Positions 1 through 64,000 of a stretch of DNA of 64,000 nt are shown in pieces. Origin of the DNA: an uncultured Actinomycetota bacterium. GTDB taxonomy: Bacteria; Actinomycetota; Actinomycetes; S36-B12; UBA10799. Numbering within the stretch: the first letter of the stretch is position 1; the number at the start of each line of letters is the position of its first letter. A program made the position numbers and the translations under genes. The stretch spans positions 166,245-230,244 of the forward strand of contig CAVTCZ010000009.1 in assembly GCA_963733395.1 (NCBI GenBank), in the 5' to 3' direction. The notes beneath the pieces are model-generated. The model had not been told where the DNA came from and searched no databases. It saw only the letters and a program-made list of their open reading frames with translations.

Positions 1-688
1 TGTCGGGGTTGGAGACGTCGTACCAGCCCGAATCCGTGCCCAGCAGCACAGCCAGCACCGCCGACTTGTAGTCCGATTGGTCGGCCGACCCCCAATTGAC
101 CGTCGCGTCGCTCTTGCGCAGCGTCAGCCGGATCGCGTTCGGCGAGGTGGCCGACACCGTGGCGACCTGCGCACGCACCTCAGGTGTCATCCCCGCCAAC
201 GCCCGCAGCATTGCGGTGTTGGTGACTTCGTCCGGGGAGGTCATCACCGTGGGCAGGTCCTTGGGCTTCTGCGCGATCACGGCGAACGGCACACCATTGG
301 CGTCCAACAACTCCCAGCCGTCAGCGGCCTTCCGGACCGCGACAGCTTGCCGCTCGGACACCGTGATCAGCACGGTGCGCGGCCAGTTGCGGCGCACGTC
401 GACGGAGGCAACGGTCGGGAGGTCGGCGATCCGGGCGGTGGCGGCGCGCAGATCCACGCGCATCATCGGCGTCCCCTTGGCGATGCCGGCGGTGGTGACC
501 AGTTGCTCCGGCGAGGTGGTGGTCGCCCCTTCCACGTCGATGGAACTCACCCCCATCAGGGACGTCCAGCCAGTGGCGTAGACCGCCCCGGCGGCCAGCA
601 CGGCGACGCCGGCCCCGGCGATCAGCAGCGGACGCTTCGTCCGATGGCGGGGCGGTGCCTGCTCGCGCACGGGGTCGGTGACCGTCAT
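1..688 (-). CDS. ftsQ: Cell division protein FtsQ (5' part; the 3' end runs off the left edge)
   Basis: My own minus-strand translation from ATG 686-688 (ATGA overlap with the murC stop): [34 protein letters not shown] (TM helix), then POTRA-like VSSIDVEGATTTSPEQL...VRRNWPRTVLITVSERQAV. Lies downstream of murC as in other dcw clusters. Absent from the ORF track because no stop falls inside the window. Confidence 0.8.
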   Translation of the reverse strand, partial: MTVTDPVREQAPPRHRTKRPLLIAGAGVAVLAAGAVYATGWTSLMGVSSIDVEGATTTSPEQLVTTAGIAKGTPMMRVDLRAATARIADLPTVASVDVRRNWPRTVLITVSERQAVAVRKAADGWELLDANGVPFAVIAQKPKDLPTVMTSPDEVTNTAMLRALAGMTPEVRAQVATVSATSPNAIRLTLRKSDATVNWGSADQSDYKSAVLAVLLGTDSGWYDVSNPD

Positions 689-2106
689 CGGGCCGGCCCG
701 TCGAACCGGTCGGCCAGGAGATCCAACACTTCGGGGATGAGCAGGCTGATGTCGCCGGCACCGAGGGTCATGATGATGTCGCCGGGTTCGGCGCCGTCGG
801 CCAGATGCCGGGAAACAGCCGACCACGACGGTTCGAACACCACGTGGGCCGGCGGCAGCGGCACGGCGGCGGCCATGCCCGCGCCACTGGCCCCGGGGAT
901 CGGCACCTCCCCCGGCGCGAAGACCTCGAGCACGACCACGAAGTCAGCCAGGCCCAGCGCCTGTCCGAACTCGGCGAGGTACATGGCCGTGCGGTAGTAG
1001 TGATGGGCCTGGAAGGCGACTCGGATCCGCCCCTCCCCGACCACTGCCCGGGCTGCCTGCAGCGTTGCCGCGATCTCCGTGGGGTGGTGGGCGTAGTCGT
1101 CGAACACCCGCACCCCGCCGACCTCGCCGCGGTACTCGAACCGCCGACGTGTACCCACGAACTGTCCGACACCGGCCGCCACCTCGGCAGCAGGCAAGCC
1201 GACGCCCACCGCGGCAACCATCGCCGCGGTCGCGTTCAGGACGTTGTGCATCCCGGCAACCGCGACGTGGCACGCGACATCATCGGCCAGCGGGCCGCTG
1301 ACCCGGAAGTCCGAGCCCGCAGCGGTCAGCTGGTCGACCTGGATCAGGTAGTCACTGTCGGGACCGATGCCGTAGGTGCGCACGTCAACACCGGCCGTGC
1401 GAGCGGCGGCAGCCAGGCTCGCCGACCCGGGATCGTCCTGGCAGATCACCACGAAGCCACCACGTTCGCCGATACCCATGGCGAAGTCGTAGAAGCCGGC
1501 GGCCATCGCCTCGGCCGTGCCCCAGTAGTTCAGGTGGTCCGGCTCCACGTTGGTGACGATCCCGACCTGCGCGTCGAGGCGCAGGAACGACCCGTCGCTC
1601 TCGTCGGCCTCCACCACGAAGGCGTCCCCGGTTCCCAGATGGGCGTTGGACCCCGAGTCGTTGAGTTCACTGCCGATCGCGAACGACGGATCCTGGCCGC
1701 AGGCCTGCAGGATCACGGTCAGGATCGAGGTGGTCGTCGTCTTGCCGTGGGTCCCGGCAACGGCCAGCACCTGCTTGCCGGTCATGGTCATGGCAAGTGC
1801 CACCGACCGGTGCAGCACCGGGATGCCGCGTTCACGGGCAGTTCGCAGTTCGACGTTGGAATCGGCGATCGCCGTCGAGACGACCACGGCCCCCACATCG
1901 CCCACATTGGCTGCGTCGTGGCCGACCACGCAGTGCGCGCCGAGCGCCCGCAGTGCATCGAGCCGACGGGAGTCCTTGGCATCGGACCCGCTCACCCGGA
2001 CGCCCCTGGCCAGCAGCAGTCGTGCCAGGGCACTCATCCCCGCCCCCCCGATTCCGAGGATGTGCACGGAATCCGGGATCTCGGCAACGTCTGCGTCTTC
2101 GCTCAC
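685..2106 (-). CDS. murC: UDP-N-acetylmuramate--L-alanine ligase
   Basis: 473-aa ORF with [16 protein letters not shown] Rossmann motif and [11 protein letters not shown] Mur-ligase P-loop. GTGA overlap with the murG stop. Confidence 0.95.
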
Positions 2107-3185
2107 TTCTCACCTTTCGCGGCGGCTGCAACCACCATGTTCGCCAATCGCGCCGCGGCGTCTCGCACTCCGTGCCGGGCGGCGTTGCGTGACATCGTCT
2201 CCAGTCTGCCGGGTACTGCGATGATCCCGAGCACGGCCTGCGCCAGAGCCTCCCCACCGAGGTCGGCGTCCTCGATCATGATCCCGCCGTCGGCCGATAC
2301 GACCGGCGCGGCATTGAAGCGCTGCTCGCCGTTGCCGATGGGAAGTGGCACGTAGATCGCCGGCAGCCCGACCGCAGCCAGTTCGGCACAGGTCATGGCC
2401 CCGGCGCGGCACAGAGCGAGATCAGCCGCCGCGTAGGCGTCGTCCATCCCGTCGATGTAATCCACAGGATGGTAGGAGGACACCGACTCCAGCCCGGCGA
2501 CCTGGTCGGCGTTCTTGGCCCCGTAGGCGTGCAGGACCTGCACTCCGGCGGCGTCGAGTTGCCCGACCGCCGCCACGGTCGCGGCGTTCAGGGAACGGGC
2601 GCCCTGCGAGCCCCCGAACACCAGCAGGCAGGGGCGGTCCGGGTCCAGGTTCCAGCGCCGGCGGGCGGCGTCGCGACGCGCTTCCCGGTCCAGGTGGGCG
2701 ATGCTGTCGCGCAGCGGGATCCCGATCCGCACAGCGCCGGGCAGGCTGCCGGAGGTGGCTTCGGCGACGAAGGGGGTGAAACGGCGACCCACCTTGTTGG
2801 CCAGCCCGGCCTTGGCATTCGCCTCGTGCACCACGATCGGCACCCGGCCCCGCGCCGCCAGGTAGGCCGGCAGCGCCACGAAACCCCCGAAACCCACCAC
2901 GACATCGGCGTGCCGAGCCGCGAGGACCTCTCGGCACCGGCGGACGGCAGCGCGCAGCCGGCCGGGCAGGCTCACCAAGTCACCGGATGGTCGTCGGGGA
3001 AGCGGCACCCGCGGGATGAGGTCCAGTTCATAGCCCCGGGCCGGCACCAGCCTGGTCTCCAGGCCTTCGGCCGTCCCCAGGGCGGTGACCACGGTGTCCG
3101 GGTCGGCGGCGCGCAGGGCGTCGGCGAGATTCAGCGCGGGCTCCACGTGGCCAGCCGTGCCACCGCCGGCCACGACGACCCGCAA
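2103..3185 (-). CDS. murG: Undecaprenyldiphospho-muramoylpentapeptide beta-N-acetylglucosaminyltransferase
   Basis: Track ORF 2103..3425 contains [17 protein letters not shown] (GT28 N-terminal motif). I trimmed the start to TTG 3183-3185, 9 nt after the ftsW stop, because the upstream residues look like non-coding read-through. The start is uncertain. Confidence 0.88.
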
Positions 3186-3193
3186 CCCGGGAC

Positions 3194-4447
3194 TCAGTGG
3201 TACCCCCGGCGCCTCAACAACCTCGTGCGGGAGTCCCCCCGGCGCGAGCGCAGGGCGGTGGCCGCCTCCGGTTCGGCGCGGGCGAATGCCAACAGCACGC
3301 CGATGGCGCACAGACACATGAGCAGCGACGAACCCCCGTAGGACACCATCGGCAGCGGCAACCCGGTGACCGGCAGCAGTCCCAGGACCGCACCGATGTT
3401 GATCAGCGCCTGGCCGACGATCCACGCCAGGATGCCGCCGGTGGCCAGCCTGACGAACAGGTCATCGCTGTTGCGCGCCACCCGGATGGCCACGATGGCC
3501 AGGATGGCGAACATCGCAAGCACGCTCACGCTTCCGATGAGCCCGAGCTCTTCGCCGATCACCGCGAAGATGAAGTCCGTGTGGGCCTCGGGCAGTCCGC
3601 CCCACTTCTCCCGGCTGGCACCCAATCCGGTCCCCGCGAGCCCGCCGGTGGCCAGGCCGTACTGGCCGTGGATCACCTGGTAACCCGCGCCACTGGGGTC
3701 GGAGGCGGGATCGAGCCAGGTGCGGAAGCGCTGCATCCGATAGGCCACGGTCACCGACGCCAGCGCCACGAGCGCCAGCAGCCCGCCGAAGGCGACACCG
3801 AAGACCCGCGCCGGCGCACCCACGACGAAGAGCAGACTCGCCAGGATCGGGAACATCACGATGGTGGTTCCCAGGTCCCCCTCGAGCACGATGAGAACGA
3901 CAATCGCACCCCACACCGGGACCAGCGGCACCAGCAAGTGGCGCCATTCGTGGATCAGCTTGCGCTTGCGGGTCAGCAGGTCGGCGCCCCAGAGGATGAT
4001 CGCGAGTTTCGCCAGTTCACTGGGCTGGAACTGGAAAGGACCGCCGAAACTGATCCAGTTGCGCTGGCCGAACACTGAGACGCCGATGCCGGGCACGAAC
4101 ACCAGCAGCAAGCCGACGAAGGCCGCGATCAACAGGATCGGAGCGGCCTTGCGGATGCCGGCCACCGAGGCCCGGGAGATCAGCACCATCAGGGCCAGTC
4201 CGGCGCCGGCGAACATCAACTGTTTCTGGGTCACGGTGAGCCCGATGCCTTCGCCGGCCGCGTAGGTCACCACGTTGCTGGCCGAGAACACCATGACGAT
4301 GCCCAGCACCATCAGCAGCATCGTCGTGCTCAGCAGCAGCGCGTAGTTGGCCAGCGGATGGTTCCACCACCGGCGCAGGGTCTCACCGCCCGGGATGAGG
4401 TGCCAGGCTCCCGACGATTGCGTGCCGGTGGGGTTCGTCGTGGCCAT
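3194..4447 (-). CDS. ftsW: SEDS-family peptidoglycan glycosyltransferase FtsW
   Basis: ATG 4445-4447 (TGATG overlap with the murD stop) lies inside the 899-aa track [11 protein letters not shown]..., polytopic membrane protein with [17 protein letters not shown] and MVSYGGSS motifs. The upstream ~480 aa of the track ORF are an Arg-rich shadow of murD. Confidence 0.9.
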
Positions 4448-5886
4448 CAGGACGACTCCAACGCGGCGACGGCGGCGGCGAACTCCCGGCCCCGCTGCGC
4501 GTAGTCGGTGAACATGTCCCACGAGGCGCACCCCGGGGCCAGCAACACCGTATCCCCAGGCTGTGCCGCACCAGCCGCTCGTCGCACCACTTCCCGCATT
4601 GCTCCAGTGTCCGTGGCGGCCACCTCTTCGACCGGCACATCCGGTGCGTGTCGCTGCAGTGCCTCGCGGATGAGCCCCCGGTCGGCCCCGAGCAGCACCA
4701 CCGCACGCAGCCGATCGGCGTGGCGCTGCACCAGGTCGTCGAACGTCTGCCCCTTCGCAAGCCCACCTGCGACCCACACCACCGGGTCGTAGGCCCGCAG
4801 CGACATGTCCGCGGCGTGCGCATTCGTGGCCTTCGAGTCGTCGATGTAGAGCACATCGTCGACGCGACCCACCTCGGCGATGCGGTGGGCCGCCGGCCGG
4901 AAGGTGCGCAGGCCGTCGCGGATGTGCCGGGGGTCCACCCCGAAGGATCTGGCCAGGGCCGCGGCGGCCAGTGCGTTGGCGGTCTGGTGCGGCACCGGCG
5001 GATGCACGTCTGCCAACGTGGCCAGTTCCAGCGCATGGGTGGCCCGCTGCGCCACGAACGCCCGGTCGGCCAGGATGTCGTCGACGATCCCGACCTCGGA
5101 GCGACCGGGGATGCCCAGCGTGAAGCCGATCGCCCGGCAGCCCTCGATCACGTCGGCCTGCTCCACCATGCGGATGGTTTCCGGATCCTGCGAGTTGTAG
5201 ACGCACGCCACCTGCGTGCGCTCGTAGACCCGAGCCTTCGCGTCGCGGTAGGCCGCGAAGGAGCCGAAGAAGTCGACATGGTCCTCGGCCAGGTTCAGAC
5301 AGGCCGCGGCGTGGGGGGAAACGGTGTGCACGAACGGCAGTTGCGGCGCCCCGACCTCGACGGCGAGCACGTCGTAGGGCTGCGGATCCAGGACCGTGGA
5401 CACGAGGCTGACGCCGATGTTGCCCACAGCGTCTGTCCGCAGCCCGGCAGCCCGCAGCATCGAGGCGAGCATCAGGGTCGTCGTCGTCTTCCCGTTGGTG
5501 CCGGTGACGAACAGCCAGGGGGCGCCCCCGGGGTCCCGCACCCGCCACGCGAGCTCCAACTCCCCCCACACCGGCATCCCGGCGGCTTGCGCCGCTGTGG
5601 TGATCGGCGCACTCGGCGGCAGCCCCGGCGAGACCACGAGCAGGTCGGCCTCGGGCAGGCTGCGACCGTCCCCGAGACGCACGGTGGCTCCGAGCACCTC
5701 CAGGATCTGCGCCTTGTTCCGCTGTTCGGGACCGTGCGACTCGTCGACGATCACGACATCGGCACCTCGCTGCAGCAGGGCATCGGCGCAGGCGAAACCT
5801 GCGATGCCGATCCCCGCGACGGCGACCCGCAACCCGGACCAGTCGGCGGTACCAGGATTCGGCAGTTGCTTCACAGACGCACCCAT
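4447..5886 (-). CDS. murD: UDP-N-acetylmuramoylalanine--D-glutamate ligase
   Basis: RVAVAGIGIAGFACADALL, then the VTGTNGKTTTT P-loop. Start is ATG 5884-5886; the alternative GTG 5872-5874 would give a GTGA overlap with the mraY stop. Confidence 0.9.
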   Translation of the reverse strand: MGASVKQLPNPGTADWSGLRVAVAGIGIAGFACADALLQRGADVVIVDESHGPEQRNKAQILEVLGATVRLGDGRSLPEADLLVVSPGLPPSAPITTAAQAAGMPVWGELELAWRVRDPGGAPWLFVTGTNGKTTTTLMLASMLRAAGLRTDAVGNIGVSLVSTVLDPQPYDVLAVEVGAPQLPFVHTVSPHAAACLNLAEDHVDFFGSFAAYRDAKARVYERTQVACVYNSQDPETIRMVEQADVIEGCRAIGFTLGIPGRSEVGIVDDILADRAFVAQRATHALELATLADVHPPVPHQTANALAAAALARSFGVDPRHIRDGLRTFRPAAHRIAEVGRVDDVLYIDDSKATNAHAADMSLRAYDPVVWVAGGLAKGQTFDDLVQRHADRLRAVVLLGADRGLIREALQRHAPDVPVEEVAATDTGAMREVVRRAAGAAQPGDTVLLAPGCASWDMFTDYAQRGREFAAAVAALESS

Positions 5887-6939
5887 TCCGCATAGAACAG
5901 CGACAAGGCTGCCGCCACGAACAACGCTTGGACGATCCAGAACCGCACGACGATCGTGACCTCGCCCCACCCCTTCATCTCGAAGTGATGGTGCAGTGGC
6001 GCCATCCGGAACATCCGTTTACCAGTCAGCTTGAAACTGCCGACCTGGCCGATCACCGACAGCGTGATGATGAGGAAGAGGCCACCCATCAACGGCAGCA
6101 ACAGTTCGGTGCGGCTCAGGATCGCCAGCGCCGCGATACCGCCACCGAGACCCAAGGAGCCGGTGTCGCCCATGAAGATCTGTGCCGGCGAGGTGTTCCA
6201 CCACAGGAACCCCACGCACGCTCCGGCCATCGCCGCGGCCACCACCGCGAGATCCAGCGGATCCCGCACGTCGTAGCAGCGGACGAACCGCCCGAACGAG
6301 CAGTTCTGGCCGTACTGCCAGACCCCCAGCAAGGTGTACGCCATGAACGTGATCGCGCTGGCGCCTGCCGCCAGTCCGTCCAGGCCATCGGTCAGGTTGA
6401 CGGCGTTGGTGGAGGCGGTGATGAGGAACCAGATCCAGATCAGCAGCAGTGCCGTCGGCAGCACGATCGGTGTGTCCCGGACCAGGGACACGGCGTTCGA
6501 CGCCGGTGTCCGGCCGTACTCGTCGGGCCACAGCGTGGTGCCGTAGGCGAAGGTGAGCGCGACGAGGGCCTGCCCGATGAGTTTGGTCCGGGCCCGGATG
6601 CCGGTCGAGCGCTGCTTGAAGATCTTCAGGTAGTCATCGGCGGCACCGACCAGGCCCAGGCCCACGATCAGGTATATCGCCAAGCAGGCCCGAAGCCGAT
6701 GGCGCTTGCCAGACATACAGGTGGGACAGGGCGTAGCCCACGACCAGGGCGATGAGGATGGCCAGGCCGCCCATGGACGGGGTTCCGCGCTTACCCTCGT
6801 GCTCCGGGTAGGGAACACCCTCGGTGGAGACGCGGATCGCCTGCGAGTATCCGTGGCGTTGCAGGAACCGCATGAGCAGCGGGGTGCCCAGCAAGGTGAC
6901 CAGCAGCGCGATCAGCCCCGCGATGACTACCAGTTTCAC
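5871..6939 (-). pseudogene. mraY: Phospho-N-acetylmuramoyl-pentapeptide transferase MraY, split by a net +1 nt frameshift near 6680
   Basis: The N-terminal 75 aa (MKLVVIAGLIALLVTLLGTPLLMRFLQRHGY...KRGTPSMGGLAIL...ASGLL) are in ORF 6634..6939. The rest (AIYLIVGLGLVGAADDYLK...NAVNLTDGLDGLA...FMGDTGSLGLGG...MAPLHHHFE) is in ORF 5871..6818. Total span is 1069 nt, which is 3n+1. Confidence 0.9.
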
Positions 6940-8309
6940 GCGTCATCCCCCAGCAGCGCTTGCGCGACCTGCTCGAGGCCGATCGCGCGAGAGGCCTTGA
7001 CCAGGACCACGTCATCGGGCCGCACCTGCTCCTGCAGGACGGCCACCGCCTGCTCGACGGTGTCGACGGCCATCGACTCGTCCCCCCAGGAGCCTTCGTG
7101 CGCCGCCCCCATGTGAATCGGCCGGGCGCCGTCACCGACGGCGATCAGATGGGAGATGTTCAACCGCACGCACAGCCGGCCGATCGCGTCGTGCTCGACC
7201 GCCGAGGTGGGACCGAGTTCTCGCATCTCCCCGAGCACCGCCCACGTGCGCCGGCCCCGGCCGATCGCGGCGAGGGCCCGCAGCCCGGCGGCCATGGATT
7301 CCGGGTTGGCGTTGTACGCGTCGTTGATGACCGTCACCCCGGCAGCGGTCTGGCGCACCTCCATGCGCCACTGGCTGTCCAGCGAGACCCCCTGCAGGCT
7401 CCCGGCGGCTTGGACGAAGTCGAGTCCGAGGGCCACCGCCGCGGCCACCGCGGCCGCGATGTTGGCGCCCTGGTGCTCGCCGTACAGGGCCGGGCGGATC
7501 TGCACGCGGTCGTGACCGTGCTGCAGAGTCACCACCGGCCGGCCGCCGTCGAGGTCGAGCGCAGTGACCCGGACGTCCGCCCCGGGGGCGTGACCGAATG
7601 TGATCACCCGGCCGGGTGCCCGGTGCGCCTGGGCCATCACGCGCTCGTCGTCGGCGTTCAGCACCGCCACGCCCTCGGGTCCCAGTGCCGACAGGATCTC
7701 GGCCTTCGCCTCGGCGATCCCCTCCCGGCTGCCGAACTCCGACAGGTGCGCCTGCCCGACGTTGAGGAAGATGCTGACATCAGGCGGGGCGATCGTGCAC
7801 AGGTATCCGATGTGCCCCTTGCCCCTGGCCCCCATCTCGGCCACCAAGTAGCGCGTCGATTCGGTGACCTCGAAGACGGTCCGCGGCAGCCCGAGTTCGT
7901 TGTTGAAGGACCCCTGGGGCGCGATGGTCGGCGCGAAGGACGACAGCACGACCCGCAACAGGTCCTTGGTGCTGGTCTTGCCCGAGGAGCCGGTCAGTGC
8001 GACCACCCTCAGCTCGGGACAGGCACCGATGACGGCCCGGGCCAAGCGGCCGGCGGCGACGACGGTGTCCTCGACCAGGATGTGCGGGCCCGTCACCTCG
8101 CTGCTGACCAGGGCCGCCGGGCAGCCGCCGGCCAGCGCCTGGCCGACGTGATCGTGGCCATCGTGGCTCTCGCCGACGACGGCGACGAACAATGCCCCGC
8201 CGGTTGCTTCCCGGGAATCGGTCACCACGGAGGTGACGACCTGGTCCGGTTCCCCGCGCAGCGATCCACCGACCGCCGCAGCGACTTCAGCCAAGGTCAT
8301 CGCGATCAC
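6936..8309 (-). CDS. murF: UDP-N-acetylmuramoyl-tripeptide--D-alanyl-D-alanine ligase
   Basis: 457-aa ORF with the LTGSSGKTSTKDL P-loop. Overlaps the murE stop and the mraY start, as in a coupled operon. Confidence 0.92.
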   Translation of the reverse strand: MIAMTLAEVAAAVGGSLRGEPDQVVTSVVTDSREATGGALFVAVVGESHDGHDHVGQALAGGCPAALVSSEVTGPHILVEDTVVAAGRLARAVIGACPELRVVALTGSSGKTSTKDLLRVVLSSFAPTIAPQGSFNNELGLPRTVFEVTESTRYLVAEMGARGKGHIGYLCTIAPPDVSIFLNVGQAHLSEFGSREGIAEAKAEILSALGPEGVAVLNADDERVMAQAHRAPGRVITFGHAPGADVRVTALDLDGGRPVVTLQHGHDRVQIRPALYGEHQGANIAAAVAAAVALGLDFVQAAGSLQGVSLDSQWRMEVRQTAAGVTVINDAYNANPESMAAGLRALAAIGRGRRTWAVLGEMRELGPTSAVEHDAIGRLCVRLNISHLIAVGDGARPIHMGAAHEGSWGDESMAVDTVEQAVAVLQEQVRPDDVVLVKASRAIGLEQVAQALLGDDA

Positions 8310-9799
8310 GAGGCACCATCCAACAGTTCCCGGGCGATCTGCCGGTCGTCGAACGGGTGGATGACACCCGCGACCTCCTGGCCGGTCTCGTGACCCTTGC
8401 CCAGGATCATCACCGTGTCGCCGCGATCCGCCGCCCGGATGGCGCTCGCGATCGCCTCCGCGCGGTCGCCGATCTCCCGCACATCGGCTCCGGGAACGGC
8501 CAGCGCCCCGGCCAGGACCGACGCCCGGATGGCGGCAGGATCCTCCGAGCGGGGGTTGTCGTCGGTGATCACCACATGGTCGGCCAACTCAGCCGCGATC
8601 CGCCCCATCGCGGGGCGCTTGACGAAATCCCGGTCTCCACCACATCCGATCACACACCAGATTTTGCCCTGTGTCAGTGGCCGGATCGCCAGCAGCGCCC
8701 GTTCCACGGCGTCCGGGGTGTGCGCGTAGTCGACGATGACGGTGCCACCGTCCCCCGGCACCACCTCCATCCGGCCCGGTACGCCGTGGAAGGCCTCGAG
8801 CGCCGCGGCCGCCGCCTCGGGCTCGTGGCCGGCCTCGATCAGCAGCACCACCGCGGCCAGCGCGTTGGCCACGTTGAACTCCCCGGGAGCGCGCACCCGG
8901 ACCGGCAGCACGACGTCGCCGCGGGCCGCGTGGAAGGTGGAGCCCGCCGCATCGGCCTCGACACCCCGCGCCGTCCAGGTGGCGCTCGGAGTGAGTCCGT
9001 ACGTCACGTGCGGCACCTCGGTCGTCTCGGCCAGCCGCCGGCCCCACGGGTCATCGACGTTGATGACCCCCCGTCGACAGCGTTGCGTCGTGAACAAGCT
9101 CGCTTTGGCGTCGAAGTACTCGTCCATGTCGCCGTGGAAATCCAGGTGGTCCGGGCTGAGGTTGGTGAAAGCAACCAGGTCGAACCGGATCCCGTCGACC
9201 CGGCCGAGGACCAGTGCGTGGCTCGAGACCTCCATGGCCAGCGCCGTGGTGCCGGAGTCCACCATCAAGGCCATCAGCGCCTGCAGGTCCGGCGCCTCCG
9301 GGGTGGTGCGGACCGTGGGCAGTCGCCGGCCGCGCACGAAGGTGCCGGTCGTGCCGATCAGGCCGGTGGGCTCGCCCAGCGCCTGCAAGGCCGCTGCCAG
9401 CATGTACGTCACGGTGGTCTTGCCGTTCGTGCCGGTGATCCCGAAGGTCCGCAGTCGTTGCGCGGGATAGCCGTAGATCAATGCACTGACGTCGCCGAGC
9501 CGGCCCCGGGGATCGGCGCATACCACGACCGGAAGGTGGAGCCCGGTCAGCAACTGCCCGCCGGGCTCGTCTGTGAGAACCGCCACCGCACCCCGATCGG
9601 CTGCCGCGTCGGCGAAGCGGGCCCCATGCGTCTTCGCACCGGGAAGCGCCGCGTACAGATCTCCTGGCTGGACGCCGGACGACGACAGGGTGACCCCCGT
9701 GACGGCGCCCTCTTGCGCGGGGACCGCCAGCAGGGCACAGACTTCGCTCAGCGGGACTGGCGCCGTCGGCTTCCGCGAGAGATGCTCGGCCTCGGACAC
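8306..9799 (-). CDS. murE: UDP-N-acetylmuramoyl-L-alanyl-D-glutamate--2,6-diaminopimelate ligase
   Basis: 497-aa ORF with ITGTNGKTTVTYM P-loop and the DNPRSEDP motif typical of MurE. Confidence 0.92.
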   Translation of the reverse strand: MSEAEHLSRKPTAPVPLSEVCALLAVPAQEGAVTGVTLSSSGVQPGDLYAALPGAKTHGARFADAAADRGAVAVLTDEPGGQLLTGLHLPVVVCADPRGRLGDVSALIYGYPAQRLRTFGITGTNGKTTVTYMLAAALQALGEPTGLIGTTGTFVRGRRLPTVRTTPEAPDLQALMALMVDSGTTALAMEVSSHALVLGRVDGIRFDLVAFTNLSPDHLDFHGDMDEYFDAKASLFTTQRCRRGVINVDDPWGRRLAETTEVPHVTYGLTPSATWTARGVEADAAGSTFHAARGDVVLPVRVRAPGEFNVANALAAVVLLIEAGHEPEAAAAALEAFHGVPGRMEVVPGDGGTVIVDYAHTPDAVERALLAIRPLTQGKIWCVIGCGGDRDFVKRPAMGRIAAELADHVVITDDNPRSEDPAAIRASVLAGALAVPGADVREIGDRAEAIASAIRAADRGDTVMILGKGHETGQEVAGVIHPFDDRQIARELLDGAS

Positions 9800-9806
9800 G
9801 AACGGC

Positions 9807-11612
9807 TCACTGCCCGAGATCGGTCGAGAAGATCGGCATCTCCGGCGACTTCTTGCCGGACGGCGCGACGTTCATCGCCTGCAGGCCGTGCACCATCACC
9901 TCGCGGAAAATCGGACCACCGGTCAGACCGCCGTAGCGCGACAACTTCGGGTTCTGCACGATCACGGCGACCACGAGCCGGGGGTCGTCGGCAGGAGCAA
10001 CACCGATGAACGACGCCGTCACGGAGTTGTCGTAGCAGCCGCAGTCGTCGTTGATGCGGTAGGCGGTACCGGTCTTGCCCGCCACCCGGTAGCCCGGGAT
10101 CGCGGCCATCTGCGCCGTACCTTCGGCCCCCACCACCTGCTCCATCATCCGCATGGTCTGCCTGGCCGCCTGCTCGTCGACGACCTGGATTCCCTCGGCC
10201 GGCTGGGCCGGCTGTACCTCACCGTCGACACTGATGTACCCCTTGACCAGCGAGGCCGGCATCCGCACTCCGCCGTTGGCGACGGTGGCGAAGACCGACG
10301 CCACCTGGATCGCGTTGGTGGACAGGCCCTGGCCGAACGCCACTGTCGGGAACGTCGTCGGCGACCACTTGTCCGGTGGCGGCACGTAGCCGTCGGACTC
10401 CCCCGGGAACTGCAGACCGGTCGGCTCGCCGATCCCGAACTTCTTGATGTACTCGTAGAGCTTGTCGCCGCCGATCTTCTCGGCGGCCTCGATGGTGCCG
10501 GTGTTCATCGACTTCGCGAGGATTCCGGCGAGCGTGAGTTGGTAGGTCGGGTGAGCGTCGTGGTCCCGGAAGACGCTGCCACCCCGGCTGATCGTGTAGG
10601 GGACGGTGAACACGGTCCGCGGAGTGGCCGCGCGTTCGTTGAGGACCGCCGCCATGGTCATGACCTTGCTCGTCGAGCCCGGCTCGAAGACCTCGGTCAC
10701 TGCCCGGTTGTTCCGGTTGGCGTCATTGGCCTGTCCGGGCAGGTTGGGATTCATGGTGGGCACCGAGGCCAGGGCCAGGATCTGACCGGTCTTGGGGTCC
10801 ATCGCGACCACGGTGCCACTGTCCGCGTCGACTTCTTTGACCCGCTGCGCGATGGCCTGCTGCGCGACCCACTGCAGGTCACTGTCGATGGTCAACTGCA
10901 CCGATGTGCCGTCCACGGGGTCGCGCTCGCGCTCGGAGCCGGTGGGGATCTGCCGGCCGCCGATGCCGCTCTCGAAGATCTTCTGGCCGTCCTGACCCCG
11001 TAACTCGGTGTCCAGTCCGTACTCGAGGCCGGCACCTGCCACCCCGTCCTCGCGCACGTAGCCGAGCACGTTGGCAGCGAGCTCACCGGAGGGGTAGTAG
11101 CGCTTGGTGGTGCGTTGCCCGAAGATGCCGCGCAGGTCCAGCGACGACACCGCATCCCAGGTCTCCGGCGTCACCTGCTTGGCGACGTAGGCGAAGTGCT
11201 TGTCCGTGGTCAGCGAGGCGACGATCTGCTCTTTGGGGATGTTCAGGATGGGCGCCAGGTAGTCGGCCGTGGCGTCCTTGTCGGTCACCAGCCGCGGGTC
11301 CGCGGTCACGTCCACGGCCTCGACCGACTCGGCCAGCGGCCGCATGTCCGCGTCGTAGATGGTGCCGCGCTTGGCGGGCAGAGTCACGACCGCGGTCCGG
11401 TCCGCCACCGCCGCCTCCGCCCGGGTGGTGCGGTTCAGCAACTGCAGATCGACCAACCGCGCGGCGAAGATCGTCAGGACGAAGGCAACGATCAGCGCCA
11501 ACAACCGCAACCGCTTGGACGGGTCGGCGGGTTCGTACGCGCGCCCCGGACCGTCGGACCCGCCGTCGTGCCAGCGACTCGGCCTCACGGGGGGTCGGGT
11601 CGAAGTGCTCAC
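9807..11612 (-). CDS. ftsI: Class B penicillin-binding protein / division transpeptidase FtsI (PbpB)
   Basis: 601-aa ORF with an N-terminal TM anchor, SxxK (STSKV), SxN (SMN) and KTGT motifs. Sits in the dcw position between ftsL and murE. Confidence 0.92.
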   Translation of the reverse strand: MSTSTRPPVRPSRWHDGGSDGPGRAYEPADPSKRLRLLALIVAFVLTIFAARLVDLQLLNRTTRAEAAVADRTAVVTLPAKRGTIYDADMRPLAESVEAVDVTADPRLVTDKDATADYLAPILNIPKEQIVASLTTDKHFAYVAKQVTPETWDAVSSLDLRGIFGQRTTKRYYPSGELAANVLGYVREDGVAGAGLEYGLDTELRGQDGQKIFESGIGGRQIPTGSERERDPVDGTSVQLTIDSDLQWVAQQAIAQRVKEVDADSGTVVAMDPKTGQILALASVPTMNPNLPGQANDANRNNRAVTEVFEPGSTSKVMTMAAVLNERAATPRTVFTVPYTISRGGSVFRDHDAHPTYQLTLAGILAKSMNTGTIEAAEKIGGDKLYEYIKKFGIGEPTGLQFPGESDGYVPPPDKWSPTTFPTVAFGQGLSTNAIQVASVFATVANGGVRMPASLVKGYISVDGEVQPAQPAEGIQVVDEQAARQTMRMMEQVVGAEGTAQMAAIPGYRVAGKTGTAYRINDDCGCYDNSVTASFIGVAPADDPRLVVAVIVQNPKLSRYGGLTGGPIFREVMVHGLQAMNVAPSGKKSPEMPIFSTDLGQ

Positions 11613-11638
11613 TGCTGTCCTGTCGTCGTGGGGGATGC

Positions 11639-12244
11639 CTAGCGGGCTGTGATACCCAAGGGTTGCTCGGTGTCCGTCCCGGGTGTGGTTGCCACGCCGG
11701 GGGCTGGGGTGGATTCCGCCGGAGCCGGGGTCTGCGCGGCCGGGTCGCCGGCAGTCGTCGGGTCGGCCCCGGCCGTCTGCCCGCTCGCAGGATCAGTCGT
11801 GGCCGAACCCGCACTGGGCACGCCGGCGGAGGTCAACGGCTCACCTGTGGCCGGATCCAGCGGCAGGCCGGCGGCGTAGGGCACGCCGAGCACCTTGCCG
11901 TCGGACAGTCGGATGAACACCGGCGTGGTGGCCGCCACCAACCCCAGTTCCCGGGCGCGCTTGGTCAGGGTCACCGGTGAGGACGCGTCCTGGATCTGGG
12001 TGCGCAGCAATTGCTCGCGCTGCGCCAGGTCGGCCTTCTGCACCCGCAGTTCATGGGCTCGGAAACTGCCCTTGGCCAACGCCGTGTTCAGCACCAGCAG
12101 GGCCAGCAGGCCGATACTCATGACGGCCAGGGCGCCGATCGCGAACGCACTGGTACTCATCACGCCGGTACGGGTGGCCCGATGGGCGGGCAGCGAACGG
12201 TGCAACACCGTGCGGCGCGAACCCGCCTGGGGTACGACCGTCAT
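11639..12244 (-). CDS. FtsL-like septation membrane protein with Pro/Thr/Ala-rich tail
   Basis: ATG 12242-12244 makes an ATGA overlap with the rsmH stop. It has a single TM helix (FAIGALAVMSIGLLALLVL), a short coiled segment and a low-complexity tail. It occupies the position of Rv2164c/ftsL. Confidence 0.7.
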   Translation of the reverse strand: MTVVPQAGSRRTVLHRSLPAHRATRTGVMSTSAFAIGALAVMSIGLLALLVLNTALAKGSFRAHELRVQKADLAQREQLLRTQIQDASSPVTLTKRARELGLVAATTPVFIRLSDGKVLGVPYAAGLPLDPATGEPLTSAGVPSAGSATTDPASGQTAGADPTTAGDPAAQTPAPAESTPAPGVATTPGTDTEQPLGITAR

Positions 12245-13197
12245 GATGCCTCCCGCAACTTCTCTGCAGCCCGCAGCCGGACTGATCGAGCCCGTGGATT
12301 CGCCGCAATTTCTTTGTCCGACGCTACCTCCGAACCGCGCGTAATCAGGCGAAGCCACGGCCGCGAGTCGGGTGGCACGACCGGCAGACCGGGCGGTGCG
12401 GAGTCCTCCGCCCCGGTGCGCAGGGCCCGTTTGACCATCTTGTCCTCCAGCGAGTGATAACTCAGTGCGATGAATCGACCACCGGGGCGCAACCGCCGCA
12501 GCGCCTCGGGCAGAGCCTTCTCCAGACTGACCAACTCGGCGTTGACCTCGATGCGCACCGCCTGGAAGGTGCGCTTGGCCGGGTGTCCCTTGCGGCGGGC
12601 CGCCGCCGGAATGGCGGCTTCCACCGACGCCACCAGATCATCGCTGGTGCGCAGCGGCCGATCGGCCACGATCCGGCGCGCGATCCGGCGGGCGAAGCGT
12701 TCTTCACCGTATTCCCAGAGGATGCGCGCCAACTCCGACTGCGGGTAGGTGTTCACGACCTCCGCCGCCGTCAGATCCGCGGTGGTGTCCATCCGCATGT
12801 CCAGTGGTGCGGACTTCGAGTAGGCGAATCCGCGCTCGGCCTCGTCGATCTGCATCGACGACACCCCGAGGTCGAACAGCACCGCGTCCACCGACGCCAG
12901 TGCCAGACTGTCGAGCACCTCGCCCATCTGGTCGTACCGTGCGTGGTGCACGCTGGCTCGGTCGCCGTACCCGGCCAGCCGCGCCCGAGCGGCTGCCACC
13001 GCCTGCGGGTCCCGGTCGAGGCCCACGACCCTGGCCCGCTCGAACCGCCCGAGCACGGCGGCACTGTGGCCGCCGAGGCCGGTGGTTGCGTCCACCATGA
13101 TGGGCTCCTGAGTCTGCGCTTGGGGTCCGAGGACCGGGTCGAGCAACTCGAGGACACGATCGAGCGCCACGGGGATGTGGCGGCTGTCGGTGTCCAC
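12241..13197 (-). CDS. rsmH: 16S rRNA (cytosine1402-N4)-methyltransferase
   Basis: Contains DATTGLGGHSAAVL and DLGVSSMQID motifs. GTG 13195-13197 is preceded by AAGGAG 6 nt upstream. The longer 399-aa track ORF is read-through. Confidence 0.95.
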   Translation of the reverse strand: MDTDSRHIPVALDRVLELLDPVLGPQAQTQEPIMVDATTGLGGHSAAVLGRFERARVVGLDRDPQAVAAARARLAGYGDRASVHHARYDQMGEVLDSLALASVDAVLFDLGVSSMQIDEAERGFAYSKSAPLDMRMDTTADLTAAEVVNTYPQSELARILWEYGEERFARRIARRIVADRPLRTSDDLVASVEAAIPAAARRKGHPAKRTFQAVRIEVNAELVSLEKALPEALRRLRPGGRFIALSYHSLEDKMVKRALRTGAEDSAPPGLPVVPPDSRPWLRLITRGSEVASDKEIAANPRARSVRLRAAEKLREAS

Positions 13198-13364
13198 GGC
13201 GGCTCCTTGTCGGGTGTGGGGTCCTGCACTCCGGTCCCCGTCCGCGCATTGCGGATGGGGCCACCTTGGGTCCGGGGAAGTGATCCAAGGTGATCGACGG
13301 TCGCCGGGCGACCGCCGCGGTACTGCGTCGGCCGGGGGCCGCAGTGCAGAAGCGGGGGGATGGG

Positions 13365-13796
13365 TCAGAACAAGCCGGGCACCACCTCCTCGGACAGCGC
13401 CGCGAACGCGGCATCCTGCTGCTGCAAGTAGTCCTGCCACGCCTGCTCGTCCCAGATCTCCACCGTGTGGTGGTTACCCACCACCACACATTCGCGATCC
13501 AGCCCGGCGTAGTCCCGCAGCGAAGAAGGTACCGTGATCCGGCCCTGCCTGTCGGGGACCTGGTCGAAGGCGCTGGAGAACAGGACCCGGGAATATGCGC
13601 GCACCGCGGCATTGGACTGGGAGGCTTCGCGCACCCGTGCCGCGGCCGCCTCGAACTCGGCGATCGGCCACAGCACCAGCGAACGATCCTGCCCTTTGGT
13701 CAGGACGACCCCATCGGCGAGCTCGGTCCGGAACTTGGCGGGCAGGATGATGCGCCCCTTCTCGTCCACCTTCGGGGTGTGGGTGCCCAAGAACAT
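13365..13796 (-). CDS. mraZ: Transcriptional regulator MraZ
   Basis: MFLGTHTPKVDEKGRIILPAKFR..., two SpoVT/AbrB-like halves, 143 aa. ATG 13794-13796 is preceded by GGAGGAGG. Confidence 0.95.
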   Translation of the reverse strand: MFLGTHTPKVDEKGRIILPAKFRTELADGVVLTKGQDRSLVLWPIAEFEAAAARVREASQSNAAVRAYSRVLFSSAFDQVPDRQGRITVPSSLRDYAGLDRECVVVGNHHTVEIWDEQAWQDYLQQQDAAFAALSEEVVPGLF

Positions 13797-13853
13797 CCGC
13801 ACACCTCCTCCGCTCGCGGAACGCCTTGAAGCCCCACCGTACTCCATTTCCCT

Positions 13854-13884
13854 CCACTAAGCACCACCTGCTGCCACGTTCCAC
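13854..13884 (-). promoter_or_regulatory. Candidate MraZ operator: direct GTGG repeats with 10-bp phasing upstream of mraZ
   Basis: The minus strand reads GTGGAAC GTGGCAGCAG GTGGTGCTTA GTGGAGG. CCAC occurs on the plus strand at 13854, 13864, 13874 and 13881, 58-88 nt upstream of the mraZ ATG. Confidence 0.45.
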
Positions 13885-14035
13885 CCCGCTGGCCCCCTGC
13901 CCCCTCCGGCGAGGCCCAACCCGCACTCGGCCGGGTGCACCGTCACGCGCAACGGCACCCCAGGGCACACGGATGCCGGGCACCCAACCACGCCGCTGGG
14001 GTCGTCCCGGCTCCCGGCCGGATTCCGAAGCGGCG

Positions 14036-16433
14036 CTAGTCCAGCGGGACGACCTGGTCCCGGCCGGCATCCTTGGCCAGGTACATGGCCCGGTCGGCAC
14101 GGGCCACCAACGCGTCGACGTCATCGCGCGCTTCCACCATGGCCACGCCGATGCTGACGGTTGCGGACGCCTGCTGACCATCGATGAGCAGCGGTTCGGC
14201 AACCGCCCTGCGGACCTTCTCGGCCACCGCAGTCGCTGCGTCGAGGTCCTGCACGCCTCGCAGGATCAGAAGGATCTCGTCGCCACCGACCCGTGCCACC
14301 GTGTCACCTGACCGGACGCAGGCCCGGATGCGTTCGGCGACCAGCTGCAATAGGCGGTCACCCATCGCGTGCCCCAACGAGTCGTTGACACCTTTGAACT
14401 CGTCGATATCGCAGAAGGCAACGGCCAATTCGGCGCGGCGGGCATTGCTCTGCGCCAGCCAGTCGGAGATCTGAGCCAGGGCCTCGCGCCGGTTCACCAG
14501 GCCCGTGAGGTCGTCGGTACGGGCCCGCCGATCGAGGGCGACCTCGGACTCCACCTCGGCCTGCACGTCGCGCCAGCCACCGACGAAGGCGATCGGCTGA
14601 CCGTCCGGTCCGGCGACCGGGTGAATCGTGGCTTCCACCCAGCGCTGGCCACCGTCCTTGGTGGGCATCCGGAAGCGGGCGCTGTTGCGGGTCCCCGCAA
14701 GTACCTCCTGGGTGGCTCGAGTCCACGAACTCACGGTCCTGGGGCGCTACCAGATCGCGGCCGTTGCGGCCGATGAACTCATCCGGGCGGAAACCGAGTA
14801 CTCGCTCCACGCCCTCCGAGATCCACTCGGTGACCCCTTCGAGTGTGGTCCGGTAGACCACATCGGTCGCGTTCTCGGCCAGCAGTCGGTACCGCTCCTC
14901 GGAATCGGCCAACGCCCGTTCGGAGTCCATCTGGGCCTGGATGTCGTGCGTGACCACGACCAGTGACCGGACCGCACCGGCGGAGTCCCGGACGGCCCTG
15001 GCACTCGACTCGACCCAGCGATAGCCGCGGTTCTTCGTGCGCATGCGAAACCGGGTTGCGGCGTACTCCTGACCCGCCAGCAGTACCTCGCGGGCAGCCA
15101 GCACGCCGGCGACATCGTCGGGGTGGATCAAGTTCAGCAGTCGACCGGTCCGCTCTTCCGGCGACCATCCCAGAAGGCGTTCGATCGCCGGGGACACCCA
15201 CTGCACCGTGCCATCGGGGTCGTGGAAGGTCACCATGTCGCTGCTCTCCTCGAGCAACAACCGGTACCTCGCCTCGGAGTCGGCCAGCGCCGCGGCCTCG
15301 TCGAACCGCTGCGTCACATCCCGCCAGGTGACTGCGAGGCCATCGTGCACGGGCACCGCGCGCACGTCGTAGTGACCGATCCTGCCCGAGGAGTACGTGT
15401 GCGAGTGATTGTTGAGGACCAAGGGCACCCCGGAATCGACCACCGCCTTCAATTGCGGCGTGACCTCGGAATCGAAGATCCCGGGGTCGACGGTGGAAAG
15501 GGCACCGCCGATGACTTGCTGGCGTTCCTTGTCCAGGGACTCGCAGGCTGCCGGATTCGCGGCCACGAACCGGAAGTCCACGATCCGACCGTCGACATCC
15601 CTCACCGCCGCCACCAGCACCTGTGGATCGAGTTGCGCGTCCAGGGTCGCGCGCAGGATCTCGCGCTCGGACTCCGCCTCCATTCGGGCACGCACCACAT
15701 CGTCCACATCGCGCCAGCCGACGATCGCCCCGCTCACCTCGTCGTTGCCGTCACGGGCGGGGCGGGCCGCCGCCGAGATGAACCGGCAGCCGCCGTCGGC
15801 GGTCCGGATCCGCAGAACCACCGACTTCTGCGACTGGCCGGCGTGGACGTTCGGGTCGATACTCTCGACCCGCCGGGCGTCCGAGGGGTCGATGAGATCT
15901 CGCGCGAACGAGCCGATGAGGGCTGCCGGCGCCCACCCCGCGACCGCTTCGATGGAGTCGGAGACCCAGACGATCCGTCCCTGAAGATCAGTCTGGAAGA
16001 CGACGTCGGAGGCGTCCTCAGCCAGCATCTGATAGCGGCCGTCGATGCCTGCCCGAGCCTCGGCGATCTGCCGGGGACCGATGTGGTTCAGTGCCCCGTG
16101 CAGGGCGATGGAACCGTCCTCGCGCTGTACCTTGCGGGCGATGTGCTCGGTCCAGACCACCTTGCCGTCGCGGGCCACCCAACGCAAGGTCGCGTGCGTG
16201 GACACCCCGATTGCGGCGTTGAACGCCGACAGCAGCACCGGACGGTCCCGCGGATCGAGCACCCGGAGCCACAATCCAGCGTCGTCGAGGTACTCGGTGG
16301 CCGTGTAGCCGGTGAAGCCGGCGACAGCGTCCGAGACGTACTCCAGGTGCATCCGGGGCTCGAGCTGGAGCACGTAGGTGACGTCCAGCAAAGTGGCCGC
16401 CACATCGCGGCCTTCAGCCTGCAGTACGCCCAT
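14036..16433 (-). pseudogene. Multi-PAS diguanylate cyclase (GGDEF) with a net +1 nt frameshift between 14705 and 14746
   Basis: ORF 14358..16514 carries about five PAS repeats. ORF 14036..14734 carries the end of the last PAS plus GGDEF (RSGD I-site, five residues, then GGDEI). The two frames overlap and the 16514-14036 span is 3n+1. Likely start is ATG 16431-16433, after GGAGG. Confidence 0.85.
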
Positions 16434-16668
16434 ATCCCCGCTACCTCCAGGGCGCAAATGTACGGCAAGGCGCTCGCTGGGGTCACGGAAATGATCAACG
16501 GGACAGCGCCGCACGAATGGATCCGTTGTATGCGGTCAGCTACTCCACGGATTCCGCAGGAATGTCGAGCGGATCGTCCTTGGCCAGCGGGAAATGGCTT
16601 CGACTTCGCTGCTCGTGCGCCGGTGCGGCAGCGGAGTCACCACTGCGTGGTCGGGGCTTACGTGGTGC

Positions 16669-17076
16669 TCAGGAGTCGCGGCCGTCCCGGCGGTTGCGGT
16701 CCTGCCAGCGCTGCTCGAACCTGGCCATGAAACCGGACTGACCCTTCGCGGGCTTCGGCGCCGCGGACGGCGCAGCTCCGGGCACCGAGTCGGCTGCCGC
16801 TTTCTTGGACGGTGCGTGACGCAGGCCCGAGATGACCAGGAACACCGATGCCAGCATCACGATGAATCCGAAGACGCCGAGCGGGGGAAGACTGGCCGAG
16901 ACACCCGCCAGCAGTAGTGCCATGCCGACGAGGGCTCCGATGACGCCGCCCACGACCCGTCGGCGATCGGCCCCGGACGAACCGTGTCGCAAGGACGTGG
17001 CGAACTTCGGATCCTCGGCCATGAGGGCCCGTTCCATCTGCTCGAGCAGTCGCTGCTCATGCTCTGAGAGAGGCAC
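16669..17076 (-). CDS. DUF3040-type small membrane protein (Rv2169c-like)
   Basis: GTG 17074-17076 is preceded by GGAGGGAAGG. (V)PLSEHEQRLLEQMERALMAEDPKFATSL is followed by a TM segment, the typical DUF3040 layout. Confidence 0.75.
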   Translation of the reverse strand: MPLSEHEQRLLEQMERALMAEDPKFATSLRHGSSGADRRRVVGGVIGALVGMALLLAGVSASLPPLGVFGFIVMLASVFLVISGLRHAPSKKAAADSVPGAAPSAAPKPAKGQSGFMARFEQRWQDRNRRDGRDS

Positions 17077-17176
17077 GTTCCTTCCCTCCTTGCGGTCTGG
17101 TAACTGTAACGATACGGGTAGGCGCCCCGGATGGAAACCCGAGAGGGTCCACAACTTGTTCAAGGCCGGAATCAGA

Positions 17177-18412
17177 TCAACGTTCCTCCTCCGAATGACC
17201 CATGTCGAGCAGGCTGGCCGGGCGCACAACCCCGCGCCCGAATCTGGCCACCGCCCGGTCCACCGCCGTCTCCGCCTCCCGCCACCCAGCGTCCGGTTCG
17301 TCGAGGGCGATCTGGTGACTTGCGTCGTGCGCCGGGCGCAACTTCTCGACCCGTACCCCCACCAGTCGTAGCCGGGCGCGCTGCAGGCCGAGCGCCTGGT
17401 AGAGGTCCGCGGCCACGGCGTAGATATCGCGGCCGACGTCGGTTGCCTCTGGCAATGTCTTGGACCGGGTCAGCGTGGTGAAGTCCGCGAACCGGACCTT
17501 GATCGACACCGTCCGGCCCACCCAGCCAGCCGCCCGAAGTCGGGCCGCCACCGCATCGGACAGCCCCAACAACTGCCGCGCGATCACCTCCTGATCGTCG
17601 ACATCACCGGCGAAGGTGTGCTCCGAACCGATGCTTCGATCGGGAGTGGCAGAACTGACCTGGCGGCTGTCCCGGCCCCAGGCGAGTTCGGCCAGGTGGT
17701 CCCCGGCCGCAGGTCCCAGCGCCCGCCGCAACACCGGCCGCGGCAGATGGGCGACATCGGCCACGGTGCGCACCCCGAGACTGTGCAGTTGCTCCTCCGT
17801 TCGCGGTCCGACGCCCCACAGGGCACCGACCGGCAGCGGGTGCAGGAAGGCCACGATCGAATCCGCCGGGATCAGCAGCATCCCATCCGGCTTGGCGTGG
17901 GCGCTGGCCACCTTGGCGACGAACTTGTTCGGTGCCCCGCCCACCGAGCAGGTGATCCCCTGCTCGTCGTGGACCCGCGCCCGCAGCAGTTCGCCGATGG
18001 CGGCGGGGGTGCCGAACTGCCGGATGGCCCCGGAGATGTCGAGGAACGCCTCATCGAGGGACAACGGCTCCACAGCCGTGGTGATGGAGCCGAAGATCGC
18101 CATCACCCCCTCGCTGACCCGCGCGTAGTGGCGATGGTCGGGCGCGATCACCGCCGCCTCAGGGCACAACCGACGGGCCCGTCCCATGGACATGGCCGCC
18201 CGGACTCCGAAGGCGCGGGCCTCGTAGGTGGCCGACAGCACCACGCCGCGGGAACCGGAACCGCCGACGATGACGGGCTTGCCCCGAAGCATGGGGCGGC
18301 TGAGCAACTCCACGGAGGCGTAGAACGCGTCCATGTCCACATGCAGGATCGTGCATGTGGAATCGTCGCGCGGCGCTGGGAAATCCAGCTTGCCGCTCTC
18401 GCGTCTGCTCAT
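17177..18412 (-). CDS. dinB: DNA polymerase IV (Y-family), catalytic residues intact
   Basis: 411-aa ORF with ILHVDMDAFYASVE and PLSLDEAFLDIS motifs (catalytic Asp/Glu present). Lies 15 bp downstream of the dnaE2-type gene. Confidence 0.9.
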   Translation of the reverse strand: MSRRESGKLDFPAPRDDSTCTILHVDMDAFYASVELLSRPMLRGKPVIVGGSGSRGVVLSATYEARAFGVRAAMSMGRARRLCPEAAVIAPDHRHYARVSEGVMAIFGSITTAVEPLSLDEAFLDISGAIRQFGTPAAIGELLRARVHDEQGITCSVGGAPNKFVAKVASAHAKPDGMLLIPADSIVAFLHPLPVGALWGVGPRTEEQLHSLGVRTVADVAHLPRPVLRRALGPAAGDHLAELAWGRDSRQVSSATPDRSIGSEHTFAGDVDDQEVIARQLLGLSDAVAARLRAAGWVGRTVSIKVRFADFTTLTRSKTLPEATDVGRDIYAVAADLYQALGLQRARLRLVGVRVEKLRPAHDASHQIALDEPDAGWREAETAVDRAVARFGRGVVRPASLLDMGHSEEER

Positions 18413-18427
18413 CGATGTCCTCCTCCC

Positions 18428-21400
18428 CTAGCCTGCACTGCCCGGACTGGAGTGCCACAGCTTCGGCGGCCGTTTCGACGACGATCCCGCCGGCCGGGTG
18501 TCCGCGTACGGCGACTGCCGGAACCCACTGGCATGGACCAGCACCCTGCGCACAGCCGGGTCCGAGGTACCGGTGTCCTGCGTCGGATCCTCCATCCGGT
18601 CCGGTCCGGCCAGCATGTCCACCGGCGTGTTGATGATCTCGTACACCCCGGCCACGCCCTTGCGTCTCCATGCCGCGTGCAGATCCGGCAGGGACCAGCA
18701 CCCGGTGGCCCGCACCGAGATCCCCCGTCGGCCGGTCCTGCGGATCACACCGGTGGCCAGCAACAGCCAGGAGTGGAACACCGTGTGGGCGTAGGGGCCC
18801 TGAGCGTCCTCGAAGAACGTCAGGTCGATCGGTCCGGTGGAGTCGTCCAGCGACAAGAAGATGACCCGTCGCCCGCTGCGGATCGGCGGGGTCTGGGTCG
18901 CCACCTTGATGCCGGCCACCAGGACCTGCGCCTGCGAGCGGTGGGCCAGCAGATCCTTGGACCGCACCACACCGAGTTCGGTGAACATCTGCTCGTAGAA
19001 CGAGATGGCATGCCGGGTCACATCGAGGCCGAGGATCTCCACTTCCGCCTCCACCCGATCGGCCGCGGTCATCTCGGGCAAGCCGCTGGGCGGCTCGGGC
19101 TCGGACAACGGCAGGACCAACTGGGCGGGGCCTGCGGCGTACACCTTCGGCGCCTGTGATTGCGCAGCCACCTGCTCGGCGAGCCCGGTACCGCCCACCT
19201 GTTGCTTGGCGTTGCGCCGGACCCGGCGCCGACCCCCGGACCGGTGAAGATCCGCGATCTGCAGCAGCAGGTCGCGGCGGGTCACGTGACCGATGCGGCG
19301 CGCCCCGGTGATGTCGTACATCGTGTCGAATCCGCCGGCGCGCACCAACCGCTCCACGACCGGCCGGGACACCGGCGTGCGCGACCAGAAATCGGCGAGG
19401 TCCACGAACGGCTGGGACACCTCGATCTGACGGATCTCCACGTCGTTGATCCCCTTCACATCCGCCAGCGACAGCCGGATGCCATAGGTGTCCGCCACCT
19501 TCTCCACCCGGTACTGTCCGCTGGATTTGTTCACGTCCAGCGGCAGCACCACAACCCCGCTGTTGCGGGCCTCGTCGAGGATCAACCGCTTCGGGTACAT
19601 CCCCGGGTCATGGGTGAGCACCCCGGCCAGGAACGCCGCCGGGTGGTGTCGCTTGAGCCAGGCGGAGTGGTAGGTCGGCAGCGCGAAGGCCGCGGCATGA
19701 GCCTTGCAGAACCCGAAACTGGCGAAGGCCCGCAACACCTCCCAGACCTTCTCGACGGTTGCCAGGTCGTAGCCCTTCTTCAGCGCCTGCGGGATGAACC
19801 AGGTCCGGACCTGGATCTGTCCATCCGGGGTGCCGAGTTGCCGGCGGACCTCGTCGGCCTCAGCCAGGGAACACCCGCTCATGACAGACACCAGCCGCAA
19901 CACCTGCTCGTGGAACACCACCACCCCATGGGTCTCCCGCAGCGCGGGTTCCAGATCGGGGTGCAGGTGCAGCGGCTCCCGCCAGCCGTGCCGGGCGGAC
20001 AGGAACGGCGTGATCATGTCGCTCTTCACCGGCCCGGGCCGGAACAGCGAGATGTCGATGATCAGGTCGTTGAAGTCGCGCGGGCCGAACTTGCCGATCA
20101 GCTCCCGCTGCCCCGGCGACTCGATCTGGAAGCAGCCGAGCGTCTTGGCCTTCTGAATGAGGTCGAAGGTGTCCTGATCGTCGAACGGCAGGTCGTCGAG
20201 GTCGACCTCGACGCCGTCCACCCGGCGCACCTCAGTCACCGCATGGGCCATCGCCGACTGCATGCGGATGCCCAGCACGTCGAGCTTCAGGAAACCCATC
20301 GCCTCCACGTCGTCCTTGTCGAAGTGACTCATCGGGAAGCCCATCCAGCTGGCCTCCACCGGGGTCCGGTCCAGCAACGAGGAGTCCGACAGCAGCACGC
20401 CGCAGGGGTGCAGGGCGATGTGCCGGGGCAGACCGTCGAGCGCCTCCACGAAGTGCAGGAAGCCGTCCAGCATCCCGCGGTCGGCGAGTTTGCCCACCAC
20501 CGAGGTGCGCACCTCGGGCAGTTCGGCCACCGCCGCCCGGGCATCGCGGGCACGGATGTGTGGGAAGGCCTTGGCGAAGTCGTCGATCTCGCCGGCCGGG
20601 AAGCCCAGTGCCGCCCCCACATCGCGAATCGCGTGTCGCACCTTGTAGGTGTCGCGCATGCTCACACAGGCGCTGCGGTGCGCCCCGAACCGTTCCACGA
20701 TCCGCCGGTAGATATCTGTGCGGCGCGCCGACTCGACGTCGATGTCGATGTCCGGCAGCGCCCGCCGCAGCGGGGACAGGAACCGCTCCATGAGCAGGTC
20801 GTGGCGGATGGGGTCCACCCCGGAGATGCCCAACAGGTAGTTCACGACACTGCCGGCCCCGGATCCCCGCGCGGCCACCCGCACCCGCATCGCGCGGATC
20901 AGGTCCACCACCTCCGCAACCGTGAGGAAGTATCCGGCGAAACCGAGGGTGGCGATGACACCGAGTTCGTCGTCGAGGCGCTGCCGGGCGGGCGCCACCT
21001 CCCGGGGCAGGAACCTCGTGTGCAACGCGGCCTCACAGCGGGCCCGCAGCAGGGCATCGGCGCGCACCGCCTCGACCCGGCGCTGGGCATGGCGGTGGCG
21101 GCGGGCGGCGTACCCGACCATCGCGGGTCCGGTGGGTTCGGCCGGCGGCCTGCCCGACAACAGGACATCGAGTTCCGGGACGTGGATGTCCCCGATGCCG
21201 AAATCCGCCACCGGGTCCAGCACACACTCCCCGGCCAGGTCGGCGGTCACCCCGAGCAGCCGGCCGGCCTCGGATCCCGCGACCTGTTCGGCGATGCCCT
21301 GCATATGACTGGCCGGCGCCAGGAAACCGCCGGAGTTCTCCCGGTCGAGATGCCGGGAGTCCAGCGGCACCAGCCGCCGGATGGCATCCAGCAGGTCCGC

Positions 21401-22102
21401 GGTCGACGCCTGCCGGGGATGGACGTACCGTGCCGCGTTGGTCAGCACCGCCGGGACGCCACGCTCGCGGGCGTAGGTCCACATCCGGCGCGCCATCGCG
21501 GTGGACAGGTCCGGTCCGGGCCGGTCCTCCCCGATCCCGCGGGGGGCGGTGCGGTGGTTCACGATCTCGAGGTACACCCGGTTGCCCGCCACCTGCCGCC
21601 AGCGGTCCAGCAACCGGTCGGCAAGGTCGAACCGGTGCCGACTGATGGCCCGACCCACCTGCGAGTCGGGACCCAGCAACACCCGCAGATCTCCGGGCAC
21701 CACGAACTCCTCGAGCAGACCCCAGTCCACCGTGGGGTTGCCTCGCTCCCCAGCGGTGTGGGCGGCCGATACCAGCCGGCTCAACGCCGACCAGCCCCTG
21801 CCGCCGGAAGCCAGCAGCACCATGCGCGGATGCCGCAGGTCACGCCAGGCGCCACCCCGGGTGGGGGTGCGCGCCGCTACCGGCGGGGCATCGGGGCGCT
21901 GGGCCAGGTCCGAGCCGAGGATGCCGTCGATGCCGTGTTCCATGCAGGCCTGCATGAACCGGACCGCGCCGTACAACCCGTCCCGGTCGGTCAGCGCGAT
22001 AGCCGGTTGGTCCAACTCCACGGCCCGCTGCACCACCTCCTGCGGGGCGCACACACCGTGCCGCAGGGAGTAGTAGGAGGCGACGTGGAGATGACTGAAC
22101 AT
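18428..22102 (-). CDS. dnaE2: Error-prone DNA polymerase III alpha-type subunit (DnaE2-like)
   Basis: 1224-aa ORF. The PHP N-terminus HLHVASYYSLRHG...LTDRDGLYGAVRF is DnaE2-like rather than DnaE1-like. It has the PDIDIDVE palm motif. It sits in an SOS-box-preceded operon with dinB. Confidence 0.85.
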   Translation of the reverse strand: MFSHLHVASYYSLRHGVCAPQEVVQRAVELDQPAIALTDRDGLYGAVRFMQACMEHGIDGILGSDLAQRPDAPPVAARTPTRGGAWRDLRHPRMVLLASGGRGWSALSRLVSAAHTAGERGNPTVDWGLLEEFVVPGDLRVLLGPDSQVGRAISRHRFDLADRLLDRWRQVAGNRVYLEIVNHRTAPRGIGEDRPGPDLSTAMARRMWTYARERGVPAVLTNAARYVHPRQASTADLLDAIRRLVPLDSRHLDRENSGGFLAPASHMQGIAEQVAGSEAGRLLGVTADLAGECVLDPVADFGIGDIHVPELDVLLSGRPPAEPTGPAMVGYAARRHRHAQRRVEAVRADALLRARCEAALHTRFLPREVAPARQRLDDELGVIATLGFAGYFLTVAEVVDLIRAMRVRVAARGSGAGSVVNYLLGISGVDPIRHDLLMERFLSPLRRALPDIDIDVESARRTDIYRRIVERFGAHRSACVSMRDTYKVRHAIRDVGAALGFPAGEIDDFAKAFPHIRARDARAAVAELPEVRTSVVGKLADRGMLDGFLHFVEALDGLPRHIALHPCGVLLSDSSLLDRTPVEASWMGFPMSHFDKDDVEAMGFLKLDVLGIRMQSAMAHAVTEVRRVDGVEVDLDDLPFDDQDTFDLIQKAKTLGCFQIESPGQRELIGKFGPRDFNDLIIDISLFRPGPVKSDMITPFLSARHGWREPLHLHPDLEPALRETHGVVVFHEQVLRLVSVMSGCSLAEADEVRRQLGTPDGQIQVRTWFIPQALKKGYDLATVEKVWEVLRAFASFGFCKAHAAAFALPTYHSAWLKRHHPAAFLAGVLTHDPGMYPKRLILDEARNSGVVVLPLDVNKSSGQYRVEKVADTYGIRLSLADVKGINDVEIRQIEVSQPFVDLADFWSRTPVSRPVVERLVRAGGFDTMYDITGARRIGHVTRRDLLLQIADLHRSGGRRRVRRNAKQQVGGTGLAEQVAAQSQAPKVYAAGPAQLVLPLSEPEPPSGLPEMTAADRVEAEVEILGLDVTRHAISFYEQMFTELGVVRSKDLLAHRSQAQVLVAGIKVATQTPPIRSGRRVIFLSLDDSTGPIDLTFFEDAQGPYAHTVFHSWLLLATGVIRRTGRRGISVRATGCWSLPDLHAAWRRKGVAGVYEIINTPVDMLAGPDRMEDPTQDTGTSDPAVRRVLVHASGFRQSPYADTRPAGSSSKRPPKLWHSSPGSAG

Positions 22103-22105
22103 CGA

Positions 22106-22507
22106 CTATCCCGCAGTCGACCAGGAGGGGATCGGCAGTCCCACCCCGAGGATCGCGGCGATCTGCTCGAGGAACGCCTCAGCATCGCGCACGAGGTCGT
22201 CGGCCTGCCGCTGGGTCACATGTTCCCGGCCGATCTCCACGAAGATGCGGCGACGGCCGATCGCGTCGAAGTAGGCACACCACTCCCCCAACTCGGGGGC
22301 GATCGTCGGCACCATCTGCCAGACGCTGCGGATGCGCGACGACCGGGTCGGCTTGGCCCGCGTGGCCAGCAACGCCGCGCCCGCCCGCAGCGCCGCCACG
22401 TGCGCGGCCACGTAGCGGTCGGCGGGAGCGGTCGCCTGATAGGCGTCGTCGAGGGCGATCAGCGCGGTGCGCAGCAGATCTTTGCCGGCATGGGTCAGAG
22501 CAGCCAT
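22106..22507 (-). CDS. Small all-helical HEPN-like protein (resembles proteins annotated as SAV_6107-family HEPN)
   Basis: 133-aa ORF ending 3 bp before the dnaE2 start. It has an R-x4-H motif (RYVAAH, aa 31-36) and Ala/Leu-rich helices. The family assignment is from memory of similar annotations, not from a search. Confidence 0.6.
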   Translation of the reverse strand: MAALTHAGKDLLRTALIALDDAYQATAPADRYVAAHVAALRAGAALLATRAKPTRSSRIRSVWQMVPTIAPELGEWCAYFDAIGRRRIFVEIGREHVTQRQADDLVRDAEAFLEQIAAILGVGLPIPSWSTAG

Positions 22508-22519
22508 TGCAGTGTCCTC

Positions 22520-22801
22520 TCAGTCGAAGGTCCGCAGCAGGTACCACTGCCCCGCTGCCGGGTCGAAGCTCAAGTCGTAGACGCCACGCGCCGTGCATCG
22601 ACCGGCGGATGCCTCCACCCGCCAGGTCTGCAGGTCGCACCCGGTGGGGGTCGCACTGACGTCCTTCCACCACACCGCGGACTTGTCCCACTGCTGCAAC
22701 ACGTGATCCACCCGGTACAACCGGTCACGCCAGATGAACTGCTCGGGGGACCCGCCCCCGGCACATTTGACGTCGACGGCCCGGTCATAGGAACGACTCA
22801 T
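22520..22801 (-). CDS. Small Trp-rich protein (DUF6504-like), first gene of the damage-inducible operon
   Basis: ATG 22799-22801 is preceded by GGGAGGTG. MSRSYDRAVDVKC...FIWRDRLYRVDHVLQQW...VWWKDV...TWRVEASAG...GVYDLSFDPAAGQWYLLRTFD. The track start (GTG 22861) lies upstream of the predicted promoter, so I trimmed it. Confidence 0.65.
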   Translation of the reverse strand: MSRSYDRAVDVKCAGGGSPEQFIWRDRLYRVDHVLQQWDKSAVWWKDVSATPTGCDLQTWRVEASAGRCTARGVYDLSFDPAAGQWYLLRTFD

Positions 22802-22825
22802 GAAGCACCTCCCGTTCGTCGTGGA

Positions 22826-22841
22826 TCGAACTTTTGTTCGA
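22826..22841. promoter_or_regulatory. LexA (SOS) box, perfect actinobacterial consensus
   Basis: TCGAACTTTTGTTCGA matches TCGAAC-N4-GTTCGA exactly. It lies 25 nt upstream of the ATG at 22801 and overlaps the predicted -10 element. Confidence 0.85.
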
Positions 22842-22860
22842 TTACAGTCGAACACTGACA
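22839..22860 (-). promoter_or_regulatory. RecA-NDp / PafBC-type DNA-damage promoter motif
   Basis: The minus strand reads gTGTCAGTG-ttcgactg-TAATCG, versus the mycobacterial motif tTGTCRgtg-N8-TAnnnT. All positions match except the last T. Confidence 0.6.
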
Positions 22861-22881
22861 CAGGGGTACGTCAAGAGATTT

Positions 22882-22897
22882 TCGAACATATGTTCGC
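22882..22897. promoter_or_regulatory. Second LexA box (one mismatch)
   Basis: TCGAACATATGTTCGC, located in the divergent region between the mutasome-like operon and the MFS gene. Confidence 0.75.
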
Positions 22898-22988
22898 TGT
22901 GGATATCGGTCGGACCGGCCATCCCGCCAGCCCACCCATCCGCCCAGGCCCGGCGGTACCGTGCCAATGAGCGAGCGGAGGACCAGCC

Positions 22989-24308
22989 ATGGCTCAACAG
23001 GCGCCCACGCAGTCCGAGCACCATCTACGGCCCACCGCCCTGGGCACCCGGACCTGGCTCGGCATCGTCATCATCGGCCTCGTCGGCCAGATCGCCTGGA
23101 CCGTCGAGAACCTCTACCTCAACGTCTTCGTCTACGACACGATCACCGACGACCCCACCGTCATCGCCGTGATGGTCGCCCTCTCGGCGATCTCCGCGAC
23201 CACCGCCACGTTCTTCATCGGGCCACTGTCGGACCGGATCGGCAAGCGCCGCATGTTCATCGTCGGGGGCTACGTCCTGTGGGGCGTGTCCACGATGCTG
23301 TTCGGCTTCATCACCGTCGATGCCCTGGCAGCGTTCGTCCCCGCCGCCAGTGTCGCGGCCGCCACCGCTGCGGTCGTCATCCTGCTCGACTGCCTGATGA
23401 GCTTCCTGGGGGCCGGCGCGAACGACGCCTCGTTCAACGCCTGGGTCACCGACATCACCTCCCCCGACAACCGCGGACGGGTCGAATCGGTACTGGCGAT
23501 GCTGCCGCTGATGTCGATGCTGCTGGTCTTCGGCGGCCTCGACGGACTGACCAAGAGCGGCGACTGGCAGGTGTTCTTCATCGTGGTCGGGGCGCTCATG
23601 ATCGTCGCCGGCCTCCTGGCCCTGCTGCTGATCCACGACGCACCCAACGAGCCGACCCAACACGACAGCCTGTGGCGCTCCATCGTGCACGGGCTGCGGC
23701 CCGATGCCGTGCGCGCCAACCCCCGGCTCTACTGGACCCTGGTGGCGTTCGCCATCCTCGGCATCTCGACCCAGGTCTTCCTCCCCTACCTGATCATCTA
23801 CGTGCAGCGCTACCTGCAGATCGACGCCTACGCCGTGGTGCTGGCGGCGGTACTGACCGGCGCCGCCGTCGTCAGCGTCCTCGGCGGCCGGATCATCGAC
23901 CGGGTCGGCAAGGTCGCCTTCATGCTGCCCGCCGCGGGTATCTACCTGGTCGGGCTGTTGCTCATGGTGTTCGCCCGCGGCCTCTTGCCGGTCATCCTCG
24001 CGGGACTGGTCATGATGTCCGGGTTCATGCTGACCATGGCCGCGATCGGCGCCGCCATCCGCGACTACTCCCCCGTCGACCGGGTCGGCATGGTGCAGGG
24101 TCTGCGCATGATCGCCATGGTCCTGATCCCCATGGTCATCGGCCCGTTCATCGGAGCAGCCGTGATCCGCAACGCCGACGAGTACTACGAGGACCTCGGA
24201 CAGCTCAAGCAGGTACCGACCCCCGGGATCTTCGTGGCCGCCGCGGTCGTCATCCTCATGATCCTCATACCCATCCGGGCCCTGCGCCGACGGGCGGACA
24301 CCAGGTGA
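22989..24308 (+). CDS. MFS transporter, glycoside-pentoside-hexuronide (GPH)-like
   Basis: 439-aa polytopic ORF with GGAGGA 7 nt upstream of the ATG. Contains GPLSDRIGKRR and forms a GTGA overlap with the downstream GH2 gene. Confidence 0.8.
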   Translation: MAQQAPTQSEHHLRPTALGTRTWLGIVIIGLVGQIAWTVENLYLNVFVYDTITDDPTVIAVMVALSAISATTATFFIGPLSDRIGKRRMFIVGGYVLWGVSTMLFGFITVDALAAFVPAASVAAATAAVVILLDCLMSFLGAGANDASFNAWVTDITSPDNRGRVESVLAMLPLMSMLLVFGGLDGLTKSGDWQVFFIVVGALMIVAGLLALLLIHDAPNEPTQHDSLWRSIVHGLRPDAVRANPRLYWTLVAFAILGISTQVFLPYLIIYVQRYLQIDAYAVVLAAVLTGAAVVSVLGGRIIDRVGKVAFMLPAAGIYLVGLLLMVFARGLLPVILAGLVMMSGFMLTMAAIGAAIRDYSPVDRVGMVQGLRMIAMVLIPMVIGPFIGAAVIRNADEYYEDLGQLKQVPTPGIFVAAAVVILMILIPIRALRRRADTR

Positions 24309-26059
24309 AGCCCCTGCACCAGCCACTGTTCACCCCGTGGGGCGAGACCCTCGATCCGGACCACCCGCTGCCGGAGTACCCGCGACCGCAACTGCGCCGC
24401 GACTCCTACGTGAACCTCAACGGCCGCTGGGAACACGCCTTCCGCATCAGCGCCCGCGAGCCCACGGATTGGGACGGCCCGATCGTGGTGCCGTTCTCGC
24501 CGGAGTCGCTGCTGTCCGGGGTGGGCCGCCAACTCCAGCCCGGTGAGTACCTGCACTACGCGCGGGCCTTCGAGGCGCCGCCCGTACCCGACGGGCACCG
24601 GGTCCTGCTGCATTTCGGCGCGGTCGACCAGTCCTGCCAGGTGCGGGTCAACGGCCGCCCGGTGGGTGGCCACGAGGGTGGCTACCTGCCCTTCAGTTTC
24701 GACATCACCGACGCGCTGACCCGTGGCGGGAACCACCTTCACGTCGTGGTCACGGACCCCTCCGACACCGGCACCGGCTCCCGCGGCAAGCAGAAACTGA
24801 AACCCGGCGGGATCTGGTACACCGCCCAGTCGGGGATCTGGCAGACGGTGTGGTTGGAGGTCGTGCCGGACAACCACATCACTGCGCTGACCCTCGACCC
24901 GGATCTGACCGGGTTCACAGTCACCGTCTCGATGACCGGTGAGCCATCGCCCTGCCGGGTACAGGTCACGGCCGGCGATGACGTGGTCGCCGATGTCAGC
25001 GCCACCACCGGGTCACCGCAACGCATCGAGATCCCCGAACCACGGCACTGGTCGCCTGCGGACCCGTTCTTGTACGACCTGGCGATCTCCGCCGCGGACG
25101 ATGAGGTGCGCAGTTACGTGGGGTTGCGTACCTTCGGCGTCGGCACCGACAGCGCTGGGGTGCCGCGACTTCTGCTCAACGGCCGGCCGTACTTCCACGC
25201 GGGGGTCCTCGACCAGGGCTACTGGTCCGACGGCCTCTACACCGCGCCCAGCGATGCGGCCCTGGTCCACGACATCGCGACCATGAAGGACCTCGGGTTC
25301 ACGATGCTGCGAAAACACATCAAGGTCGAGCCGCTGCGGTGGTACTACCACTGCGACCGCCTGGGGATGCTCGTGTGGCAGGACATGGTCAACGGCGGCG
25401 GCACGTACCGCCGACGGGTGGTCGAGGTGCCCGCCGTGTCACCGCTGCGGCTCAACGACCGCCACCACCGGTTGTTCGCCCGCTCCGATGCCGCCGGCCG
25501 GGCGCAGTGGCTCGACCAGATGCGCGACACCATCGAGCACCTGCGAAACAGTCCGAGCATCGCCGCTTGGGTGCCGTTCAACGAGGGGTGGGGTCAGTTC
25601 GACGCCAATGTCGTGGCCCGCGAGGTCGCCGTGCTCGATCCCAGCCGCGCGGTCGACCATGCCAGCGGCTGGCACGATCAGGGCGGCGGCGATCTGCGCA
25701 GCCTGCACATCTACTTCCGGCGCTTCCGGGTGCCCCGCAAGCGCGATGGCCGGGTACTGGCACTCAGCGAGTACGGCGGTTACAGCTTGCACCTGGCCGC
25801 ACACAGCGCCAGCGAGACCGAGTTCGGCTATCGCCGCTACGGCTCGGCCGCTCTCCTGGCCCAAGCCTTTCGGGATCTCCACACCGATCAGATCGTGCCT
25901 GCCATTCCGCAGGGTCTGAGCGCAACCGTGTACACCCAGTTGTCGGATGTCGAGGACGAGACCAACGGCCTGTTGACCTACGACCGCCGGGTCGTGAAGA
26001 TCCCCACCGAGCAGGTGCGGGCGGCCATCACCCGGCTGCGACTGGACGGCGGCTCCTGA
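24305..26059 (+). CDS. Glycoside hydrolase family 2-like protein
   Basis: GTG 24305-24307 lies inside the 1032-aa track ORF. VKPLHQPLFTPWGETL...YPRPQLRRDSYVNLNGRWEHAF (GH2 sugar-binding N-terminus), then a TIM-barrel part with NEGWGQ. The upstream 448 aa of the track ORF are a shadow of the MFS gene. Confidence 0.75.
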   Translation: MKPLHQPLFTPWGETLDPDHPLPEYPRPQLRRDSYVNLNGRWEHAFRISAREPTDWDGPIVVPFSPESLLSGVGRQLQPGEYLHYARAFEAPPVPDGHRVLLHFGAVDQSCQVRVNGRPVGGHEGGYLPFSFDITDALTRGGNHLHVVVTDPSDTGTGSRGKQKLKPGGIWYTAQSGIWQTVWLEVVPDNHITALTLDPDLTGFTVTVSMTGEPSPCRVQVTAGDDVVADVSATTGSPQRIEIPEPRHWSPADPFLYDLAISAADDEVRSYVGLRTFGVGTDSAGVPRLLLNGRPYFHAGVLDQGYWSDGLYTAPSDAALVHDIATMKDLGFTMLRKHIKVEPLRWYYHCDRLGMLVWQDMVNGGGTYRRRVVEVPAVSPLRLNDRHHRLFARSDAAGRAQWLDQMRDTIEHLRNSPSIAAWVPFNEGWGQFDANVVAREVAVLDPSRAVDHASGWHDQGGGDLRSLHIYFRRFRVPRKRDGRVLALSEYGGYSLHLAAHSASETEFGYRRYGSAALLAQAFRDLHTDQIVPAIPQGLSATVYTQLSDVEDETNGLLTYDRRVVKIPTEQVRAAITRLRLDGGS

Positions 26060-26062
26060 GAT

Positions 26063-27046
26063 TCACCGCAGCGCCGGCAGGACCTCTTCGGCGAACCGCA
26101 GATCCATCTGCAGCCGCAGTTGCACCGACGCGTCCAGACCACCGCCCACGACGACGACGTGATCGAGCCCCAGGTCGACCAATTGCCGCAACCGCGCGGC
26201 ACACTCCTCCGGCTCGCCGATGATGCAGAACCTGTCGATGAAGTCCGCCGGAAGGTCCTCGGCCTGCTTGGACGCGTGGGCCGAGTGCCCGTACAACTCG
26301 TAGTCGTGGTCGACCGCCTCGACCACGGTGCGGTCCGCAGCGGTGAGCACACCCTCCGCCCCGCGCCGGAAGTGTGTGGAGATGCTCGCGTTGCCCCGTA
26401 CGTATTCACGGAGCTCGCCGCGGTCCGTACCGGTCGCTGCCACCACCAGCGCGCCCACCGGGACGGTGGGGTTGACCGCACGCACCTGCGCCAGACCCCA
26501 CGCGACCTGGTCGGGCTCCGCGCCCAACGACATGGTGACCATGTCCCCGGATCTGGCAGCGAGGGCCAGGTTCTTCGGACCCGAGGCGAAGACGTTGATC
26601 GGCACGGACGGCGGCTCCGCGGGATCGAGCCAGGCAATGCGACTGCGTAGGTCCCCGAACGCTACGTCGCGACCGCGCAAATAGGCTCGCACGTGGTGCA
26701 CAAGTTCCTCGAACTCGGCCAGGTGCGGCGGGTCCTCGCCGATGAGTCGCAGTGCGGTGTCCCCACGGGCGATCCCGAGCATCGCCCGCCCCTCGCTGAT
26801 CAGGTCCAGCGCGGCGAACGCCCCCGCCACCACGGCGGGGTTGCGGGTCACCAGGTTGGTCACGGCCGTTCCGATGAGCAGGCGGTCGGTCGCCCGGGCG
26901 GCCATGGTGAGGGCCACGACGATGTCGGGCGAGAGGTTCTGGCTGTCCTGCAGCATCAGCCCGTCCCACCCTGCGTGCTCGGCCTGTTCGGCAACGACCT
27001 CGATGACCTGCGGGAAGGAGTAGGTGCGCAAGAAGTATCGGACCAT
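26063..27046 (-). CDS. LLM-class (luciferase-like) flavin/F420-dependent oxidoreductase
   Basis: MVRYFLRTYSFPQVIEVVAEQAEHAGWDGLMLQDSQN... is a TIM-barrel LLM pattern. ATG 27044-27046. Confidence 0.7.
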   Translation of the reverse strand: MVRYFLRTYSFPQVIEVVAEQAEHAGWDGLMLQDSQNLSPDIVVALTMAARATDRLLIGTAVTNLVTRNPAVVAGAFAALDLISEGRAMLGIARGDTALRLIGEDPPHLAEFEELVHHVRAYLRGRDVAFGDLRSRIAWLDPAEPPSVPINVFASGPKNLALAARSGDMVTMSLGAEPDQVAWGLAQVRAVNPTVPVGALVVAATGTDRGELREYVRGNASISTHFRRGAEGVLTAADRTVVEAVDHDYELYGHSAHASKQAEDLPADFIDRFCIIGEPEECAARLRQLVDLGLDHVVVVGGGLDASVQLRLQMDLRFAEEVLPALR

Positions 27047-27127
27047 GGCCGTAACGTACTGAAGGACCGGCGCCGGTCGACGTTCGACCAGGCGGCTTTG
27101 CCACACGCCCCGATCGAACTTGTACTG

Positions 27128-27997
27128 CTAGCCCAACCAGTCGCGCATGACCGCCGCCGCCTCCTCACCGGCGTCGTCCTGCCAGTAGTGTCCGGCACCG
27201 GCCAACAGGTGGTCCGTGCGCTCGGTGAGGAGCTGCTGCCAGCGCCGCCGTTCACCCTCCCCGAAAGCGATGTCGCCATCGGCCCAGAACAGCAACGACG
27301 GCAACCCCCGAATGGCATCCAGACGGCCTTCGAGGTCCTGCAGGAAGGGCCGGGCAGTACGGATCTCGCGGGGCAGGATGCGGGCCGGAAGTCGGGACTG
27401 CGCGGTGGGGAAGGGCGAGGCGTACATGGCCCTCTCCGCATCGGTCAACTGCCGACGGCGCATCATGCTCGGGATCATGACCTTCACGAAGAGATTCAGT
27501 CGCTGGTTGAGCAGGTCTCCGGTGACCGGCCCACCCATCACCTGCCCGAAGGACTTCGTCCATAGACTGCTGGGCCAGGCCCAGGTGTTGCCGATGACCA
27601 GCCGGGAGTACCGCTGTGGGTCCCGCACCGCGGCTCCCAACCCGATAGGCCCGCCCCAGTCCTGCACGATGACGGTGATGTCTTGCAGATCCAGCGCCGT
27701 GACGAACGACTCGACCACGCAGGAGTGCTCGGCGGCGGCGAATCCATAGCCCTGCCGAGCAGAGGACAAGCCGAAGCCGGGGTAGTCGGGGGCCACACAC
27801 CGGAAATGGTCCGAGAGCCGCGCGATCATGCGGCGGTACAGGAAGCTCCACGTGGGGTTGCCGTGAAGCATGAGAAGTGTCGGCCCGGAGCCGACGTCGA
27901 GGTAGTGGACGTCGTTGCCGTCGATGTCCACCCAGTTGGAGGCATAGGGCAGCAGTTCGGCGTTGAACCAATCCGGTCGTGTGCGCACGGGCGTCAC
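27128..27997 (-). CDS. Haloalkane-dehalogenase-like alpha/beta hydrolase
   Basis: 289-aa ORF with LHGNPTWSFLYR, VQDWGGPIGL (Asp nucleophile elbow) and NTWAWP. Confidence 0.8.
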   Translation of the reverse strand: MTPVRTRPDWFNAELLPYASNWVDIDGNDVHYLDVGSGPTLLMLHGNPTWSFLYRRMIARLSDHFRCVAPDYPGFGLSSARQGYGFAAAEHSCVVESFVTALDLQDITVIVQDWGGPIGLGAAVRDPQRYSRLVIGNTWAWPSSLWTKSFGQVMGGPVTGDLLNQRLNLFVKVMIPSMMRRRQLTDAERAMYASPFPTAQSRLPARILPREIRTARPFLQDLEGRLDAIRGLPSLLFWADGDIAFGEGERRRWQQLLTERTDHLLAGAGHYWQDDAGEEAAAVMRDWLG

Positions 27998-28028
27998 TAT
28001 AGGTCTGGTGTGAGTCCGAGGTCTGAGG

Positions 28029-28130
28029 CTACGCCTCCGGGATCATCACGATCGCGTCCGACGGGCACACTCCGACGCACATGCCGCAGCCCTTGCAGTA
28101 GCCGACGCGGCGGTAGGAGACGACCGGCGC
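28029..28130 (-). pseudogene. Relic of the C-terminal 4Fe-4S domain of an oxidoreductase
   Basis: The minus strand gives ...QRTGAPVVSYRRVGYCKGCGMCVGVCPSDAIVMIPEA*, with a CxxCxxCxxxCP motif and very high GC3. There is no plausible start, and the upstream residues of the 81-aa track ORF look non-coding. Confidence 0.4.
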
Positions 28131-28338
28131 CCCGGTGCGCTGCAAGCCCGAAACTGGGGAAGGCCTGCGCGTGGTGGCCACGGCGGAAAGCGGCCACACT
28201 GAGCAGTTCCGCAGCCGTGACCACCCCTGTCCACCTCGGCCGTGGTTGCGGGTCTGGAACACCCCCCACCGCACTCCGCCGCGCGACCCGGTTGAGGTCT
28301 ACCGGGCACAAGTCACCCCAAGCAATAGGCTGACCGGC

Positions 28339-28827
28339 ATGGAGGGTTTCCCGCCGCAGGTCCGCAAGGTGGCGGCCACGCTTTCGGACCTCGGTGTCCG
28401 GGACCGCATCCGGCAACTCCCCGATTCCGCAGCCACCGCGGCCTCGGCCGCCCAGGCCCTCGACGTGGACAAGGCCGCCATCGCCAACTCGTTGGTCTTC
28501 GAGGCCGATGGCAGGCCACTGCTGGTCATCATCTCCGGTGCGCACCGAGCCGACCTGCTGAAGTTGGCATCCCTCACGGACAGCAGGCGGGTGAACCGGG
28601 CGGACCCGTCGTTCGTCCGCCTGCACACCGGCCAGCCGATCGGTGGGGTGTCACCGCTGGGCCATCCACGCCCCATCGAGACCCTCGTGGACGTCACCCT
28701 CTCGCGGCAGCGGGGGGTGTGGGCCAGTGCCGGCCACCCGCAATATGTCTTCCGCACCAGTTACGACGAACTGCTGCGGATCACGGCGGGCAACGCCGGC
28801 GAGGTGGGCGAGGCCCCGGCAGAATGA
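28339..28827 (+). CDS. YbaK/EbsC-type aminoacyl-tRNA editing domain protein
   Basis: ATG 28339. MEGFPPQVRKVAATLSDLGVRDRIRQLPDSAATAASAAQALDVDKAAIANSLVF...GGVSPLGHP is a YbaK-like pattern. Confidence 0.7.
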   Translation: MEGFPPQVRKVAATLSDLGVRDRIRQLPDSAATAASAAQALDVDKAAIANSLVFEADGRPLLVIISGAHRADLLKLASLTDSRRVNRADPSFVRLHTGQPIGGVSPLGHPRPIETLVDVTLSRQRGVWASAGHPQYVFRTSYDELLRITAGNAGEVGEAPAE

Positions 28828-29486
28828 CGGTCCTGCTCGATCTCTGGACCGTGCCCCGCCGGGCCGTACCCCGGGCTTTCTGGCGGATGGCACGCGATCC
28901 GTCGCTGCTCTCGGACATCCCGAACCTCAGCTTCCACAAGTCCCTGGGTACCGGCGCGGGCCGCCGGTTCACCGCCCGGGATGCCGACCTGCGGCAGTGG
29001 GCGTTGCTCACGTGCTGGTCCGGGCCGGAAGCCGCTCTGGAACCCGCGGTTCGGCGATGGGACCGCATAGCCATGACCCACACTCGCTTTCGGCTGGCCG
29101 CCATCGCCAGCCACGGCCAGTGGTCGGGCCGGGAGCCGTTCCCGGCCGAGCCGGGGATGGCTGCCCACGACGGTCCGGTTGCCGCCATCACCCGGGCCCG
29201 CGTCCGGGTCGGACAGTGGCGGCAGTTCCAGCGGGCGGTCCCGCCGGTTGCCGAGCTCCTGCACACCCAGCCCGGACTGCTCTACCGCATCGGTATCGGC
29301 GAGGCCCCGATCGGATTGCAGGGAACGTTCAGCGTGTGGCGGGATGCTGCCGCGCTGCGGGACTTCGCCTACGCACAACCCGCCCACCGCGCGGTGATCG
29401 AACAGACGCGGGCGACCGGCTGGTACGCAGAGGAACTCTTCGCCCGCTTCGCCGTGCTGGAAGTCACCGGGGATGCCGCGTGGTGA
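28824..29486 (+). CDS. Protein of the family often annotated as spheroidene monooxygenase (CrtA-like) in actinobacterial crt clusters
   Basis: ATG 28824 (ATGA overlap). MTVLLDLWTVPRRAVPRAFWRMARD... Translationally coupled to the downstream carotenoid genes. The family assignment is from memory only. Confidence 0.4.
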   Translation: MTVLLDLWTVPRRAVPRAFWRMARDPSLLSDIPNLSFHKSLGTGAGRRFTARDADLRQWALLTCWSGPEAALEPAVRRWDRIAMTHTRFRLAAIASHGQWSGREPFPAEPGMAAHDGPVAAITRARVRVGQWRQFQRAVPPVAELLHTQPGLLYRIGIGEAPIGLQGTFSVWRDAAALRDFAYAQPAHRAVIEQTRATGWYAEELFARFAVLEVTGDAAW

Positions 29487-30229
29487 CGGCGACGACCCAG
29501 CGGCTGGGCGCCGTGCCGGTCGTCCTGACCGGCGCGAGCATCCTCGCCCAGATCGGCTGGATCCTGGTCCCCGCGGAGCAGCGGCAGGGGATCACGACCC
29601 TGGTCGTCGTGCTGTTCACCGCTGCCAGCCTCAGCCACGCCTTCGTGGAGTTCGGCGGCCGGTGGACTGCCGCCTTCGCCGGGATCGCGGCAGGGTTCGG
29701 GCTGGCGATCGAACTCCTCGGGCACACCACGGACATCCCGTTCGGCGCCTACTACTACACCGACCAGTTGCAGCCCCAGGTGCTGGGCGTACCGGTCATC
29801 GTCCCGCTCGCGTGGCTGATGATGTCGTACCCGGCACTGCTTCTGGCCCGCTGCGTGACGACCCGCTGGGTGGTCCCGCTGGCGGCGGTGGGCTTGACCG
29901 CGTGGGACTTCTTCCTCGACCCGCAGATGGTCGGTGAGGGCTACTGGGTCTGGGAATCGCCGACCCCGGCGCTGCCCGGCATCCCGGGTATCCCGCTGCA
30001 GAACTACGCCGGCTGGCTGCTCGGCACGCTGCTGCTCATGTGGCTGCTGAACCGGTTGCCCCATCGCGAGGTCGATCTGCGGGTGCCGCTGGTGCTGTAC
30101 GTATGGATGTGGATCGGTGGCATCGTCGCCAACGCCGTGTTCCTCGGGCGTCCGGGGGTGGCACTCGTCGGCGGTGCCGGGATGGCGGTCCTGGGCGTGC
30201 CGGCGCTGCTGGCGTGGCGGCGAAGATGA
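29483..30229 (+). CDS. Carotenoid biosynthesis membrane protein (DUF422 / CruF-like 1',2'-hydratase family)
   Basis: GTG 29483 (GTGA overlap). A 248-aa polytopic protein containing GFGLAIELLGHTTDIPFGAYYYT and AWDFFLDPQMV. Confidence 0.6.
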   Translation: MTATTQRLGAVPVVLTGASILAQIGWILVPAEQRQGITTLVVVLFTAASLSHAFVEFGGRWTAAFAGIAAGFGLAIELLGHTTDIPFGAYYYTDQLQPQVLGVPVIVPLAWLMMSYPALLLARCVTTRWVVPLAAVGLTAWDFFLDPQMVGEGYWVWESPTPALPGIPGIPLQNYAGWLLGTLLLMWLLNRLPHREVDLRVPLVLYVWMWIGGIVANAVFLGRPGVALVGGAGMAVLGVPALLAWRRR

Positions 30230-31302
30230 GGGTCATGCGAAACGTGGTGCGCGCCGCCGCGGCCGGTGCTGCCGCAGCCACCGCATTGAGCCTGCTGAAT
30301 CTGCGCCACCTGCGCACCCCCACGGGCGCTACGAGCGACGCGCGCATCAGCGTGCTGGTTCCGGCCCGCGACGAGGCGCAACGGATCGGCCCCACGCTGC
30401 GCAGCCTGCAGCGTTTGCGCGGCGTTGCACAGATCCTGGTGCTGGACGACAACTCCAGCGATGGCACCGCCGACCTGGTGCGGGCGGCGGGTCTGGCCCT
30501 GATCGCAGGCACGCAGGAGCCGCCCCCCGGCTGGTTGGGCAAACCCTGGGCCTGCCAACGTCTCGCCGAAGCTGCCACCGGCGACGTACTGGCGTTCATC
30601 GACGCCGACGTCGAACTCGCTGCCGACGCCGCGGTCCAAGCGGCCGGACTACTCGCGGACGTGGACCTCGTGTGTCCCTACCCCCGGCAGGTCACGCACG
30701 GCTGGTTGCAGCGCCTCGTCCAGCCGCTGTTGCAGTGGTCCTGGCTGACGTTCCTGCCACTGCGACTGTCCGAGACCGCACAGCATCCGCTGCTCTCCGC
30801 CGGAAACGGCCAGTTCCTGGTCACGCGCCGGGACGCCTACTTCGACGCCGGTGGCCACGCAGCGGTCCGGGACCAGGTGCTCGAGGACCTGGCACTCGTG
30901 CGCAGATTCAAGGCTGCCGGACATCGGGTGGCGATGGCCGACGGCACCCAGATGGCCACCTGCCACATGTACTCCTCGGACGCGGATCTGGCCGCGGGCT
31001 ACACCAAGTCGCTGCACGCCGCGTTCGGCCCGCCGGTCGTTCTCCTGTTGGGATTCCTCTACGTCGTGCCGCCGGTGGCTGCCCTGCTGGCGCGAGACCG
31101 GCGCACCCGCCTGGCCGGTCTCGCCGGGTACACCGTCGCAGTGGCCGGCCGGGTCGTGGTGGCCCGGCGCACCGGCCAACCGGTTCCCGACGCGGCCGCC
31201 CATCCGGCGTCGATCGTGGCGCTGGCCGGGTTGTACGCGCGCTCAGTCCTGGCGAACCGCCGCGGCACCATCACCTGGCGGGGTCGGGCGCTACCGAGAT
31301 AG
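30226..31302 (+). CDS. GT2 glycosyltransferase (CruC/CrtX-like carotenoid glycosyltransferase candidate)
   Basis: ATG 30226 (ATGA overlap). Contains ISVLVPARDEA, LVLDDNSSDGT and AFIDADV (DxD). It is the last gene of the ybaK-crt operon. Confidence 0.7.
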   Translation: MRVMRNVVRAAAAGAAAATALSLLNLRHLRTPTGATSDARISVLVPARDEAQRIGPTLRSLQRLRGVAQILVLDDNSSDGTADLVRAAGLALIAGTQEPPPGWLGKPWACQRLAEAATGDVLAFIDADVELAADAAVQAAGLLADVDLVCPYPRQVTHGWLQRLVQPLLQWSWLTFLPLRLSETAQHPLLSAGNGQFLVTRRDAYFDAGGHAAVRDQVLEDLALVRRFKAAGHRVAMADGTQMATCHMYSSDADLAAGYTKSLHAAFGPPVVLLLGFLYVVPPVAALLARDRRTRLAGLAGYTVAVAGRVVVARRTGQPVPDAAAHPASIVALAGLYARSVLANRRGTITWRGRALPR

Positions 31303-31364
31303 CCCTGGCGTGCCCATGCGGCATTAGTGGGCGTGCGTCGCTGTTGCCGTGACGGGCTGCCGCC

Positions 31365-31541
31365 GCCGCGGGCGGTCTTTGTGACGACGTTGCGCGCCTG
31401 TCCGGCTGGTTCGTCACGAAGGTGCGCGGTCGAACCGCCCGGCAGCCCACAACGTCGTGACAAACCGCCCTGCGGACCCCACAACATCGTCACGAACGCC
31501 CGTGCCGGCCCGGGAAGTCCGCCCCGACCCCGGCCAGCGGG
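31365..31541 (+). repeat. Family-A intergenic repeat, copy A1 (~177 bp, MITE-like, terminal inverted repeats)
   Basis: Almost identical to 49705..49883 and, in reverse complement, to 44475..44662. Left end is GGGCGGTCTTTGTGACGACGTTG and right end is CAACATCGTCACGAACGCCCG. An internal 32-bp phased unit, ACAACGTCGTGACAAACCGCCC (31449) and ACAACATCGTCACGAACGCCC (31481), is present. Confidence 0.85.
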
Positions 31542-31583
31542 CCAGGCCACACCGCCGACGAGATCGGCGCCACCAGACACGCC

Positions 31584-32315
31584 CTAGTGCCGCACCGCAT
31601 GACCGAACAACACCGGCTGGCCGGTCACCGCCGACCAGTAACGGGTGCCGTACTCCCAGTGCCACCACTCCTGCGGGTGTTGCACGAAGCCCGCCGCGGC
31701 CATGACCGACGCGAGCAGCCGCCGCAGGTCGCGGGCAAGAGCGGGACCGTCGGGCTCGAGCGCCGCCGCGGCGGCTTCCGGCACGAAGGCGTCGAACCGG
31801 GTTCCCATTTCCAGGGGGTATCCGCACCACGTCAGCGTCAGATCGACGGTGCCACCCGTGGCGTGCGGCGGGCAGCGGCGCGGGTCCGCATCCGGGTAGG
31901 CCACGAAACCCGGCTCCAGGTCACCGTCGCGGTAGACCCGGTCGTGCAGGACCGCCTGCAACCGGGGGTCGCGCCATGCGTCCCATACGGCCAAGCCGAA
32001 GGGCGCCGGCAACCGGTCCAGCGCCGCGAGCAACTGTTCCAGGACCACCGGCCGCAGATAGGCACCGGGCACGGCGAAAGGCCACCCCTCGTGCCAGTAG
32101 GCGCCCAGGACACGGATCCGAGGATGCCCCACCGCCGCCAGGTCACTGAGCGGATCGACCGGCGCGTCGGGCAGGTCCGCGAGCTCAGGCAGGTCGACGA
32201 TCGGCGGCAGGCCTTCGGCCCAATCCCCCCGAGTCAAGCCGATCCTGGCCGGATCAACCCCGGCCCACGCATAGTCCGGAAGCTTCTCGGGAATGGCCTG
32301 CACTCCCCCATCCAA
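31584..32315 (-). CDS. M15-family D-alanyl-D-alanine dipeptidase (VanX/DdpX-like)
   Basis: C-terminal ~240 aa of the 518-aa track ORF, with HATGGTVDL (HxxGxxxD) and EWWHWEY (ExxH). The start is uncertain (TTG 32313-32315 or GTG 32301-32303). The upstream part of the ORF is a shadow of the crtD-like gene. Confidence 0.7.
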   Translation of the reverse strand: MDGGVQAIPEKLPDYAWAGVDPARIGLTRGDWAEGLPPIVDLPELADLPDAPVDPLSDLAAVGHPRIRVLGAYWHEGWPFAVPGAYLRPVVLEQLLAALDRLPAPFGLAVWDAWRDPRLQAVLHDRVYRDGDLEPGFVAYPDADPRRCPPHATGGTVDLTLTWCGYPLEMGTRFDAFVPEAAAAALEPDGPALARDLRRLLASVMAAAGFVQHPQEWWHWEYGTRYWSAVTGQPVLFGHAVRH

Positions 32316-32336
32316 CCGCGCGGATAGCCTGTTGGC

Positions 32337-33809
32337 GTGGCGAGGGTGGCGGTTGTGGGCGCTGGAATGGGCGGCCTGGCGGTGGCTGCGCGGTTGGCGG
32401 CCAAGGGCCACACCGTGACAGTCGTCGAGCAATGGTCCGGACCGGGGGGCAAGAACGCAGGCCTGGAACGTGACGGCTTCCGCTTCGACCTGGGACCGAG
32501 CACGCTCACGCTGCCCGCGGTGTACCGGGACCTCTTCTTGAAGACCGGCCGCAGCCTCGAGGACACCGTCGATCTGCTGGAGGTGGATCCGGCCTTCGGC
32601 TACCACTTCGCCGACGGCACGTCGGTGACACTGCCCGGCGCCGGCATCGGGAAATGTGCGAACGCCCTGCAGGATGCCCTCGGTGGCGACACCGGCCATG
32701 AGTGGCGGGCCTTGCTGCGCCGAGCCGGGGAGATCTGGTCGCTGACCCGCAACGATGTCCTGGGCCGCGCCCTCGACGGCTACCGGGACCTGCTGCCCCT
32801 GGCGAAGTCCCGCCGCAGCCTGCGCACGGTGGCTCCGTGGCAGACCATGCGCAGCCTCGGCAACGCCACCCTGCAGGACCCGCGCGCCCGGATGATCCTG
32901 GACCGCTACGCCACGTACACCGGCTCCGATCCCCGCCGCTGTCCGGCTGCTCTGGTGACCATCCCGTTCGTCGAGGAGACCTTCGGCGTGTGGCACATCG
33001 CGGGCGGGTTGCACACCCTGGCCGCCGCCCTGCACCAGCGCTGCACCGATCTCGGCGTCACCTTCCGTTTCGACACCCGCGTGGACCGGATCCTGACCGA
33101 CGAGCGCGGGGTGATCGGGGTGGACGCTGGGGGCGAACACCTCCCGGCCGACGTCGTGGTCGCCGACGCCGACGCCCGGCTCGTGTACGGGGAGTTGCTC
33201 GACGATGCGCGCACACGCGTCCCGCGACAGCGGCTCGGGCGCATGCAGCCGTCATTCTCCGGCTTCGTGCTGCTCCTGGCCGTCGACGGGAACACTGCGG
33301 GCATCCGCCACCACAACGTCTGGTTCCCGGCGGACTACGACGCGGAGTTCGACGGCCTGTTCGCCAAGCACCCAGCGCCCGTGGCCGATCCTGCGATCTA
33401 CGCGTGTGTGCCGGACGACCCCGCCATGCGCCCCGACGGCTGCGAGTCCTGGTTCATCCTGGTCAACGCGCCCACCCAACAGCCACCGGCGCTCGACTGG
33501 AACGCCGTCGGTCAGCAGTACGCCGATCACATCCTGGACGTGCTCGCCGCCCGCGGCGTGGACCTGCGCGAGCGCATCCGGTGGCGTGAGGTGCGCACGC
33601 CGGCCGATCTGGAGCGCACGACCGTGTCCCCGGGCGGGAGCATCTACGGCATGTCGAGCAACGGCCGGTTGTCCACCGCCCTACGCCCGTCGAACCGCAG
33701 CCCGGTGCCGGGGCTGTTCCTGGTCGGGGGCTCGGCCCATCCCGGTGGCGGGCTGCCGCTGGTGGGGATGGGTGCGGAGATCGTGGCCGAGGAGATCGGG
33801 CGGGCCTGA
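32337..33809 (+). CDS. Phytoene desaturase-family FAD oxidoreductase (CrtD-like candidate)
   Basis: 490-aa ORF with the VAVVGAGMGGLAVAARLAAKGHTVTVVE dinucleotide fold and the CrtI-family C-terminus GGSAHPGGGLPLVGMG. Confidence 0.75.
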   Translation: MARVAVVGAGMGGLAVAARLAAKGHTVTVVEQWSGPGGKNAGLERDGFRFDLGPSTLTLPAVYRDLFLKTGRSLEDTVDLLEVDPAFGYHFADGTSVTLPGAGIGKCANALQDALGGDTGHEWRALLRRAGEIWSLTRNDVLGRALDGYRDLLPLAKSRRSLRTVAPWQTMRSLGNATLQDPRARMILDRYATYTGSDPRRCPAALVTIPFVEETFGVWHIAGGLHTLAAALHQRCTDLGVTFRFDTRVDRILTDERGVIGVDAGGEHLPADVVVADADARLVYGELLDDARTRVPRQRLGRMQPSFSGFVLLLAVDGNTAGIRHHNVWFPADYDAEFDGLFAKHPAPVADPAIYACVPDDPAMRPDGCESWFILVNAPTQQPPALDWNAVGQQYADHILDVLAARGVDLRERIRWREVRTPADLERTTVSPGGSIYGMSSNGRLSTALRPSNRSPVPGLFLVGGSAHPGGGLPLVGMGAEIVAEEIGRA

Positions 33810-33810
33810 G

Positions 33811-33848
33811 GCGGTTGTCCCGTTGGGGAGCGGTTGTCCCGTTGGTGA
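33811..33848 (+). repeat. Tandem 19-bp duplication immediately after the crtD-like stop codon
   Basis: GCGGTTGTCCCGTTGGGGA followed by GCGGTTGTCCCGTTGGTGA, with one mismatch. Confidence 0.85.
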
Positions 33849-33919
33849 GCAGGTCCGCTCGGGTCCAGACTCCCGCCGGCGCCAACTGGGTTCGCAGCAC
33901 CCCGAACCTCGCCCCCGCT

Positions 33920-34561
33920 TCAGCCCGTGTCGAGCCGGCTCCGGATCGCCCACATCACCTGCCCGAACCCGACGATGGCCACGGCCAGCGCCGCCCAGCC
34001 GCCGATCTGCGCCCAGATGGCGCCAGCCACTGCAGCAGCGATCAGGAACATGCCGGCGATGAGCACCCGGGTGGGCCGCTCCGAGAGGCTGATCACGCCG
34101 ATCTCCGTGAAGCCGACGGCGGTGGCCCGGGCGCGGGTGTACTCCTGCAGGAAGGCGAGGAAGGCCGCCGCGACCGCCGGCCACGGGTTCGACGCCGCCA
34201 GCGCCAAGCCCACCAGCAACGCCGCGTCGCCCACCCGGTCGGCCACGCTGTCCAGCACGTACCCGAAGTCCGAACTCCGGCCGGTCATGATGGCCACGGC
34301 GCCATCGAGGTTGTCGATGATCCCCGCCACCAGCGCGACCACCCCGGCCAGGAATAGCCGGTCGGCGATGACCCAGTAGGGAACGGTCAACGCAACCAGC
34401 ATTCCCAGCACCGTCACCGCGTTCGGGGACATCCGCATCGCAGCCAGCGGCTTGGCCAGCCCGTACGTGATGGTCAACCACCCCTGTACCGGGATCGAGG
34501 TCCGCGGATCGAGACCTCCGTGCAGCACCGCCCAGCGCTCGAAGTAGTCGCCGCGCGTCAC
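33920..34561 (-). CDS. CDP-alcohol phosphatidyltransferase family protein
   Basis: 213-aa ORF with DNLDGAVAIMTGRSSDFGYVLDSVADRVGD (DGx2ARx8Gx3Dx3D-like). Start overlaps the metF stop. Confidence 0.8.
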   Translation of the reverse strand: MTRGDYFERWAVLHGGLDPRTSIPVQGWLTITYGLAKPLAAMRMSPNAVTVLGMLVALTVPYWVIADRLFLAGVVALVAGIIDNLDGAVAIMTGRSSDFGYVLDSVADRVGDAALLVGLALAASNPWPAVAAAFLAFLQEYTRARATAVGFTEIGVISLSERPTRVLIAGMFLIAAAVAGAIWAQIGGWAALAVAIVGFGQVMWAIRSRLDTG

Positions 34562-35445
34562 ACCGTCAAGCCTAGGTCGCGATAGACCCGCAACGTGGAG
34601 AACGAACGGTTAAGAGTGTAGAAATGTAAGCCCGGCGCGCCACCCTCCAACAGGTGCGCGCACAACCGCGACGCCTGCTCCACACCGAGTTCCACCACGG
34701 CCGCCGGATCGTCGGCCACCTGCTCGAACTGCTCGATCATGGCTGCCGGCAACGGCGTGCCGGACAGTTGCGCGAAGCGCTGGATCTGCCGGACATTTGT
34801 CACCGGCATGATGCCGGGGATGATCGGCATGGTCACGCCCGCCGCCTGTGCCGCCTCGACCAGGCGAAAGTACGAGTCCGCCGAGAAGAAGAACTGCGTC
34901 ATCGCGAACTCGGCACCGCGCTCCTGCTTGGCCTTGAGTACCTGCACGTCGAAGTCCAGCGACGGCGAGCCCGGGTGCACGTCGGGGAATGCCGCAACAC
35001 CGACGTGGAAGTCCCCGAGCTGCGAGATGAGTGCCACCAATTCGTCGGCGTGCTCCAGCCCGCCGGCGGTCGACGACCATTCCCCCTGCGGACCGCCCGG
35101 CGGGTCGCCCCTCAGCGCCAGGACGTGATGCACCCCGGCGTCGGCGTATGCGGCGATGACCGCCCGCAACTCCGCGACCGTCGAACCGACACATGTGAGG
35201 TGACCCATCGGGGTCAGCGTGGTCTCATGGGCGATCTGTTGGGTGATCGCCACCGTCCGGTCGCGGGTCGTGCCGCCGGCCCCATACGTGACCGAGACCA
35301 GGGTCGGGTGCAACGGCTCGAGCCGACGGATGGCGTCCCACAGGTGCCGCGAACCCTCGTCGGTCTTCGGCGGGAAGAACTCGAAGGAGAAAGACATGCC
35401 GCCGGCATCGATGCGCTCGCGCACGGTCGAGCGGATGGCGGACAT
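34558..35445 (-). CDS. metF: Methylenetetrahydrofolate reductase
   Basis: ATG 35443-35445. MSAIRSTVRERIDAGGMSFSFEFFPPKTDEG...VSVTYGAGGTTRDRT is the MTHFR signature. Confidence 0.88.
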   Translation of the reverse strand: MSAIRSTVRERIDAGGMSFSFEFFPPKTDEGSRHLWDAIRRLEPLHPTLVSVTYGAGGTTRDRTVAITQQIAHETTLTPMGHLTCVGSTVAELRAVIAAYADAGVHHVLALRGDPPGGPQGEWSSTAGGLEHADELVALISQLGDFHVGVAAFPDVHPGSPSLDFDVQVLKAKQERGAEFAMTQFFFSADSYFRLVEAAQAAGVTMPIIPGIMPVTNVRQIQRFAQLSGTPLPAAMIEQFEQVADDPAAVVELGVEQASRLCAHLLEGGAPGLHFYTLNRSFSTLRVYRDLGLTV

Positions 35446-35633
35446 GCAGAGGATTCTAGGCGGTGGGTCAGTCGAACCCGCGAGGCCATCGGCCTTGCCG
35501 CAGCGCGACGATGTCCGGCCGATCGGATGATCGCCCACGACCCGTGCCGGACGGGGCGGACCAACTGCACCCGGCACCAGGAACGGTGGATGCGCAGGTG
35601 CTCGCACTGCCACTTGGCCGTAGATTGGGGAAC

Positions 35634-36713
35634 ATGCCGGAAACCACCGCTGACACCGACGCGCACCTGCGCGAACTGCGCACCGAGTTCGGTGACATCG
35701 TGTCGGGTTTCGTGCGCGAGCAGGTCGGTGTGCTCACCGCCATCAGCTCGGATCTGCTGCCGCTGCTGGACACGCTCGAGGACCTGCTGGACGGCGGCAA
35801 GCGACTGCGGCCCACCTTCGCCTACTGGGGCTGGCGCAGCGCCGGCGGCGCCGAGGACGGCCCGATCCTGACCGCAGCGGCGGCACTGGAGTTCCTGCAG
35901 GCCTGCGCCCTCATCCACGACGACGTCATGGATGGCTCCGACACCCGCCGGGGCAAGCCCGCTGCCCACCGCCGACTGGCATCCATGCACCGCTCGCACG
36001 GGTACCTCGGGTCGTCGGAGGACTTCGGGGTGGGATCTGCCATCCTGCTCGGCGACTTGTGCCTCAGCTGGTCCGACGAACTGCTCATGGCCAGCGGCCT
36101 GGACACCACAGCGCTCGCCGCGGCCAAACCGCTCTTCGATGAGATGCGCACGGAGCTGATGGCCGGCCAGTACCTCGACCTGCTGGAGCAGGTCCGGGGG
36201 GACTACAACCTCGACAGCGCGTTGCAGGTCGCCCGGTTCAAATCCGCCAAGTACACCGTGGAACGGCCGCTGCACATCGGAGCCGCGGCGGCGGGCGCCG
36301 GTCCCGAACACCTGGAACGGCTCACGGAGTTCGGCATCCCGCTGGGGGTGGCGTTCCAGTTGCGCGACGACATGCTCGGGGTGTTCGGCGATCCGCAGGA
36401 GACCGGCAAACCAGCTGGCGACGACCTGCGGGAGGGCAAGCGCACCGCCTTGGTGGCCATCGCGTGGGCGAATGCCGACGCCGTGCAACAAGACCTCCTG
36501 CGGCGGCACCTGGGCGACCCGGCCATCACCGCGGCGATGGTCGACGAGCTGCGATCGGTCATCACCGACACCGGCGCCCGGGCGGCGGTGGAGGCCATGA
36601 TCGACGAGCGCTTCGAGCAGTGTTCGACGGTCGTTCGGGACATGGACATCGACGGCCCAACCCGGGCGGCGTTCGAGCGACTGCTCGTGCTGGCCACCCG
36701 CCGGAGCGCCTGA
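35634..36713 (+). CDS. crtE: Polyprenyl (geranylgeranyl) diphosphate synthase
   Basis: ATG 35634. First DDxxD motif is in LIHDDVMDGSDTRRG and the second is in FQLRDDMLGVFGD. Confidence 0.85.
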   Translation: MPETTADTDAHLRELRTEFGDIVSGFVREQVGVLTAISSDLLPLLDTLEDLLDGGKRLRPTFAYWGWRSAGGAEDGPILTAAAALEFLQACALIHDDVMDGSDTRRGKPAAHRRLASMHRSHGYLGSSEDFGVGSAILLGDLCLSWSDELLMASGLDTTALAAAKPLFDEMRTELMAGQYLDLLEQVRGDYNLDSALQVARFKSAKYTVERPLHIGAAAAGAGPEHLERLTEFGIPLGVAFQLRDDMLGVFGDPQETGKPAGDDLREGKRTALVAIAWANADAVQQDLLRRHLGDPAITAAMVDELRSVITDTGARAAVEAMIDERFEQCSTVVRDMDIDGPTRAAFERLLVLATRRSA

Positions 36714-38203
36714 TGTTCACCGTGAAGGGTCCCACCACGCGGGTCGTGGTGGTGGGGGCGGGTCTGGGCGGGCTGTCCGCTGCGATGCGCCTGGCGGGGG
36801 CCGGCCGGGAGGTCGTGCTGCTGGAGCGCGAGCAGGTACCCGGTGGGCGTGTCGGCCGCCTGCAGATCGGCGGTTATTCCTTCGACACCGGCGCCACCGT
36901 ACTCACCATGCCAGATCTGATCGACGATGCCTTCGCGTCACTCGGTGAGGACTACCGGGACTGGCTCGACCTGATCCCGCTGGACCCGGCCTACCGCGCG
37001 TTCTACCCCGACGGTTCCTCCTTGGACGTGTTCTCCGATCCTGAGCGGATGGCGGCGGAGATCGAAGCCCGGATCGGGTCCGACGAGGCGGCTGGTTACC
37101 GCCGGTTCGTTGACTACGTGGCCACCATGTACTCCCTCGAGATCCGCGACTTCATGGATCGCAACATCGACAGCCCGCTTGACTTGCTCACCCCGAACCT
37201 CGCACGGCTGGTGGCCCTGGGGGGCTTCGGCAAGCTACAGCCAAAGGTGGACTCCTTCCTCAAGGATCCGCGCACGCGGCGCGTCTTCTCCTTCCAGGCG
37301 CTGTACGCCGGGCTGTCACCGCACAAGGCACTGGCCCTCTACTCGGTCATCTCCTACATGGATTCGGTGGCTGGCGTCTTCCTCCCCCGGGGCGGCATGC
37401 ACGCCCTGCCACGGGCCATGGCCGATGCCGCCGCCAAGCGCGGGGTCACCATCCACTACGGCGTGACCGTGGACGGCGTGGAGACCGTCGGGGACCGCGC
37501 CACGGCGGTGACAACCACCGACGGCATGCGGTTCCCCGCGGATGTGGTCGTGCTCAACCCCGACCTGCCGGTGGCCTACCGGGATCTGCTGGGACGCGAG
37601 CCGGCCCGGCTGAAACTGCTGACGTACTCGCCGAGCTGCTGGCTGATGCTGGCTGGCTCCTCAGCACAATACTCACGCATCGCCCACCACAACATCCACT
37701 TCGGCCGTGCGTGGCGGGAAACGTTCGCCGAGCTCGAGGCCGGCGAACTCCAGTCCGACCCGAGTTTCCTCGTCACCCACCCCACCCACACCGAGCCATC
37801 GCTGGCCCCGGACGGCAAGCACAGTTACTACGTACTGTTCCCGACCCCGAACACGCAAGGCTCGGTTCGGTGGCCGCAACCGGGCTTCCGGGAGAACGCG
37901 CTGGCGCTGATGGAAAAGCGCGGGTACACCGGGTTCAGCGATGCGATCGAGGTCGAGGACATCACCGACCCGTCCGACTGGGAGGCCCGTGGGATGGCCG
38001 CCGGCGCCCCGTTCAGCGCATCCCACCGCCTCCTGCAGACTGGACCCTTCCGTCCCGCCAACCACTGGGGCCAGAACGTGGTCTTTGTGGGTTCCGGGAC
38101 CCAGCCCGGGGTGTCGGTGCCGATGGTGCTCATCAGCGGGCGGCTGGCCGCCGAGCGGATCGTCGGTCCTGATCCGGGGTACCGTTCCGCCGCCTGGCGC
38201 TGA
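36713..38203 (+). CDS. crtI: Phytoene desaturase
   Basis: ATG 36713 (TGATG overlap with crtE). MFTVKGPTTRVVVVGAGLGGLSAAMRLAGAGREVVLLE, with C-terminal FVGSGTQPGVSVPMVLISG. Confidence 0.88.
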   Translation: MFTVKGPTTRVVVVGAGLGGLSAAMRLAGAGREVVLLEREQVPGGRVGRLQIGGYSFDTGATVLTMPDLIDDAFASLGEDYRDWLDLIPLDPAYRAFYPDGSSLDVFSDPERMAAEIEARIGSDEAAGYRRFVDYVATMYSLEIRDFMDRNIDSPLDLLTPNLARLVALGGFGKLQPKVDSFLKDPRTRRVFSFQALYAGLSPHKALALYSVISYMDSVAGVFLPRGGMHALPRAMADAAAKRGVTIHYGVTVDGVETVGDRATAVTTTDGMRFPADVVVLNPDLPVAYRDLLGREPARLKLLTYSPSCWLMLAGSSAQYSRIAHHNIHFGRAWRETFAELEAGELQSDPSFLVTHPTHTEPSLAPDGKHSYYVLFPTPNTQGSVRWPQPGFRENALALMEKRGYTGFSDAIEVEDITDPSDWEARGMAAGAPFSASHRLLQTGPFRPANHWGQNVVFVGSGTQPGVSVPMVLISGRLAAERIVGPDPGYRSAAWR

Positions 38204-38353
38204 GTGGCGCTGCCCGGCCTCCCGCAGGGACCTGCGTGTTCCCCGGTGATGTGCTCCCGTTGTGGCGTGCTCGCTCCGCAACGGCGCACCGCCCTGGGTG
38301 GACCACCCGGGTGGTGCGTTCCGCTGCCACCGAGGCGGTATGCCTCTCCGGCC

Positions 38354-38416
38354 GGGGTTTTGTGACGCTGTTACCCTGCCGCCTCGGCGTGTCGGGGAAA
38401 CAACGTCACATCACCC
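38354..38416. repeat. Family-B hairpin repeat, copy B1 (possible bidirectional terminator between convergent genes)
   Basis: GGGGTTTTGTGACGCTGTTACCC...GGGGAAACAACGTCACATCACCC has arms of about 16 nt and a loop of about 17 nt. It is similar to 49543..49603. Confidence 0.75.
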
Positions 38417-38459
38417 GTCGAAGGGTGCGGCGCAACACTCGTCGCCCCCAGCCACCCAC

Positions 38460-40028
38460 CTACCGCGCGATGACCATCCGGTCGAAGCGCGCCTGCGACG
38501 GCCGGTCGTCGGGCACCAACCCGCGGTCCTCGGAATCCCCGAGCAGCAGCACCCGCTCCCGTGGCGATGCCCACACGATGATGGCCAGCAACCCGGCGAC
38601 GAACAGCAGGCCGAGGCCGTCCCCGAACTCGAACAGGGCATCGCTGGTGGCACTTGTACCCGCGACCCCGTGCAACGTGAGCACTGCGGTCAGCAGCAAC
38701 GTCGTATGCAGCCAGCGCGCGGCCATGCCGGCGGCAGCCAGCAGGGGCAACGACCACAACAGGTACCAGGGCTGCACGACCGGGCCGAGCACGACGACGG
38801 TCAGCAGTGCCATCCCGGCACCCCGGACTGCGGAGCGGCCTCGGGGCTTGAACACCAACCACGCCAGAATGCCCACAGCCAGCAGCGTGGCGATCCCCCG
38901 GAACACGGCGACGGCCACGTCCATGTGATCGCCCAGTCCCACTGCCCGGATCAGTCCACTGACGATCATGCCCGCGGCCGTGGGTGGGGACAGCCAGGTG
39001 CGGATGGCCCCGGGAGTCGACAGCGCTGCGATCCAGCCGAGGCCGGTACCCGAGACCATGCCCAGTCCCACCACCACCGCGACCGTGATCGCGCCGGAAG
39101 CGGCCCAATAGCGGATGCGCGCCCACCATCCGGCGTTGACCCCGGCCCAGATGAGCCCGATGAACGGCAGCGCCACCAGGGCGATGGGCTTGACGCTGAC
39201 GGCCAGTGCCAGGGCCAGGGTACCCGCGATCGGGTGGTAGTCGACGGCCCACAGCAAGCCGACCACGACGGCCGCGGCCATGAGCGCATCGTTGTGTGCA
39301 CCGGCGACGAAATGCATGAGCACCAACGGGTTCAGCACCGCCAGCCACAACGCCTTGGCCTCACTGATGCCGTGACGCTGGGCCAGCGCGGGGACAGCGA
39401 CGGCCAGGATGGCGACGGCCAGCAGCGCCCACAACCGGAACGCGATCGCCGCCCACACCGGGTGCGGGCCGACGAATTCGGCCACGCCTCGCTCGATGAG
39501 CAGGAACAGCGGTCCATACGGTGTCGGGGATTCCGCCCAGAGCGGGTCGGCTCCGTCGTTGAACCACCCGGATTCCGCCGCCACCCCCACGTCGTACGGG
39601 TTGAGCCCCTGGATGAGCAACTTGCCCTGTGTGAAGTAGGCGTAGGCGTCACGGCTGAACAACGGCGGCGTCACCACCAAGGGGGCGCACCAGGCGACCA
39701 GCGTCCACCACAGGGACTGCAGGTCGGTGACCCGGCCCCGCAGGACGTCGTACCCGAGTACCAGCCATGCCTGCAGCACGAGTGCCATACCGACGATCAC
39801 GCAGAACCGCGCCAGCGCCACTCCGACTCCCGGCGACCGCAGCGCCTCGACCACGGAGTTGCCGTACAGGGAGGTGTTGACCGGCAACCAGCCGACCCCC
39901 AGCGATCCGATCGCCACGATGATCGAACCGACCAGCCCGACCACCACGTAATGCACGAAGAACGAATGCTGCCGGGGGGCGTCGGTCGCCGGATCCACGC
40001 CGGCCTCCCCGTCGCTACCCTCACCCAT
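38460..40028 (-). CDS. mptA: Polyprenol-phosphate-mannose-dependent alpha-(1->6)-mannosyltransferase (MptA/MptB-like GT-C)
   Basis: 522-aa polytopic ORF with FSRDAYAYFTQGKLLIQGLNPYD near the N-terminus. It sits in the syntenic position of Rv2174. Confidence 0.65.
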   Translation of the reverse strand: MGEGSDGEAGVDPATDAPRQHSFFVHYVVVGLVGSIIVAIGSLGVGWLPVNTSLYGNSVVEALRSPGVGVALARFCVIVGMALVLQAWLVLGYDVLRGRVTDLQSLWWTLVAWCAPLVVTPPLFSRDAYAYFTQGKLLIQGLNPYDVGVAAESGWFNDGADPLWAESPTPYGPLFLLIERGVAEFVGPHPVWAAIAFRLWALLAVAILAVAVPALAQRHGISEAKALWLAVLNPLVLMHFVAGAHNDALMAAAVVVGLLWAVDYHPIAGTLALALAVSVKPIALVALPFIGLIWAGVNAGWWARIRYWAASGAITVAVVVGLGMVSGTGLGWIAALSTPGAIRTWLSPPTAAGMIVSGLIRAVGLGDHMDVAVAVFRGIATLLAVGILAWLVFKPRGRSAVRGAGMALLTVVVLGPVVQPWYLLWSLPLLAAAGMAARWLHTTLLLTAVLTLHGVAGTSATSDALFEFGDGLGLLFVAGLLAIIVWASPRERVLLLGDSEDRGLVPDDRPSQARFDRMVIAR

Positions 40029-40128
40029 GCGTTCCTCCCGGGGTCATCCTGTCATGGGCCAGGGGGCCGCCCCACGCCGTCCGGACACCCGCGGTGGCGC
40101 GGTGGTGCTCACGCGTCACAATGAGCGC

Positions 40129-41040
40129 ATGTCCGCCGCGAAGGAGTTGCAGGCCGCCGGCATCACCGATCCGGTGTTGCGGGCGTCGTACCTGCGCTGC
40201 CGCGAGCTCAACGCAGCGCATGGCAAGACCTATTTCTTGGCCACGCGTCTGCTGCCGGCCGCGAAACGCCCGTACGTGCATGCGCTGTACGGGCTTGCCC
40301 GCTACGCCGACGAGATCGTCGACACCATCGACCCGGCCTTCACCCCCCAGCAGCGCGCCGACGAGTTGGGGCGCTGGTCGCAGGCCTTCATGACCGACCT
40401 GGATCGCGGACACAGTACCGACCCGGTGGCGGCGGCAGCCGTGGACACCGCGCAGCGCTGGTCCATCCCGGCCGAGTACTTCGCCGCCTTCTTCCACTCC
40501 ATGCGCATGGATCTGACCGTGGAGCAGTACCAGTCGTACGAGGATCTCAGCGAGTACGTCTACGGCTCGGCCGCGGTGATCGGCCTGCAGATGGTGCCGA
40601 TCCTGGAACCTCGCAGCGAGCGGGCCTACGACCATGCCCGCGACCTGGGAATCGCATTCCAACTGGCCAACTTCATCCGCGATGTGGGCGAGGACCTGCT
40701 ACGAGGTCGGATCTATCTGCCCCTGGACGAACTCGCCGGCCACGGCGTGACCCCCGACACCATCCGGGCCCACCGCGTGGACGACTCCTGGCGGGAGGCA
40801 CTGGCCGAGCAGATCGGCCGGGTGCGCATGCTGCAGGCACGGGCCAATCCCGGCATCGCGATGCTGCATCCCACCTCACAACCCTGCATCGCGGCGGCCA
40901 GCGAGTTGTACTGCGGAATCGTCGACGAGGTCGAGGCCCACGACTACGACGTCTTCGGTCACCGGGCCAGGGTTCCGGTCCGCCGGCGCCTGGCCGTGGC
41001 CGGACCTGCGGCGGTCAGGGCAGTACGGGCCCGTCGGTGA
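40129..41040 (+). CDS. crtB: Phytoene synthase
   Basis: ATG 40129. Contains HGKTYFLATRLLP, YGLARYADEIVD and FQLANFIRDVGEDL motifs. Confidence 0.9.
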   Translation: MSAAKELQAAGITDPVLRASYLRCRELNAAHGKTYFLATRLLPAAKRPYVHALYGLARYADEIVDTIDPAFTPQQRADELGRWSQAFMTDLDRGHSTDPVAAAAVDTAQRWSIPAEYFAAFFHSMRMDLTVEQYQSYEDLSEYVYGSAAVIGLQMVPILEPRSERAYDHARDLGIAFQLANFIRDVGEDLLRGRIYLPLDELAGHGVTPDTIRAHRVDDSWREALAEQIGRVRMLQARANPGIAMLHPTSQPCIAAASELYCGIVDEVEAHDYDVFGHRARVPVRRRLAVAGPAAVRAVRARR

Positions 41041-41419
41041 CTTCGGGGCGCTCCCACCGCGGCGGACCCGACACCGGCTCGCGCTGCACCCCCCGGCGAC
41101 CCCAGTAGATCCACAGCACCTGCGACCAGAGCACCATCGCGAAGCCGAAGAGCAGATCCTCCACCGGCGCGAAAGCGATGCGGCCGTCACCGATGAAAGG
41201 TGGCCGCACGCCCTCGGGACTCGGACCGCCGATGATCACCGCGCCGTCGTAGTGCACCGTGCCGCTGGCGGTGAGCACACCGTTGGACAGCAGCTGGAAG
41301 AACAGGATGATCGCATAGGACACCCAGAAGACCCGGCGGGTCACCAACCGGGTGCGCAACAACAGGTCGAGGGCCACCGCCAGCGCGACCGCGCACACGG
41401 CGATCTGCGTGTAGGTCAT
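41015..41419 (-). CDS. Lycopene cyclase domain protein (heterodimeric CrtYc/Yd-type subunit)
   Basis: 134-aa small polytopic ORF with PVEDLLFGFAMV. Start overlaps the stop of the adjacent second subunit. Confidence 0.75.
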   Translation of the reverse strand: MTYTQIAVCAVALAVALDLLLRTRLVTRRVFWVSYAIILFFQLLSNGVLTASGTVHYDGAVIIGGPSPEGVRPPFIGDGRIAFAPVEDLLFGFAMVLWSQVLWIYWGRRGVQREPVSGPPRWERPEVTDGPVLP

Positions 41420-41730
41420 GCCGGCTCATCCCCGGCAGGCCAGCGGCGCGCGGCCCGGACGGCCTCCAGGCTGAGGATCCCCGCGACCGGCACCACCAGG
41501 AAGAACAGCAACTCCTCGACCGGCAGGATGCCGATCTGCAGACCCGTCATGTTGTGGAAGTGCCAGTGCTCACGCGAGATCGCGTACCAGTCCCACAGCA
41601 CCAGCGGCACGAGCGTTCCGGCAAGTGTCAGGAGCAGTCGGCGCCAGCGCTGGAACACGCGGGTCCGGACGACGACCTCCAGCCAGGCGCTGGCCAGGAA
41701 GATCCCGGCGAGCACGGCGAGGTAGATCAC
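41416..41730 (-). CDS. Lycopene cyclase domain protein (second subunit)
   Basis: GTG 41728-41730 (GTGA overlap with the upstream PNPOx-like gene). (V)IYLAVLAGIFLASAWLE...LPVEELLFFLVVP, 104 aa. Confidence 0.7.
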   Translation of the reverse strand: MIYLAVLAGIFLASAWLEVVVRTRVFQRWRRLLLTLAGTLVPLVLWDWYAISREHWHFHNMTGLQIGILPVEELLFFLVVPVAGILSLEAVRAARRWPAGDEPA

Positions 41731-42194
41731 TTCGGCGCCATCTTCGCATGGTCCCAGGAGACGATCCGGGCCAACGACAGTCCCATCGCCACCTGTTTGG
41801 GGGCCCGCTGCGCGTACGCCGCCTCCAGTGCCGGGATGTGCTCGGGATCGACGCCCTCGTACTTGACCATCAAGCGGGCCGCCACCCAGCAGATGCGCTC
41901 GACGTCGTCGCTGATCTGCAGGTCCCCGGTGATCTGGACCCCGCGCAGTTCCACATAGTGGTCGCCGGTCTCGATCAGCGCGCAGCATCGGCCGTCGCGG
42001 CGGGCGTTGAGCACCTTCTGGCTCTTCCCATAGGTGCGCATCCACAACATGTCGCCGTCGATCACGTACCACATGGGCGTTATGTCCGGATATCCGTCGG
42101 GGCCGTAGAGGGCCAGTTGCACGGTCCCGCCCTCCTCCAAGAAGGCCCGGATCTCGTCTGCGGACATCGCGATGTCACTGCGCTGTTTGGGCAT
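41727..42194 (-). CDS. Pyridoxamine 5'-phosphate oxidase-family (PPOX/F420-type) protein
   Basis: ATG 42192-42194. MPKQRSDIAMSADEIRAFLEEGGTVQLALYGPDGYPDITPMWYV... is a split-barrel pattern. Confidence 0.7.
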   Translation of the reverse strand: MPKQRSDIAMSADEIRAFLEEGGTVQLALYGPDGYPDITPMWYVIDGDMLWMRTYGKSQKVLNARRDGRCCALIETGDHYVELRGVQITGDLQISDDVERICWVAARLMVKYEGVDPEHIPALEAAYAQRAPKQVAMGLSLARIVSWDHAKMAPK

Positions 42195-42255
42195 GGAACC
42201 CATCATGTCCGGCCAATGCGTCGGGCGACACCGGGGGCGAACGTACAATTTGCCC

Positions 42256-44190
42256 GTGCGCACCAGTTCGGATCTCAGCGGCCGCGTGCTCGACGCGCGC
42301 TACCGCGTGGACCGGGTGGTGGCCACCGGTGGCATGGGCACCGTGTACGAGGGATTCGACAACCGGCTCGAACGGGTCGTGGCCGTCAAAGTCATGAACG
42401 ACAACCTCGTGTACGAACCCGGGTTCACCGAGCGGTTCGTGACGGAGGCCCGCGCTGCCGCCCGACTCTCGGACCCGCACGTGGTCGCCGTGTACGACCG
42501 CGGCCGGACCGCGGACGCCGTGTACCTGATCATGGAGTACGTCCAGGGCCGCACGCTGCGGCGGGAACTCACGTTCGGCGGCCGGTTGCCGGTGGCGCGA
42601 GCACTGGACATCCTGACCGGGGTGCTCAAGGGCCTGCAGGCCGCCCACTCCGCCGGTTTCGTGCACGGGGACATCAAGCCGGAGAACGTCCTGCTCGGCG
42701 ATCGGGGCGACGTCAAGGTGACCGACTTCGGGTTGGCCCGGGCCATCGAGGACGGCGATCACCGCGCCTCCCTGCTGCTCGGCACGGCCGCGTACCTGGC
42801 ACCCGAGCAGGCCTCCGACCGCACCCCTGACCCCCGCAGCGACCTCTACAGCACGGGCATCCTGCTGTTCGAGATGCTCACCGGGCATGTCCCCTTCCGC
42901 GCCGACACCCCTGATGACGTCCTGGAGCTGCACCAGACGCAGCGCGTCCCCGACCCGAGTGCTTTCGTGGACGTCGGCGCCGGCTTCGACGCCCTGTGCG
43001 AGAAGGCCACGACCAAGGACCCGAAGGACCGCTATCAGACGGCCACCGAGATGCTGATCGCCGTCGCTGAACTGCGCCGGCAAGCCGATCCCCACGCCGG
43101 TGTGCCGGCGTTGCGAGCCAGCGCCCCGGCGGTCGCCGCGGCGATGGTGGTCCCGGAGACCCTGGTGGTCCAGTCCGAACTGCCGCCTGTGGCGCCGGTC
43201 GCCGTCGAGGAGCCGCCAGCGCCGGAACCCGGACCCGCCCCGGCCGTGGCCGTTGTCGGGCCACCCTCGACCCCGCCACCGCCGACCACGACCGGCAAGC
43301 CCCGCAAACGCCGGCGCGGACTCGCCCTGGCGCTGCTGGCACTGCTGGCCGCGGTCGTCGGCTACTTCGCGTGGCAACTGGGCACTCAGGACACGATCGC
43401 CACCCCGAAGCTCGCCGGGATGACCCGATCCGAAGCGCTGGCCGCCTTGAACGAAGTCGGGCTCACCATGCGCGTCACGGATGAGCAGTACTCGGAGAAG
43501 CGCGAGGCGGGCACGATCATCAGCAGCGACCCCGGCGCGGGCGACCGGGTGGCGGCCAACGGAACGGTGTCGGTGGTGCTGTCCAAAGGCCCGGAACGTT
43601 ACCGCGTGCCGCGCGTGCGGGGCATGAGCCAGGAAGCGGCCAGCCAGGCCCTGGAAGCGGTCAACCTGCGCACGGGGCAGATCCTGCAGGACTACAGCCG
43701 CAAGGTGCCGGAGGGCCAGGTCGTCAAGACCAACCCGGCGGCGGGCAGCCCGCTCAAGCGCGACACCGAGGTGGCCCTGACCATCTCCCAGGGGCCGGAA
43801 CCGGTGGTCGTCCCGGACGTGCGCAACATGACCGCGGAGCAGGCGCAGGCGACGCTCATCGGCAGCGGCCTCAAGCCGCGTACCAGCGAGCAGTTCGACG
43901 AGTCGGTGCCCTTCGGCCGGGTGATCAGCACCGATCCGGGCAACGGCACCACCGCCTACCGCGGCGACAAGGTGCAACTCGTGGTCTCCAAGGGTTCGCA
44001 GTACGTGGCCGTTCCCAGTGTCATCGGCATGGACACCGACTCCGCCACGGCCACGCTCGAGAACGCGGGCTTCCGGGTCACGACCGAGGAACAGTTCGGC
44101 GTGACGATCGCCAACCGGGTGCTCTCGCAGGATCCGGCCGCCGGGACGCAGGTCACCCGCGGAACCTTGGTGACGCTCACAATCACTTGA
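42256..44190 (+). CDS. Ser/Thr protein kinase with four C-terminal PASTA domains (non-RD: HGD instead of HRD)
   Basis: GTG 42256. Contains GGMGTVYEG, VAVKVM, VHGDIKPENVLL and DFGLA, then a Pro-rich linker, a TM helix (LALALLALLAAVVGYFAW) and 4 PASTA-like units. Confidence 0.88.
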   Translation: MRTSSDLSGRVLDARYRVDRVVATGGMGTVYEGFDNRLERVVAVKVMNDNLVYEPGFTERFVTEARAAARLSDPHVVAVYDRGRTADAVYLIMEYVQGRTLRRELTFGGRLPVARALDILTGVLKGLQAAHSAGFVHGDIKPENVLLGDRGDVKVTDFGLARAIEDGDHRASLLLGTAAYLAPEQASDRTPDPRSDLYSTGILLFEMLTGHVPFRADTPDDVLELHQTQRVPDPSAFVDVGAGFDALCEKATTKDPKDRYQTATEMLIAVAELRRQADPHAGVPALRASAPAVAAAMVVPETLVVQSELPPVAPVAVEEPPAPEPGPAPAVAVVGPPSTPPPPTTTGKPRKRRRGLALALLALLAAVVGYFAWQLGTQDTIATPKLAGMTRSEALAALNEVGLTMRVTDEQYSEKREAGTIISSDPGAGDRVAANGTVSVVLSKGPERYRVPRVRGMSQEAASQALEAVNLRTGQILQDYSRKVPEGQVVKTNPAAGSPLKRDTEVALTISQGPEPVVVPDVRNMTAEQAQATLIGSGLKPRTSEQFDESVPFGRVISTDPGNGTTAYRGDKVQLVVSKGSQYVAVPSVIGMDTDSATATLENAGFRVTTEEQFGVTIANRVLSQDPAAGTQVTRGTLVTLTIT

Positions 44191-44249
44191 GGCTGCGGGC
44201 CGCATTCGGGGCCCGCTGGTGAGACTCCTCGTGGCCCGGCGGCCACCTG

Positions 44250-44462
44250 GTGATCAATGAGATGCTGGATGGCACTGGCGCCACCGCATCGATCGACCTG
44301 CCGGTGGGCGATTCCACCGTGGGGCCCAGTCACGATCACGGCGTTCTGTTGCTCACGCTGGCCTCCGGAACAGCCTGGCGTTTCACCCCCGTGTCGCGCG
44401 TCGGGAGTTGGTTCAAGGGCGGCGCCGATCTCGTCGACGGCCTGGCCCGCAAGTGTCTGTAA
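44250..44462 (+). CDS. Hypothetical small protein (70 aa)
   Basis: The only support is coding-like codon bias (about 80% G/C at third positions by hand count). No recognisable motif. Confidence 0.25.
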   Translation: MINEMLDGTGATASIDLPVGDSTVGPSHDHGVLLLTLASGTAWRFTPVSRVGSWFKGGADLVDGLARKCL

Positions 44463-44474
44463 CCGGGCTGGGGT

Positions 44475-44662
44475 ATGTACCTGCCGGGGTTGGTGGCCGA
44501 CTCCTCGGGCCGGCACGGGGCCGAGTGCTGACGATGTTGCGGGGTCCGACCGGTGCGGTTCGTCACGACATTGCGGGCTGCCGGCCGCGATTCGACCACG
44601 CACCTTCGCTGACAAACCAGCCGGACAGCACGCAACTTCGTCAAACAAGACCGCCCGCGGCG
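44475..44662 (-). repeat. Family-A intergenic repeat, copy A3 (reverse orientation, most diverged)
   Basis: ...GCCGGGGTTGGTGGCCGACTCCTCGGGCCGGCACGG...GACGATGTTGCGGGGTCCG...GTTCGTCACGACATTGCGGGCTGCCGG...TTCGTCAAACAAGACCGCCCGCGG aligns with the reverse complement of A1/A2. Confidence 0.8.
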
Positions 44663-44781
44663 ACAGCCCGTCAAGGCCACAGTGACTCACGACATGTGCC
44701 GTTGGTGCGGGGCTGTCCCGTGGTGAGCAAGGACACGCGTGCAGCCGCTCACGAACCGAACCGGGCGGTTCCAGGCTCCGG

Positions 44782-46128
44782 TCACCGGCGGTCGTCGAGT
44801 CGCTGGGCCACTTCGAAGGCCAACTCCAGGCTCTGCACCCGGTTGAGCCGCGGATCGCACGCGGTCTCGTAGCGGTAGGGCAGGTCCTGTTCCTGCGGTC
44901 CGTCGATCCCGCCGAGGCACTCGGTCACGTCGTCGCCGGTGAGTTCGATGTGCAGCCCGCCGGGGTGGGTGCCCAAGGACCGGTGCACTTCGAAGAACCC
45001 GTGCACCTCGGCCGTGACGTCCTCGAACTGCCGGGTCTTGACGCCGCCGGCGGTTTCCCGGGTGTTCCCGTGCATGGGGTCGCAGACCCAGACCACCGGA
45101 TGGCCGTTGGCCTCGACCTTCTCGACGATGGCCGGCAGCACATCCCGCACCTTGCCCGCGCCCATGCGCGTGATGAAGGTCAACCGTCCGGGCACCCGGT
45201 CCGGGTTCAGCCGCTCGGCCAACGCCAGGGCATCCTCCGGCGAGGTGGTCGGGCCGAGTTTCACCCCGACGGGGTTGTGGATCAACGACGCGAAATGGAC
45301 GTGCGCGGAATCGAGGTCGCGGGTGCGCTCGCCCACCCAGAGGAAGTGCCCGGACACCGAGTAGGGGTTGGCCGTACGCGAGTCGATGCGCACCAGGGGA
45401 CGTTCATAGTCGAGCACCAGTGCCTCATGGCTGGCGTAGAAGTCGACCCGTCGGAACTCCTCCGGATCGGCGCCACAGGCCCGCATGAAGGCCAGTGCGT
45501 TGTCGATCTCCCGGGCCAACCGCTCGTAGCGGATGCCGGCTTGGGACTCCCGCACGAAGTCCTGGTTCCAGGCGTGCACCTGATGCAGGTCTGCGTAACC
45601 GCCCTGAGTGAAGGCCCGCACCAGGTTCAGCGCTGCGCTGGAGGCGTGGTAGGCACTCAACAACCGTTGCGGATCCAGTTGCCGGGCGGCCTCGGCGAAT
45701 CGCTGCTGGTTGACACCGTCCCCGAAGTAGGACGGGAGCGTGACCCCGTCGCGGGTCTCCGAAGGCTGCGAGCGCGGCTTGAAGTACTGCCCGGCCATCC
45801 GGCCGATCTTCACCACCGGCATCCGGGAGCCGTACGTGAGCACCACTGCCATCTGCAACACGGTCTTCAGCCGGGCCCGGATCGAGTCCGCGGTGTTGGC
45901 CGCGAACGTCTCGGCGCAATCGCCGCCCATCAGGACGAACGCCTCACCACGGGCAGCCTGACCGAGCTGGGACATCAACTGGTCGCACTCCCCGGCGAAC
46001 ACCAGCGGCGGCACCTTCGCCAGTTCCGCGGTGACCTCGGCCAGCCGGTCAGCGTCGGGCCACAGCGGCTGCTGCGCGGCCGGCAGATCGGGCCAGGCAA
46101 TCACGTCGCGGGAGGGTAGATCGGACAC
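44782..46128 (-). CDS. aroG: Class II 3-deoxy-D-arabino-heptulosonate-7-phosphate synthase
   Basis: 448-aa ORF with the plant-like/class II pattern: LVFAGECD...GGDCAETF...KIGRMAGQYFKPRS...CDPMHGNT. Confidence 0.92.
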   Translation of the reverse strand: MSDLPSRDVIAWPDLPAAQQPLWPDADRLAEVTAELAKVPPLVFAGECDQLMSQLGQAARGEAFVLMGGDCAETFAANTADSIRARLKTVLQMAVVLTYGSRMPVVKIGRMAGQYFKPRSQPSETRDGVTLPSYFGDGVNQQRFAEAARQLDPQRLLSAYHASSAALNLVRAFTQGGYADLHQVHAWNQDFVRESQAGIRYERLAREIDNALAFMRACGADPEEFRRVDFYASHEALVLDYERPLVRIDSRTANPYSVSGHFLWVGERTRDLDSAHVHFASLIHNPVGVKLGPTTSPEDALALAERLNPDRVPGRLTFITRMGAGKVRDVLPAIVEKVEANGHPVVWVCDPMHGNTRETAGGVKTRQFEDVTAEVHGFFEVHRSLGTHPGGLHIELTGDDVTECLGGIDGPQEQDLPYRYETACDPRLNRVQSLELAFEVAQRLDDRR

Positions 46129-46183
46129 GACTGAAGGGTAACTTACGCCCCACGTCGAGCCGATCGGCAGCAGCGCACGCGGC

Positions 46184-46924
46184 TCAGGAGGCCTGGGCGG
46201 CGGCCGCTGCCTGCACGGACTCGCCGTCCGCGATGACCTCTTTGGCCCGTGAGGCGTACAGGTCGACGTACTCCTGACCGGACAACTCCATGAGTTCGTA
46301 CATGATCTCGTCGGTCATCGAGCGCAGCACGAAGCGGTCGTTCTCCATGCCGTCGTAGCGGGAGAAGTCCAACGGTTTGCCGATCTTGATCCCCACCCGC
46401 CGGATGTTGGGCATCTTCTGACCGGCCGGCTGGATCTCACGGGTGCCGATCATGGCCACGGGAATGACGGGCACACCCGCCTCGAGCGCCATCCGCGCGA
46501 CCCCGGTCTTCCCACGGTAGAGCCGCCCGTCCGGAGACCGTGTGCCTTCCGGGTAGATGCCGAGCAACTCGTTGTCCGCCAGCACCCGCAGGGCCGTGTT
46601 CAGGGCCGCGTCACCCCCACCGGAGCGGTCGATGGGGACCTGCCCCACGCCCTTCATGAACGCCTTCGTCAGCCACCCCTTGATGCCCTTGCCCGTGAAG
46701 TACTCGGCTTTGGCCAGGAACGTGATGTGGCGTTTGCACACCAGTGGCAGGAAGATCGAGTCGGAGAAACTCAGGTGATTGCTGGCAAGGATCGCCGGCC
46801 CGTCATCGGGGATGTTCTCCAAGCCCTCGACCTGCGGACGGAAAAGCAGGCGCAGCCAGGGTCCAAGAAGGATGTACTTGAACACCCAATACAACACCGG
46901 CAGCCTCCCGAAGACCTGTCTCAC
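46184..46924 (-). CDS. 1-acyl-sn-glycerol-3-phosphate acyltransferase
   Basis: Contains SNHLSFSDS (NHxxxxD) and IYPEGTRS motifs. Start trimmed to GTG 46922-46924. Confidence 0.85.
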   Translation of the reverse strand: MRQVFGRLPVLYWVFKYILLGPWLRLLFRPQVEGLENIPDDGPAILASNHLSFSDSIFLPLVCKRHITFLAKAEYFTGKGIKGWLTKAFMKGVGQVPIDRSGGGDAALNTALRVLADNELLGIYPEGTRSPDGRLYRGKTGVARMALEAGVPVIPVAMIGTREIQPAGQKMPNIRRVGIKIGKPLDFSRYDGMENDRFVLRSMTDEIMYELMELSGQEYVDLYASRAKEVIADGESVQAAAAAQAS

Positions 46925-47103
46925 ACACGACCCTAAGGGTCGCACTGACCCTTGGGCAATGGAACCACCCAAGCGTGGGGCGAATGGACCATTCCGTGAC
47001 CTTCTGGTGGACGTTCGCGCCGGGGGCGTGTAGTGGTCGTGAGAGCATCGGAGGCGACTGCCGGCTTCCACGACAGCGGGCCGGCCCCCGAGGAGACCTG
47101 CCA

Positions 47104-47856
47104 GTGCCCTTGATCCCAGGTGCCGAACCCTTCACGGCCGAAGGCGACCGCCTCGGCATCTTGGTGCTGCACGGGTTCACCGGTTCTCCCGCCTCAGTCA
47201 CCCCCTGGGCCCGCCGGATGGCCGCCGCCGGTCACACCGTGGCAGCGCCTTTGCTGCCCGGCCACGGCACCCGCTGGCAGGACCTCAACGCGACCACCTG
47301 GCAGGACTGGGTGTCCGAGGCGCAGCAGAGCCTGCAGTGGGTCTGGGAGCGCACCGACACGGTCGTGGTCATGGGACTGTCGCTCGGCGCCACCGTTGCG
47401 CTGCGCCTGGCGCAGACACATGGCGAGCAGGTGCAGGGCATCGTGGCGGTCAACCCCATCGTCCATTCGGAACGCCGGGGCCGCCAGGCACTGCCGTTCC
47501 TCTACCGGTTCGTGCCGGCGGTGCCGGTGAACAACGATGACATCAAGAAGCCGGGCGTCCACGAAGGCGGGTACGACCGGCTGCCGCTGCGGGCCGCGCA
47601 CTCGATGACCCAACTGTGGGCGGTCGTCAAATCCGACATCCACAAGGTCAACCAACCGGTGCTGGTCTTCCGCAGTGCCGATGACCACGTGGTGGAGCCT
47701 TCGAACAGCGCCTGGATCCTGGCCAACGTGGCCAGCGACGAGACCGAGGAGATCGTTCTGCACGACTCGTACCACGTGGCCACGCTCGACAACGACGCTG
47801 AGACGATCTTCACGCAGAGCCTGGCCTTCGCCCACCACGTGGCGGTGGCAGCGTGA
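47104..47856 (+). CDS. Alpha/beta hydrolase (carboxylesterase / lysophospholipase-like)
   Basis: GTG 47104 follows GAGGAGA. Contains LVLHGFTGSP and the GLSLGA nucleophile elbow. Confidence 0.75.
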   Translation: MPLIPGAEPFTAEGDRLGILVLHGFTGSPASVTPWARRMAAAGHTVAAPLLPGHGTRWQDLNATTWQDWVSEAQQSLQWVWERTDTVVVMGLSLGATVALRLAQTHGEQVQGIVAVNPIVHSERRGRQALPFLYRFVPAVPVNNDDIKKPGVHEGGYDRLPLRAAHSMTQLWAVVKSDIHKVNQPVLVFRSADDHVVEPSNSAWILANVASDETEEIVLHDSYHVATLDNDAETIFTQSLAFAHHVAVAA

Positions 47857-48233
47857 CCGAGCCCGGGGACAAGGTGCCTTACGACGAGAGTGCCTGGGAG
47901 CGCATCGTCGCCGATCTCGGCGAGGAGATGCCCTCACTGCCGCAGCAGCCGGCACAGCCGCCACCACCACAGCCACCGGTCGAGGAGCCCGAGGAGCAGT
48001 TCGTGCCGCCCGAGCCGCCGCCGCTGCCCCGGCTCGACCTGGTCGGCCGACTGGCGTGGATCGGCACACTGGGCGGGCCACTGCTGCTCTTCGGCGGCGT
48101 GCTGGCCCCCGGAGTCGTGGGACCGACGGTCGTCACGCTGGGCGTACTGGCATTCGTGGCCGGATTCCTGACCCTGGTCCTGCGCTCCCCCAACGAGCCC
48201 GAGGACGGTTGGGACGACGGGTCCGCGGTGTGA
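47853..48233 (+). CDS. Hypothetical Pro-rich membrane protein
   Basis: GTGA overlap with the upstream hydrolase. Acidic/Pro-rich N-terminus followed by two TM helices. Confidence 0.5.
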   Translation: MTEPGDKVPYDESAWERIVADLGEEMPSLPQQPAQPPPPQPPVEEPEEQFVPPEPPPLPRLDLVGRLAWIGTLGGPLLLFGGVLAPGVVGPTVVTLGVLAFVAGFLTLVLRSPNEPEDGWDDGSAV

Positions 48234-48291
48234 GCCAGTGGCCGGAGCGTGATCGCGCTGCCCACCCCCAGCCCGTGGCAGGATTGCCCGC

Positions 48292-49512
48292 ATGACCATC
48301 ACTGAAGTCGTTCAGATGCAAGGCCACCTCATCGACTCCGGACTGCTCAGCAGGGCGCTCGACGACATCCTCGAGGCGGGTGCCGACTACGAGATCCAGG
48401 ACTTGGTGTTCGGCAAGACCAAGAACGACGAATCGACCGCACGAATCGTCATCAGCCATTCCGACGACACGGTCATGAACGATCTGCTCGTTCGCTTGCA
48501 GAACCACGGCGCGAACCCGGTGGAGACCAGCGACGCGGAGATGATCCCGGCGCCGATGCCCGGGGTGTTCCCCGAGGGATTCCACTCCAGCACGAACTTC
48601 GAGACCTACGTGCGCATCGACGGCGAATGGATCCCCGTCCAGAACCCGGAGATGGACTGCGGGCTGGTGGTGCGCGACGGGGGCGTGACCACCGTGCCGA
48701 TGTCCGACGTCGAAGCGGGCGAGCCGGTGGTCATCGGGTTCCTCGGCGTCAAGGTCGTCGTTCCGCCCCCGCCCCGGCCGTCGTCGGAGTCCGTGTTCGA
48801 GTTCATGAACTCGGTCGTGTCCAGCGAGAAGCCGCAAGCGTTGCAGGTCCGCCAGATCGCCGATCAGATGCGCGAATGCAAGGCCGCAGGCAAGCGGATC
48901 CTGTGGGTCGGCGGGCCGGCCATCGTCCACACCGGTGGCTCTCCGGCGCTGTCCAAACTCGTGGCGGCAGGGTACGTGGACGTGTTGTTCGCCGGCAACG
49001 CGCTGGCCGTGCACGACATCGAATCCAACATGTACGGAACCTCCCTGGGAATCGACCTCAGCAAGGGATCCGGGGTCGACCACGGCCACGAGAACCACAT
49101 CCGGGCGATCAACCGCGTGCGTTCCTACGGCAGTATCGCCGGCGCGGTCGAGGCCGGCGCGATCACCGACGGGCTGATGTGCTCGATGGTCAAAGCCGGC
49201 AAGCCGTTCGTCCTGGTCGGCTCGGTGCGCGATGACGGCCCACTGCCCGACGTCTACACCGATGTCATCGAGGGGCAGCGGGCGATGCGCGCCGAACTGC
49301 AGGACGTCGGCTTCGCGATCATGGTGGCGACGATGCTGCACGCGATCGCCACCGGGAACATCCTGCCCGCGTCGATCCCGCTGGTCTGCGTGGACATCAA
49401 CCCCTCGACGGTCACCAAGCTCGCCGACCGCGGCAGCGCCCAGGCGCAGGGGGTCGTGACGGACATCGGCCTGTTCCTCGAGCAACTCGCCCAAGAGCTC
49501 GTGGGGGTCTAG
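48292..49512 (+). CDS. TIGR00300-type protein (LOR/SDH conserved-domain family)
   Basis: 406-aa ORF. MQGHLIDSGLLSRALDDILEAGADYEI...WVGGPAIVHTGG...FAGNALAVHDIE... The family is recalled from similar annotations and was not searched. Confidence 0.5.
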   Translation: MTITEVVQMQGHLIDSGLLSRALDDILEAGADYEIQDLVFGKTKNDESTARIVISHSDDTVMNDLLVRLQNHGANPVETSDAEMIPAPMPGVFPEGFHSSTNFETYVRIDGEWIPVQNPEMDCGLVVRDGGVTTVPMSDVEAGEPVVIGFLGVKVVVPPPPRPSSESVFEFMNSVVSSEKPQALQVRQIADQMRECKAAGKRILWVGGPAIVHTGGSPALSKLVAAGYVDVLFAGNALAVHDIESNMYGTSLGIDLSKGSGVDHGHENHIRAINRVRSYGSIAGAVEAGAITDGLMCSMVKAGKPFVLVGSVRDDGPLPDVYTDVIEGQRAMRAELQDVGFAIMVATMLHAIATGNILPASIPLVCVDINPSTVTKLADRGSAQAQGVVTDIGLFLEQLAQELVGV

Positions 49513-49542
49513 CTCCGCGCGCGGCATCCGGCCACATCCGTC

Positions 49543-49603
49543 GGGGGTTCTGCGACGTTGTTGCCCTTCGGGCTCAGCGTGTCGGGGTAACAACGTCTCA
49601 GAA
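49543..49603. repeat. Family-B hairpin repeat, copy B2
   Basis: GGGGGTTCTGCGACGTTGTTGCCC...GGGGTAACAACGTCTCAGAAC, 31 nt after the stop of the upstream gene. Related to B1 (38354..38416). Confidence 0.75.
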
Positions 49604-49704
49604 CTCACGGCCGTGGGCCGCCGATGGCTGCGCGGGGCGGCGGCCGAACCTGGCCCTCGACGAGACCCGGTGGCGTGCGTCACGGTTGCCTTGACCGAGC
49701 TCCT

Positions 49705-49883
49705 GCCCGCGGGCGGTCTTTGTGACGATGTTGCGCGCCTGTCCGGCTGGTTTGTCACGAAGGTGCGGGGTCGAACCGCCCGGCAGCCCGCAACGTCGTG
49801 ACAAACCGCCCTGCGGACCCCGCAACATCGTCACAAACCGCCCTGCCGGCCCGAGGAGTCCGCCACCGACCCCGGCCGGCGGG
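49705..49883 (+). repeat. Family-A intergenic repeat, copy A2
   Basis: About a dozen differences from A1 over ~177 nt in my hand alignment. It abuts the glucokinase stop codon (49887). Confidence 0.85.
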
Positions 49884-49886
49884 TAC

Positions 49887-50837
49887 CTAACGGAACCGCG
49901 CCAGGTCCGCGGCCCCGACCAGTCCCGCGGAGTTCCCCAGCTTCGCGATGACGACTTTGGGCAACTGCCGGTGCTCCCGGCCGGACACGGACTCGGTGAA
50001 CGCACGGACCGTCGAGGCCAGCAGCACGTCGCCGGCCTCACTGACACCCCCACCGATGACGAAGCATTCGGGGTCCAGGATCGCCGCAACATCGGCCATG
50101 CCCTGGCCGAGCCAGCGGGAGACGAAGTCGAACGCGGCCAGCGCGACCGGGTCGCCCTCCCGGGCGGCCTTGGTGATGTGCACGCCCTGCACACCCTCCG
50201 GGGTGCCGTCGCCGAGGTCCAGCAAGGTCTCGGCCTCACCGCGGCGTTCGGATGCCAGGTAGCGGGCCTCCCGGACCAGGGCGTTGCCGCTGGCGTACTG
50301 CTCCCAGCAACCCCGGTTCCCGCAACCGCACGGGCGCCCGCCGGGATCCACGTTCAAGTGGCCGAACTCGGCGGCCGCCCCCCAGCGCCCGCGGTACAGG
50401 GTCCCTTCGAGCACGATGCCCGCCCCGATGCCGGTGCCGACGGTGATCGTCACCACGTAGTCGCGATCCTTGCCCGCCCCGAACCGGGACTCCCCCCACG
50501 CCGCCGCGTTCGCGTCGTTCTCGACCACCACGGGCAGGCCCACGACGGACTCCACAGCCATCCGCAACGGCTCGTCCTTCCAGCCCAGGTTCGGCGCGAA
50601 GTTGACCCGGGAACGCTTCTCGTCGACGAAACCCGCCGCTCCGATCCCCACGGCTTCGATGTCGTATTCCTCGCGCAGTTGCAGAATCAGGTCCGCGACC
50701 GTCTGCTCCACCTTCTCGGCGTCGCGCCCACCGGTGGCCACGCGCTGCCGGGCGAGGATCCGACCGCCCTCGTCCACGACCCCCGCGGCGATCTTGGTAC
50801 CCCCGATGTCGATACCCACTGTCAGGCCCATGGCCAA
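49887..50837 (-). CDS. glk: ROK-family glucokinase
   Basis: 316-aa ORF with GIDIGGTKIAAGVV and the ROK zinc motif CGCGNRGCWEQYASG. Confidence 0.88.
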   Translation of the reverse strand: MAMGLTVGIDIGGTKIAAGVVDEGGRILARQRVATGGRDAEKVEQTVADLILQLREEYDIEAVGIGAAGFVDEKRSRVNFAPNLGWKDEPLRMAVESVVGLPVVVENDANAAAWGESRFGAGKDRDYVVTITVGTGIGAGIVLEGTLYRGRWGAAAEFGHLNVDPGGRPCGCGNRGCWEQYASGNALVREARYLASERRGEAETLLDLGDGTPEGVQGVHITKAAREGDPVALAAFDFVSRWLGQGMADVAAILDPECFVIGGGVSEAGDVLLASTVRAFTESVSGREHRQLPKVVIAKLGNSAGLVGAADLARFR

Positions 50838-51334
50838 ACGCTAGGCGATCCGGTCAGTCCTTTGCCTGTCCGTGGCCGGTCTCCGGGCCGAGCAGTCCTG
50901 CGACCAACGCGTTGACTCTGGGACAGCGCGGCGCGTGCCGTCTGCGCCCACTCGGGGTTGGTCCGCTCCAACGCGTCGAGACCCTGGCAGATCGGGCAAT
51001 CCGAGCAGCGGACGACCTGTGGCGGCGGTTCCGGAGCGGCTTCGGACTCCGGCTGCCCGCCACCTTGCGCCAGATAGGCAGAAGCCGTGGCCGCCGCGTT
51101 CTGCGCGAGTTCGCCGGCGGCTGCCACCGCCCCGGAGTCCACGGCCCAGTCCCGCAGCGCACCTGCCAGTCGGAGACCCTCGACCATGACCGAGTCCACC
51201 GGCGGGGCGGTCGGCGCGGAGTGCCACCAGGGCGGCTGGTTGCCGTGCTCGTCGCGCGGTGGGCGCAGCGACGGTTCCTCTGGGTCGACGTCCTCGGGCT
51301 CGTCGGGCACGCCGTCCTCGGGTTCGTCGCTCAT
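50822..51334 (-). CDS. Hypothetical acidic/Pro-rich protein with CxxCxxC motif
   Basis: 170-aa ORF with ATGA-type overlap with the upstream SRPBCC gene. Contains CSDCPICQGLDALERTNPEW. Confidence 0.5.
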   Translation of the reverse strand: MSDEPEDGVPDEPEDVDPEEPSLRPPRDEHGNQPPWWHSAPTAPPVDSVMVEGLRLAGALRDWAVDSGAVAAAGELAQNAAATASAYLAQGGGQPESEAAPEPPPQVVRCSDCPICQGLDALERTNPEWAQTARAALSQSQRVGRRTARPGDRPRTGKGLTGSPSVWPWA

Positions 51335-51762
51335 GCCTCTACTCGCTTCTTCAGGCCCTTGAGGGCCGTGTCGACGATCGCCTTCTCGGCCTTTCGCTTG
51401 ATCGTGCCGATGATCGGGATGGTGAGATCGACCAGCAGTCGATAGGTGACCTCACTGCTGCCGTCGCCGCGATCCCGCACCGTGTACGTGCCGTCCAGGT
51501 CGCGCAGGACGCTCGACTGCGTGAGTTGCCAGTTGACTTCGGTGTCGCCGTGCCACTGGTAGCGGATCGTGTACGTGTCCTTGATCGGCCCGCTGTCGAT
51601 GGTCATCTCCACCTCCCGCGGACGCCCGTCCGGGAAGGTGGCCAGAATCCTGGTCTGCTTGACCTCGGACCACTCGGGATACGTGCCGAGGTCGGCGATC
51701 ACCGCCATCACCCGTTCGGCGGGCGCGTCGATGATGATGCTCGACTCGGTCTGTTGCGCCAC
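51331..51762 (-). CDS. SRPBCC (polyketide cyclase/dehydrase-like) protein, TB16.3/Rv2185c-like
   Basis: GTG 51760-51762 follows GGGAGG. (V)AQQTESSIIIDAPAERVMAVIADLGTYPEWSE... Confidence 0.7.
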   Translation of the reverse strand: MAQQTESSIIIDAPAERVMAVIADLGTYPEWSEVKQTRILATFPDGRPREVEMTIDSGPIKDTYTIRYQWHGDTEVNWQLTQSSVLRDLDGTYTVRDRGDGSSEVTYRLLVDLTIPIIGTIKRKAEKAIVDTALKGLKKRVEA

Positions 51763-51806
51763 GGCCTCCCGCCCTTCTCGCCCGGATGCGTGCTGCGGAT
51801 CCCACC

Positions 51807-52262
51807 CTACTGCGACTGCGAGTGGGCCCCGTCCGATGCCGCCCACGGCGCGGGGACCCCCGCCGGGCGATCACCCTCGAGTTGGGCCTTGAGGGCCCAC
51901 ACGCTGCGCTTCCAGGACTTCGCCCGGCGGGCCCGCTCGCGGGCGGCGCGGCGCCATCCGCCGGGAGTGTCCGGCCAGGGTGCGGCGGTCCGCCCGTCCT
52001 CGGATGGCTCCCCGCGCAGGTAGTGGTGCAGGATGCAGCCGTCAGCATGCGGCTCGATCCAGATCTCCAGCGATCCCACGAGCGCGCCGGTGATCGACCA
52101 CCTCTGTCCGAGGAGACCCCGGTCCATGAACACGACCGGGTGCAGATCGGGCCACCACTGCCGCCAAGAGGCAGGGTCGGCCACGATCGCCGCCAGGACG
52201 TCCGGCGGCAACGACGATGAACGTCTCGTCGACGAGGTCCACTCCAGCCACAGCACGATCAT
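51807..52262 (-). CDS. Hypothetical SRPBCC-like protein (Rv2186c position)
   Basis: MIVLWLEWTSS...DPASWRQWWPDL..., 151 aa from ATG 52262. Confidence 0.45.
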   Translation of the reverse strand: MIVLWLEWTSSTRRSSSLPPDVLAAIVADPASWRQWWPDLHPVVFMDRGLLGQRWSITGALVGSLEIWIEPHADGCILHHYLRGEPSEDGRTAAPWPDTPGGWRRAARERARRAKSWKRSVWALKAQLEGDRPAGVPAPWAASDGAHSQSQ

Positions 52263-52389
52263 GCCCGACCCCGCGCGCGCCTTCCGGAGATCCCCTACCG
52301 CATTCGCCAGAATTAGGGAACAATACGTCGACAACCTACGACGAACCTTTCCGGTAATCCGGATAACCAATCACTGCAGGAGCAAACCC

Positions 52390-54177
52390 ATGAAGGAAGT
52401 TTCCGAAGCCCCTCTGATCCCGCCCATCACCTCCGGGAGCCTGACGGATTGTCTGGTGAACCACGCCGCCAAAACGCCCAACCGCGTCGCGCTGCGCCGG
52501 AACACCGATGCCGGATGGCAGGACGTCACTTCGGCGGACTACCTGGCCGAGGTCAAGGCACTGGCCAAGGGCCTCTACGCCGCCGGCATCCAGCACGGTG
52601 ACCGGATCGCCATCATGTCCGCGACCAGGTACGAGTGGACGCTGGCCGACTACGCCGGCTGGTTCGTGGGCGCCACGATGGTCCCGATCTACGAGACCTC
52701 GTCGGCCGAACAGGTCGAGTGGATCCTGGGCAACGGCGACTGTGTGGCGGCTTTCCTGGAGGGCCCGAAGCACCTCGCGACATACGAAGAGGTGGCCGAC
52801 CGGGTTCCCACCAAGCACGTATGGGTCTTCGATGACGGCGCCATCGACGACCTGGTGGCTGCGGGAGCGGACGTCACCGACGAGGAGTTGGAGGCGCGCC
52901 GCGCGGCCGTGGGTCCCGATGACATCGCGACCCTCATCTACACCTCGGGCACGACCGGGCGTCCCAAGGGCTGCGTGCTGACCCACTCGAACATGCGCTT
53001 CGAGGTCGACAACATCACCCAGAGCATGCCGGACCTGTTCGAAGCCCACGGCTCGACCTTGCTGTTCCTCCCCGCGGCGCACGTCTTCGGCCGGGTCGTC
53101 CAGATCGGCTGCCTCGAGTCGGGCACGATCCTCGGACACACCTCCGACGTGAAGAACATCGTGGCCAACCTGGCGGAGTTCAAGCCGAACTTCCTGCTGT
53201 CTGTGCCCCGGGTCTTCGAGAAGGTCTTCAACTCGGCGCAGATGAAGGCCACCGCCGACGGCAAGGGCCGCATCTTCGACATGGCCGCAAGCACTGCGAT
53301 CGACTACTCGAGGGCCCAGGAAACCGGTGGCCCGGGACTCTTCCTGCGCCTGAAGCACGCGGTGTTCGACAAATTGGTCTACAGCAAGCTTCGTGCGGCA
53401 CTCGGCGGCGAAGTGGAGTACGCGGTCTCCGCCGGCGCTCCGCTGGGGGCCCGGCTCGGGCACTTCTTCCGCGGGATCGGGATCACGATCCTCGAGGGCT
53501 ACGGTCTGACCGAGACCTCCGGGGCGAGCACCATCAACCGCCCGGATGCAATCCGCGTCGGCACTGTCGGACGGCCCATGCCCGGAGCCGCGGCGCGGAT
53601 CGCCGACGACGGCGAGATCCTGCTCAAGGGCGGGCAGATCTTCCAGGGCTACTGGAAGAACGAGAAGGCAACCGACGAGGTGCTGGAGAAGGACGGCTGG
53701 TTCCACAGCGGCGACATCGGGGAGATCGACGCCGAGGGCTTCCTGAAGATCACCGGCCGCAAGAAGGAACTGATCGTGACCGCCGGCGGCAAGAACGTGG
53801 CCCCGGCGGTGCTCGAGGACCGCATCCGTGCCAACTGGCTGGTCAGCCAGTGCATGGTGGTGGGTGACAACAAGCCCTTCATCGCCGCGTTGGTCACCCT
53901 GGATGTGGAGGCCCTGCCGGCCTGGCTCGAGCAGCACGACCGGCCCGCCGACACGCCGCTGGCGGACCTGGCCGAGGACCCGCAGATCATCTCCGAGGTG
54001 CAGGCCGCCATCGACGAGGCCAACAAGGCCGTCAGCAACGCCGAGGCGATCAAGAAGTTCGAGATCCTCAAGGTCGACTGGACCGAGGAGGGTGGTCAGT
54101 TGACCCCGTCGATGAAGCTCAAGCGCAACGTCGTGATGGGTGAGTTCGGCGATCAGGTCGAGGCGCTGTACAGCTGA
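52390..54177 (+). CDS. fadD15: Long-chain fatty-acid--CoA ligase (FadD15-like)
   Basis: ATG 52390. Contains the AMP-binding motif LIYTSGTTGRPKGC, YGLTETSG and GWFHSGDIGE. Confidence 0.85.
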   Translation: MKEVSEAPLIPPITSGSLTDCLVNHAAKTPNRVALRRNTDAGWQDVTSADYLAEVKALAKGLYAAGIQHGDRIAIMSATRYEWTLADYAGWFVGATMVPIYETSSAEQVEWILGNGDCVAAFLEGPKHLATYEEVADRVPTKHVWVFDDGAIDDLVAAGADVTDEELEARRAAVGPDDIATLIYTSGTTGRPKGCVLTHSNMRFEVDNITQSMPDLFEAHGSTLLFLPAAHVFGRVVQIGCLESGTILGHTSDVKNIVANLAEFKPNFLLSVPRVFEKVFNSAQMKATADGKGRIFDMAASTAIDYSRAQETGGPGLFLRLKHAVFDKLVYSKLRAALGGEVEYAVSAGAPLGARLGHFFRGIGITILEGYGLTETSGASTINRPDAIRVGTVGRPMPGAAARIADDGEILLKGGQIFQGYWKNEKATDEVLEKDGWFHSGDIGEIDAEGFLKITGRKKELIVTAGGKNVAPAVLEDRIRANWLVSQCMVVGDNKPFIAALVTLDVEALPAWLEQHDRPADTPLADLAEDPQIISEVQAAIDEANKAVSNAEAIKKFEILKVDWTEEGGQLTPSMKLKRNVVMGEFGDQVEALYS

Positions 54178-54186
54178 CCCAGCGAA

Positions 54187-54228
54187 CCGGACGCCCGCTG
54201 CCCGCGCGGCGGGCGTCCGGTCGTTTCC
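54187..54228 (+). terminator. Intrinsic terminator-like hairpin after the fadD15-like gene
   Basis: CCGGACGCCCGC (54187-54198) pairs perfectly with GCGGGCGTCCGG (54209-54220). A 10-nt loop separates the arms and TCGTTTCC follows. Confidence 0.6.
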
Positions 54229-54292
54229 GGACCGCGTCGGGGCCCGACACTGGCGCAAAGTCCACCGAGAGGGCGGCAAACGTGGTGGAATC

Positions 54293-55471
54293 ATGCGCGT
54301 GGGCACACTGATCGTCGTCGCGCTCGTAGTGGTCGCGCTGCTGGCGATCGCCGGGATCACCTTGTGGACCGTGCAACAGCGCCGGCGCAGCGGCGAGGAG
54401 TACCGTTCCGCCCACCGCCTGCTCAGCCGACTGCAGTTGGTCTCACGCCAGCTGCCGGCTGGTCTCGATGAAGTGGCCCTCGCCCAGCAGACGCTCGAGC
54501 AACTCAACAAGGAAGTCCCGTCGCAACGCTCGGTCCTCTACGTGTACCAGGGCGAACAACTCGTGCCATACGCCGTCAAAGGCGCCGAACGCAGCCCGTT
54601 CCCCGCACTCGAGATGTCCTCGTTGTCCGCGCTGCGAGGCGGTAAGGCCGTCGCCGGGAAGGGAGTGGTCTCGGGCGGCCCACAGCAGGAGGCGTTGATC
54701 CCGTTGACTCTCGGCTCCCGATTGGTCGGCCTCGCCGCCTTGCAGAACGACACCCAGCCCTTCGACTCGGCAACCCTGCGGCAGGCCATGGCCGGGGCGC
54801 AAGAAGCGGCGCTGCGTATCGACAGCGGGCGCCTGTTCGCCGACGTCCGGACCGCTGCCACCACCGAGGAGCGCCGACGCCTGGCCCGGGAGATCCACGA
54901 CGGGATCGCCCAGGAACTGGCAAGCGTCGGCTACGCCCTCGATGTCCTCGTGGCGGACCTGCAGGGAACCGAAGGTCAGGCCCTCGCCGACGACATCCGC
55001 ACCGAGGTCCGGCGGATCATCTCCGAACTGCGGCTGAGCATCTTCGATCTGCGGGCGGACGTGCAGCCTGGCGCAGGTCTGGGCTCCGCGCTCACCAGTT
55101 ACGTGCAGCAAGCCGGCACGGCGGCGGGGCTCACGGTGCACCTGGTCATGGACGAAGCACACGACCGGCTGGCGCTGGTCCAGGAGACCGAACTCCTGCG
55201 GATCGCCCAGGAGGCCGTGACGAACGTGCGACGGCACGCCAACGCGGAGAACGTTTGGGTGACATGTCGGGTGGACCCGCCGCACGCGTTCCTGCGGGTC
55301 GCCGATGATGGCTGCGGCATGGACTCGCCGCGCAACGACAGCTTCGGGTTGGACATTATGCAGGAACGAGCCAACAGAATTGGCGCAGAATTGGCGTGGC
55401 ACCCGCGCGACGGTGGAGGCACCGTCCTGGAGTTGGTCCTGCAACCGGCCGCTGGCGACAGGGAGGAGTAG
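54293..55471 (+). CDS. Sensor histidine kinase, HisKA_3 (NarL-partner) type
   Basis: ATG 54293, N-terminal TM helix, H-box LAREIHDGIAQEL, N-box EAVTNVRRHA and DDGCGM. Confidence 0.85.
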   Translation: MRVGTLIVVALVVVALLAIAGITLWTVQQRRRSGEEYRSAHRLLSRLQLVSRQLPAGLDEVALAQQTLEQLNKEVPSQRSVLYVYQGEQLVPYAVKGAERSPFPALEMSSLSALRGGKAVAGKGVVSGGPQQEALIPLTLGSRLVGLAALQNDTQPFDSATLRQAMAGAQEAALRIDSGRLFADVRTAATTEERRRLAREIHDGIAQELASVGYALDVLVADLQGTEGQALADDIRTEVRRIISELRLSIFDLRADVQPGAGLGSALTSYVQQAGTAAGLTVHLVMDEAHDRLALVQETELLRIAQEAVTNVRRHANAENVWVTCRVDPPHAFLRVADDGCGMDSPRNDSFGLDIMQERANRIGAELAWHPRDGGGTVLELVLQPAAGDREE

Positions 55472-55475
55472 TCCG

Positions 55476-56117
55476 ATGACGATCTCGGTGCTCCTCGTGG
55501 ACGACCACGAACTGATTCGGCAAGGTCTGCGCCGGTCCTTCGAGCGGGATGGCGACTTCGAGGTCGTCGGTGAAGCCGGATCGGTGGCCGATGCCGAGCG
55601 GCTGCTGCGGATAACCCGGCCGGACGTCGTGGTGCTCGATGTGCGACTCCCGGACGGCTCCGGCCTGAAACTCGCAGCAGGTTCGCGCGATCGGTATCCG
55701 CAGCTCGGGATCGTCATTCTCACGATGTACGCCGGCGACGAGCAACTGTTCGCCGCTCTGGAAGCCGGCGCCTCGGCATTCGTGCCGAAGAACGCCCCGT
55801 CCGACGACGTGGTTGCCGCCGCCCGGCACGCGGCAACCAATCCGCAGTCGTTCACCGCCAAGGACCTCGCCGATGCCATGAAGCGCAAGTTGAGCCCCAG
55901 CGGCCCACAACTGAGCCCGCGCGAGCGTGAGGTCCTGCAACTGTTGGCGGACGGCCTCGGCGTGGCGCAGATCTCGCGCCGGTTGTTCATCAGCGAGTCC
56001 ACGACCAAGACCCACATCTCCAAGCTCTACGAGAAACTCGGTGCCGGCAACCGCGCGCAGGCGCTGATGACCGCGCTGAAACTCGGCCTGCTGCGGCAGT
56101 CGGACCCGACCGTCTGA
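55476..56117 (+). CDS. Response regulator, NarL/LuxR family
   Basis: ATG 55476. ISVLLVDDHELIR...VVVLDVRLPDGSG receiver domain followed by LSPREREVLQLLADGLGVAQISRRLFISESTTKTHI HTH. Confidence 0.9.
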   Translation: MTISVLLVDDHELIRQGLRRSFERDGDFEVVGEAGSVADAERLLRITRPDVVVLDVRLPDGSGLKLAAGSRDRYPQLGIVILTMYAGDEQLFAALEAGASAFVPKNAPSDDVVAAARHAATNPQSFTAKDLADAMKRKLSPSGPQLSPREREVLQLLADGLGVAQISRRLFISESTTKTHISKLYEKLGAGNRAQALMTALKLGLLRQSDPTV

Positions 56118-56132
56118 CCTGAGATACTCGAG

Positions 56133-57396
56133 ATGCCCGGCGCCCACCGCCGGACCGATCGATCGGAGTCCCCCACGTGCAGTTCCACGCCACCGGCGCG
56201 CCGATGGTGGGTGCTGCCGACCGTAGTCTTCGGGCTCACCCGGTTGTGGCTGCTGCTGATCCCGTTCGGGGTCATCCCCTACCTCGGCGGCGCCCTGGTC
56301 ATCAACGATGTGACGCTGTACGAGCAGTGGGCGCAGATCCTGCAGGGCGGCCAGTTCCCGATCGGCGACGAGATGTGGCAGTACCCCCCGCTGGTGGGAC
56401 CACTCTTCGCGCTCGGGGCCCTGTTCCCGCCGGACCCCACGCTCGGCCTCGTGCTGCTGATGCTGGCGTTCGACACCGCCACCTTCGTGGTCCTGATGCG
56501 GGCGACCGGTCGGGGAGGGTCCATCGAGGGACCCTGGGCCTGGGTCGCGGCGGGCATGCTCATCGGTCCGGTCTGGCTGACCCGCTTCGACGTCATCCCG
56601 TCGCTGTTCGCGGTCCTGGGTCTGCTGGCAGTGTCCCGGCCCATGCGCTCCGGCGCGATGCTCGCCGTCGGCGCCCTGCTGAAGGTCTGGCCGGCGCTGC
56701 TGCTGCTGGCCGTCCCACGGCGTGGATTCGGCAAGGCCCTGCTCGGATTCGCCCTCACCGGTCGTGGCGATCCTCGGCACCCTGCTGGTCACCATGGACG
56801 GCGCGGGCGCCTTCGCCTCGGAGCAGCGCGCTCGCGGCCTGCAGGTGGAGTCCGTCCCCGCCTGGCTGTTCCTGGTCGGGCATCACCTCGGCTGGCATCG
56901 CACCTTCATCTATCGCTACGGGGCCATGGAGGTGGAAGCCGCAGGCACGCAGACGGTCGCACTGGCCGTGACCGTGCTGGCCGTGGCCGGTCTGCTCGCT
57001 CTGGCGGCACTGCGCTTCACCGGGCGCCTCGATCACGCCGCACCCGCCGACATCGGCCTGGTCGTCGTGCTGTTCTCGATGGTCACCTCCCGGGTCCTGT
57101 CACCGCAGTACCTGGTGTGGGTGGCCGCCATCGGGGCCGTCTGCTTGCTCGACCCGGGAACCCGGATGCGGCCCATCATCGTGCTGCTGATGCCGGTGGC
57201 CGCGCTCGGCCAGATCCTTTACCCCATGCACTACGACTGGCTGCTCTCCGACCAGTTGAACGGTCTGGCGATCCAGTCCGTACGGCTCCTGCTACTGCTG
57301 ATCGCCACCGGGTGGGGCGGTTGGCGGTTACTGCGCCGCACCGCCAGCGACCCCGTCGGGGTCGATGCCGTCCAACAGGTCCGTCAGACGGCCTGA
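56133..57396 (+). pseudogene. GT87/DUF2029-type polyprenol-phosphate mannosyltransferase (Rv2181-like) with a net +1 nt frameshift near 56758-56762
   Basis: The N-terminal half (to ...GKALLGFALT) is in ORF 56133..57734. The C-terminal half (VVAILGTLLVTMDG...LSPQYLVWVAAIG...) is in ORF 56722..57396. The span is 1264 nt, which is 3n+1. Confidence 0.75.
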
Positions 57397-58497
57397 CACG
57401 ATCGGCCAGGTCCACTGCTGCTCGACCCAACTGCGCCCCCGCTGCCCCATCGCCGTGGCCAGTGCCGGATCCGCCAACAGATCGGCGACCCGCCGCGCCA
57501 CCTGGCCCAGATTGCGGCCGTCCACCACGAAACCCGTCTCACCGTCCAGCACGGCGTCGGGTGCGCCGCCGGAGTTCCCGGCGATCACGGGCAGCCCGAC
57601 CGCCCCCGCCTCGAGGTACACGATGCCCAGGCCCTCGACATCCCAGCCCCGGTTGCGGGTCCGGCAGGGCATGGCGAACACGTCACCCGCCGCGTAGTGC
57701 AACGGGAGGGCCTCCCACGGCACAGTGCCGGTGAGGACCACGCTGTCGGCAACTCCGGTTTCGGCCACCAGTTGATCGAGTTTCGAGCGGTACGGCCCAC
57801 CGCCGACGATCAGCAGCGCGGCATCCGGGACCGTGCGCTGGATCAGCGGCAGTGCCCGGATGAGCGTGTCCTGACCCTTGCGCGGCATCAACCGGGACAC
57901 ACACACGACCACCGGCCGGTCGGCCAGGCCCAGCTCGGCGCGCAGCGCCCGGCCATCGGGCCGAACCCGCGGGTGGAACGTCTCCGCGTCGACCCCGGGC
58001 ACCAACCTGCGCATCCGGGCGGCTGCCGCGGGGCGCAGTGCGGATGCGATCCGGTGCCGGGTGTACTCCCCCAAGTAGGTGACTGTGTCGACCGAATCGC
58101 CGATGGAGCGCAACACCGACTTCGCCCCGACGGTAGTGGCCCAGGCCGCCTCGTGACCGTGGGTCATGGCGACGATCGGACCCATCCCCTGGGATCGCAG
58201 CCGCGGCGCCATCAGGCCCAGGGGCGCGGCCGCTCCGAACAGCACCCGGGTGCACGAGTAGTCCGCCGCAATCTGGCGCGCGCGGTTCAGCACCATCGGC
58301 TCGGGCAACATCAGAGATGTGCGGTGCCGGATCACCGGGAACGGCTGCTCGGCATCGAACTGCTCTGCCCGCTTCCAGGCCGGCGCGTACACCACGACCG
58401 TTTCGGGATCCTGGTGCAGCAGGACGCCATGCACGAAAGCCTGGATGCCACCGGCGCGCGGTGGGAAGTCGTTCGTGACGACGAGGGTTCTTTCCAC
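57328..58497 (-). CDS. pimB: GT4 glycosyltransferase (phosphatidylinositol mannoside mannosyltransferase PimB-like)
   Basis: 389-aa ORF with VVTNDFPPRAGGIQ and EGLGIVYLEAGAVGLPVIAG. Sits in the syntenic position of Rv2188c. Confidence 0.75.
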   Translation of the reverse strand: MERTLVVTNDFPPRAGGIQAFVHGVLLHQDPETVVVYAPAWKRAEQFDAEQPFPVIRHRTSLMLPEPMVLNRARQIAADYSCTRVLFGAAAPLGLMAPRLRSQGMGPIVAMTHGHEAAWATTVGAKSVLRSIGDSVDTVTYLGEYTRHRIASALRPAAAARMRRLVPGVDAETFHPRVRPDGRALRAELGLADRPVVVCVSRLMPRKGQDTLIRALPLIQRTVPDAALLIVGGGPYRSKLDQLVAETGVADSVVLTGTVPWEALPLHYAAGDVFAMPCRTRNRGWDVEGLGIVYLEAGAVGLPVIAGNSGGAPDAVLDGETGFVVDGRNLGQVARRVADLLADPALATAMGQRGRSWVEQQWTWPIVSGRLTDLLDGIDPDGVAGGAAQ

Positions 58498-58500
58498 CGG

Positions 58501-59541
58501 CTAGGGCTTCGGCCGACCTGCGCCGGCGAACTCCGACATGAACTCGTTGGTGAACAACTTCTCGTAGACGACGCCGTCCCGGGGGCTCTTCGCGTGGACG
58601 AAGTACCCGTCGCCGGTGTACACACCCGCATGCTTGCCGGTGCCGTAGAGGAAGACGATGTCACCAGGGGCCAACTGCGTGATGTCCACCCGCTCGGTCT
58701 TGTCGTACTGGCCCTGGACCGAGTGCGGCAGTTTCACCCCGGCCTGCTCCCACGCCGCCAGCACCAGACCGGAGGCGTCGAAAGCGTCCGGACCGGTGGC
58801 ACCCGCTTCGAACGCTTTGCCCGCCTGCTTGACGGCGAATTTCACAACCGGCTTGGTGGTGGACTCAGGCAACTCCGAGATCGCGTCGACCGCATCATCG
58901 GCTTGATTCTGCTGCTGCTGCTGTTGCTTGGCCAGTTCGTCTGCGAGTTGTTGCTGCTGCTCGACCTGCAACTGGGAAAGCAGGGATGTCGATTCCGCGA
59001 CCTTCGCGTCGATCGCCGCCTTGGCGTCGAGGATGTCGTTACGCGCTCTGTCGGCCTTCTTCTCAGCCTTCTCCAGGGCGGCTTCATCCCGCACCAGTTG
59101 TTGCTCGGCCACTTCCGTGCGCACGAGGGCCGAGTTCTGCTGACTGGCGATGATCCGGGCGGTGTCCAGCGTGACCAACCAGTCCGACGGCGCCTCGGTC
59201 GCCAACATCAACAGACTCGGATCCACGCCGCCGTTGCGGTAGATCTGACTGACGACCTGGTTCAGGGTGTTCTGGCTGGCGGCGAGGCTCTGCTGGGTGG
59301 CGGCGAGTTCGGCCTGCTTGTCCGTGACCGCCTGCTGGGCCTCCTGCCACTCGATGGTGGCGTCGTTGGCCTCCTCGGCGGCAGCGGCGGCCTGTTGCTG
59401 CAGGTCGGCCAACTGCGTCTGCACCTGGGCGATCTGCTGGTCGATGTCAGCGTGGGCGACCGAGACCGGAAACAGCAGCAGGGCGCACGAGAATCCCAGC
59501 AACCAGCGCCGGGTTGACCCGATACGTCCCCATGACACCAT
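58501..59541 (-). CDS. RipC-like coiled-coil + NlpC/P60 protein with the catalytic Cys replaced by Ala
   Basis: ATG 59539-59541, signal peptide ...FPVSVAHA, long Gln/Ala coiled coil, then an NlpC/P60 domain reading GPDAFDASGLVLAAW...GKHAGVYTG...FVHA. Codon 58774-58776 is GCC (Ala) where the DCSG Cys is expected. Confidence 0.8.
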   Translation of the reverse strand: MVSWGRIGSTRRWLLGFSCALLLFPVSVAHADIDQQIAQVQTQLADLQQQAAAAAEEANDATIEWQEAQQAVTDKQAELAATQQSLAASQNTLNQVVSQIYRNGGVDPSLLMLATEAPSDWLVTLDTARIIASQQNSALVRTEVAEQQLVRDEAALEKAEKKADRARNDILDAKAAIDAKVAESTSLLSQLQVEQQQQLADELAKQQQQQQNQADDAVDAISELPESTTKPVVKFAVKQAGKAFEAGATGPDAFDASGLVLAAWEQAGVKLPHSVQGQYDKTERVDITQLAPGDIVFLYGTGKHAGVYTGDGYFVHAKSPRDGVVYEKLFTNEFMSEFAGAGRPKP

Positions 59542-59572
59542 TGTGCACCCGATCCGCGGAGCATGGCCCACC

Positions 59573-59749
59573 TCACACGGCGCGCACGAAGCGTAACGGG
59601 GCAACGAGCCCGGAGGCGGCCAGCGCATCCATGGCTGCGACCTCGTCGACAGTCAACTGACCATCGGCTGGGGAATCGAGTAGAGCTGTCACCACACAGT
59701 CCGCGCATGCGGCTGGTCGGGCTGTGCAACGAGCACAATCAATGAGCAT
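59573..59749 (-). CDS. Small Cys-rich protein (CxxC-x6-CxxC)
   Basis: MLIDCARCTARPAACADCVVTALLD..., 58 aa, directly upstream of the ripC-like gene. Confidence 0.45.
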   Translation of the reverse strand: MLIDCARCTARPAACADCVVTALLDSPADGQLTVDEVAAMDALAASGLVAPLRFVRAV

Positions 59750-59794
59750 CTGAGGTCTCCTCACGTCGTGTGCCGACCGTAGAGAGACCCTCTG

Positions 59795-59828
59795 ACAAAA
59801 CCGTCGCTCCGGATTCGAACGGGGAGTC
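59795..59828 (+). repeat. Family-C 34-bp direct repeat, copy 1
   Basis: ACAAAACCGTCGCTCCGGATTCGAACGGGGAGTC differs from copy 2 (60304..60337) at 4 of 34 positions. Confidence 0.85.
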
Positions 59829-59864
59829 AGGTGGCGCAGGGCGAGCTCGGCGGCCGATCACCGC

Positions 59865-59986
59865 GAGTGTTGCGCGGTTGCGGTCCGCGGACCACGACTG
59901 TTGCACGGTTGTCGGTTCTGCACCCCCAAAACCAGCAACCGCGCAACAGTCGTGGGACGACACCAGCAACCGCGCAACAGTCGTTG
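59865..59986. repeat. Dyad-symmetric array of four copies of a ~20-bp motif (CAACCGCGCAACAGTCGT) with 31-bp phasing
   Basis: Inverted copies are at 59867-59883 and 59894-59915. Direct copies are at 59933-59953 and 59964-59984. The inner pair can form a ~20-bp stem. Confidence 0.85.
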
Positions 59987-60062
59987 CGGGCGGCGGGACC
60001 GCGCCAGGATGGCGACCGTCGGCGACCCGCGGGGCGTGGGCTGCCGGTGTTGGTGAGTGTTC

Positions 60063-60111
60063 GTGCAGAACGTTGACGTTCGGCGAACCGCTGAACGTCA
60101 ACGAACTGCAC
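60063..60111. repeat. 19-bp-stem imperfect hairpin with reshuffled arm fragments downstream
   Basis: GTGCAGAACGTTGACGTTC, loop ggcgaaccgct, then GAACGTCAACGAACTGCAC. CGAACTGCAC and CGTCAACGAAC recur at 60120-60144. Confidence 0.8.
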
Positions 60112-60303
60112 CAACGCCATCGAACTGCACGAGCGTCAACGAACCCGTCCGGTCCGACCCCCGGGCACCCACCGAGGAGTGGTCACCCGAGCCGGCCGGG
60201 GCCGCAGCAGCCTGGACCGGCCACCGGCACTGGCAGGACCCCTGTACCACACCCCGCACCGCACACCGCCAAGATCAGACTCCCCGCTCACATCCGAAGC
60301 GCC

Positions 60304-60337
60304 ACAAAACCGTCGGTTCGGACTCAAACGGGGAGTC
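60304..60337 (+). repeat. Family-C 34-bp direct repeat, copy 2
   Basis: ACAAAACCGTCGGTTCGGACTCAAACGGGGAGTC. It is flanked upstream by the inverted GACTCCCCG at 60278-60286. Confidence 0.85.
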
Positions 60338-60432
60338 GCCGGTCCTGGCCGGTTCGGGGGCGTCGATGCCAACCACCAGCACCCCTGACCCCCCGCCGCA
60401 GTTCAACGGTCCACAGCAACGGCGCCGACGGG

Positions 60433-61515
60433 TCAGCCGTCACCCAGGCCAGGCGCCCGCAACGGCCGTTCCTCCCCCGGATCCAGCCAGGGCAGCGCGG
60501 CGAAGACCTCGTGGCGGCTGCCGTCCGCGGCCTCGACCGGTCGCAGCACCGGACGGGCCCGCAGGTTGGGGTGCTGCATGGCCTGCGCGAGAGTCAATGC
60601 CGGACCCACGCAGGTGTCCGCGAACGCCAGTTCGGCCAGCCAATCGGCCCGTGGCCGGCCGGCGAAGGTCCGTTGCAGGATCGCCCTGAGATCCCCTTGC
60701 TGCGCAGGGTCGTACTGGGCGGCCTTCCACTCGGGCAGGCCGATGCGGTCCAGGATCTCCGCGAAGAACTTCGGCTCCAGCGCACCGACTGTCAGCCACA
60801 GTCCGTCAGCACACTCGTACACCTCGTAGCAGGCCCACTTGCCGGTCAGATCCCACGGCGTGTCGGGAGACTGCCCGGACGCCAGCCAGCCGCCGAGCGG
60901 CAGTTGCGCCAAGGACATGGCCGCGTCGACCATGGCCACCTCTGAGCGCACGAAGCGGCCGCTGCTGCTGACCCGCAGCCCCGCCACCACCGCCAGAGCG
61001 GCGTGCAGGCCCGCCGCGACGTCGGCCATCTGCACACCCGGAGTGCGCGGGTCACCACCCAGAGTGAGCACCCCGCCGTAGCCGAGGGCGTTGATGTCGT
61101 GCCCCGGCACCTGCTCGAGCTCACCACCGGAACCGTAGGCGTCGATGGTCACGTGGACCAGGTCGGGCCGCAGCTCCTCGAGCCGGGCAGGCCCGAAGCC
61201 GAGGCGATCCAGCACGCCGGGCCGGAACGAATCGACCAGGACGTGGCACTGCGAGACGAGTTCGGCGAATCCCTGGGAGCCCGCCTCGGTCTTGAGGTCC
61301 AGGACCCGGCTGGACTTGCCCCGGTTCAACTGCACGAACGCCCCGGACTCCCCGGACGCCAGATACGGGCCCACCCACCGGGTGCCGTCCCCTTCCGGCG
61401 CCTCCACCTTGATGACCTCGGCGCCGAGTTCGACCAGGATGACGGTGGCGAAGTTCCCGGGCAGCAGCCGGGTCATGTCGATGACCTTCACGCCGGTCAG
61501 GGGCAGCTCAGGCAT
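60433..61515 (-). CDS. CaiB/BaiF family (class III) CoA-transferase
   Basis: ATG 61513-61515. MPELPLTGVKVIDMTRLLPGNFATVILVELGAEVIKVEAPEGD is a family III CoA-transferase N-terminus. Confidence 0.85.
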   Translation of the reverse strand: MPELPLTGVKVIDMTRLLPGNFATVILVELGAEVIKVEAPEGDGTRWVGPYLASGESGAFVQLNRGKSSRVLDLKTEAGSQGFAELVSQCHVLVDSFRPGVLDRLGFGPARLEELRPDLVHVTIDAYGSGGELEQVPGHDINALGYGGVLTLGGDPRTPGVQMADVAAGLHAALAVVAGLRVSSSGRFVRSEVAMVDAAMSLAQLPLGGWLASGQSPDTPWDLTGKWACYEVYECADGLWLTVGALEPKFFAEILDRIGLPEWKAAQYDPAQQGDLRAILQRTFAGRPRADWLAELAFADTCVGPALTLAQAMQHPNLRARPVLRPVEAADGSRHEVFAALPWLDPGEERPLRAPGLGDG

Positions 61516-61744
61516 CGGCTGCCCTCGCAACGACCTCGACGGCGTCCGTGGCCCCGCACCAGCGGCAGGTGACCGTCTCGATCTCGTCGAACAAGGCGTC
61601 CTCCTCCTCGACGATCACCTCCCCGGCGAGATCGAAGTGCCAGAACTGCTTGGCGCGCGTGCTGCGAACGACGTCGAACCGGGTCAGGTTCCCACACCGC
61701 GAACAGCGCCAACGGGTCGTGTCGTCGGGTACTGAGATGGCCAC
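61508..61744 (-). CDS. Small zinc-ribbon protein (CxxC ... CxxC)
   Basis: 78-aa ORF with WRCSRCGNLTRF ... VTCRWCGATD. Its stop lies 4 nt inside the CoA-transferase start region. Confidence 0.55.
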   Translation of the reverse strand: MAISVPDDTTRWRCSRCGNLTRFDVVRSTRAKQFWHFDLAGEVIVEEEDALFDEIETVTCRWCGATDAVEVVARAADA

Positions 61745-61810
61745 TGGACCACCCTACGGGGCCGGGCATGATCACCGGAACGCCTCCCGACGGTGCGGCG
61801 TTGCCCAGAA

Positions 61811-63532
61811 ATGTCAGGACCTTCTCCTAGCGTCGGGAACGTGTCCGTCGCCCCTTGGCCGTTGCCGCGAGGTCCAGCCCAGCTGAATCTCGACTTCGAC
61901 GGCACCGCCCTGGCCGAGACCACGTTCTGCGTCGTCGATCTCGAAACCACCGGTGGCAGCCCCACCGACGGGCGGATCACCGAGATCGGGGCCGTCAAGG
62001 TCCGCGCCGGCGAGGTCCTCGGGGAGTTCCAGACGTTCGTCGATCCCGGGCGACCGATTCCACCGTTCATCACCGTGCTCACCGGCATCACCGGTCGCAT
62101 GGTGGCCGCCGCCCCGTCCGAGGACGTGGCAGTCCCCCTGCTGCTCGACTTCCTCGCCGGAAGTGTCTTCGTGGCCCACAACGCCCCCTACGACTCGGGC
62201 TTCCTGCGGGCCGCATGCGAGCGGCTCGGGATCGCGTGGCCGAACCCGCAGGTGATCGACACGGCCCGGCTCGCCCGTTCTTCGCTGGGTCGCGACGAGG
62301 TGGCCAACCACAAGCTGGCGACTCTCGCGGCCTTCTTCCGGGCCGAGGTCACACCCACCCACCGCGCACTCGATGATGCCCGCGCCACCGTCGACGTGCT
62401 GCACGGGCTGCTCGAGCGGCTCGGCGCCGTGGGCGTGTTGACCCTGGAGGAGTTGTCGGCATCGATGCGCAAAGTGCCGCATCAGCGCCGGGACAAGCGG
62501 CATCTGGCCGACCGCCTCCCGGAGGCCGCCGGGGTCTACACGTTCCGGGACTCCGACGACCGCCCGCTCTACGTGGGGGTCTCCGCTGATATCCGCCGAC
62601 GGGTGCGGTCCTACTTCACCAGCGCGGAGCAACGCCCCCGGATGACGGAGATGGTCGGCATCGCTGCCTCCGTCACGGCGATCGTCTGCGCGACGGATCT
62701 CGAGGCGAGGGTGCGGGAACTACGCCTGATCGCCGAATGGAAACCCCCCTACAACCGGCGTTCCCGGCATCCGGAGAAGAACGTCTGGCTGAAGTTGACC
62801 GACGAGGCCTTTCCGCGGCTGTCTGTGGTGCGGGCGGTGGCCGATGACGAGTCCCGCGGTTCGGCGTACCTGGGCCCGTTCCGTTCCCGCTCCGATGCGC
62901 AGGAGGCGATCGCCGCCCTCACGGAGGCGACGGGGTTGCGGGCTTGCACCCAGAAGCTGCGGCCCGGAATCAGCGCCCCCGATTGTGTGCTCGGGCAGAT
63001 CGGCAAGTGCCCGGCGCCCTGCTCGGGCCGGTTGACCCCGGAGCAGTACGCGCCGTCGGTGGCACAGGTCCGGCGCGCAGCGCTCGGCGATCCCGGCCCG
63101 GTGGACAGCGCCTTGCGCCAGCGGATGGCTGCCTTGTCGGAGCAACAGCGGTTCGAGCAGGCCGCCACCTGGCGCAACCGCCTGGAGGCAGCCCGCCACG
63201 GCATCGAGTCGGCGACACAGTTGCGGGCCTTCGGCCAGATCCCGGAGTTGGTCGCCGCCCGCAGCCGTTCCGGAGGCTGGGACATCCATGTCATCCGCCA
63301 CGGCCGGATGGCCGCGGCGGCGTTCTGCCCGGCCAACGCCGATGCCCGGGCGGTGGTGGAGACCGTGGTGCTGGGCGCGGAGCAGGTGCTGCCGCCTCCC
63401 CCGCCCACAACATCCGCGTTGATCGCCGAGAGCCGGATGCTCATGCGGTGGCTCGAGTCGGCCCGGCTGGTGCGGATCGAAGGGTCCTGGACCCTGCCAC
63501 TGCCGGGTCTCAGGCCCGCAACTCCCGGGTGA
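61811..63532 (+). CDS. DEDDh 3'-5' exonuclease domain fused to a GIY-YIG nuclease domain (Rv2191-like)
   Basis: Exo motifs VVDLETTG, FVAHNAPYDSGFL and HRALDDA, then GVYTFRDSDDRPLYVGVSADIRRRVRSYF (GIY-YIG). The start is uncertain (ATG 61811 or the track start 61793). Confidence 0.8.
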   Translation: MSGPSPSVGNVSVAPWPLPRGPAQLNLDFDGTALAETTFCVVDLETTGGSPTDGRITEIGAVKVRAGEVLGEFQTFVDPGRPIPPFITVLTGITGRMVAAAPSEDVAVPLLLDFLAGSVFVAHNAPYDSGFLRAACERLGIAWPNPQVIDTARLARSSLGRDEVANHKLATLAAFFRAEVTPTHRALDDARATVDVLHGLLERLGAVGVLTLEELSASMRKVPHQRRDKRHLADRLPEAAGVYTFRDSDDRPLYVGVSADIRRRVRSYFTSAEQRPRMTEMVGIAASVTAIVCATDLEARVRELRLIAEWKPPYNRRSRHPEKNVWLKLTDEAFPRLSVVRAVADDESRGSAYLGPFRSRSDAQEAIAALTEATGLRACTQKLRPGISAPDCVLGQIGKCPAPCSGRLTPEQYAPSVAQVRRAALGDPGPVDSALRQRMAALSEQQRFEQAATWRNRLEAARHGIESATQLRAFGQIPELVAARSRSGGWDIHVIRHGRMAAAAFCPANADARAVVETVVLGAEQVLPPPPPTTSALIAESRMLMRWLESARLVRIEGSWTLPLPGLRPATPG

Positions 63533-64000
63533 CCTCGACCCACCGTTCCAGCAGTGCGGCTGCGGCACCGGAGTCCAAGGCCCGCGTGACCCGGTTCACG
63601 CCGTCGGCGATCCGGACGGAGAGCTCCAGGTCCGGGTCGCCGACCGCAGCCCACGCCGCCCAGGCTGCGGCGGCGTTGGCGATGACCACGTCCCGGACCG
63701 GCCCCCCGCCGCCGCCGAGGACCTCGCGGGCCAGTTCGGCGTTTCGGGTGGCATCCCCACCCCGCAGCGCCGACAACGGGGAACGCGCCACTCCGAAGGA
63801 TTCCGGGGTGAACTGGGTGGTCGTGACTCTGGGGCCGGTGGCATCCCAGACCGATGTGGGTCCTTCGGTGCTGATCTCGTCCAGGCCGTCGAGTCCGCGC
63901 ACCACCAACGCCCGCACCCCCTGCTCCCGCAGAACGTCGGCCATCACCTTGGCCATGGGTTCGAAAGCACAGCCGACCAGGGCCGCGGCCGGCCGTGCGG
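63510..64000 (-). CDS. trpD: Anthranilate phosphoribosyltransferase (3' part; the 5' end runs off the right edge)
   Basis: The C-terminal sequence ...LVVRGLDGLDEISTEGPTSVWD...ALRGGDATRNAE...ANAAAAWAAW is a TrpD pattern. The frame stays open to the window edge. Confidence 0.8.
   Translation of the reverse strand, partial: ARPAAALVGCAFEPMAKVMADVLREQGVRALVVRGLDGLDEISTEGPTSVWDATGPRVTTTQFTPESFGVARSPLSALRGGDATRNAELAREVLGGGGGPVRDVVIANAAAAWAAWAAVGDPDLELSVRIADGVNRVTRALDSGAAAALLERWVEVTRELRA

Follow-up and report, generated by a model that had tools for sequence, protein, structure and literature searches.

The 64,000-nucleotide stretch of DNA analysed here (the window) is C9:166245-230244 of a 3.69-Mb genome assembly (G000, the window genome), which consists of 22 contigs, has a G+C content of 68.6% and is 94% complete. 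Three copies of a repeat termed family A (A1, A2 and A3) are located in the window, and the convergent gene pairs round them, which were checked with Pfam, are GT2 / M15 dipeptidase, PASTA kinase / DAHP synthase and ArgZ-like / ROK glucokinase. A1 is located between the genes for the GT2 glycosyltransferase and the M15 dipeptidase, and A2 abuts the stop codon of the ROK glucokinase gene at 49887-49889. The terminal CTAG sequences of A3 are mutated to CACA and CGGG. The coordinates of these copies, of their parts and of related arrays are summarized in Table 1.

Table 1. Positions of the family A copies, their parts and related arrays (window coordinates unless a contig is given)
Feature	Position	Strand	Basis or remark
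A1, full MITE	31324..31587	+	264 bp; consensus 1-284 with small internal deletions; consensus alignment, nhmmer
A1, left terminal inverted repeat TTAGTGGGCGTGCGTC	31324..31339	+	degenerate form of CTAGTGTCGTGCGTC; alignment of copies
A1, internal four-unit nested-palindrome module	31378..31496	+	start-to-start spacing 32/38/32
A1 module, forward unit U1	31378-31394
A1 module, forward unit U2	31410-31426
A1 module, reverse unit U3	31448-31464
A1 module, reverse unit U4	31480-31496
A1, right end (3' end of IS630 transposase gene and right terminal inverted repeat)	31547..31587	+	homology, consensus 224/229-284
A1, terminal CTAG	31584-31587
TAG stop of the Peptidase_M15 gene (31584-32303, - strand)	31584..31586	-	made by the terminal CTAG of the MITE
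A2	49667..49886	+	consensus ~1-216, right end missing
A2 module	49719-49837
A3	44388..44698	-	311 bp; both terminal repeats present
A3 module	44525-44648
GTTGC-family copy in the window	59865-59986
Tandem arrays of G012	C15:12657-13080; C15:24765-25030; C2:98713-99100; C9:33130-33381; C1:297050-297300

Extent and copy number of family A

An earlier description of the window (the sequence-only reading) had presented family A as a MITE-like element of about 177 bp with inverted-repeat ends. All three copies are present at the positions and on the strands that it gave. It had estimated that A1 and A2 differ at about a dozen positions, and the alignment over the span that it used contains 9 mismatches and 4 gap columns (92.8% identity); A3 is more diverged, as it had said, with 80-84% identity to A1 and A2. 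The inverted repeats that it quoted and the unit repeated with 32-bp phasing are also real (D1 and D2 are spaced by 32, and I1 and I2 are found). Its boundaries are too narrow. Conservation begins ~40 bp upstream of the span that it proposed and stops ~50-90 bp downstream of it. The repeats that it took for the ends are internal repeats of a module, and the true termini, which are of the IS630 type, lie ~40-90 bp further out. The repeat first noted is the inner part of a ~284-bp non-coding MITE.

To define this MITE, all copies were aligned with 80-nt flanks. The consensus is 284 bp long, starts with CTAGTGTCGTGCGTC and finishes with GACGCGCGACACTAG, and the copies in G000 are 122-304 bp long. 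They share no common reading frame, and searches for DDE_3 and for IS630 transposases match none of them. Copies were counted as nhmmer hits above 100 bits to a profile built from full-length copies. By this count, the whole-genome check for further copies that had been proposed yields 29 copies on 12 contigs, in addition to ~20 fragments or diverged cores. The exact 16-nt unit of the module occurs 22 times in G000 and its reversed control does not occur, indicating that the copy number is far above chance.

The pairwise identity of the 29 copies is 87% on average and ranges from 78 to 95%. The left terminal repeat is kept in 21 of them, the right one in 11 and both in 9. CTAG is found at 14 of the 32 intact ends, and CTGG or CCAG, which are transitions inside the TA, at 9 more. 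The inner units diverge from the consensus by 2-3% and the subterminal parts by 10-16%. The low divergence of the inner units could mean that the module is under selection and that neutral decay is not the whole explanation. In the copy at C19:677634-678146, positions 57-107 are replaced by 330 bp with an array of a second family (the GTTGC type, described below). This copy is an example of one small repeat nested in another.

Terminal repeats, IS630 parentage and insertion sites

The terminal inverted repeats of the MITE are 15 bp long, CTAGTGTCGYGCGTC, which can be written (CTA)GTGTCGYGCGTC, and sit in CTAG. The left repeat is CTAGTGTCGTGCGTC and the right repeat is the reverse complement of CTAGTGTCGCGCGTC. 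At the right end, the final ~56 bp of the consensus derive from an IS630-family transposase gene, whose closing codons (the 3' end) they represent. The corresponding DNA of L037, a relative from the same order, reads ...FVWTKTADEILPHAHRQPTSETRH*, and its stop codon is provided by the TAG within the terminal CTAG. An intact insertion sequence of 1127 bp (L042) encodes a 366-aa transposase and has the same inverted repeats as the MITE; its transposase matches the NCBIfam model NF033545 'IS630 family transposase' with 271 bits (cut-off 100). A near-complete copy of the IS630 element with a homologous right end is present in G005, a genome of the same genus. When the consensus is compared with these IS630 elements by blastn, positions 224/229-284 align to their right ends with E-values of 1e-8 to 4e-11 and the first 15 nt align to their left ends; the rest of the MITE has no match to them.

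Public metagenome contigs were also scanned with the 24-nt right end of the MITE as the pattern, and 26 contigs were obtained. Full-length elements (1111-1130 bp), each encoding a complete transposase, are present on at least 13 of the contigs. The right ends of these elements match by construction, so that their left ends alone provide an independent test. The left ends of two of them (L114 and L127) are identical to the MITE consensus at 15 of 15 positions, the consensus form of the left repeat of A1 being the left end of these autonomous elements, and the left ends of the others differ at no more than 3 of 15 positions. The internal 17-nt units are absent from all full-length metagenome IS630 elements found. 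Three quarters of the length of the MITE, the central module included, are not derived from an insertion sequence, and the central 119-bp module, which contains four 17-nt units at fixed spacing, has no origin in one.

These results indicate that family A is a genuine, previously unannotated, chimeric and non-autonomous transposon of the IS630/Tc1-mariner family (a MITE), with a probability of about 0.85, and we regard this reading as firm. The non-autonomous mobile element that the sequence-only reading had listed among its options is supported: the genome contains many copies, orthologous loci in sister species are empty, and no transposase is located in or near the copies. The mechanism of the MITE is ordinary, and its sole unusual trait is that its interior is a second, genus-restricted repeat.

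An autonomous partner was searched for in the genome, both as pairs of terminal repeats 1-1.5 kb apart and with DDE_3, and only a remnant was detected. No intact cognate transposase is present in the 94% complete assembly. The sole trace of an IS630-type transposase, at C7:173466-173600, consists of ~45 codons of DDE_3 with an in-frame TGA and has no matching terminal repeats near it. Because the transposase is represented only by this remnant and most copies are missing an end, the family is most likely an old, stranded and decaying burst that is not active; with an assembly that is 94% complete, an active state is also compatible with the data. Assemblies of such drafts often lose insertion sequences.

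The TA duplication at insertion we infer from the CTAG termini. IS630 itself reportedly prefers CTAG as its target, as Tenzen and coworkers are said to have found in 1990. For the IS630 family, duplication of a TA target is established (PMC2170065). CTAG is rare in G000. It occurs 819 times, as compared with 10,704 times expected from base composition (13-fold under-representation) and 2,708 times by a Markov estimate. Outside the elements there are 797 such sites; 54% of them lie between genes and a further 26% coincide with predicted TAG stops (80% together). TAG accounts for 22% of the predicted stop codons in G000. The copies therefore gather at the 3' ends of genes, convergent gaps included, because CTAG survives nearly only in intergenic regions or at TAG stops. 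A predicted stop codon is held by 8 of the 32 intact element ends, that of the M15 gene among them.

By analogy with the family, a DDE transposase supplied in trans would bind the terminal repeats, excise the element and insert it at a TA dinucleotide, here within CTAG, duplicating the TA. Insertion into the TAG of a C-TAG stop would restore the stop on either strand, because the element starts with G and ends with C. The inner module would have been captured as cargo, or would have inserted in the precursor MITE, before the burst.

The sequence-only reading had placed every copy in a convergent gap. This holds for the three copies in the window but not for the genome, in which 10 of the 29 copies are in convergent gaps, 15 in tandem gaps and 3 in divergent gaps, and 1 is inside a predicted gene. 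This gene context is based on our own iterated hexamer gene caller, which predicts 3599 genes and was checked against nine Pfam-verified window genes only. As compared with the baseline of 16.6% for convergent gaps, the enrichment is modest (binomial p about 0.011-0.015). The exclusive location in convergent gaps is a small-sample impression of a real but modest bias.

Orthologous sites without the element were found in sister species at both loci tested, as the proposal of an insertion had anticipated. At the A1 locus, a gap of 12-75 bp separates the genes for the GT2 glycosyltransferase and the M15 dipeptidase in the 9 sister genomes in which the locus was read, and G012 has a larger gap of its own. 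The flanks at this locus are diverged (74-78%), too much for a target duplication to be read. In 5 sister genomes, the two flanks of the copy C19:561885-562113 directly adjoin each other, and in G011 and G002 CTAG is located precisely at the junction, as the stop codon of the right-hand gene. The same gap has received independent insertions of stand-alone arrays in G006, G012 and G008. The insertion in G008 (L105; G008:C16, ~242385-242478) is 95 bp long and carries a single inverted pair of a related but distinct unit, TTTTGTCGCGAAGTTGC. Because of this distinct unit, genomes that score zero for the exact unit may contain diverged variants of it.

Repeat finding also detects an outer inverted repeat round A1, at 31317-31334 and 31577-31594. 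These flanks are mutually complementary, with TGCGGCA and TGCCGCA around the terminal TTAG and CTAG. A1 probably inserted into the loop of a small hairpin that coincided with the M15 stop codon.

The inner four-unit module

The module occupies consensus positions 51-169 and contains four 17-nt units, TTTGTSACGAAGGTGCG, two in forward and two in reverse orientation, with start-to-start spacings of 32/38/32. It is also found without IS630 ends. About 12 such stand-alone arrays are present in G000, and many more in G003 (MAG HK-STAS-ACTI-17), G006 ('Ca. Nanopelagicales bacterium BC1.147'), G012 and G002 (an uncultured 'Micrococcales' bin), so that the module occurs without the MITE in 5 of 14 genomes of the genus. 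The exact 16-nt unit is found 22 times in G000 (see above), 45 times in G003, 118 times in G006 and 19 times in G012. It is not found in five other genomes of the genus and is found once in total across 112 genomes from 37 other genera of the order. The reversed unit is found in none of these genomes. Among 185,579 species scanned, the central hairpin is detected in this genus alone. The module is an independent repeat family in part of the genus.

In the stand-alone arrays, the units are 82-87% identical, the spacers are 40% identical as compared with a random expectation of 36%, and the spacing stays 32/38/32. The complementarity of opposite spacers is no better within an array than between arrays (p = 0.72), and covariation between paired units is not detected (p = 0.47 and 0.10). 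At two positions, 6 and 13, there is a consistent difference between inner and outer units. Beside the stand-alone arrays, neither a target duplication nor extra inverted repeats are detected above cross-array controls. Within the 29 MITE copies the spacers are conserved as well, as expected, because the whole element has been transposed. Some arrays of G003 and G006 (L033 and L034) bear flanks and spacers of the MITE type, indicating that the chimera is older than these lineages or has moved between them.

The arrays are generally not conserved vertically. Nine array loci in G003 and G006 are in synteny with G000, and eight of these are empty in G000. Where arrays are orthologous, the units persist: at the atpC-pduO locus of G003 and G012, the units of the two flanking arrays are retained and the spacers are unrelated. 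At this locus (L080, G012:C3:238800-241400; L081, G003:C10:307000-309200), a complete array is located on each side of a DUF559-type gene, which is intact in G003 (278 aa) and frameshifted in G012. The corresponding locus of G000 (C5:393100-393485) contains neither the gene nor the arrays. The DUF559-type gene was considered as a partner of the arrays and rejected, since it occurs in array-free genomes and is unlinked to arrays elsewhere. A longer parent element bounded by unit pairs was likewise rejected, since G012:C3 and G003:C10 represent one orthologous locus with two complete arrays and an ordinary gene between them. Tandem duplication of whole arrays, two- or threefold and with a period of ~135-160 bp, is seen in G012 and resembles that of BIME clusters (Table 1).

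A second family of nested palindromes, the GTTGC family, coexists with the module in G000. Its unit is ~CGCGASTGTTGCGCGGTTGC, present in two forward and two reverse copies with a 31-bp phase. A de novo scan for two forward and two reverse units detects about 50 arrays of the GTTGC type in G000, for example at C1:51255 and C19:592560. This family has the same architecture as the module and shares its genome, and the units are partially similar at ACGAC(T)GTTGCGCG. It differs from the module in the sequence of the unit, in the phase (31 bp versus 32 bp) and in that it is not inside an IS630 MITE.

Two other repeats in the window were also observed. A palindromic cluster of GTTCGTGCAG / AACGTTGACGTTC-type units is located at 60050-60140, just downstream of the GTTGC array, and may represent a third unit family. 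About 65 bp upstream of A2 in its full extent lies the hairpin GCGACGTTGTTGCCC...GGGTAACAACGTCTC (49543-49603), called family B in the sequence-only reading. This hairpin, with arms similar to GACGTTGTTG, a variant of the outer unit from G003 arrays, may be a two-unit relative of the module.

Related repeats and alternative readings

The closest known systems are members of the IS630 family. The MITE resembles IS630 of Shigella sonnei and ISY100 of Synechocystis (Tc1/mariner superfamily) in that its terminal repeats and its last ~56 bp are homologous to IS630-family elements of 1.11-1.13 kb. Its termini are located in CTAG, as expected for insertion at a TA target, but it differs from these elements in lacking a transposase. 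Nezha of cyanobacteria is an IS630-derived MITE, which is short, non-coding and multi-copy, has ends of the IS630 family and is presumably mobilised in trans with TA duplication. Family A, which is likened to Nezha by its form, shares the short, non-coding, multi-copy organisation and the ends of the IS630 family. It differs from Nezha in the host phylum, here Actinomycetota, in carrying a separate repeat family as cargo and in having no intact partner in the assembly.

Correia elements insert at TA. The Correia elements (CREE) of Neisseria (PMC10969869) resemble family A in being MITEs of ~100-200 bp with inverted ends and an intergenic location, whose transcripts could form long hairpins. 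They are unrelated to it in sequence, and their autonomous partner is unknown, whereas that of family A is identified here. With respect to the interior, BrickBuilt, a MITE of Porphyromonas gingivalis, contains an internal minisatellite (PMC4596501), and the pneumococcal elements BOX, RUP and SPRITE insert into one another (PMC10969869). Family A is similar to these in that the interior of the MITE is another repeat and in that small elements are nested, as at C19:677634-678146. However, its cargo is a four-unit inverted array that is also dispersed in stand-alone form, and not a tandem minisatellite.

REP, REPIN and BIME repeats are mobilised by RAYT transposases (PMC3337134). They are comparable with the inner module only, in that both consist of dispersed extragenic inverted units that fold into a hairpin, form clusters or tandem duplications (in G012) and leave no target duplication. 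The module differs from REP and REPIN in that its 17-nt unit is not self-complementary, although inverted pairs of it do form hairpins, and in that it always contains four units at a rigid 32/38/32 spacing with unconstrained spacers. RAYT (Y1_Tnp, PF01797) has no match in G000, G003, G006 and G012, and two Y1_Tnp matches are present in G002, a fragmented genome that bears arrays. Membership in the RAYT-mobilised REP/REPIN class was rejected, because RAYT is absent from 4 of the 5 array-bearing genomes and the unit is not a palindrome. An attC-like reading of the two-plus-two inverted layout was also set aside as improbable; the copies are scattered through the genome and lack an integrase context.

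The conservation pattern of the module hints at its putative recognition by a protein, which we consider possible rather than likely. In the corresponding alternative to a simple transposon, the inner module would be a functional cis-element whose phased sites are bound by a sequence-specific protein, either one of the host or a dedicated transposase or recombinase, and the IS630 ends would be no more than the vehicle that multiplied it in this genome. The copies would then matter to the cell or to some other mobile system, beyond being junk. The array of protein-binding sites that the sequence-only reading had listed for family A would thus concern this module and not the entire element, and it gains some indirect support from the conserved units and random spacers. 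This alternative is doubtful, although several observations are consistent with it. In the stand-alone arrays the units are conserved, the spacers are nearly random and the spacing is kept; pairing covariation is lacking, so that conservation concerns the sequence rather than the structure; inner units differ from outer ones in a consistent manner; the atpC-pduO arrays of G003 and G012 retain units and not spacers; the inner units are the most conserved part of the MITE copies; and a second family with the same geometry and another unit coexists in G000. However, a candidate protein was not found, since RAYT is absent from most array-bearing genomes and the DUF559-type gene does not track the arrays. 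In addition, a selfish element fits better than a host function, because nearly all syntenic array loci of G003 and G006 are empty in G000 and most of the genus is without arrays. The 29 MITE copies share spacers and flanks as well as units, and transposition suffices to explain this without any function. If the module were the cis-site of a dedicated protein, this protein would read four 17-nt sites at a fixed helical phase in the order outer-inner / inner-outer (32/38/32). The arrays would then represent a new actinobacterial class of dispersed repeats with at least two unit 'alleles' (GTGAC and GTTGC), which spreads without target duplication, has units under selection and spacers that randomise, and has hitch-hiked on the IS630 MITE to ~29 extra copies. 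This more detailed proposal is tentative and falls well short of an even chance.

It is much less probable that the repeat is a structured RNA, or a bidirectional terminator or mRNA-stabilising hairpin, selected at the 3' ends of genes, as the sequence-only reading had also suggested. The predicted fold of A1 has a free energy of -135 kcal/mol (z-score -3.2), the stand-alone arrays are predicted to fold at -53 to -88 kcal/mol, and copies are enriched at gene 3' ends and in convergent gaps. However, this location is accounted for by the CTAG target, and the same gaps exist in sister species without the element. A search with Rfam 15 gives no match in the window at the gathering score (best E-value 0.92). 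With UUU before it and AAA after it, the hairpin has the reverse arrangement of an intrinsic terminator, and no terminator-like site (a hairpin with a U-tract) is found on either strand in 31200-31700. Compensatory changes are absent from the unit pairs and from the spacers, so that the proposed covariation check also speaks against this option. Neither a promoter-like nor an IHF-like feature is found in the element. A vertically inherited conserved 3' UTR or intergenic sequence, or a chance similarity, is favoured by the intergenic position and nothing more, and has a negligible probability. It is refuted by the empty orthologous sites at both loci tested and by the homology of the element ends to those of autonomous insertion sequences, and it does not agree with 29 dispersed copies beside unrelated genes.

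As a MITE, family A is a matter of routine annotation, and accounts for ~30 unannotated intergenic blocks in the genome of an uncultured actinobacterium of the activated-sludge type. It calls for caution in that the ends of the element supply several TAG stop codons, and it illustrates how an IS630-type element is steered by the rarity of CTAG towards convergent gaps and stop codons. Its cargo is less routine, and the geometry of this cargo recurs in a second unit family of G000. Should a protein read these arrays, they would constitute a new system of a repeat and its partner in Actinomycetota, and the MITE copies would represent a natural experiment in which ~29 extra sites have been seeded.

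Follow-up and report, generated by a model that had tools for sequence, protein, structure and literature searches.

The window, a stretch of 64,000 nucleotides analysed at its full length, corresponds to positions 166245-230244 of contig C9 in the genome under study (G000, hereafter the host genome), which comprises 3.69 Mb in 22 contigs, with 68.5% G+C and an assembly completeness of 94%. The gap of interest is flanked by genes that all lie on the minus strand. On its downstream side is a small Cys-rich protein gene (59573-59749, minus strand) taken from the ORF list, for which no Pfam family was matched; it is the first gene of an operon shared with the gene of a RipC-like NlpC/P60 protein (58501-59628, minus strand). 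On the upstream side lies a CoA-transferase family III gene (60433-61530, minus strand; PF02515, E = 1.7e-86). The preliminary description had placed the region upstream of the small-Cys/ripC operon, which stands. In the mechanical ORF list the small gene starts at GTG 59764; the most likely start is instead the ATG at 59749, giving a protein of 58 aa. A Shine-Dalgarno-like GAGGAGA is found 7 nt upstream of this ATG, and the tblastn alignments of the protein in 11 congeners begin near the same Met.

Two 34-mers (59795-59828 and 60304-60337) are located 509 bp apart in the gap as direct repeats, identical at 30 of 34 positions, and the number of chance matches expected in dinucleotide-preserving shuffles was 0. 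Four copies of the 18-mer CAACCGCGCAACAGTCGT (59863-59880 and 59894-59911 on the minus strand, 59936-59953 and 59967-59984 on the plus strand) form a dyad in which each same-strand pair is phased at 31 bp; 0.1 matches were expected by chance, and none of 100 dinucleotide-preserving shuffles reached four. Further along, a hairpin with 27-nt arms (60059-60085 and 60089-60115) and three subsequent 19-nt tandem units (60094-60150) has a predicted DNA fold of -29.7 kcal/mol (z = -5.2), while CGGGGAGTC (59820-59828 and 60329-60337) has an inverted partner, GACTCCCCG, at 60278-60286. These features had been described beforehand, the hairpin as one with a 19-bp stem, and all were recovered, as was the absence of a convincing gene, since Pfam searches on five frames through the gap gave no match for any ORF. 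An Rfam search, which had also been suggested, was run on the whole window and yielded 0 matches at gathering score and nothing credible at permissive thresholds; the best sub-threshold match was RNA-OUT (24.5 bits against a cut-off of 41), the best E value was 0.057, and these matches were weak, hairpin-type and chance-like.

The genome-wide repeat search proposed in the preliminary description recovered dispersed copies both of the 18-mer array and of a 501-bp element that contains it, here called M (59803-60303, plus strand). By blastn of the region against the host genome, positions 42-541 of the region were found in about 10 near-full-length copies with 79-90% identity; in total, the host genome carries about 12 copies of M that are 74-92% identical. 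M is thus small, multicopy and non-coding, with no Pfam match. It was restricted to the host genome among the 14 genomes of the genus compared by blastn, and had no match in 72,556 plasmids. An alignment of 10 copies with their flanks revealed sharp ends, GG(T/C)GCTTCGG...CCGAAGCGCC, outside of which identity falls to the background of about 36%. The copies differ by about 10%, indicating that the burst that produced them is not recent.

The ends of M are terminal inverted repeats of 26 bp, with the consensus GG(T/C)GCTTCGGAT-N4-GCGGGGAGTC, which has 78 matches in the host genome. At this locus the left repeat, GTCGCTCCGGATTCGAACGGGGAGTC (59803-59828, plus strand), has a PWM score of 21.3, and the right one (60278-60303), with a score of 41.6, forms part of a right end of about 94 bp (60210-60303, minus strand). 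The element is bounded by a perfect 8-bp target-site duplication: the first copy of ACAAAACC (59795-59802) is native sequence at the end of a conserved block, and the second (60304-60311), matching it at 8/8 positions, doubles as the left flank of an older element. When the terminal-repeat matches were paired at distances of 200-580 bp, 22 bounded MITEs were obtained in the host genome, 13 of which show 8-bp duplications matching at 6-8 of the 8 positions. No credible pair spaced as in an insertion sequence was detected among the 78 matches.

An intact element of the parent type was found in the congener G011 (1,436 bp, L034 1431-2866), with terminal repeats matching those of M and, around it, the perfect 8-bp duplication TGCAATTC. 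The product of its 431-aa ORF has a DDE_Tnp_ISL3 match (PF01610, E = 9e-53), and the right 94 bp of the element align with the right end of M (local alignment; blastn, G011:C15:8148-8241), which is therefore homologous to the transposase-proximal end of the congener element. Eight bp is the classical length of ISL3 direct repeats, and published ISL3 inverted repeats also start GG...CGGA (PMC7643977). The DDE_Tnp_ISL3 domain is present in 5 of the 14 genomes of the genus; none was found in the host genome, where tblastn detected only decayed fragments of ISL3 transposases (e.g., C19:296730-296983 and C13:54715-54777). The 18-mer was not found inside intact ISL3 elements.

M thus resembles ISL3 insertion sequences and their MITEs in its 26-bp terminal inverted repeats starting with GG, its 8-bp target-site duplications, the homology of its ends to an intact element whose DDE_Tnp_ISL3 transposase has the ISL3 zinc-ribbon-like N-terminus, and its many copies without coding capacity. 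It differs from them in its mosaic make-up, with two unrelated families of palindromic repeats inside, in residing in a genome devoid of an intact parent, and in that its DNA matches none of the plasmids searched; in addition, the parent-type transposase shares only about 35% identity with the ISL3 transposases annotated on actinobacterial plasmids. Mosaic or minisatellite-bearing MITEs are represented by the Tn3-derived TIMEs (PMC4133298) and by a MITE of Porphyromonas gingivalis that has a minisatellite inside (PMC4596501). Those elements are reported to be likewise non-autonomous, with an interior unrelated to the parent transposon or with tandem repeats, but belong to other transposase families. 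An ISL3-derived MITE family is hereby documented in a genus of Actinomycetota that has not been cultured and is represented solely by metagenome bins.

The comparison of ripC upstream regions that had been suggested was also carried out. The ripC orthologue was located in 13 genomes of the genus and the upstream DNA was compared from 11 of them, none of which had the 18-mer or the insert at this site. In nine of the 11 congeners, the gap from the small Cys-rich protein gene to the CoA-transferase stop codon measures about 40-120 bp, the stop codon lying between 2-5 nt and about 60 nt from a conserved block, and the gap ends in GACAAAAC(C/G), which represents the empty target site. The CoA-transferase gene is missing at the locus in the other two, L028 (G009) and L029 (G001). 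A small zinc-ribbon gene was observed in these two directly after the ripC operon, 170-330 bp on.

The conserved block, ...CCGTAGAGAGACCCTCTGACAAAACC..., was apparent in the alignment of the 11 congener intergenic regions; in all of them it reads ...CCGTAGAGAGACCCTCTGACAAAAC(C/G)... beside the small Cys-rich protein gene and ends in GACAAAACC. On the minus strand the congener versions read TTGTCA(C/G)AG, about 8 nt, CTANNNC. In the host genome the corresponding promoter-like block (59765-59802, minus strand) consists of TTGTCA, 11 nt and TACGGT, with a TANNNT candidate for the -10 at 59776-59781. To judge from its sequence and position, the block plausibly contains an actinobacterial -10 element some 25 nt ahead of the ATG; a scan for sigma-70 consensus promoters gave no match, and TTGTCA and TANNNT, at a spacing of 11 nt, are closer together than a standard -35/-10 pair allows. 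The TTGTCACA within it presumably resembles an MtrA half-site; MtrA controls NlpC/P60 genes in Corynebacterium. M is inserted exactly at the distal end of the block and leaves it intact. Since both the -10-like block and the octamer are preserved, the operon's own promoter was probably unaffected by the insertion. The long hairpins may incidentally halt read-through from the upstream CoA-transferase gene.

The segment between M and the CoA-transferase gene appears to hold a second element. This putative remnant of a decayed MITE, about 101 bp long (60312-60412, plus strand), has a left terminal repeat at 60312-60337 (PWM 12.5) and a degenerate right one at 60387-60412, whose PWM score of 0.6 lies at about the 98th percentile of the background and is the second-best on the minus strand of the region; about 50 bp between them are unassigned. 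We interpret it, with moderate confidence, as an older ISL3-type MITE. The sequence next to it, ACAGCAAC (60413-60420), is identical to ACAAAACC at 6/8 positions and, read from the letters, is probably a decayed third copy of the target duplication; 12 nt separate it from the CoA-transferase stop codon at 60433. The 34-bp direct repeat is thereby resolved into the 8-bp target duplication plus the 26-bp left terminal repeat of two adjacent MITEs. Back-to-back MITE ends also occur elsewhere in the host genome (C17:156268/156300). The left terminal repeat of this copy of M is atypical, as it starts with GTCG and not with GGTG, and is closer to the repeat of the adjacent remnant (22/26) than to the consensus, a likeness that could reflect gene conversion or local duplication instead of two independent insertions.

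Taken as a whole, the gap very probably records two insertions of gene-less, ISL3-derived MITEs, the larger of which has captured two families of palindromic repeats. The terminal repeats and target duplications were observed directly, as were the families of copies, the empty sites of the relatives and the intact parent-type element of a congener, and the nested-MITE option, one of several offered in the preliminary description, is the one that they bear out. The native intergenic spacer, of about 50 bp, would thus carry a pile-up of two non-autonomous transposons. A small ISL3-type MITE would first have entered the octamer ACAAAACC, in the spacer that separates the stop codon of the CoA-transferase gene from the operon's promoter block, and would later have decayed to its present 101 bp or so; the 501-bp MITE of the same family would then have inserted into the promoter-side copy of the octamer, duplicating it again (59795-59802 and 60304-60311), this order of events being the one that we infer. 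Both ends of M would derive from an ISL3-family insertion sequence (the 26-bp terminal repeats and the 94 bp of the transposase-proximal end), and its interior would be made up of two palindromic repeats, P and H, each of which also occurs alone. Movement would be mediated by an ISL3 DDE transposase acting in trans, which would recognise the terminal repeats and make the 8-bp staggered cut typical of the family. The insertions are ordinary in kind, and they do not constitute conserved regulatory DNA of the operon for the cell-wall hydrolase.

The repeat P (59861-59986) contains the four 18-mers, with two tandem 31-bp units per arm. Its consensus of about 125 bp, CCGCGAGTGTTGCGCGGTTGC...GCAACCGCGCAACACTCGCGG, includes 18-mers of the GTTGC type. 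In the blastn search of the host genome, positions 97-219 of the region (about 122 bp) gave more than 100 matches on nearly all contigs and in both orientations. The genome has 95 full copies; 78 clusters display the exact LLRR arrangement. With up to 2 mismatches, 419 18-mers were counted against 1 in the reversed-genome null; isolated matches at up to 3 mismatches are mostly due to chance, given 74 in the same null. The spacing is rigid, at 31 bp in 61/65 left arms and 60/65 right arms, and the distance across the loop is 41 bp in 50/65. The DNA of P has a predicted fold of -55 kcal/mol whichever strand is folded (z about -7.7 to -7.9). Most copies (75/95) lie in non-coding DNA, which makes up about 21% of the genome according to a crude gene caller; convergent gaps hold 42% of them, against 21% expected by length, and the copies are mostly placed at 3' ends, beside unrelated genes.

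P was detected in 12 of the 14 genomes of the genus, its copy number ranging from 0 to about 100 among the 14. The 27 genomes examined from the same family and order, which represent 21 other genera, all lack it, and when 185,579 species representatives were scanned for the exact pattern, it was retrieved from only three metagenome bins; P is found only in this genus. In the other species it is mostly present in a 58-bp form with one unit per arm. One orthologous convergent gap harbors an LLR version in one congener (L008 6819-6909), an LR version in another bin (L002 1895-1952) and no P in the host genome (C22:16316-16420), and for other copies the position is orthologous from one species to another. 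Orthologous copies with a varying number of units indicate that P is old and that its arms gain or lose 31-bp units in place. At solo copies no target-site duplications were recognisable, the boundaries being fuzzy and placed about 3-6 bp outside the outermost 18-mers.

The three variable positions of the 18-mer were compared within and between the arms of 65 solo copies. Within an arm, the two tandem units carry the same base in 49-56 of them, whereas the opposite arms are complementary in 20-24, below the roughly 33 expected by chance, and no compensatory covariation between the arms was seen. P therefore undergoes concerted evolution within its arms and avoids a perfect palindrome, possibly because perfect long palindromes are unstable.

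In the host genome, P is non-randomly associated with ISL3 ends. The repeat is carried by 20 of the 22 bounded MITEs (e.g., C3:144611-145037, C16:27420-27687 and C8:86235-86466), whose remaining interiors represent three or more groups unrelated to one another, and it is always located 21-41 bp from one terminal repeat; the MITE family of this genome has repeatedly captured a genus-specific, REP-like palindrome. In pairwise comparisons of 10 copies of M, identity is 96.4% in the P segment (59855-59990) and about 89-90% in H, in the right part and in the right terminal repeat, so that divergence in P is slower than elsewhere in the element by a factor of about three. On the other hand, 51 of the 95 copies of P in the host genome have no terminal repeats above the 95% background level, and none were found near 19 copies sampled in congeners; these repeat-free copies indicate that P is independent of the insertion sequence. 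Targeted insertion, preferential amplification and retention are possible causes of the link. One version of it, in which P would act in cis as an array recognised by a protein of its own (a host factor or the ISL3 transposase complex), and this protein would favour the transposition or retention of ISL3-ended MITEs, would agree with the 20 MITEs on at least three backbones, the placement at 21-41 bp, the slow divergence and the rigid phase; the 31-bp phase without selection for hairpin complementarity fits double-stranded binding sites better than a folded strand. We regard this version as quite unlikely all the same.

Other readings of the gap were weighed against the MITE insertions. The preliminary description had put forward the four 18-mers as a multi-site operator, here for a regulator of the cell-wall hydrolase operon, and the strict phasing at about three helical turns, the dyad symmetry and the position upstream of the operon would all suit such a role. 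The array at this locus, however, is one of about 95 dispersed copies that mostly mark the 3' ends of unrelated genes, it is missing upstream of ripC in the 11 congeners, and it lies within a transposon, with about 80-200 bp between it and the conserved -10-like block downstream; its distribution largely refutes the operator, which we hold to be very improbable. A long structured 5' leader, a riboswitch or an sRNA would explain the strong predicted secondary structure, but is highly improbable in view of the Rfam result (RNA-OUT at 24.5 bits being the nearest match to any family) and of the insert missing at the same site in the 11 congeners, so that the region is not conserved at the locus; moreover, the -10-like block stands between the insert and the gene, which would probably leave the insert outside the operon's 5' UTR. 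A decayed protein-coding gene is scarcely credible: the long stop-free frames that might speak for it, such as 59770-60945 on the plus strand, are usual in 68% G+C DNA, five frames lack any Pfam match, and three repeat families account for the sequence. A tempting false lead is thus removed, as the repeats upstream of the ripC-like operon are transposon debris, and the conserved control region of the operon is the block of about 40 bp beside the gene, with its putative promoter role.

A function acquired after the insertion is a different matter, and one that we consider unlikely on balance. The hairpins of P and H might have been co-opted as a bidirectional terminator or insulator, devoid of a U-tract, between the CoA-transferase gene and the ripC operon, a role likened to that of REP elements in enterobacteria. 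Consistent with it are the stable fold of P on either strand, its enrichment in non-coding DNA and in convergent gaps, its high identity within copies of M and the presence of some copies at orthologous sites in different species. The stems, however, have no U-tract and terminator-like matches comprise only weak stems of 5-7 bp, the variable positions of the 18-mer do not covary (about 21/65 paired, against about 33 expected), and the site is empty in all the congeners, so that any role at this locus would be recent and dispensable.

The closest analogue of P is the REP/BIME/REPIN group of Proteobacteria. The two share a short, imperfectly palindromic sequence in high copy number, a mostly extragenic location favouring 3' ends, a restriction to particular lineages and a variable number of units. 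They differ in that P has no GTAG-type head, its arm units are direct repeats at a rigid 31-bp phase (LLRR) instead of alternating, its host is an uncultured genus of high-G+C Actinomycetota, and it is not accompanied by a RAYT, the RAYT/Y1 transposase (PF01797) being absent from the host genome and from 12 of 13 congeners. Autonomous forms of P, with a gene between L and R units, were also sought in the host genome, and the two candidate intervals were discarded, as they hold ordinary genes. A literature search for a described equivalent of P found none. The ISL3-MITE context of P, its restriction to a single genus and the evidence from orthologous sites are new here, and the link with ISL3 ends and the absence of a RAYT-type mobiliser are of moderate interest for the biology of bacterial repeats.

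The hairpin repeat H (60059-60150), which comprises the two arms and the three 19-nt units, represents a third repeat family, with solo copies in the host genome and in six congeners. Another family, A, was noted elsewhere in the window (31365-31541 and 49705-49883), with a motif repeated at a 32-bp phase inside a hairpin. The kinship of the repeats in the gap with families A and B, proposed earlier from a shared CAAC(A)GTCGT core, was not sustained, as BLAST gave no homology to family A; P, H and family A have in common an architecture in which the arm units of a hairpin are repeated in tandem, while no homology is detectable between their sequences. One copy of H is inserted in an ISL3 transposase relic of the host genome (C19:296640-296983), a frameshifted N-terminus in which the H-family hairpin, here with two 19-nt tandem units, replaces the first 23 or so codons.
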